From the IMG/VR virus record IMGVR_UViG_2788500220_000008, positions 51,680 to 71,679 of that record: 20,000 nucleotides of DNA; one strand, 5' to 3'. Shown here in pieces: positions 1 through 20,000 of this stretch. The stretch comes from an uncultured virus (IMG/VR IMGVR_UViG_2788500220_000008). Its lineage: Duplodnaviria; Heunggongvirae; Uroviricota; Caudoviricetes. Below the pieces are notes generated by a model that made no database searches, was not told where the DNA came from, and saw only the letters and a program-made list of their open reading frames with translations. Numbering within the stretch: position 1 is the first letter of the stretch; every line of letters starts with the position of its first letter. The position numbers and the translations under genes were made by a program.

Positions 1-41
1 TACCAAGCGCAGACAAAAGCTCATCGAGATGATCTGTCCGC

Positions 42-605
42 CTAATAAGTCCCAGTCGGAATAAGTGCAGTCTCGTCTCCCGCCACCTGAAGCGGCATGG
101 CTTGATACATATTGTAAGACCTAACTAATTGATCTAGCAGCTCTTTGGCATCTAACGCTTGATTCCTCAGGGCCTTGGCTCCCTCTATGCCTCCCCCTCT
201 TTGACTGCCAGTAGAACTTCTCTTTATGACGGTGTCCCCCTCTTGAATAGAAACCCAATCCCCAGCAGCTATTGCAGAGCCTGCAGACGTTGACGAAGTG
301 GTTGCCGTTGAGGCGGCCATTTTTCTAGATTCTTTTGTGTAGTAATCGCGAAGGTATATCTGAACCAGTATTGCCTTTTCTTCAGCTTTTATAGGCGGGC
401 AAAAGTCAGCTTGAGAATCAACACCAAACGAAGTGTGTAGCAATACGTTCATCTGCCCGACGTTAGTAGACAGGTATCCAGATATTGTAGACTTTAAGGC
501 TGCCCTTTGCGCTACCGCTGCATCCCACGATGCAGCCTCGCCAGTAACATAGTCGAGTTCGACATTTATAATGTGCTCGGAAAGTTCGTCTATGTCGCTA
601 GGCAT
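42..605 (-). CDS. Putative head-completion/head-tail adaptor protein (187 aa)
   Basis: Intact ORF two genes downstream of the major capsid gene; function inferred from position and size only. Confidence 0.4.
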   Translation of the reverse strand: MPSDIDELSEHIINVELDYVTGEAASWDAAVAQRAALKSTISGYLSTNVGQMNVLLHTSFGVDSQADFCPPIKAEEKAILVQIYLRDYYTKESRKMAASTATTSSTSAGSAIAAGDWVSIQEGDTVIKRSSTGSQRGGGIEGAKALRNQALDAKELLDQLVRSYNMYQAMPLQVAGDETALIPTGTY

Positions 606-610
606 CGCAC

Positions 611-1018
611 TTAAGTCCTAGATGTCTTTCTAATAGATTTCGCTACATCTGAATCTGGATCGACTGCGGGCTTCAAGGGCGAGCTCAGAGTTCCAATCTT
701 AGCGGCATGAAAAGCCTTTTTCAGCTTATTCCTCAGAATAGGCCTAGTGCCGGATGGGAAAACTCCCGCCCTTACTGCCAATGCTTGCATGTCGGTAAGA
801 TTCATGCTCGCAATTTTTTCTTCAAACTCATCCTCATCTTCTGTCTTGAATGGGTTAAGCCTTGAAAGCCCCACCGCTTTTTCCAGTCTTTTAATCTCCG
901 CAACCTTCTCTTCTTTAGTCTGGTATGCGGTATGATCCTTTCCGTCCGCGAACTGCATAGGCTTTTTCTTAGTCGATTTGCGTTTTGCAGTAGTCTTCTT
1001 TGTGGGTTTGTTTGCCAT
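611..1018 (-). CDS. Basic hypothetical protein with SAP/HeH-like DNA-binding motif (135 aa)
   Basis: ATG at 1018 (MANKPTKK) preceded by AGGAGTAAGGAAA RBS; Lys-rich N-terminus; MNLTDMQALAVRAGVFPSGTRPILRNKL resembles a helix-extension-helix motif. Confidence 0.6.
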   Translation of the reverse strand: MANKPTKKTTAKRKSTKKKPMQFADGKDHTAYQTKEEKVAEIKRLEKAVGLSRLNPFKTEDEDEFEEKIASMNLTDMQALAVRAGVFPSGTRPILRNKLKKAFHAAKIGTLSSPLKPAVDPDSDVAKSIRKTSRT

Positions 1019-1048
1019 AATTTCCTTACTCCTTTTTCTATTATACCC

Positions 1049-1057
1049 TATATACAC
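1049..1057 (-). promoter_or_regulatory. Candidate phage late promoter GTGTATATA
   Basis: Same motif recurs just upstream of five other genes; lies immediately after the capsid terminator. Confidence 0.55.
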
Positions 1058-1088
1058 AAAAAATCCACTCGTAATGAGCGGATTTTTT
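1058..1088 (-). terminator. Rho-independent terminator after the major capsid gene
   Basis: Minus strand reads AAAAAATCCGCTC-ATTAC-GAGTGGATTTTTT: stem with one G-U pair and a U-tract, 25 nt after the MCP stop. Confidence 0.85.
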
Positions 1089-1113
1089 GCGAAAGAATGA
1101 TATTTGAGAGAGC

Positions 1114-2274
1114 CTATGAGGCTGCGTCAACCACCATACCGTACAGAACTCGGTTGTCGAGAATCATGCGGCCCTCTTCAAGCGACCCGTAGTAGCCGAC
1201 CTTTTGCTGACGACTCACGAATTGGTCATCGGGAACCAAGGAAAGCTCGGACCCATTATCAGCGTCGGTTGCGACGGCACGGACCATCATGTCTGCACGA
1301 CTGCGGTCAATACCGAGAATGAAATCATCGGCAGCATTATAACTATAGCCAACAAGAGGCTTGCCTGTGGCCTTTACGCCTGTTGCGCCATTNGGAAGCA
1401 GATCNNTCCAAACCTTGGTGTACTTAGCANCCGGACCCAACTCAAGAGTTTCTTGAATGTTAATGCCGTAGAACTCAGGAATTCCGCCGTTGCTGTAGAT
1501 AGCATCACGCATCGAGTCTGTGGCAGGAATACCGCCAGCAGAGTTGTCCACCGTAACGGCAGTACCGTCAGCATCGCGAGTGGCAATCGGATTGTAAGCC
1601 ATTTCACGGAGGTTCTCAACAACTTCTGGGGAAACGAGTAGATCTGTGATTCCACCTGCTCCACCTACTGGTGTGCCGCCCGTCCAAGAAGTATGAATAC
1701 GCTTGGAGAGAGTGAGCATCTTATTGAAGTCATGAAGAATGACGCGACCGGGCTGTGTGTTCTTAAGCGTATGGAAAACGCCATTGGTTTCGGCGTTGAC
1801 TTGAGCGGTCAAGATCATGTTGGCGGAAGTGGTCTCCATCTTAAGGAGCAATTCCTGAGCCATGCGGGTGAATGTTTTACTGAGGACATCCATGCGAGAG
1901 CGAGCAACGTACTTCTTGTCGAAGCTCAAGGCACTGTCCAGACGATATGTCGTGAACTTAAGCTCTTGAGTTGTGGGAGCCACTTGGTTGCTTGGAAGAC
2001 CGCCGGGAGCGTTCTGACTCCAAATCTCAATATAATCTTCGTCAGTAATGTCGAAGTAGAGGTCCAGAGGAATGCTTGGATTGTCGTCGGCCGTAAAAGA
2101 CAGCGTCTTGAACATGTTGCTCAGCGTCGGAGCTTGCTGGATAACTTCAGCGAGCACCGGAGCGATGAATTCGGCTAAAGCCGCTTGAGCTTCGTAAGCA
2201 ACGTCCCTGTCCTTGGAGGCCATTGCCTTTACTAGTTCGAGCTGTTCTTCGGTTCGTTTTAGTGTGATATTCAT
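1114..2274 (-). CDS. Major capsid protein (probably HK97 fold, ~386 aa)
   Basis: Order portal-protease-decoration-MCP, followed by a strong terminator; size and P-domain-like segments (DLLVSPEV, EFYGINI, GRMILDNRVL); likely start at ATG 2274 (MNITLKR). Confidence 0.8.
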   Translation of the reverse strand: MNITLKRTEEQLELVKAMASKDRDVAYEAQAALAEFIAPVLAEVIQQAPTLSNMFKTLSFTADDNPSIPLDLYFDITDEDYIEIWSQNAPGGLPSNQVAPTTQELKFTTYRLDSALSFDKKYVARSRMDVLSKTFTRMAQELLLKMETTSANMILTAQVNAETNGVFHTLKNTQPGRVILHDFNKMLTLSKRIHTSWTGGTPVGGAGGITDLLVSPEVVENLREMAYNPIATRDADGTAVTVDNSAGGIPATDSMRDAIYSNGGIPEFYGINIQETLELGPXAKYTKVWXDLLXNGATGVKATGKPLVGYSYNAADDFILGIDRSRADMMVRAVATDADNGSELSLVPDDQFVSRQQKVGYYGSLEEGRMILDNRVLYGMVVDAAS

Positions 2275-2310
2275 TGTTTGGTGATCCCTATAAGTTAAAA
2301 GATTCTGCAA

Positions 2311-2985
2311 TTATAGTTCTAGCTTCAAAAGGAAGACTGTACCGGCGTGCACATCTACATTAGATGGTCCTTGTGCGGCGCGAGAGCCAACTGCAAGAAC
2401 TGTTCCGACGGCGGCACCGCCCTCGGAGGAGCTATTAAAGAGGAGCTTGCCTTCGGGGTCTCCTGCAAGGTAGGCAATTTGGCCAGCTGCAGGAACTAAA
2501 TTGGCGGCGGTGGCGGCGGTAGATCCGTCTTTTTTCTTGGTTCCAATCGCTCTTGAGTCAAGCATGAAGATTCCCTTCGTTGCGATGGGAACGGCTTGCC
2601 CGGGAGAAAGCGCGTGATACTCATCCTTTTTGACGGGATAGCGGAGAAGATTCTCTCCGTTCTCGTCGAACTTGGCAGTTTGACGAAGAGTCATGCCGAG
2701 AACCGCGTCTGACTTTTCAGCAGCCTCAACCTTGAGGGGAACCTCAGGGTATTTGTTGTATCCCAGATGAGGAATCGTGTGATTACCCATCATGTAGTTG
2801 CTGATGCCATCTTCGTATCCTACAGGGCTCGCGTCGAGGTCTCCTGCGGTCACAGTCACAAATGCTCCTGCATCCCCTTCTCCGGAGTCGTTGAGCTTGT
2901 CGTTAACGTCGGCGTTAGCGAGCGCGAATAGGTTGATGACGTCGTGTTCGTCGTAATCTCTGAATGGTAGAAGTCGAATAGCCAT
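2311..2985 (-). CDS. Putative capsid decoration/cement protein (224 aa)
   Basis: Gly/Ala-rich, beta-type sequence located between the scaffold and MCP genes. Confidence 0.55.
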   Translation of the reverse strand: MAIRLLPFRDYDEHDVINLFALANADVNDKLNDSGEGDAGAFVTVTAGDLDASPVGYEDGISNYMMGNHTIPHLGYNKYPEVPLKVEAAEKSDAVLGMTLRQTAKFDENGENLLRYPVKKDEYHALSPGQAVPIATKGIFMLDSRAIGTKKKDGSTAATAANLVPAAGQIAYLAGDPEGKLLFNSSSEGGAAVGTVLAVGSRAAQGPSNVDVHAGTVFLLKLEL

Positions 2986-2989
2986 TGTA

Positions 2990-4606
2990 TTAGTAGTTTA
3001 CTGTTACGTGTTCTTTAGTGAACGCTTGTTTAAATTTTTGTTTGAGTGTTAGGTCTTCTTCTGAAGATTCTGCATTGTTGTTTGCGACAGCTTCGCCAGT
3101 TTCTTCTGCATTTTCCAATGCGGTGTCCACGACTTGCTCTTCGCTTTCCTCGGAAGTCTCTTCCTGAGATGCGTTGGAAATCTCAGCAAGTCGCTTTTCG
3201 ACCTCCTGATCAATCTTTTCCTTAAGTGATTCCTCCTGCTTGGCTATTTGCTCTTTACTCTTGTGAGCCCATACTACGGCAAGTTTGGCCTGATACTCGG
3301 TAAAGGCCTCTTCGGATTCATCGAGCGACTTAACTTCGGAAGCAAGAATCTGCCGGTCTTCGTCGTCGAGTTGATAAATTTCGTCTACAGCGGCCATCCG
3401 GACTTGAAACCTTTCGGCGGCTTCACGAACCTTGTTGTCTTCTTCAAGACTAGTAAGTGATTCCTTTGTGTCCTTCAATTCGGATTCGAGATTTGAAACC
3501 TTAGCCTCGAATTCAGCTTGCGCTTTAAGAAGTTCTTCCTTTTCGTTTTTGGCTTGCTCGATTTCTTCGACATATTCTTCGTTCTTTACTTTAATGGCAT
3601 CACGAAAGATTTGTCCAAGATTCGCAACAGCTTCATCCGAAAAGCTTTTCTCAGACTTAACGTCTTTGAGTGCTTTTGTGAATTCTTCGATGAGTTGTGA
3701 ATTTTCCATAACTTTTCTGGTGTTTGTTGTTTTTACATGTTCCTGCGAACATTGGGAAATTATTTCTTTATTATTTTTAATTTTTTTTAAAAATTCTAAA
3801 TTATTTATATTAAAACTTTTACAGTCTGCGTAATCCTCCTCTTCTTCCTGACTCTCATGTGCGCCTATTTTTTCTACGTGTACGCCTTGAACATCTGCGG
3901 CCGGATTGGTTGTAAAGCCGATTCCCAAAGGATATACTTCCCCAGACAGTAATCTATAGACAGGTACGCCATCATCAGNTTCTCCAGCCCCTTCATTAGC
4001 TCTTAAATATTTTGAGTATTCCTCAATTTTTTTCTCATCTGTAATGATTTCTGCATTAGATAAGTCCTTGTCTCCCAGTGCAATAATATAATCATTGAAC
4101 CCAACCTCCCAGCTTGCGGAGATGTATTCGTTGTAGTTTTCCGGGTTGTCCGCCATCATTGCGAGCATCTGGGCGAAGGGTCCTCCAGCCATCTTATATA
4201 ATACTGCGGCCAAGGAAATATTGAATGGGGTGATGGTTCCTGCGACTTCAGCCTTCGACAAGAGCCTATTATCGCCAAAGGTAGAAAATGAACTTGATAC
4301 AATATGCCCTACTATATTGTCCCTTTCATGCTCTACATTCGTAGGCTTATGAATAAAGTAATCCCCCACCGCAAGAGCAGTCTCTGTATCTATGCCGTCT
4401 CCATTTTTATTAAACCTATTTACCACGGCAGCGTTAAAGGCTACCGCAACTAAGTCTAAATTCTGCTCAAGATCAATGTCTTCAGGTATTAAGGGTCTCA
4501 ATGACTGCAGAGACGCCTCGGTGATATTCATAGACGGGTCATCGATAGATGACGACGCAGTTATTTCCCCGGTGAATTTGGTCTTATACTTGAAAGGTCT
4601 TTTCAT
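2990..4606 (-). CDS. Prohead protease fused to an acidic coiled-coil scaffold (538 aa)
   Basis: N-terminal NKNGD, KPTNVEH..IVGHI, SASWE and GIGFTTNPA motifs typical of phage maturation proteases; C-terminal Glu/Lys-rich coiled coil; follows the portal gene. Confidence 0.75.
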   Translation of the reverse strand: MKRPFKYKTKFTGEITASSSIDDPSMNITEASLQSLRPLIPEDIDLEQNLDLVAVAFNAAVVNRFNKNGDGIDTETALAVGDYFIHKPTNVEHERDNIVGHIVSSSFSTFGDNRLLSKAEVAGTITPFNISLAAVLYKMAGGPFAQMLAMMADNPENYNEYISASWEVGFNDYIIALGDKDLSNAEIITDEKKIEEYSKYLRANEGAGEXDDGVPVYRLLSGEVYPLGIGFTTNPAADVQGVHVEKIGAHESQEEEEDYADCKSFNINNLEFLKKIKNNKEIISQCSQEHVKTTNTRKVMENSQLIEEFTKALKDVKSEKSFSDEAVANLGQIFRDAIKVKNEEYVEEIEQAKNEKEELLKAQAEFEAKVSNLESELKDTKESLTSLEEDNKVREAAERFQVRMAAVDEIYQLDDEDRQILASEVKSLDESEEAFTEYQAKLAVVWAHKSKEQIAKQEESLKEKIDQEVEKRLAEISNASQEETSEESEEQVVDTALENAEETGEAVANNNAESSEEDLTLKQKFKQAFTKEHVTVNY

Positions 4607-4615
4607 GTATTTTAA

Positions 4616-4625
4616 TATTATACAC
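4616..4625 (-). promoter_or_regulatory. Candidate late promoter GTGTATAATA
   Basis: 9 nt upstream of the protease ATG; identical copy upstream of the portal gene. Confidence 0.65.
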
Positions 4626-4649
4626 GGAAAGATCTGAAATTACACAAGT

Positions 4650-6698
4650 TTATTCTGAAGAGTGGTATAGTATCGCGGACGGATATTGCTCCAACTCGTG
4701 GCTGGCGGATATATCAAGAACGTCTTTTATAGACGAAAGTTTCTCTAGTTCTTCTATATTTTTAATGCATGTATCTACAGACGACTCCCAGTCTTTCTTT
4801 TCTTTTGAGCAGACAACTGCTTCGATGAATGTGTCAACCATTTGGTTTTGAGCCTTATTCAATCGTTTTACTGAAAACTGTTTCTTTATACCTTTAGTTG
4901 CGTGCGCGCGTAAAGATTCTATTTTGTATACCGTTTCTTGAATATTCTTTCTGCTATAAGAGGCCTTGCCTGCCTGAGGCCCGGTAGTGCCTGAAGGCCT
5001 TCCGTTCTGATTGGGGGTTTTCTTTTGGGCTGGGGGTTTTTTTGTAGGAGCAGCGGGAGCAGGCTTGGAATCGATAGCTTTCTCTTTAATATCCCTTTCC
5101 TCTTGTGCTCCCGGGGCTTCCACGGCAGGGACTCCGCCAACAAGAGGATTCCAATACCCCTTTTCTCTCTGCTCTGCGTAAAGCTCTTGGGCGGGCGCAA
5201 GGTCCGCTGGGCTTGGGTAAATCCCTGTCTTGATGACATCTACGCCTTGCTCCGGAGTTAGTATTCCGATCTCAATTAGGCGAGTGGCGACTCTTTGCAG
5301 CTGAACCTCATCCTTGATATCGAGCTCCTCAAAGCGGGCTGCAGGAAACTTCCTGAATCCCAAATTTCTGCAAATGAGTTTTATTTGAGGCTGAATAAAG
5401 TCATGAATAAATGCATGCCTCGCTTCTTTTAGCCTTTCTAGGAATATCTGAGCTTTAACTTGGGTGTTGGCGAACTTCTCATTTCCGACAACTACATTTT
5501 GCAAGCCTTCTCGAATATCGTTATTGACTATCTCGTATTTGTCTGGCCCAATAATCTTAGAAATATCGGGAATAATAAATTCAGCGTCAGTAGTGTAGTC
5601 GCTGACCAGAACTCTTCCCACGCTCTCATTTTGGAAAAGCGCTTGCATCGCCTGAAGATTGTTCGCATTAATCCCACCCTTATCGGGTTCAGCGCCCATA
5701 GTAATAAGGAGAATTACATTTTCTATAGTTCTACTTACCGCTTGATCTATCTTCTTTAACTCAAGCTTCCAGTTGATATCGTCCAGAACTGGATAGCCGA
5801 ATGGAACCGCAAAAGGCTCATAGTCTTGTTTTTTATAGAAGCTATATGAGAGCTTTTCCGGCTCTAAGTCTATATAGATTCCCACGTCAAGGAATGTTCC
5901 CTTCTTAATCTCTCCTCTTTTCTTTTTCGGAAGCGCATCAAATATAGCCTTATCCTCCTCGGTAGATGGATTCCTCAGCTTCTCTAAGTCGTATTTTGAT
6001 AGCAGTTTTTTATAATTTGCCGAAGAGAAGGACGTTTTGGTGTCCATGGCGACATCATAAGGATTCAGTAATACATACTTTATTGGAATATGATTAGCTT
6101 TTAATTTCCCCGCCTCTCCGTATACTTTTGTAAGTTTTGCAAAGTCCTTGGTGCTGAATTTTCCGTCTATTCTATATAGAAAGATATTCCCCGTTTTATA
6201 GTATTCCCTAAAATATTGATCTTTCAACCCCCACAGGTTAATCTTTTCAAACCACTTGTATACAAAGTTTCTTGCCTTTTCGGAACCTCCTTCCAGCTTA
6301 AGCTCGGAATTAGTAAGTTCAGACATAATATCGATAGCATTCTTAAAAATAGCAATGTTTGCATAGGCTTTTTGGCATAAATCTATAGTGTCTCGAATGT
6401 TAATGCCGTCAGATCCGTACTCGTAGGGAAGCATGCCTCCACGAATATTTGCATATCTCTTATCCTTATCTTGAAACGATATAGCATTCCTGCGCCCTAA
6501 TGTCCGTGTCCCTTCTCCGGTCTTTCGAGTATAAGCGGTCGAGCCTGCCTCCGTATAGTAAGGTTGACCCGCTGATTGAGGCTCCGTCAATCCGCCATCA
6601 GGCTTAAAAAAATCCTCGATAGGCTTTGCACCATGACCCTTGTCTTGGTCGAATTTGCTCCAGTAGTCAGACTTCTTTGTATATTTTCTCTTTGCCAT
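4650..6698 (-). CDS. Portal protein (682 aa)
   Basis: Directly downstream of the large terminase; portal-like segments (AIFKNAIDIMSELT, YFREYYKTGNIFLY, GILTPEQG); Pro-rich C-terminal linker. Confidence 0.75.
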   Translation of the reverse strand: MAKRKYTKKSDYWSKFDQDKGHGAKPIEDFFKPDGGLTEPQSAGQPYYTEAGSTAYTRKTGEGTRTLGRRNAISFQDKDKRYANIRGGMLPYEYGSDGINIRDTIDLCQKAYANIAIFKNAIDIMSELTNSELKLEGGSEKARNFVYKWFEKINLWGLKDQYFREYYKTGNIFLYRIDGKFSTKDFAKLTKVYGEAGKLKANHIPIKYVLLNPYDVAMDTKTSFSSANYKKLLSKYDLEKLRNPSTEEDKAIFDALPKKKRGEIKKGTFLDVGIYIDLEPEKLSYSFYKKQDYEPFAVPFGYPVLDDINWKLELKKIDQAVSRTIENVILLITMGAEPDKGGINANNLQAMQALFQNESVGRVLVSDYTTDAEFIIPDISKIIGPDKYEIVNNDIREGLQNVVVGNEKFANTQVKAQIFLERLKEARHAFIHDFIQPQIKLICRNLGFRKFPAARFEELDIKDEVQLQRVATRLIEIGILTPEQGVDVIKTGIYPSPADLAPAQELYAEQREKGYWNPLVGGVPAVEAPGAQEERDIKEKAIDSKPAPAAPTKKPPAQKKTPNQNGRPSGTTGPQAGKASYSRKNIQETVYKIESLRAHATKGIKKQFSVKRLNKAQNQMVDTFIEAVVCSKEKKDWESSVDTCIKNIEELEKLSSIKDVLDISASHELEQYPSAILYHSSE

Positions 6699-6705
6699 CG
6701 TGAGA

Positions 6706-6715
6706 TATTATACAC
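6706..6715 (-). promoter_or_regulatory. Candidate late promoter GTGTATAATA
   Basis: 7 nt upstream of the portal ATG (6698). Confidence 0.65.
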
Positions 6716-6716
6716 G

Positions 6717-6757
6717 AAAGTCAAAGCAAAGTCAAAGTAAAGTTTAAAGTTGACTTT
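6717..6757. repeat. Short tandem AAAG(T/C) tract between terL and portal
   Basis: AAAGTC AAAGC AAAGTC AAAGT AAAGTTT AAAGTT GACTTT. Confidence 0.7.
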
Positions 6758-8634
6758 TAATTTACGAACATAGGGGTGAAGGTCACTTGCACTTCTTCCG
6801 TCTCAACGTGGAGCATGTCGTAGTAAACTTTTGTCATCCAATTCCCTAGTACAAGGGCGGAGTATAAGTCCTTTCTCGCTTTATCCGGGCCGGTCTGGCG
6901 CCTGAGCTCTAGGGGCATGTCAAATGTCTGCGTGCCCTGAGGAGAGGTGGAAATCTGGATTAATGCGCATTCCGCTTTTGTCAGGTTAATCATGTCTGCT
7001 TGATGCTCTATGAAATCAATCATCTTTGCTGAGGCGGATTGTTTGTCTACATCGGCGTGCATCGAAAACTTCAACTTATCAATGGGAATCTTTTTCTTTC
7101 TTTGAGAGTGGTAGGACTCATCTACAGCTCTTCCTGCAAAAAGAATTCTCTTGTGGTCAAAGTTAGCTTGCAGGAGTTCATTTGCCCTTCTGATCCATCC
7201 NCTGGAAGGTTTTTGCAAGTAACAAATCCGCTTGTCTTGTAAATTGTATTGCCTTTTTGCTTCTTTTAGTACGGCTGGATAATCTAAGACATTCGTAAAG
7301 TCCACATCCTTAATCTGCCGAATTTTAAGGTTGTCTTTCTTGAAAATAGAACTTTCATTCGCAGCGCTAAGGAACTGGACGCCTCCATTATAGTCTCCAA
7401 CGATAGAAACTATATTAAAATTATTCAATAGATAATGAAAGTATTTAATATGCTCCCGCAGTGTTGTGCCGGGGAGCGCATATCCATGAACAAATGTAGC
7501 CATTCTCTTTTCGTCGTCCAGCTTGAATACCTGCATAGCGAAATCGTCCGAGCTCTCTGATTCTGCCCAGCTAGGATCAAAGGATAAAAGATATTTAGCA
7601 GAGGGGTCTCCCTTTACTTCTACATGAGCGCCTTCTCCGTCCATTAATGTACACGCTGCCATCGTAGAGGTTTTGAAGTATCCTGAGCTGTCGTCAGTAA
7701 AAATCGCTCCGAACTCTCTGTCGAATTGACTTTGACTCATGCTTGACTTTGCTTGTTTTATCAAATTTTGGTCATAGAGCAGCTTAGGGGCACAATCATA
7801 ACTAAATTTCATAATTGCTCTTTTAGCTTCCGTAGGATCTTCAGTCGAGCTATTAATCAATCTATCAAACTGCTCATATAACTTATACATATACTCAAAT
7901 TTATAGCACGCAGAAGATAGCATAATAAGCTTATTGTTGGGCCAAACATGCTTTTCAGAGGGGTCCATCTTCCCCATCTTTATCAACTCCTCTTCCGCCC
8001 TATCTAGATCCTCTCTTTCCGTGGGGTTTTCAACAACAGACAAAAACGGAACGATTACCTCGTTATAAATCCTTTNGGGCATCAAGGCGAACTCATCAAT
8101 GATAATTCTATGAAACCTAAAACCCCGGAGTTTGTCTCCATCCCCAAGGGGCAAAGCACGGATTCTAGACGTCCCGATTTCCATTAGCCATTCGTCATTA
8201 CTTTTGGTCTTTTTAGTAATGCATTGGGCGAGATAGCCAGCTTCGGGCTTTGCTGCGATGTCTTCGATCTTTTTAAAAATCATCTTAGCCTGCCTGAAGG
8301 ACTTTGAAAGTATTCCAATCTCTACCCCCTGATTTAATATAGCGTCAAGAAAGGCAAAAATGCCAGTGGTGAACGATTTTGACATTCCCCGAGACCAGAC
8401 CCCCATAAAGTAATCAGTCTCGAACATGCTCTTGATGGCGAGATGCTGGAAAGGAAAAAGCTTAACCCCAGACACCAGATCAGAAGTAAATGTTATATTG
8501 CTTCTTAAAAACTTATACAACTCAATCTTAGCCTCATTCTCATCCAGATAGCCTTCTAGCTGCATCAACTCCTTATTTAATTGCTCGGATCCCTTTGTGC
8601 AGGAAACCGATTTACCACCAGCTTCCCAAGTCAT
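6757..8634 (-). CDS. terL: Terminase large subunit (625 aa)
   Basis: Adenine-binding LFPFQ, Walker A SRGMSKS, LRG motif, Walker B IIIDE, FDREF linker, RNase H-like nuclease residues (SFDPS, SDDFA, KDLYSA). Confidence 0.92.
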   Translation of the reverse strand: MTWEAGGKSVSCTKGSEQLNKELMQLEGYLDENEAKIELYKFLRSNITFTSDLVSGVKLFPFQHLAIKSMFETDYFMGVWSRGMSKSFTTGIFAFLDAILNQGVEIGILSKSFRQAKMIFKKIEDIAAKPEAGYLAQCITKKTKSNDEWLMEIGTSRIRALPLGDGDKLRGFRFHRIIIDEFALMPXRIYNEVIVPFLSVVENPTEREDLDRAEEELIKMGKMDPSEKHVWPNNKLIMLSSACYKFEYMYKLYEQFDRLINSSTEDPTEAKRAIMKFSYDCAPKLLYDQNLIKQAKSSMSQSQFDREFGAIFTDDSSGYFKTSTMAACTLMDGEGAHVEVKGDPSAKYLLSFDPSWAESESSDDFAMQVFKLDDEKRMATFVHGYALPGTTLREHIKYFHYLLNNFNIVSIVGDYNGGVQFLSAANESSIFKKDNLKIRQIKDVDFTNVLDYPAVLKEAKRQYNLQDKRICYLQKPSXGWIRRANELLQANFDHKRILFAGRAVDESYHSQRKKKIPIDKLKFSMHADVDKQSASAKMIDFIEHQADMINLTKAECALIQISTSPQGTQTFDMPLELRRQTGPDKARKDLYSALVLGNWMTKVYYDMLHVETEEVQVTFTPMFVN

Positions 8635-9269
8635 TCTGTAGCCTCCAATTTTGTGAAGAATCCTACTCCTCCAACTCCCTCGCAGATCGTCTCTAGTTTA
8701 TCCCTCAAGAAATCTTCGCAAGCTTTTTTTGCACCCGGAAGCTTTTCCCAGCCAAAGTCATGCACGCACACAACCGCCCCCTTACTTAATTTATGATAAA
8801 TTTTATGAAAAGAATCAGTTATTGATTGGTAGAAATCGCCATCGAAGAAAGCAAAGGAAATATTGTCTGGATATTTCCCGTTATCTATCTCAGAAAACCA
8901 GCCGCTGTTGATGGTGGGCACTTCTAATTGAAAGCGCTCAAATACCCTTAGAAATTGATCTTTAGAGCATCTGCACGACCCCTCGGTATACTGCTCGATG
9001 CTAAAATCGTCTTCTTCCCTTTTTTTTGGGAGCCCCTCAAAGGAGTCATAAACGTGAAATTTTTTTTCCTTCTTATGTACATCCAGCATTTTCCTAATAA
9101 AAACAGATGTCGTACCAATATTGCACCCTAACTCAACGACGTCTCCTGCTATGTCGTCCACCAGTGTCTTTTCGAGAGAATCCAATATGAACTCAATATG
9201 GCGGGGCGTTACCATAGGAGAGATTATAGGAGTCGTCTGCAATAACCAATCTGAAGTTTTTACTTCCAT
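8631..9269 (-). CDS. TylF/MycF/NovP-family SAM-dependent O-methyltransferase (212 aa)
   Basis: GDVVELG..G, YDSFEGLP, GWFSE, FFDGDFYQS and GAVVCVHDF motifs. Confidence 0.85.
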   Translation of the reverse strand: MEVKTSDWLLQTTPIISPMVTPRHIEFILDSLEKTLVDDIAGDVVELGCNIGTTSVFIRKMLDVHKKEKKFHVYDSFEGLPKKREEDDFSIEQYTEGSCRCSKDQFLRVFERFQLEVPTINSGWFSEIDNGKYPDNISFAFFDGDFYQSITDSFHKIYHKLSKGAVVCVHDFGWEKLPGAKKACEDFLRDKLETICEGVGGVGFFTKLEATE

Positions 9270-10189
9270 TTTTTTGCCTCAATATAATGCTGGAGATCTA
9301 CGCCCCACACCTTGTCTTGATAAAACAATATTCGACGGATAAGGTTTTCCGAGTTTTCTCTGTTTCCCGTAAATACGAATTGGCAGCGATCTGCAAATTC
9401 ATGCATTAGGTCTATCATATTATGCCAGAGATATTCGAGATTACTTTTGTGCTGCCATCGTTGGTTATTGTGCTTATATATATTCTGTATACTGCTTTCT
9501 GTAACAACGAATAAGTATCCATTTATATCTACTGCTCTGTTGATTTCCTTTTTGAATCTATCTAAATTCTTTTTGACGGTCAAAGTACTCTTGAAATCGC
9601 TCTCGCTTTTCCTGTCGACGAAAGTTAGGGTGTCTTCGTCTGGCAGAGCATAGTCACCTATGTCTAGCTTCTTGACATGAGAAGCAGGGAAAGTTAGGGG
9701 GAGCTTCTCCCTAGTATCTATTACAATATCCAGATCCTCGGGAAGGTCAATTTCGAAAAAATCATCTGGAAGACGTTCAGAAAAAAGCGGGGAGACATTA
9801 GTCAAATCGCAAACTGCGCTATAGCTCCCATAGTGCTTTTGGTATTCTTCAATCTCAGGAAGCATGCGAAGCTTGAGCTCCAAATGGCTTGGTCCACGAG
9901 ACCAACCCTTCTCCTCGACTCTCCTCCGTAATAGCTTTAATATATAAGACTTTACCGTCTCGTCCGGGTTTACTTTGCACCACTTCTTTAGTTGAGTGCG
10001 AGTGGTAAAATCCCTTGAGAAGTAGTCTTTTTTATTCTTGTAGGGAAGAAGGTCGCCAGTCAACAAGTTGTACCTTGGGTGAAATGTAGTATAATATTCT
10101 GCCAGCGTCACGGAGTGAATCTTGACATGCTTCGTCAGTGCGACGTCGGAGTCGCATTGCTCCTTGCATATTTTGCATTGAAAATCCAT
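9260..10189 (-). CDS. C2H2 zinc finger plus ERCC4/XPF-Mus81-like nuclease (309 aa)
   Basis: N-terminal CKIC-x12-HVKIH; IVIDTRE, LDIGDY and VDRKSESDF match the ERCC4 DxRE / GD-xn-(E/D)RKxxxD motifs. Confidence 0.75.
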   Translation of the reverse strand: MDFQCKICKEQCDSDVALTKHVKIHSVTLAEYYTTFHPRYNLLTGDLLPYKNKKDYFSRDFTTRTQLKKWCKVNPDETVKSYILKLLRRRVEEKGWSRGPSHLELKLRMLPEIEEYQKHYGSYSAVCDLTNVSPLFSERLPDDFFEIDLPEDLDIVIDTREKLPLTFPASHVKKLDIGDYALPDEDTLTFVDRKSESDFKSTLTVKKNLDRFKKEINRAVDINGYLFVVTESSIQNIYKHNNQRWQHKSNLEYLWHNMIDLMHEFADRCQFVFTGNRENSENLIRRILFYQDKVWGVDLQHYIEAKKWK

Positions 10190-11235
10190 CAGACTGCATC
10201 GTTTTTAGTAATCCCCAAGACTCGGGCTTTCCACTCTGGCATGTTCTCTAGTTCCTCAACCTCTTCTTCGACAGCCTTACGCTGAAGCTCGGCGATTTTA
10301 ATCATAATCTTCNGTTCCTCCTCAGACTGGAACAGCTGGACTAAATTCAATAAACTAGCATTTTGTTTCTGCTTGGCGAGAATTCTCTTGGATCGATCAC
10401 CCTGAAGCTTCTGGATGAGAGATTCCATTCTTTTCTCGCATTGATTATACTCTTCACTCTTTGTTTTTAATAGTTCAGCCAAGCGGACGGTCATCTCTTG
10501 CTGAGTTTCCGCATCGTCAAACATTGTATTCAACTTGTCCATAGCCTTTGAGATATGCTTCAAGTTTATGTATTCCATACATACGTTAATGTATAGATTT
10601 ATTTCGTCTGACGTCAAGTCTGGCTTATCCCATGTAGCCCTGATAAACTCAGACTCGAACAGCTCTCGGTCCAAATCGCTAGAGTAGCCATTTACAACTT
10701 GCACAAAGCGGGGAGACTGGAGGAAGTTCATCAACTGCTCCACGCACATTCTTTGCTGGATATTAATCTCTTCCTGCTCAAGAGAAACCCCTGCGCAGAT
10801 ATTTATCTTTGCAAGGACCCCCTGAAAAGCCTTTACCGGGATATACTTCTTTGATTTCTCCTTATCATCCAGTCTATCTTTATTAGCTTCTTTTACATAA
10901 GCAGCAACAACTAATGAGGCTTTACTCAGTGGAGTGATTTCCTGATCAGGATAAAGCATTGTAGCTATTTGATAAGAATTCAAACCCTCCTCGGAGTATG
11001 TATTTATAATAGCTTTATCATCTTTTGTTAATTCTATATCCTCTACAGGCTCAATTTTACTTGTTTTATATTCAAGGTCTTGAGAAAGCATGTATTCTCT
11101 AACTGCGCGACCTTCCTTTGTTCGCCCATCAAGAAAGGGGTCATCAAAAACCTTCTGAGTCATTTCGCTTAATTCAGGATACTTGTCAATATTATCCTTA
11201 ATAAACTTCTTTTGATCTTCGGTTAAGTCGCTCAT
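10189..11235 (-). CDS. Hypothetical phage protein (348 aa) with HTH-like segment and coiled-coil C-terminus; possible small terminase
   Basis: Long ORF overlapping both neighbours by 1-4 nt; GLNSYQIATML is HTH-like; located upstream of terL. Confidence 0.5.
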   Translation of the reverse strand: MSDLTEDQKKFIKDNIDKYPELSEMTQKVFDDPFLDGRTKEGRAVREYMLSQDLEYKTSKIEPVEDIELTKDDKAIINTYSEEGLNSYQIATMLYPDQEITPLSKASLVVAAYVKEANKDRLDDKEKSKKYIPVKAFQGVLAKINICAGVSLEQEEINIQQRMCVEQLMNFLQSPRFVQVVNGYSSDLDRELFESEFIRATWDKPDLTSDEINLYINVCMEYINLKHISKAMDKLNTMFDDAETQQEMTVRLAELLKTKSEEYNQCEKRMESLIQKLQGDRSKRILAKQKQNASLLNLVQLFQSEEEXKIMIKIAELQRKAVEEEVEELENMPEWKARVLGITKNDAV

Positions 11236-11993
11236 ATGATAATATCCTGCGTTTCCAATATTCTGGCGGCTTTTTTAGTAAATAGTTTTTTTAAGTTTTT
11301 TATTTGTTTGTATCCTGCCTTTCTTCCCTTTTCCGTCGTCTTGAATCCTAGGATCTTTGCGACATCTTCTTCGCTCTTATGCTGAACGAATAATAAATCA
11401 TAAACCAAAAACTGCCTATCCGTCAAAGCTTCTTTCATTGCTCGGTTTAATCTNTCTCTTGCAATTTCTACATCATAAAAGCTTTCTTCAATCCTATGTA
11501 CTTCATAGGTGTGATGCTCCAATGCCACAGGCATTTTAATATCATAAGCATATTTTTTTGTCTTTTCCCATTTTGCGAATAAAGGGCATTCTGAATCTTG
11601 CAATCCACTTGAAGTAAATCCACACAAACTATCGACTGCGCCGGAATTCTCCTTTGTGGGAGCGGCTTGGTTGAATGGGCAACTCAAACAGGGGCGAACA
11701 AAGTTGCTATAATAGTTTCTCAGTATATTTTTTAACTGATTAGTAATGATTTTATTGATCCACGGAAGTAGCGGCCTTGATTGATCCCATTGATCCCACT
11801 TATTGAATATGTGCGAACGTATAATTTGCGACACATCGTCATAATCAATCCAAGCAAGTGAGGTTAGCGACCACTTTCCTCTTCGCTTTTTAATCTCCCG
11901 ATCTATAATCGGGAACAACTCCTCGTAAGGAGCGNCTTCTCCTTTTTCTTGTTTAGCCAATGTCGGTGCTCTCTCTTGCAGGCTTACATTCAT
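11232..11993 (-). CDS. Phage-encoded sigma70-family (ECF-like) sigma factor
   Basis: Region 2-like DYDDVSQ...WINKIITNQLKNILR and region 4-like LTDRQFLVYDLLFVQHKSEEDVAKILG; true start may be TTG at 11960. Confidence 0.75.
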   Translation of the reverse strand: MNVSLQERAPTLAKQEKGEXAPYEELFPIIDREIKKRRGKWSLTSLAWIDYDDVSQIIRSHIFNKWDQWDQSRPLLPWINKIITNQLKNILRNYYSNFVRPCLSCPFNQAAPTKENSGAVDSLCGFTSSGLQDSECPLFAKWEKTKKYAYDIKMPVALEHHTYEVHRIEESFYDVEIARXRLNRAMKEALTDRQFLVYDLLFVQHKSEEDVAKILGFKTTEKGRKAGYKQIKNLKKLFTKKAARILETQDIII

Positions 11994-12285
11994 CTAAAGC
12001 TCGCTGCATAGGATCACCGTCGTACTGCTTTCTTGGAATTGAAGGCAAGCCGCTTTTCCGCTCTTTCATAATGTCATTCATAGATTTGGGCCCAGATGCA
12101 TAAGAGACCTCGTAATCTATCTTCATTTTTTTNGGAATTCTTGCTACAGACTCTTCGGATGCCCCAATATCCTTGGGATCCTCTCTTCCTCCGTCTAGCG
12201 ACTCCCCGCAAGACGAGCAAAATTTTGGCGGACTATTTAATGAGTAAACGATTGATGACCCACAATTTGTGCAGAACTTATTCAT
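11953..12285 (-). CDS. Zinc-ribbon protein (110 aa)
   Basis: FCTNCG...FCSSCG double CxxC at the N-terminus. Confidence 0.7.
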   Translation of the reverse strand: MNKFCTNCGSSIVYSLNSPPKFCSSCGESLDGGREDPKDIGASEESVARIXKKMKIDYEVSYASGPKSMNDIMKERKSGLPSIPRKQYDGDPMQRALDECKPARESTDIG

Positions 12286-12324
12286 TAATTTATTTTAAAA
12301 GATTTTAATTAAAATTCAATTAAA

Positions 12325-12918
12325 TTATACTAGGTATCCGCTTATGATCCGCGCTTGCCTTCTCATAAATCTTTCCACATCTCCATCTTCACAATCAGTG
12401 CAACCTTCAAAATCGGAGCCTACATAATCTACTCCTAGTATTCCTATAACCTTTCCATTAAGCGTTTTTATTGGAACGTTATAAAGGTATTTTACGCCCT
12501 TCTCCCTAAGTAATGACTTAAATGACTCGTCTGTTACATCTTCTGTTGCATGATCAAATTTTCCAGAAGAGATTAAATCGTGCAAATATTGACTGAATCT
12601 AGATACTCTGTAGTCCTGCGAATTGTCTCCCTCCGCGCTAATGCCCGGCTCAACAAATTCATAAGTTGTACTAAACTTTTGCTGACCTCTCCCTGAAAAG
12701 TAATGTCCACCATTGTGAAACTCAAATACNTAGGCTCGGTCTGAACCCATTATTGCTTGAATAAATTTCAAAGCCGTATAGACATTCGCCCCTAATTTAG
12801 CTTGATTTTCTATACAGTTTTTAGCTTTATAGCTTACTTTGTTCTTCAACCANATCCCGACAAGGGTAGTGACCGCAGACAATAAAGCAGCAATGATTGT
12901 GGCAGTAGCAGTATCCAT
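12325..12918 (-). CDS. Single N-terminal TM plus GAF-domain protein (~197 aa)
   Basis: Start MDTATATIIAALLSAVTTLVG (hydrophobic); GAF-like DRAxVFEF, GVKYLYNVPI and GKVIGILGVDY. Confidence 0.7.
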   Translation of the reverse strand: MDTATATIIAALLSAVTTLVGXWLKNKVSYKAKNCIENQAKLGANVYTALKFIQAIMGSDRAXVFEFHNGGHYFSGRGQQKFSTTYEFVEPGISAEGDNSQDYRVSRFSQYLHDLISSGKFDHATEDVTDESFKSLLREKGVKYLYNVPIKTLNGKVIGILGVDYVGSDFEGCTDCEDGDVERFMRRQARIISGYLV

Positions 12919-12920
12919 AT

Positions 12921-13250
12921 TCACTTCTTTTTGTTTTCTTTTTTTACTTTTAGTACTTCGTACGCCATGCTGCCAGCGCATAGAAACGCTACGGCAATCA
13001 TAATATATACGAAGGTCTCCGTTGGTTCTTCATAAGCTAGAGCGGAGACTTTTTTCTTTTCATTGTAGGTTTTTAACTCTTCTCTCGTGATGTTTCCATC
13101 ATTGTTCTCGTCCAGCTCTGCAAAAACAACTGGCGGCTCAGCTGGCGAAGGATTTACGACAGGAGAACTTATGTGCCTTGACATAGATATGCAGCCTCCA
13201 GTAGCAGTAAGAATAGCTGCTGCAAGGAAGGGGTTTATTGCTTTAATCAT
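12921..13250 (-). CDS. Putative lipoprotein with EF-hand loop and C-terminal TM (109 aa)
   Basis: MIKAINPFLAAAILTATGGC signal with imperfect lipobox; DENNDGNITREE EF-hand loop; FVYIMIAVAFLCAGSMAY TM followed by a Lys-rich tail. Confidence 0.6.
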   Translation of the reverse strand: MIKAINPFLAAAILTATGGCISMSRHISSPVVNPSPAEPPVVFAELDENNDGNITREELKTYNEKKKVSALAYEEPTETFVYIMIAVAFLCAGSMAYEVLKVKKENKKK

Positions 13251-13255
13251 AAATT

Positions 13256-13690
13256 TTATCTTTTCTTGCTGGGTATAGCATAAAAACCGACAACCATAAA
13301 ACATAAATCCATAAAAGATGTAAGTAACAAGCCGCCGGTTAACTTTACTACAACCCAATCGGTTCCCCCGAAGAGCCAGCCAAAGAATCCCCACTTGGCG
13401 TTCTCTCCCTTTGGAACTACCACATCGTATGAAATGTTGGGGTTCATCGCGTAATAAAGCATTAGATAACAAAGCGTTAGGGTGATGGATAAGAATAGTA
13501 TCCTCCGAGTGACTTTTACAAAAGCATCCCCCGCTTGAGCCTTTTGGTTGTCTATAATCGCTAGGGTAAGCTCTCTGTCTCTTGCGGCGAGCATGAGTTG
13601 ATCCTGACGCTTCTGCTCTAGCCAGTGATTAATTAAATTACAAAGAATCTTGATTCCCGCACCCATTATAGTATATAATATAGGACCCAT
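13256..13690 (-). CDS. Holin-like membrane protein (144 aa)
   Basis: Start MGPILYT; amphipathic N-terminus, hydrophobic segments ILFLSITLTLCYLMLYYAM and GGLLLTSFMDLCFMVVGFYAI, basic C-terminus. Confidence 0.5.
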   Translation of the reverse strand: MGPILYTIMGAGIKILCNLINHWLEQKRQDQLMLAARDRELTLAIIDNQKAQAGDAFVKVTRRILFLSITLTLCYLMLYYAMNPNISYDVVVPKGENAKWGFFGWLFGGTDWVVVKLTGGLLLTSFMDLCFMVVGFYAIPSKKR

Positions 13691-13695
13691 ACATT

Positions 13696-13728
13696 CTATT
13701 ACACGAAATAATCTAACAGTGTACAATA
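13696..13728. promoter_or_regulatory. Back-to-back pair of candidate late promoters
   Basis: GTGTAATAG on minus (13704-13696, 5 nt before ATG 13690) and GTGTACAATA on plus (13719-13728, 4 nt before ATG 13733). Confidence 0.6.
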
Positions 13729-13732
13729 TTAC

Positions 13733-14371
13733 ATGTCTCCAACTATTACAGGATCCCTATTGCTTATTGGTAATGGTCCCTCCGCAATTAAAAGCAAGCT
13801 GGGTGATAAGATAGACTCATTTAATGACGTGATCAGGTTTAACCTATATCAAGTAGAAGGTTATGAAGATTACCTCGGAAGTAAGACTACCTTTTGGGCT
13901 ACCACTGGCCGAGACCAATATCCCAGAAAGACAGATCCTCCGAAAAATATTTTACTCACCCATGGAGGAGCGCCCGTAAAAAGGGGGCCGGGTGATCACA
14001 TTATCTATAGGGTTCCGTACCCCTTTCACCAAGAAAAAAGAAAGTTAGTACAAGAAATAGCCAAAATGCACGGGCGCGATCCCACTCCCTTTCTCCCCTC
14101 CAGTGGCTTATTGGCGATAACATGGCTGTTAGACGTAGCCGAAGTCAAAAAACTAACCTTACACGGCTTTGACTTCTTTTCTAAAAAAGAGAGCGGGCAG
14201 CATCACTATTGGGTCAAGGGTTCGTACAGACCCCCAACAGAGCACTATGGAGCTGCGGAAGCTCTAATACTTAAAACGTACGGGAATAAAATAAATCTTT
14301 TAGAAGATAAAGCCGAACTTGAGTTCTCCGCTAAGGATCACAGCTGGATCAAACGAAACCGCAATGCTTAA
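13733..14371 (+). CDS. GT29 (sialyltransferase-like) glycosyltransferase (212 aa)
   Basis: Sialylmotif L (IGNGPS..LGDKIDSFNDVIRFN..GYEDYLGSKTT), S (PSSGLLAI..LTLHGFDF), III (HHY) and VS (HYGAAE). Confidence 0.8.
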   Translation: MSPTITGSLLLIGNGPSAIKSKLGDKIDSFNDVIRFNLYQVEGYEDYLGSKTTFWATTGRDQYPRKTDPPKNILLTHGGAPVKRGPGDHIIYRVPYPFHQEKRKLVQEIAKMHGRDPTPFLPSSGLLAITWLLDVAEVKKLTLHGFDFFSKKESGQHHYWVKGSYRPPTEHYGAAEALILKTYGNKINLLEDKAELEFSAKDHSWIKRNRNA

Positions 14372-14963
14372 AGTTATCACGGTATTGCGGTCGGGAGGCG
14401 AGTTCAAGAGGGAACACGTCGAAAAAATAAAAGCTATGGCCGAGAGGCATCTCACCCATGAGTTCTTATTTATATGCTTAACAGACTCCGCCTTAAAGGA
14501 ATACGATATCCCCCTTGTTCACAACTGGCCTCGCTGGTGGGCGAAAATGGAGATGTTTAATATTCAAGGTCCTGCGATATTTTTTGACCTAGATACTATA
14601 ATCACGAGCAATATAGACGATATAATAGAAAGCTTAAAGGATGAAGAATTTGCCACGCTTAGGGACGCCTACCGGAGAGGCTCTAATATAGGGTCTGGCA
14701 TAATGAGTTGGAGCAAGGATATTTCGTATCTATACCACGCCTTCGAGAAAGACGCTGGAGAATTTATGCGTAAACTTCGAGGAGACCAAGACTTTATACA
14801 AAAGGCAGTAAAACAAAATACATTCATACAAGATTATTCTAGCGGAGTTGTATCCTTTAAAGCAGACATTGGTCAGGGGAAACAATATAATAAAGAAAAA
14901 CATAAAATAGTATTCTTCCACGGCCGCCCTCGCCCTTGGCATCAAGATATTATCGAGTACTAG
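14364..14963 (+). CDS. GT-A fold glycosyltransferase, GT8-like (199 aa)
   Basis: Start MLKVITV overlapping the upstream stop; WWAKMEMF, DxD motif FFDLDT, GDQDFI, FHGRPRPW. Confidence 0.8.
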   Translation: MLKVITVLRSGGEFKREHVEKIKAMAERHLTHEFLFICLTDSALKEYDIPLVHNWPRWWAKMEMFNIQGPAIFFDLDTIITSNIDDIIESLKDEEFATLRDAYRRGSNIGSGIMSWSKDISYLYHAFEKDAGEFMRKLRGDQDFIQKAVKQNTFIQDYSSGVVSFKADIGQGKQYNKEKHKIVFFHGRPRPWHQDIIEY

Positions 14964-14964
14964 G

Positions 14965-15642
14965 ATGCAAAAAATATACATTCACCTCGGCTGTCATAAA
15001 ACGGGGACTACCTCTCTCCAGCGCTTTTTTGTAAAAAATACCTATAGACTTCGTCATTTTGGCTTTGATTATTTACCGACGCCCATAGGCGAGAAGAGAA
15101 AGCCTCACCAAAGTGCTCACGGGAGACATTTAGAGCTGGGAGAGTGCGCGGTTAGGGAGGCAGTCACAAAAATTTCAAACCCCAATAAGGCGGGAACGAG
15201 AGGTTTGAGTAGAAAAGATTTAATAAAACAAACAAAAGATTACATCGCCGAATTTTTAGAAACAAGCCCTTACGATAACTTCATTTTCTCCGATGAGGGT
15301 CTGGACTACATGAGGACACAAAAAGAAATAAACGATTTAGTTGATTTATTTCCGAGTGATTTCGAATTGATCCCCATCCTTACCCTCAGGAAAAAAGAAG
15401 AGTGGATAGAATCCTGTATAGCCTACTGGGAAGAAANGAAAATGCCACAACACCCTGCTACGTCTTGGGTGTTCGAGGTAGAGAATCTAACCGAATTATT
15501 GAAGGAAAACTTTCCCGAAACAATATTTCTACAATATTCTATAGATATGATTCGCGTCGTTCTTGACGCTTTAGGGCTGCAATCTATTGAAGTGGAGGAT
15601 GAACTTTATTTAAATAAACGAAAGCTTAGCTCTCTAATTTAG
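14965..15642 (+). CDS. Sulfotransferase-like P-loop protein (225 aa)
   Basis: IYIHLGCHKTGTTSLQ (5'-PSB-like loop), FIFSDEGL, and LTLR...WIES (3'-PB-like). Confidence 0.65.
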   Translation: MQKIYIHLGCHKTGTTSLQRFFVKNTYRLRHFGFDYLPTPIGEKRKPHQSAHGRHLELGECAVREAVTKISNPNKAGTRGLSRKDLIKQTKDYIAEFLETSPYDNFIFSDEGLDYMRTQKEINDLVDLFPSDFELIPILTLRKKEEWIESCIAYWEEXKMPQHPATSWVFEVENLTELLKENFPETIFLQYSIDMIRVVLDALGLQSIEVEDELYLNKRKLSSLI

Positions 15643-16333
15643 ATATAATAAACTTCAATATCTCACTCCTTAAAATATCCTCCTTCCCAAACTTAAAGGC
15701 GTGAATGCCTTGCTTTCTGCTCTCCTCGTCATTAAATAAGTCGAACATTGCGGGGAACCCACTCTTTCCATTTATGTCGCTCTGCATAAAGTCTCCGCAG
15801 ATGATCAATTTACAATTCCTCCCTATCCTTGTGAGTAATGTGGTCAATTCTTTATAGGTAAAGTTCTGGGCTTCGTCTGCGATAACCACCTTATCCTTCC
15901 AGTTTGCGCCCCTTAAGTAATTTATAGGTACTGCGGATATTCTACCACTTTCCAATAGCTCCTTTCTAATAGTATTTGTTTTTGGGAGCATTTCCATTAG
16001 CTTGTCTTCGAGGGGAGCTGTATACGGATTGAATTTCTCGTCAATATCTCCGGGCAGTGCTCCCAATCCCTTGTCCGCACTCTCAATTACAGTCCTTATG
16101 TATAGCAAATCCAAATCTTCTTCAGCACTCAATAAACGAAGCGCCGCGTAGACTGCCATATAGGTCTTAGTAGAGCCGGCAGGGCCCGCCACAAGCATTA
16201 TATTCGTCTTTTTATTAAAAGCTATAGAGAGGAACTGTTTCTGCCTCTCGGTGAGCTTCAGGGAGTTTACGTGTATACTTTGTGGTAGCTGCGGTATATG
16301 GATCTCACACTTTTTGCTTATCTTTTTCGCCAT
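15626..16333 (-). CDS. phoH: PhoH-family ATPase (235 aa)
   Basis: GPAGSTKT Walker A, LGALPG, YLRG, IADEAQN, TRIG, GDFMQSD; start MAKKISK at 16333. Confidence 0.93.
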   Translation of the reverse strand: MAKKISKKCEIHIPQLPQSIHVNSLKLTERQKQFLSIAFNKKTNIMLVAGPAGSTKTYMAVYAALRLLSAEEDLDLLYIRTVIESADKGLGALPGDIDEKFNPYTAPLEDKLMEMLPKTNTIRKELLESGRISAVPINYLRGANWKDKVVIADEAQNFTYKELTTLLTRIGRNCKLIICGDFMQSDINGKSGFPAMFDLFNDEESRKQGIHAFKFGKEDILRSEILKFIISKLES

Positions 16334-16346
16334 AAGGCTATATCTA

Positions 16347-16355
16347 TATATACAC
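16347..16355 (-). promoter_or_regulatory. Candidate late promoter GTGTATATA upstream of phoH
   Basis: 13 nt upstream of ATG 16333; same motif family as the other sites. Confidence 0.55.
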
Positions 16356-16395
16356 CCAATTAGAAATAACTTCAAAAAAAAATACCATACAATAT

Positions 16396-16599
16396 ATGAC
16401 AAAGGTAAAAATTATGGAGACGCTCTCCGAAATCATGCCCCCTTACGAAGCTACGGTTTGGCTGAAAACGGAAAACGATATGCTCTCCAACCAAACTCCT
16501 GCCAGTCTTATATTAGAAAATAAAGATATTGATAAAATTCATGTCGCCATCGAATTTCAATTCAGCGAGAAAATAGATAAAAAACGCAAGAAGAAATGA
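16396..16599 (+). CDS. Small protein resembling the Xre/MbcA/ParS antitoxin C-terminal (DUF2384-like) domain (67 aa)
   Basis: EATVWLKTENDMLSNQTPASLI fits the A..WL...N..L.G..P..L pattern. Confidence 0.55.
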   Translation: MTKVKIMETLSEIMPPYEATVWLKTENDMLSNQTPASLILENKDIDKIHVAIEFQFSEKIDKKRKKK

Positions 16600-16905
16600 T
16601 TATAGGGCCCTACAGGAAAAAGTAGGGATCAAGAAGTGGCAAGACCATCGGTAAAACTCTGATCGTCGGGAGAAAAATAGGGCTGGGATTTTTTTCGACC
16701 CGTGCGCATTCTATAGTATAGATTATTGTTTTCATATTGAAGAAAACCACCCCCCCCGACTGTCTCAAACCTATTTGCGCTCGGGAATTTCAAAAAACCG
16801 GGGGGATAGGTCAAAATTGTCAAGCATAAAATTGATCTTTTTTTGTGTCTTATCCTTTCAATAGAATTGTGCAAGAAAATAGTTTAAAGTTTTTGCGAAA
16901 AAAAT

Positions 16906-16934
16906 TTGCAATCAGATCATGGCTGTGTTACCTT
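16906..16934 (+). promoter_or_regulatory. Sigma70-type early promoter P1
   Basis: TTGCAA-17 bp-TACCTT with an upstream A-tract. Confidence 0.7.
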
Positions 16935-16965
16935 ATAGCATAACATTAAACAAAGGAAAAAACTT

Positions 16966-17205
16966 ATGACCATGCAGGAAAAAATCGACGCCGACACGGC
17001 AAGGCTTGAATTCAATGCGGAAGTGGCAAGCAAGCTTGCTCGACTCCGGAATCGTGCGCAATCTCTCGAAAGCGTGTGCAAGGATGAAGTTGACGACCAC
17101 GGCGTTTTTGCCAAAGTATTCGCTGATGTAATGGCTGAACGTTTCAACGAGATCGCAAAGGAAGCTGACAAGCTTGTCTGGATCTTGGCAAATGCTAAAG
17201 TTTAA
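16966..17205 (+). CDS. Hypothetical helical protein (79 aa), paralog of 18332-18574
   Basis: AAAGGAAAA RBS; 15/48 gap-free identities to the 18332 ORF. Confidence 0.75.
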   Translation: MTMQEKIDADTARLEFNAEVASKLARLRNRAQSLESVCKDEVDDHGVFAKVFADVMAERFNEIAKEADKLVWILANAKV

Positions 17206-17227
17206 AAAGTAAGAAAGGAAAAAAATT

Positions 17228-17416
17228 ATGTCCGTTAATCATATCGCAATCACTCCAGACGAAAACGAAGAAGCCTTGCAAGAGTTCATCGAAAAAGAAG
17301 GTTATAAACTTGTCATCCCCCAACTGGATCTTTACGAATGTGCAGGTGGACACATCTGGCACATCGATGAGATCCTTGACCATATGAATGAATGCTTGAG
17401 GGAAAGTTGCCTATAA
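17228..17416 (+). CDS. Acidic hypothetical protein (62 aa)
   Basis: AAAGGAAAA RBS; follows the previous ORF closely. Confidence 0.7.
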   Translation: MSVNHIAITPDENEEALQEFIEKEGYKLVIPQLDLYECAGGHIWHIDEILDHMNECLRESCL

Positions 17417-17434
17417 AAAAACTTCATAAAAAAC

Positions 17435-17463
17435 TTGCAATCCAAGCAAAAATAGCTTACCTT
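17435..17463 (+). promoter_or_regulatory. Sigma70-type promoter P2 (leaderless)
   Basis: TTGCAA-17 bp-TACCTT-6 nt-ATG 17470. Confidence 0.7.
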
Positions 17464-17469
17464 TAAACC

Positions 17470-17712
17470 ATGGATAAAATAAAAAAACTGAAACAGGAAC
17501 TTCAGCACATCGACTCGCTGATTCCGCACTGGCGTTTCCTCTTTGAGCGGGCAAGGACAATGCCCAAAAAGCACGAGCGGTCACTTGTACTGCTTGAGCT
17601 TTTCGACAGGAGAAAAAAAGTTGCGATGGAAATTGCTGAGTTGCAACTTGCCGAGCACAAGGCTAAGCTGCTTGTTGTTCAAGCTGAAATCGCCCTTGCT
17701 AGGCAAAGATAG
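17470..17712 (+). CDS. Coiled-coil hypothetical protein (80 aa)
   Basis: ATG sits at the predicted +1 of P2. Confidence 0.7.
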   Translation: MDKIKKLKQELQHIDSLIPHWRFLFERARTMPKKHERSLVLLELFDRRKKVAMEIAELQLAEHKAKLLVVQAEIALARQR

Positions 17713-17721
17713 GACAAGGCA

Positions 17722-17790
17722 ATGCTAGAAGCACTTCTAATGATCACATTCGCTCTACTAATACCAATTCTCACCAAGGCTAACTCATGA
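17722..17790 (+). CDS. Hydrophobic micropeptide 1, MLEALLMITFALLIPILTKANS (22 aa)
   Basis: AGGACAAGG upstream; paralog at 18938-19003 with synonymous codon differences; absent from the ORF track. Confidence 0.65.
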   Translation: MLEALLMITFALLIPILTKANS

Positions 17791-17807
17791 ACTGGTAGCT
17801 TAAGTCA

Positions 17808-17874
17808 TAAGTGGCTGACCCACAAGGGGTTACGCCGCGACTGGCGGCATAAGTACTTGGTGTTCAATGAGTTA
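17808..17874. repeat. Phased palindrome array A: 2 x 25-bp units, 42-bp period
   Basis: TAAGTGGCTG-ACCCA-CAAGGGGTTA, 17-bp GC-rich spacer, TAAGTACTTG-GTGTT-CAATGAGTTA. Confidence 0.8.
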
Positions 17875-17885
17875 CGAAAGCTCCG

Positions 17886-17902
17886 TACACATAGCGTGCC
17901 AA
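17886..17902 (-). promoter_or_regulatory. Sigma54-like box facing array A
   Basis: TTGGCACG-CTAT-GTGTA: canonical -24 element, non-canonical -12. Confidence 0.4.
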
Positions 17903-17975
17903 TCTCACCACTTGCACGCAATCTCACCACTTGCACGCAAACACACCACTTGCACGCAAACGCACCACTTGCACC
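17900..17975. repeat. Tandem direct repeat, 4 x 19 bp
   Basis: CAATCTCACCACTTGCACG x2, CAAACACACCACTTGCACG, CAAACGCACCACTTGCACC. Confidence 0.95.
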
Positions 17976-17996
17976 ATTTGTGTTTAACGCAACCAC

Positions 17997-18052
17997 GGGC
18001 AGTAGAATAAGACACAAACAAAAGTAGGATTGTTTTGCCCGTATGGCTTGAC
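17997..18052 (+). repeat. 56-bp promoter-upstream repeat, copy 1
   Basis: 44/56 identical, without gaps, to 19782-19837; ends in TTGAC of the -35 box. Confidence 0.85.
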
Positions 18053-18076
18053 TTTTCGGAAAAACTAGACTAAATT
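18048..18076 (+). promoter_or_regulatory. Sigma70-type promoter P3 (leaderless)
   Basis: TTGACT-17 bp-TAAATT-6 nt-ATG 18083. Confidence 0.75.
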
Positions 18077-18082
18077 ATAGGT

Positions 18083-18262
18083 ATGTTGAAAATAAAAGAT
18101 ATCGTTCGGATGCCCAACGGAAAAGTTGGAGATGTCCAGTCCATTCATGAAGGCAATGCCATCCACCCCGATGGGCTTGCTTGGGTACGCTTCTACCGCT
18201 CACAGCGTGGAGCGTGGTTTCGCGTTAGCGAACTGCGACCGCTAAAATGGCTCAACGACTGA
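18083..18262 (+). CDS. Small beta-rich (KOW/SH3-like) hypothetical protein (59 aa)
   Basis: MLKIKDIVRMPNGKVGDVQSIHEGNAIHPDGLAWVRFYRSQRGAWFRVSELRPLKWLND; begins at +1 of P3; absent from the ORF track. Confidence 0.7.
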   Translation: MLKIKDIVRMPNGKVGDVQSIHEGNAIHPDGLAWVRFYRSQRGAWFRVSELRPLKWLND

Positions 18263-18296
18263 GCCAAAAAAAACTTAAAAAAAAATGGTGAATCGC

Positions 18297-18325
18297 TTGA
18301 CTTTTCCGCAAAACTAAACTAAGTT
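18297..18325 (+). promoter_or_regulatory. Sigma70-type promoter P4 (leaderless)
   Basis: TTGACT-17 bp-TAAGTT-6 nt-ATG 18332; 18295-18334 is 32/40 identical to the P3 region 18046-18085. Confidence 0.75.
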
Positions 18326-18331
18326 TATAGT

Positions 18332-18574
18332 ATGAAACAACAATATAAAGACCTACTGGACAACGACAAGCTTCCCGCTTTCCCTCTTTCCTCGAAGATT
18401 TTCGACTTGGGGCGAGAAGCCGAGTCGGTTGCCCGAGTTGCACAGAAGAGGATTGATGAAGAGGGCGAGCACGCCCAAATCCATTGTTCCAACATTGTCG
18501 AGTGGATGAACGCAATCGCTGAGAACGCTCAAAAAGCTCTCGACTTTCACTTAAACCAAAACGCCAACAAATAG
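18332..18574 (+). CDS. Hypothetical helical protein (80 aa), paralog of 16966-17205
   Basis: ATG at +1 of P4; internal paralogy. Confidence 0.75.
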   Translation: MKQQYKDLLDNDKLPAFPLSSKIFDLGREAESVARVAQKRIDEEGEHAQIHCSNIVEWMNAIAENAQKALDFHLNQNANK

Positions 18575-18586
18575 GAAGGGAAGCAA

Positions 18587-18751
18587 ATGTACATCCTGCA
18601 ATCAATCGCCAACAACGCAAAATCTTTCGCCAATATCAACTGGCGTACCGAGTCCTTGCCAATGCCATTGCGAAAAGCTGAAAGGCTAATGAAGCAACGC
18701 CTTGCCAATGCAAAGGCAACTCGCTACCGCCTCCGCAAAACCAACGCATAA
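18587..18751 (+). CDS. Basic hypothetical protein (54 aa)
   Basis: AGGAAGGG RBS; MYILQSIANNAKSFANINWRTESLPMPLRKAERLMKQRLANAKATRYRLRKTNA; fills the gap between neighbours. Confidence 0.6.
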   Translation: MYILQSIANNAKSFANINWRTESLPMPLRKAERLMKQRLANAKATRYRLRKTNA

Positions 18752-18761
18752 TCTAATCGCC

Positions 18762-18938
18762 ATGATAGCCACAAGAAAAAATCCGAACTTCTCAAACTGG
18801 ATACAAGTGTTTTTCTTCGGACGCCTTGTCGATGAAGTAACAGGAAACGCCAAAGCTTTACGCCTTGCAAATGAGCTTGGGAAAAAGCACAAGCAAACGC
18901 ACATAAACCATCTTGGCGAAGCAGTAAAGGTACGCTAA
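18762..18938 (+). CDS. Hypothetical protein (58 aa)
   Basis: Start MIATRKNP at 18762 avoids overlap with the upstream ORF; stop overlaps the next ATG (TAATG). Confidence 0.65.
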   Translation: MIATRKNPNFSNWIQVFFFGRLVDEVTGNAKALRLANELGKKHKQTHINHLGEAVKVR

Positions 18939-19003
18939 TGCTAGAAGCTACGCTAATGATACTCTTTGCAATTCTAATCCCGTTCTTGACAAAGTTGGCA
19001 TGA
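18938..19003 (+). CDS. Hydrophobic micropeptide 2, MLEATLMILFAILIPFLTKLA (21 aa)
   Basis: TAATG translational coupling; paralog of 17722-17790. Confidence 0.65.
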   Translation: MLEATLMILFAILIPFLTKLA

Positions 19004-19037
19004 ATCCTGTACCCGAGGAATTGGCATGAAATCTGAA
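18995..19037 (+). promoter_or_regulatory. Two tandem sigma54-like boxes facing array B
   Basis: TTGGCATG-AATC-CTGTA (18995-19011) and TTGGCATG-AAAT-CTGAA (19021-19037). Confidence 0.4.
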
Positions 19038-19048
19038 CGCTAGATTCA

Positions 19049-19157
19049 CAAGTCGCTGATAGCCAAGGGGTTAGGCGGCGCAGGGTGTCGTAAGTCATTG
19101 ATACACAGTAGGTTGCACCGCGTAGGGCGTCGTAAGTCGTTGATAATCAACGGGATG
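19049..19157. repeat. Phased palindrome array B: 3 x 25-bp units, 42-bp period
   Basis: Units start at 19049, 19091 and 19133; 17-bp GC-rich spacers; two exact IHF-consensus matches (YAANNNNTTGATW) at 19091-19103 and 19133-19145. Confidence 0.85.
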
Positions 19158-19173
19158 CCCGTCTGAGTGCGCT

Positions 19174-19260
19174 GTTATTTGGCGTTATTTGGCGCGGAGT
19201 TCACCAGTGTCCACTGCTGTCCACTGCTGTCCACTGCTGTCCCTAGTAGTCCGCCTACTA
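19174..19260. repeat. Cluster of 10-bp tandem repeats and a small inverted repeat
   Basis: GTTATTTGGC x2 (19174-19193), CCACTGCTGT x3 (19211-19240), TAGTAG-TCCGC-CTACTA (19244-19260). Confidence 0.85.
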
Positions 19261-19305
19261 CCACCTAGTAGCCTAACTATAATCTAAAAAAAAGAAAAAT
19301 AAAAC

Positions 19306-19334
19306 TTGCTTTATAGGCCCGCACACTGTAGCTT
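19306..19334 (+). promoter_or_regulatory. Sigma70-type promoter P5 (leaderless)
   Basis: A-tract, then TTGCTT-17 bp-TAGCTT-6 nt-ATG 19341. Confidence 0.7.
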
Positions 19335-19340
19335 GTACTT

Positions 19341-19670
19341 ATGGAAATTGAAAATGATTCTCTCGCCCGCCTTGCTCACGCCCACGGCATGACCGACCTC
19401 GAATTCGAGGAACGGGAAGCTGTGCTTGCTGACATTGCCCAGCAGCAGGTCATCCGTCGCAGAATGGAGGAGGAGGCCCGCCGTGACGAGTGGTGCGAAG
19501 GTGCGGGGATTCCGTCTATCGACGAGTTCCCTCCTTTGTCCGCTGAGGATTTGGCCGCCATTGAACGCGATGAGGCCGAGGTTGCTCGTCGTGTGGCTGA
19601 GGCCCGCGAGCGTGAGGCCAACACTGACTTCTCAATACTCACTGACGAGGAGATGGGCGGAGACTGGTAG
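19341..19670 (+). CDS. Highly acidic hypothetical protein (109 aa)
   Basis: 31 Asp/Glu, 12 Arg, no Lys; ATG at +1 of P5. Confidence 0.75.
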   Translation: MEIENDSLARLAHAHGMTDLEFEEREAVLADIAQQQVIRRRMEEEARRDEWCEGAGIPSIDEFPPLSAEDLAAIERDEAEVARRVAEAREREANTDFSILTDEEMGGDW

Positions 19671-19673
19671 ACG

Positions 19674-19740
19674 TAAGTCCTTGGCCCACAGGGGGTTACG
19701 GCCCCCTGCGCGGCATAAGTACCTGATATGCAGCAACTTA
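19674..19740. repeat. Phased palindrome array C: 2 x 25-bp units, 42-bp period
   Basis: TAAGTCCTTG-GCCCA-CAGGGGGTTA, 17-bp spacer, TAAGTACCTG-ATATG-CAGCAACTTA; followed by a near-identical copy of the 26-bp tail that follows array A. Confidence 0.85.
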
Positions 19741-19751
19741 TGAAAGCTCCG

Positions 19752-19768
19752 TACAGATAGCGTGCCAG
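19752..19768 (-). promoter_or_regulatory. Sigma54-like box facing array C
   Basis: CTGGCACG-CTAT-CTGTA. Confidence 0.4.
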
Positions 19769-19781
19769 TTTGCTTGGAGAG

Positions 19782-19837
19782 GGGCAGTAGAATAGTGCAA
19801 GAAAAAAAGTAGAATTGTTTTGCCCAATCGGTTTGAC
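19782..19837 (+). repeat. 56-bp promoter-upstream repeat, copy 2
   Basis: 44/56 identical to 17997-18052. Confidence 0.85.
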
Positions 19838-19861
19838 AAATCGGGTTTTTGGGCTTATGTT
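19833..19861 (+). promoter_or_regulatory. Sigma70-type promoter P6
   Basis: TTGACA-17 bp-TATGTT; leader ATAACAAATTAAAAAAGGAAAA resembles the P1 leader. Confidence 0.8.
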
Positions 19862-19891
19862 GTAAGTATAACAAATTAAAAAAGGAAAAAA

Positions 19892-20000
19892 ATGATTGAA
19901 GTAAGTTACATTCTCCACAACCTAGACAAAAACGGCAAACGCCTTGAAACGCAAAACTTTCTCCGCAAGTGCATAGTGGAAAAGGTAGAATCCATTTTCG
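19892..20000 (+). CDS. Hypothetical protein, truncated by the window end
   Basis: AAAGGAAAA RBS; MIEVSYILHNLDKNGKRLETQNFLRKCIVEKVESIF... Confidence 0.65.
   Translation, partial: MIEVSYILHNLDKNGKRLETQNFLRKCIVEKVESIF

Follow-up and report, generated by a model that had tools for sequence, protein, structure and literature searches.

Sites for IHF occur upstream of phage early promoters such as lambda pL and Mu Pe. Cluster A mycobacteriophages contain stoperators; these are single 13-bp asymmetric sites, which are bound by the phage repressor and oriented with transcription. The RIP and RIB elements of E. coli, i.e. BIMEs with an IHF site, have the order REP, IHF site, REP; they are located at the 3' ends of genes and rarely between divergent genes. 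Judged by analogy, the closest known system to the one analyzed here is that of the PeSL (promoter-early stem-loop) cassettes of T4-type phages (Arbiol 2010, PMC2839356; Comeau 2014, PMC4122927).

The element described in the following is located in a contig from a marine phage of roughly 150 kb, which is likely long-tailed. The window, meaning the whole stretch of 20,000 nucleotides under analysis, contains three arrays of 25-bp near-palindromes with a period of 42 bp, which had been noticed from the letters alone (the sequence-only reading). Literature searches on PeSL and on IHF, phage and intergenic repeats yielded no description of this element, and in print the 10-mers of the unit turned up in unrelated primers only.

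Results

Seven units form three sites in the window

The sequence-only reading had reported seven units. All of them were confirmed by the pattern scan on the + strand, with starts at 17808, 17850, 19049, 19091, 19133, 19674 and 19716. Site 1 consists of unit 1 (17808..17832) and unit 2 (17850..17874) on either side of a 17-bp GC core (17833..17849). This core reads CGCCGC-N5-GCGGCA and is self-complementary, as seen from the sequence and from the covariation of the core in the family. Site 2 has three units (19049..19073, 19091..19115 and 19133..19157), which are separated by two 17-bp cores (19074..19090 and 19116..19132). The left arm of its second unit is an exact reverse-complement match to the IHF consensus WATCAANNNNTTR, a string quoted from an excerpt of PMC8942017, and the left arm of its third unit fits this consensus; the earlier claim of two such left arms is hence borne out at 19091 and 19133. 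Site 3 consists of units at 19674..19698 and 19716..19740, the latter of which matched the pattern on both strands. Its core (19699..19715) shows poor self-complementarity in this copy, as judged from sequence and folding. The four stretches between units are, as had been claimed, exactly 17 bp long, GC-rich and mutually different, with the endings GGCA, GTCG, GTCG and GGCA.

A scan with TAAGTNNNTGNNNNNCANNNNNTTR at up to one mismatch found 10 matches in the window, where 0.24 were expected, and none of 200 shuffles reached 10. Besides the seven + strand units, the matches comprise two hits to these units on the - strand and a lone match at 4061 that is unrelated. Tandem Repeats Finder did not report the arrays in the window because the conservation covers just part of each period. 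A tRNA search of the window found 0 genes.

The sites are confined to one region of a widespread phage family

The sequence-only reading had left it to a wider scan whether more copies exist; in the assembly and in IMG/VR the pattern extends far outside the window. The exact pattern matched 19 times in the whole 4.9-Mb assembly, compared with 4 matches of a reversed control pattern, and 16 of these 19 matches lie either in the tail of contig C4, which holds the window, or in C12:19256-31306. A 131-bp module of site 2 (19019-19149) was found again at C12:31378-31248 with 97.7% identity. If C4 is joined to the reversed C12, with which it overlaps, the inferred region has 14 sites in ~15.4 kb, and there are none elsewhere in those 104 kb.

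The IMG/VR pattern scan detected 114 loci, and these gave 223 distinct sites; an estimate from the matches listed in a second scan is that ~310 stored viral stretches carry a unit pair. Three related whole phage records contained 15, 10 and 14 sites in a single-unit scan. All 39 sites are pairs exactly 42 bp apart, and those of each record lie within one small-gene region of 10-14 kb. The terminases of these three records are 64-87% identical to that of the window's phage. Cultured relatives are distant at the terminase level (<27% identity), and blastn with the window found no match among cultured phages. The small proteins of the array region gave almost no matches in Pfam and PHROGs.

The phage family has a giant tape-measure-like gene and is therefore likely long-tailed and not T4-like. 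An idea of N4-like hairpin promoters was dropped; the giant ORF encodes a tape-measure-like protein. Integrase was found in none of eight related phage records, four of which are rated 100% complete, so these phages are probably not temperate. The phage contigs share a bin with the assembly genome, a host link that consists of binning only, and the IMG/VR relatives were found in bins of unrelated phyla.

The 17-bp core covaries and is conserved

The stretches between the units had been taken for variable spacers. In the family they are instead a conserved, covarying and self-complementary GC core. Core positions were paired in 71.7% of cells compared with 57.2 +/- 1.3 in shuffled data, and the covariation score was 0.445 versus 0.218 after shuffling; none of 500 shuffles was as high in either measure. 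The pair S6-S12, for example, is G:C in 98/223 sites and C:G in 97/223. The cores fall into 62 sequence clusters, which keep the dyad symmetry. The core of the 42-bp clade has no T-run. The sites of a 58-bp clade (10/10) have a hairpin core, whose T-run lies on the strand that carries the incoming genes.

The exact period of 42 bp had been explained by about four helical turns, which would place all units on the same face of the DNA. This explanation fails in relatives with other periods: phages whose terminase is homologous have the same unit at 40-41, 48-51, 53, 58 and 60 bp. Because the periods of the relatives range from 40 to 60 bp, the argument of four helical turns is no family rule. 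The exact period of 42 bp goes back to a core, a putative hairpin, that is specific to the clade, and not to helical phasing.

These data also bear on the idea that a repeat-spacer array is transcribed into small guide-like RNAs. The layout of repeat (25) and spacer (17) bears a superficial resemblance to such an array, and a conserved box, which is located 27 nt from some site edges, points inward. However, only 12/187 core positions differ between orthologous sites; since the spacers are conserved and self-complementary, they are not acquired sequences of the CRISPR kind. Furthermore, the arrays have 2-3 units only, and the orientation of the sites is mixed. The sole RNA contig on the stretch covers 18346-18566 only and lies inside an ORF; the lack of cover elsewhere proves nothing. 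With 0 Rfam matches in the window, no covariation in the units, unremarkable folds and mixed polarity, this alternative of the sequence-only reading found no support, and we consider it extremely improbable.

The 25-bp unit resembles a doubled IHF site

Over the whole family the unit has the consensus TAAGTCGTTGA-nTA-TCAAnnnnTTA. At least one arm contains the full WATCAANNNNTTR in 187/446 units of the family and in 2/7 units of the window; the background of this string in phage genomes is 0.13-0.27 matches per kb. The shorter CAA-N4-TTR is present in 387/446 left arms and 279/446 right arms. The resemblance of each unit to two inverted IHF-like half sites, which had been proposed from the window, is thus stronger in the family than in the window itself. 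Unit positions 16-18 and 23-25 have a high information content, whereas that of 19-22 is low; the low positions coincide with the NNNN of the consensus, and in both arms conserved and variable positions track it. The left arm is far better conserved than the IHF consensus demands and also keeps GTCG in consensus-free positions; conservation in one arm thereby goes past the consensus (AAGTCG). An ECF-type promoter (AAC-N16-CGT) was considered for the unit and rejected; its spacing suits few flanks only.

The covariation test, which had been suggested for separating RNA structure from DNA sites, showed no excess pairing in the units and covariation in the core. Between the arms of a unit, 82.5% of cells are paired compared with 82.2 +/- 0.3 in shuffled data, a value reached in 95/500 shuffles, and the pair 7-19 is G:G in 86/223 sites. 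In an alignment of 144 sites, 11 columns do not vary. Between orthologous sites of two related phages, G002 and G003, changes were found in 11/308 conserved unit positions, 52/242 variable unit positions and 159/880 flanking positions. Because the units do not covary and their positions track the IHF consensus, they are best read as protein docking sites and not as hairpins. The earlier proposal of binding sites gains from this: the units appear to behave as sequence-specific duplex docking sites, whose arms do not covary and whose conserved positions are slow to change.

The best candidate for the binder is likely the host IHF, with some phage protein as the alternative. Among the proteins of the bin with the phage contigs are an IHF-alpha equivalog (136.6 bits; cut-off 111) and two IHF-beta/HU-like proteins with scores below the cut-off; a protein of the HU/IHF family (PF00216) was present in 0/8 related phage records. 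Judged by the IHF-H' crystal structure, the two inverted consensus copies would lie 2 bp too near each other for a single dimer to read both. The polarity of the unit is common to both units of a site in 123 concordant versus 31 discordant cases; it does not follow the side of the promoter (25 versus 17 among strongly polar sites).

Five small proteins that are conserved in the 42-bp clade were considered as binders and rejected; four are absent from all four genomes of other clades, a result obtained with short queries of low sensitivity, and the fifth is present in 2/4 of them. An HTH_3 domain was also discarded; it matched only 2/8 records, below the cut-off and inside a 384-aa frame.

Sites follow gene ends, and typical copies precede predicted promoters

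The sites are mostly intergenic (193/223). A clean gene context was available for 160 sites, of which 102 are between tandem, 40 between convergent and 18 between divergent genes. The sites come after gene ends, at a median distance of 31 nt from the stop codon, and a separate hairpin-plus-T terminator was found at 34/182 incoming gene ends.

A strict promoter with a leaderless ATG was detected within 160 nt of 131/221 sites, compared with 184/2000 random windows, and of 143 promoter hits 62 begin at a distance of 28-31 nt from the edge of the site. Typical copies are thus located 28-31 bp upstream of a sigma-70-like -35 hexamer, which is followed by a leaderless ATG. Next to this main class of offsets there is a minor one at 39-42 nt; a helical phasing of the offset is only suggestive. 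A further class at 16-20 nt may reflect a misassigned -35. No strict promoter match on either side was found for 90/221 sites. Of the sites between convergent genes, 37/40 have no promoter nearby, so the module is not just an upstream activating sequence. The flanks of the sites contain A/T-rich motifs, which together with the promoter occur family-wide in the manner of a PeSL-type cassette. The conserved box at 27 nt from some site edges, which points into the site, reads GG-N10-GA and not GG-N10-GC; a sigma-54 reading was abandoned.

The three sites of the window are degenerate and displaced copies, with the next promoter 92-173 nt away, and none of them has the canonical offset. A promoter with a leaderless start (TTGACT-17-TAAATT-6-ATG, 18048..18085, + strand) is predicted from the sequence, repeat D6 and the promoter scan for ORF 18083-18262, 173 nt past site 1. 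A second one (TTGCTT-17-TAGCTT-6-ATG, 19306..19343, + strand) is predicted from the sequence and the ORF list for ORF 19341-19670, 148 nt past site 2. The third predicted promoter (TTGACA-17-TATGTT, 19833..19861, + strand; sequence and promoter scan) lies 92 nt past site 3, and the gene at 19893 has a leader. A generic promoter scan of the stretch gave 4 hits versus 4.4 expected, which is not above chance, and no terminator-like site was called on the + strand near the window's sites. Tandem repeats are inserted between the sites of the window and the next promoters, except at site 3, which has none.

The placement of the sites raises the question of whether the composite acts in RNA only, as a bidirectional terminator, a 3'-end stabilizer or an RNase III-type processing site, with no DNA-binding protein involved. 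Such a structure would take the form of three hairpins or of one long hairpin. The short distance to the stop codons, the scarcity of separate terminators and the 40/160 sites between convergent genes would suit this explanation, as would the covariation of the core and the T-run on the transcribed strand in the 58-bp clade; at the unit pairs 5-21 and 8-18, T:G is far above C:A, and the PeSL stem-loops are proven terminators according to the excerpt of PMC2839356. The units, on the other hand, argue against it: their arms do not covary, and the variable positions are mostly unpaired (73/143 and 81/143 cells at two pairs). The polarity of the unit is independent of gene direction in the related phage G001 and split 61 to 41 over the family. 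Also, the 42-bp core has no T-run, the folding of the window sites is unremarkable (z -1.3 to -3.4), the predicted folds vary among copies, and canonical terminators adjoin the sites in some relatives. The Rfam search and the units, whose helices show no excess pairing, do not point to a structured RNA family. We therefore regard an action in RNA only as unlikely.

Recombination and replication

The array region is hyperplastic; the collinear G002 and G003 (86-92% identity) differ there by several gene replacements and indels, which would be expected if the sites were recombination points for the exchange of small-gene cassettes, either by a dedicated recombinase (integron-like) or by homologous recombination (PeSL-like shuffling). 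One replacement junction is inside a site (G002 20078 versus G003 12799), another replacement begins 25 nt past a site, and in another relative, G004, the edges of unit B are where a duplicated cassette breaks. Shuffling of this kind is mediated by PeSLs, as stated in the excerpts of PMC2839356 and PMC4122927. Against this, only 4/16 breakpoints between G002 and G003 are within 100 nt of a site in a hand count, with ~24% expected by chance. Three marine DNA runs yielded contigs that cover the stretch and break at repeats, with no joint at any site. The 11-3-11 layout of the unit is not known to match the core spacing of tyrosine or serine recombinase sites. Tyrosine (PF00589) and serine (PF00239) recombinases were both found in 0/8 related phage records; the same profiles detected them in 14/14 and 12/14 control genomes, respectively. 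The dedicated recombination function that had been considered earlier is hence left without support, and we judge recombination at the sites to be improbable.

The sites might otherwise serve DNA replication, partition, stepwise DNA entry or the titration of a host factor, i.e. as an origin, a centromere, an injection stop or a decoy. Origins and P1 parS have IHF sites inside. Many phased IHF-type sites could sequester IHF, and iteron-like tandem repeats (19 bp x3.9 and 10 bp x3.5) lie beside the first sites in the window; G004 has repeats of ~51 bp. These repeats vary among the sites, however, and are missing at site 3. The presence of 10-15 sites between individual genes over 10-15 kb, tied to promoters, is unlike a single origin or centromere. 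ParB (PF02195) was found in 0/8 related phage records, which leaves partition of the ParB type without support. Taken together, we think that such roles are improbable.

Discussion

The explanation that we favor, with roughly even confidence, is that the arrays are a DNA-level boundary module, in which the units likely dock a DNA-bending protein around the self-complementary GC core. The protein would bind the units and bend the DNA, and the core would form a hairpin or cruciform and would thus attenuate read-through. Once bound, the module would insulate neighboring cassettes of small genes and determine how strong the next promoter is or when it is active; it would, in other words, mark the border between the end of one gene and the next promoter. 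If this boundary reading holds, one short and rigid module organizes the whole region of accessory genes in a widespread family of uncultured phages of 110-170 kb. It would then help to predict early promoters and the limits of transcription units from phage metagenomes, and would provide a route to the regulator, be it host IHF or a new phage protein, and a marker for the points at which small genes of unknown function are swapped among relatives.

A more elaborate version, which we consider unlikely, treats the module as a structural DNA switch. The negative supercoiling that early transcription generates would extrude the GC core as a cruciform, which would join the bent docking sites, and a bound nucleoid or phage protein would gate each accessory cassette independently. 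The docking sites would meet whatever the length of the core; on this reading the relatives could therefore keep the unit while the period varies from 40 to 60 bp. If true, the element would be a new kind of insulator and promoter gate and not an ordinary IHF site, and it would be shared by an entire family of large phages from marine and fresh waters.

The boundary module can be compared with the systems mentioned at the outset. PeSLs, as far as the excerpts of the two papers go, are likewise intergenic cassettes that recur in a hyperplastic region, whose small genes have no known function; between the end of one gene and the start of the next, they also combine a sigma-70-like promoter with an A/T-rich tract and with a GC-rich stem-loop, which is putative in the module here. 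In these excerpts, however, PeSLs lack the two or three strongly conserved 25-bp near-palindromes that flank the stem-loop here. The stem-loop of a PeSL is in or around the promoter, whereas here it is upstream of the promoter at a fixed distance, and PeSL genes have a Shine-Dalgarno sequence in contrast to the leaderless genes here. In addition, the likely long-tailed phages of this family differ from T4-like phages, breakpoints are near sites only at the level of chance (4/16), and terminator activity of the module here is putative.

Stoperators are similar in that many copies of one short protein site are dispersed among small phage genes. The elements here differ from them as paired palindromes with a hairpin core, and 0/8 relatives have an integrase. 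With IHF sites the units share the pattern of fixed and free positions in WATCAANNNNTTR and the location tens of bp upstream of sigma-70-type phage promoters. The units, which are candidate sites on the basis of sequence alone, differ in that the consensus is doubled to a palindrome, two or three copies of which surround a GC hairpin core at a fixed period, and in that one arm shows conservation past the consensus (AAGTCG). RIP and RIB elements also combine GC-rich extragenic palindromes with the IHF consensus and have the same placement at gene 3' ends. Here the order is inverted to IHF-like site, palindrome, IHF-like site, and the elements belong to phages, are restricted to one region and are tied to promoters.

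A family of paired-unit sites

All seven 25-bp near-palindromic units claimed in a sequence-only reading of the window were confirmed. They start at 17808 and 17850 (site 1), at 19049, 19091 and 19133 (site 2) and at 19674 and 19716 (site 3), and the four stretches between them are, as claimed, GC-rich and exactly 17 bp long. With at most one mismatch the unit pattern has 10 matches in the window vs 0.24 expected, and 0/200 shuffles reach 10; the matches comprise the seven units, two of these again on the opposite strand and one stray at 4061.

The window is the final 20 kb of C4, a contig of a 4.9-Mb bin; the GC content of this phage DNA is 44% as opposed to 37-39% in the bin. C4 encodes a large terminase, PhoH, and methyl- and glycosyltransferases. 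Upstream on C4 are tail proteins and a 4969-aa tape-measure-like ORF (locus L147 at G000 C4:97-15006, outside the window), whose residues 27-217 form a phage minor-tail (tape-measure) domain. The related phage G001 has an ORF of 5036 aa; with a tape measure of this size, the tail would be unusually long. Over its last 214 bp, C4 matches the end of C12, a second contig of the assembly, in reverse orientation (98.6%), and from this match we infer that the array, the small-gene region holding the sites, continues into C12. The joined region has 14 sites in ~15.4 kb, of which three are three-unit sites; no further site was found in the rest of the 104 kb of C4 and C12. C24 is judged, by similarity to relatives, to be part of the same phage.

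Further 42-bp-phased copies exist elsewhere. Searching IMG/VR for unit pairs with a 42-bp period gave 114 loci on roughly 45 contigs, and together with the window's own genome these yielded 223 distinct composite sites. Species-representative genomes contained only 12 loci, all on metagenome-bin contigs from bins of unrelated phyla. Since the pair scan had the 42-bp period built in, the unbiased test was a single-unit weight matrix applied to the full length of three related phage records, with terminases that share 64-87% identity with that of the window. The matrix detected 15, 10 and 14 sites in the three, all of them pairs with a period of exactly 42 bp, plus one stray single unit; in each record the sites keep to a single small-gene region of 10-14 kb, located about 10 kb away from the terminase gene. 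Among neighbour distances below 200 bp in the fetched loci, 254/308 are 42 bp, with minor classes at 41 (n=14) and 40 bp (n=9).

A wider scan, in which the 10-mer AAGTCGTTGA had to occur twice at a distance of 35-65 bp, matched at least 156 loci, and about 310 stored stretches are estimated to match. Among the 122 distinct pairs in the matches listed, a few of which are coding repeats and not sites, the most frequent periods are 50 bp (n=28), 42 bp (n=10) and 48 bp (n=9), followed by 41 bp (n=8), 40, 49 and 60 bp (n=6 each) and 53 and 58 bp (n=5 each); the remaining pairs have other values. A homologous terminase (38-61% identity) is present in each of the four large records that carry 50- or 58-bp sites. 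The period is 58 bp at all 10 sites of one relative, G009, while another, G008, has seven 50-bp pairs and one single unit. Because periods differ among relatives with homologous terminases, the four helical turns seen earlier in the 42-bp period are not a family invariant: the period is clade-specific, and what is invariant is unit, hairpin core, unit.

Units and core

The family unit consensus is CG-TAAGTCGTTGA-nTA-TCAAnnnnTTA-CG. A covariation check on the unit arms, which bears on RNA structure as opposed to DNA sites, revealed no pairing excess over shuffles: across 22 arm pairs in an ungapped alignment of 144 sites, 82.5% of cells are paired vs 82.2 +/- 0.3 in shuffles, 95/500 of which are as high. 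The palindrome thus stems from each arm's own consensus and not from selection for pairing. Variable unit positions are mostly unpaired (two pairs in 73/143 and 81/143 cells), pair 7-19 is G:G in 86/223 sites, and long-range pairing between units A and B shows no excess. As judged from these alignments, the units are probably sequence motifs and not hairpins. That the sites act as RNA structure is disfavored by this lack of covariation in the arms, and also by the lack of an Rfam match, by folds of the window sites that are unremarkable and inconsistent between copies, and by a site orientation that is mixed relative to the genes.

The 17-bp stretch had been taken for a spacer. Across its seven pairs, 71.7% of cells are paired vs 57.2 +/- 1.3 in shuffles, and its covariation score is 0.445 vs 0.218, with 0/500 shuffles as high in either case; these controls ignore relatedness, so that the core figures overstate independence, and a cluster-level table agrees in outcome. 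Both-sided changes are present at all seven pairs, and pair S6-S12 is G:C in 98/223 and C:G in 97/223 sites. The 176 distinct cores form 62 clusters, ranging from GGGCAGCC-A-GGCTGCC to CAAAAGTC-C-GACTTTCG, and the dyad is kept in all of them; the centre, C-N-G, gives a 3-nt loop. Between 11 orthologous sites of the close pair G002/G003, only 12/187 core positions changed; the changes numbered 11/308 at conserved unit positions, 52/242 at variable ones and 159/880 in the flanks. Pairing excess, covariation and the few changes between orthologues refute the spacer reading, and the stretch is a conserved self-complementary core. The G009 core, CGACCCC-N4-GGGGTCG, has a T-run on the incoming-gene strand in 10/10 sites and looks like an intrinsic terminator, but all ten copies are related by descent.

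Placement of the sites and array genes

No overlap with a called ORF was found for 193/223 sites. Gene context was scored for 191 sites whose flanks extend 400 nt or more, reduced to 160 by dropping 31 with ORF overlap or no neighbouring gene. Tandem genes surround 102 of the 160, with a promoter on the expected side in 58/102; 40 are in a convergent context, 37 of these without a promoter, and 18 in a divergent one. The incoming stop codon is a median of 31 nt from the site, and a separate hairpin-plus-T terminator was found at only 34/182 of the incoming gene ends.

A strict promoter pattern (TTGNNN, 16-18 nt, [TG]ANNNT, 4-7 nt, ATG), searched up to 160 nt from the site, occurs at 131/221 sites vs 184/2000 random windows. 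The promoter starts 28-31 nt from the site edge in 62/143 matches, with an A/T-rich tract between. Since the -10-like hexamer lies 4-7 nt before the ATG, the small genes downstream are predicted to be leaderless.

In the window, the next predicted promoter is 173, 148 and 92 nt from sites 1, 2 and 3, and these intervals contain inserted tandem repeats and a hairpin; a generic promoter scan of the site stretch was not above chance. The repeats are iteron-like: 19 bp x3.9 (17900-17974), 10 bp x2.1 with the motif TATTTG-N4-TATTTG (19174-19194) and 10 bp x3.5 (19208-19242). The same motif follows a number of sites, in several relatives too; G008 has another doubled motif, TCTAACAG, ahead of its sites, and the relative G004 has ~51-bp tandem repeats behind its first two. 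The design TTGACT/TTGCTT, 17 nt, TANNNT, 6 nt, ATG recurs at 18048-18085, 18297-18334 and 19306-19343, and also across the phage family. A conserved box, TTGGCAYG-N4/5-TGNAC, is found at a distance of exactly 27 nt from a site edge, in every case directed towards the site (19021-19043 on the plus strand, with a tandem copy at 18995-19017; 17875-17901 and 19741-19767 on the minus strand); family-wide it occupies this position in 12/446 flanks. It reads GG-N10-GA, which excludes a canonical sigma-54 promoter.

Two paralogous hydrophobic mini-ORFs of 22 and 21 aa (MLEALLMITFALLIPILTKANS-like; 17722-17790 and 18938-19003) are both found immediately upstream of a site, the second one overlapping the stop codon before it (TAATG). 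Paralogous 58-61-aa proteins (NF..WIQVF.FG...GNA.ALRLA...THIN) are encoded at 18764-18938 and on C12 (L001:12738-12923); homologs occur in G001, G002 and G004 and were not found in G006-G009. Of the array genes, only two could be assigned to a Pfam family; they encode GP88 (PF17338; L001:10488-11213) and DUF932 (L001:9088-10074), both on C12, and are kept in relatives in shuffled order. The window stretch is present in marine metagenomes of several studies, with contigs breaking at repeats. One marine run has a 126-bp in-frame deletion variant (19472-19599) of ORF 19341-19670, detected through a contig joint whose shorter side has 99 letters. Metatranscriptomes gave one contig, covering only 18346-18566.

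Recombination, partition and IHF

The many replacements between G002 and G003 within the array mark the region as hyperplastic, and one junction falls inside a site, as would fit recombination points. However, 0/8 related records encode a tyrosine or serine recombinase, and breakpoints within 100 nt of a site number only 4/16 (hand count), about chance level; neither result supports the recombination role proposed earlier, and no metagenome contig joint lies at a site. ParB is likewise encoded in 0/8 records, which argues against a centromere.

The consensus of IHF, a DNA-bending host protein, is given as WATCAANNNNTTR in PMC8942017. At least one arm matches it fully in 187/446 family units, CAA-N4-TTR occurs in 387/446 left and 279/446 right arms, and the low-information right-arm positions 19-22 coincide with its NNNN. 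The match reported for two left arms in the window holds, in full, for 19091 and 19133 only. No HU/IHF-family protein was found in the 8 related phage records; the bin has genes for an IHF-alpha equivalog and, with weaker matches, for two IHF-beta/HU-like proteins. The units are candidate IHF sites, but three observations speak against pure IHF sites: AAGTCG is conserved in the left arm beyond the consensus, the two units of a site share a polarity (123 concordant vs 31 discordant) that is not tied to the promoter side (25 vs 17 in strongly polar sites), and the bin is only a putative host.

Comparison with known systems

Literature searches found no description of this paired-unit element. 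The closest described system is the promoter-early stem-loop (PeSL) cassette of T4-type phages (PMC2839356, PMC4122927). Promoter, A/T tract, GC stem-loop and hyperplastic region are common to both, whereas conserved palindromes flanking the stem-loop, a fixed position upstream, predicted leaderless starts and a phage family other than the T4-type distinguish the paired-unit family.

Follow-up and report, generated by a model that had tools for sequence, protein, structure and literature searches.

Sigma54-type boxes in fixed register with IHF-type dyad arrays at the early-cassette boundaries of an uncultured phage

The early region of this phage contains a new arrangement of known parts. Its sequence indicates that each early cassette is bounded by two or three dyads that symmetrize the core of an IHF site, and that sigma54 boxes are grafted in register onto the first few of these modules only. 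The feature is real and conserved, and its function is one that we infer. In our preferred reading, to which we give a probability of roughly 0.45, host sigma54 holoenzyme parks at the boxes in a closed complex that stays silent next to DNA bent by IHF and makes a boundary ahead of the early promoters. An earlier sequence-only reading had offered promoters making array RNAs, decoys, roadblocks, or sites for another protein; among its options, a silent docking site fits best.

The window, which is the whole 20,000-nt stretch that was analyzed, is phage DNA from the end of contig C4 of genome G000. PHROGs matches in it were PhoH, an ERCC4-type nuclease, and a methyltransferase. It also contains terminase-, portal-, and capsid-like ORFs, labeled by resemblance. 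The minus strand carries structural genes up to ~16.3 kb of the window, and the plus strand beyond that carries small early-type ORFs with sigma70-type promoters. The end of C4 shares 214 nt with contig C12 at 98.6%, and the early region goes on in C12. The start of C4 is overlapped by contig C1. The features are as follows.

16748..16806, no strand: C-tract/G-tract inverted segment near the divergence of the PhoH-structural block (minus) and the early block (plus)
17806..17876, no strand: array A, two dyads (17806-17834 and 17848-17876) with a 42-bp period and a GC-rich spacer
17902-17886, minus strand: sigma54 box A, TTGGCACG CTAT GTGTA, T at -12, PWM score 15.3, pointing into array A and antisense to early genes
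17900..17974, plus strand: four 19-bp tandem repeats that abut box A and contain TTGCACG
18048..18076, plus strand: sigma70-type early promoter of the cassette behind box A
18995-19011, plus strand: second (tandem) B box, 26 bp upstream of box B, PWM score 15.2
19021-19037, plus strand: sigma54 box B, TTGGCATG AAAT CTGAA, A at -12, PWM score 13.9, pointing into array B and sense to early genes
19047..19159, no strand: array B, dyads 19047-19075, 19089-19117, and 19131-19159 (the last half-decayed), three strict WATCAR-N4-TTR matches
19341..19670, plus strand: 109-aa early ORF between the convergent boxes B and C, its stop codon abutting array C
19672..19742, no strand: array C, dyads 19672-19700 and 19714-19742, one strict IHF match
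19768-19752, minus strand: sigma54 box C, CTGGCACG CTAT CTGTA, T at -12, PWM score 17.8 (the phage maximum), pointing into array C and antisense
19833..19861, plus strand: sigma70-type early promoter behind box C

The inverted segment at 16748..16806 is a possible candidate for the genome-end region. Tracts like it also adjoin sigma54 clusters in other phages. The TTGCACG of the 19-bp repeats may possibly be a decayed back-to-back box. The second B box overlaps the stop codon of a 21-aa ORF and is missing from the paralogous copy in C12. The 109-aa ORF had no PHROG match, and its family was not recognized.

The sequences, coordinates, and strands of the boxes were as first claimed, as were the second B box and the deviating -12 element (TGTA or TGAA), and the feature is real and beyond chance. 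The distance from G(-20) to the first dyad base is 18 nt for boxes A, B, and C. Contig C12 contains a fourth box at an equal 18-nt distance ahead of the next array. The sequence-only reading had placed an inward box at a fixed distance from each array. Distance and direction held in this phage, but only the first 4 of its 14 arrays (28 array ends) have a box; the other 10 have none, and the pattern is not family-wide. TGGCAYG-N5-TG was seen 6 times in ~126 kb of phage DNA (C1, C4, and C12), against 1.45 expected. For boxes at a single fixed offset from an array end (28 ends in all), 1.6e-4 were expected and four were seen. The suggested scoring with an RpoN PWM ranked the five array-adjacent boxes 1, 2, 3, 4, and 7 over both strands of 125,853 nt. 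The PWM was built from 16 E. coli promoters. The boxes scored 13.9 to 17.8, and the E. coli promoters scored 13.3 to 21.1 in-sample. All five boxes contain GG at -25/-24 within TGGCAYR, and all boxes in the window carry T or A at -12 in place of C.

In the standard register, the predicted +1 positions at 17875, 19048, and 19741 are correct. They do not lie one base before the palindrome, as had been thought. The conserved dyad starts at -1, and +1 is its second base. At a gap of 18 nt, the first dyad spans -1 to +28 and contains the predicted start site and the initial transcribed region. The C-purine step that had been taken to mark +1 is the consensus start of the dyad and is therefore no independent sign of a transcription start.

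The array unit is a 29-bp dyad, YRTAASTCVYTG-N5-CARBGASTTAYR, derived by an iterated PWM. Its inter-arm gap is strictly 5 nt (213 units versus 0 to 2 at other gaps in the loci compared). Each arm is an outward-reading IHF core. The TTG-N5-CAA of the dyad presumably fits the 9-bp spacing of IHF kinks. Dyads occur in twos or threes with a period of 42 bp here and 41 to 53 bp in relatives, separated by spacers of 10 to 24 nt. The arrays are located after a gene end and before the next early promoter. The IHF consensus is given as WATCAR-N4-TTR (PMC3897727, excerpt). CAR-N4-TTR fits 52 of 60 half-sites and the full consensus fits 13 of 60, in a set that was PWM selected and is hence partly circular. 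The 20-kb window contains four strict matches, all inside arrays B (three) and C (one). IHF is thus a putative binder of the dyads.

The arrays do not resemble RNA hairpins. Pairing between the dyad arms is at shuffle level save at one position, and a G-U bias of 121:38 in the box-side unit is gone in the second unit (82:70). Folding z-scores were -1.75 to -2.37 on the box strand and -1.38 to -1.81 on the other strand, a mild gain. An Rfam search gave chance-level matches only. The covarying, strand-biased pairing of a structured RNA or a PeSL-type terminator was not found in the arrays. Because the arms vary independently and only the unit next to the box shows the G-U bias, the dyads are read as DNA sites. 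The hairpin reading was rejected, and the proposal of promoters making array RNAs finds no support. Integron attC sites and CbrB-type activator sites were considered and dropped because the fixed spacing lies within the 29-bp dyad and the inter-dyad spacer varies.

The register recurs across phages, in cases that are phylogenetically non-independent. A viral scan that imposed only TGGCAYG 5 to 35 nt ahead of a dyad gave at least 157 loci and 140 distinct matches. Among the matches listed, the dyad was strong in 119 of 140, and removal of 21 weak-dyad and 48 redundant matches left 71. These 71 listed cases had gaps of 18 to 19 nt (32 cases), 21 to 25 nt (14), 29 to 31 nt (14), or elsewhere (11), and 57 of them contained -14T/-13G, which was not imposed. 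The gaps between box and dyad thus form discrete classes in roughly helical steps. In the reciprocal scan, TGWAC and a dyad were the only elements required, and the complete listing had 35 loci. A -24 box was in register in 32 of these (29 TGGCAYR and 3 TGGCGCG). The 18-nt register, whose loss elsewhere had been named as grounds for refutation, is kept in other phages, with other spacings beside it.

Boxes are placed on the first modules. They are found at modules 1 to 4 of 14 in this phage, 1 to 3 and 7 of 11 in G003, 2 to 6 and 9 of 13 in G002, and 1 of 7 seen in G001. Relatives selected by PhoH had a box at only 2 of 184 array ends, so the box is dispensable. The closest PhoH relatives (L004 to L007) had neither dyads nor boxes in the DNA examined. 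By an AT-skew proxy for direction, the 33 gap-18 boxes comprised 23 antisense, 8 sense, and 2 unclear, and the 44 gap-19 boxes comprised 42 antisense, 1 sense, and 1 unclear. In G002 to G004, the antisense boxes lie between the module and the next sigma70 promoter and have no gene to serve.

The identification as sigma54 boxes is backed by the two reciprocal scans, the presence of canonical TGCT in boxes of related lineages, and the scores from the E. coli PWM. C is present at -12 in 96% of promoters (PMC4551910, in part). Among E. coli intergenic-sense sites, 4 of 42 have another base there by an eye count that the low-stringency sites of the supplement could shift (PMC4591121, main text). 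These include the working promoters pspA and pspG. Both have TGTA, and the working promoter hydN has TGAA (PMC4591121), as we confirmed on E. coli DNA. Since such variants occur in E. coli, the phage boxes are credible as sigma54 sites of a minority type. Among the TG-bearing boxes in the matches listed, those at gap 18 had C at -12 in 0 of 16 cases, those at gap 19 in 3 of 14, and those at gaps 21 to 25 in 12 of 12. The -12 base tracks the spacing, with lineage as a possible confounder. A further C, at -10, is conserved in gap-18 boxes (15 of 17 among the matches listed).

The bases at -12 and -10 bear on two alternatives. Another host or phage protein that mimics the sigma54 consensus could read the motif and contact the array protein. 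The -10 C without a -12 C would suit it, and palindromic double boxes could suit a dimer. We consider it decidedly improbable, as G002, G003, and G004 each contain a graded series to canonical TGCT even inside one phage, the exact -24 to -13 spacing was recovered without being imposed, and the double-box spacing varies from 3 to 8 nt. The boxes could also be leaky sigma54 promoters in which replacement of the -12 C bypasses the need for an enhancer-binding protein. The absence of that C at gap 18 and of a phage activator agree with this, and a non-C base at -12 correlates with bypass in the text available (PMC4551910). That bypass was low level and needed a Region I deletion (PMC4551910). The phage boxes are GC rich at -10 to -5 (0.63 versus 0.36 in E. 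coli), and many related boxes keep the -12 C. Bypass is thus very improbable.

Boxes of relatives are also outward, tandem, back-to-back, and overlapping head-to-head. An orientation control gave 66 distinct outward matches, many with weak dyads, of which 23 were non-redundant. The dyad center lies at -43/-44 in 11 of these 23. This is the textbook IHF position and suggests real promoters there. Near modules, tandem boxes occur at 24 to 34 bp, back-to-back boxes have 8 to 10 nt between them, and head-to-head boxes span 33 to 38 bp. Twelve modules have inward boxes on both ends. These multiplied layouts cannot all be promoters.

Head-to-head pairing of sigma54 boxes is characteristic of viruses, with at least 125 viral loci. 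Among the matches listed, a gap of 3 to 8 nt was found in 121 of 136 viral pairs versus 42 of 116 pairs in prokaryote genomes, and four or more boxes in 64 of 110 viral loci versus 8 of 113 prokaryote loci. An IHF dyad lies beside only 6 of 110 viral head-to-head loci among the matches listed. Other phages have up to 13 boxes per locus. Dense clusters often lie between divergent genes, and 25 of 80 lie within 1 kb of a contig end. Of 133 ORFs listed as cluster neighbors, 50 from 35 loci were scanned, picked mainly by size; the sampled loci contained terminase (10), an anti-restriction protein (2), and PhoH (1). The PhoH relative L017 has a head-to-head double box seven times at cassette boundaries, six of them followed by TTGACT. 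An IHF dyad was not found in L017, and the double box stands in place of the IHF module. A pyrimidine-purine step at -1/+1 is seen in 8 of 77 boxes that do not abut a dyad, versus 8 of 16 E. coli promoters.

A wider reading joins these classes, and we hold it tentatively and with some doubt. Many unrelated phages would coat the entry end and the early-cassette junctions with parked host sigma54 polymerase as a host-built shield or insulator. They would draw on a trait that sets sigma54 polymerase apart, namely that it binds stably and does not fire. The polymerase would sit alone, in head-to-head arrays, or locked against symmetric IHF sites, on promoter sequences selected not to transcribe. 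The coat could possibly double as a binding ratchet for DNA entry; the text available of a review (PMC13330545) lends an ejection ratchet no support.

For the docking site itself, the following steps are proposed. Host IHF would bend each dyad. The holoenzyme would take the -24/-12 box as a closed complex without an activator, and its footprint, at the extent typical of sigma54 closed complexes, would end just before the dyad. The complex would stay silent, with no enhancer and with IHF on the downstream DNA. Parked polymerase and bent DNA together would make a bulky protein barrier directly ahead of the strong sigma70 early promoters, in a region that probably goes into the cell before the rest of the genome. 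The benefit, which is the least supported step, would most likely be that early promoters are insulated from spreading nucleoid silencers or end-loading nucleases. IHF reportedly acts in counter-silencing at Mu. Sequestration of sigma54 at rising genome numbers would be incidental.

In the absence of an activator, sigma54 holoenzyme is silent (PMC7057263, in part), and most E. coli sigma54 sites are occupied yet silent (PMC4591121). Docking is favored by the discrete spacing, the multiplied boxes, the viral head-to-head pairs, the replacement in L017, and the placement at first modules. The rarity of the initiator step off dyads and the lack of a phage rpoN, IHF, or activator also count for it. 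The direction of the gene appears irrelevant, since A and C are antisense, B is sense, and the gap-18 class is mixed. The antisense bias at gap 19 weighs against docking, since a directional function would give it equally. The abutting class has lost the -12 C, which restrains basal transcription and is present at all repressive sites (PMC4551910), and working promoters share its -12 variants; both count against docking. The GC content at -10 to -1 was 0.48 in the boxes versus 0.26 at 25 predicted chromosomal sites of the bin, and versus 0.40 in 16 E. coli promoters (P = 0.055). This region is therefore not clearly unmeltable and has little weight, and a GC-rich melting region was set aside as proof of silence. 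A pure roadblock to elongating RNA polymerase, as once suggested, is argued against by the report that E. coli sigma54 holoenzyme did not block elongation (PMC4591121, in part).

The boxes may instead be true activator-dependent sigma54 promoters, fired by a host enhancer-binding protein. The activator would be free in solution or bound to downstream DNA that IHF folds back. Transcripts running through the module would either interfere with the early cassette upstream (A and C) or read into the next gene (B). The first early genes would be tied to a host signal, and the timing of firing could follow from IHF coming off as genome copies accumulate. The high-quality -24 and -14T/-13G elements, the -12 variants identical to those of pspA, pspG, and hydN, the gap-19 bias (42 of 44), and the classical geometry of the outward class agree with this. 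Putative activator sites downstream of sigma54 motifs were reported in P. putida (10.1101/2021.08.29.457346, in part), and phage YuA has a sigma54-like start site (PMC10914365, in part). We nevertheless consider such promoters unlikely, because a high-consensus dyad covers the start site, the spacer sequences vary and a conserved enhancer was not seen, boxes overlap head-to-head or occupy both ends of a module, and the initiator signal is absent away from dyads.

In agreement with such promoters, the main contigs of the co-binned bacterium, a candidate host by binning, encode rpoN and activator domains (11 strong matches of 16); they also encode three HU/IHF genes. A search for rpoN or activator genes had been suggested for phage and host. 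No match to rpoN, activator domains, or HU/IHF was found on phage contigs C1, C4, and C12. Four related phage records, three of them complete, lacked rpoN, HU/IHF, and a GAFTGA activator. Phage AAA+ proteins matching PF00158 comprised a ClpA/B-like protein and RuvB-like proteins, labeled by resemblance; we take them to be ClpB-like and RuvB-like. All lack GAFTGA, which ruled them out as phage sigma54 activators. The portal protein had no cultured-phage match. Its relatives are spread over 14 genome records of several phyla, which indicates mis-binning. The window's contig has 44% GC, and its bin contains a bacterium of 37 to 38% GC and other phage-like contigs, so the rpoN of the bin is no proof of host.

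The decoy option would have the boxes soak up sigma54 holoenzyme and mute host responses such as psp or rtc. Indifference to orientation, multiplication to as many as 13 boxes per locus in other phages, and a psp-like -12 would fit. It is improbable, since this phage has only 5 boxes in ~126 kb versus 135 E. coli chromosomal sites (PMC4591121, in part), a sponge needs no base-exact register to an IHF dyad, and a canonical -12 C would be expected.

Coupling of sigma54 boxes to IHF arrays, or phage head-to-head arrays, was not found in the literature searched, which held few subscription papers. The nearest known systems, from the parts of the cited papers available, share some traits with the feature. 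IHF-assisted sigma54 promoters (E. coli pspA, pspG, and glnH; D. vulgaris orp, PMC3897727) share the -24/-12 element, the psp-type -12 T, and an adjacent IHF-consensus site. In those systems, IHF occupies an upstream position (-43 to -79) that separates the enhancer from the promoter, and the promoter leads into a gene. The IHF-like site is at -43 in pspG, -45 in glnH, and -60 in pspA, whereas the symmetric dyad here, doubled or tripled, has its center at +14 and covers the start; an enhancer was not found, and most boxes do not point toward a gene. An upstream IHF site was seen only with the outward boxes of other lineages. The classical IHF role at sigma54 promoters that had been invoked does not hold for the boxes here, whose IHF-like site is downstream. 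Silent or repressive sigma54 sites (PMC4591121 and PMC4551910) share occupancy without transcription, which is predicted here, and antisense sites. They are chromosomal and uncoupled from IHF dyads, and the repressive ones overlap a sigma70 promoter and keep the -12 C, whereas boxes A and C lie ~65 to 146 nt from the next -35. In T4-type phages, PeSL cassettes (PMC2839356) likewise repeat a regulatory element between non-essential early genes, by strong sigma70-like promoters. PeSL stem-loops are RNA terminators, whereas the dyads behave as DNA protein sites with optional sigma54 boxes. Phage YuA (PMC10914365) also uses a host sigma54-type element; its description, as far as available, gives a single mapped start site and does not mention a repeated IHF-coupled or head-to-head architecture.

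If docking is true, a sigma54 site need not be a promoter but can serve as a structural element, and phages make wide use of this. The modules would be a natural test bed for the purpose of silent sigma54 occupancy and for the role of the -12 C, since its replacement goes along with a box lying directly against the IHF dyad. If the boxes are activator-dependent promoters, lytic phages make their first genes conditional on a host activator. Each module is <120 bp and testable with E. coli proteins.

A single RNA run (X1, contigs only) contained 0.06 of the words, and two contigs that were compared were uninformative on starts. Genome contigs contained a box plus dyad at 13 loci, with a second dyad in only 4 of 13. 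The perfect dyad was present in nine genomes, scattered.

Short tandem repeats, micro-ORFs and shared promoter-upstream sequences surround the arrays of IHF-like dyads in the window, and a further motif precedes several larger ORFs.

17722-17790 (+), hydrophobic micro-ORF of 22 aa, stopping just short of an array
17900-17974, short tandem repeats of 19 bp, flanking array A
17997-18059 and 19782-19844, a shared pair of 63-nt promoter-upstream blocks, 76% identical
18938-19003 (+), hydrophobic micro-ORF of 21 aa, stopping just short of an array
19176-19243, short tandem repeats of 10 bp, flanking array B
Upstream of 16333, 6698, 4606 and 1018 (-), GTGTATA motif, closely preceding the PhoH, portal, protease-like and 135-aa ORFs

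The two micro-ORFs are paralogous, and the 3' end of the 21-aa ORF falls within the upstream B box, a predicted sigma54 element. The 63-nt blocks come after boxes A and C and contain the arms GGGCA...TGCCC. The GTGTATA motif is likely a late promoter.

TTGACA-type elements in distant relatives (L023-L083) often aim into arrays over a short distance. They resemble the sigma54 boxes of the window in that both point into arrays from close by. The lineage of L058 and L076 lacks sigma54 boxes. It carries another flank motif, GATGCATMT, at a fixed distance from its arrays.

Head-to-head pairs of sigma54 boxes were found in many viral contigs (L459-L583, L708-L787). Among the matches listed, these sites contain up to 13 boxes per locus, often lie between terminase and early genes, and often adjoin G/C tracts. 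In L017, a PhoH relative, a double box stands at cassette boundaries where IHF dyads would be.

L017 527-6930, 31-bp double sigma54-like box, 7 copies, at cassette boundaries

Early cassettes contain embedded tRNA genes (L394, L395, L398), several of them directly 5' of a single dyad. Relatives encode a RuvB-resembling AAA ATPase of 315-330 aa (L392, L393). The related phage G001 encodes a ClpA/B-like protein (L391), with a 45% match on contig C33 of G000, the bin that contains the window. C33 and C24 may be additional pieces of the phage in the window. Several of the small contigs in this bin are phage-like, and it contains near-duplicate contigs (C7/C15/C29, C16/C25, and C6/C13).
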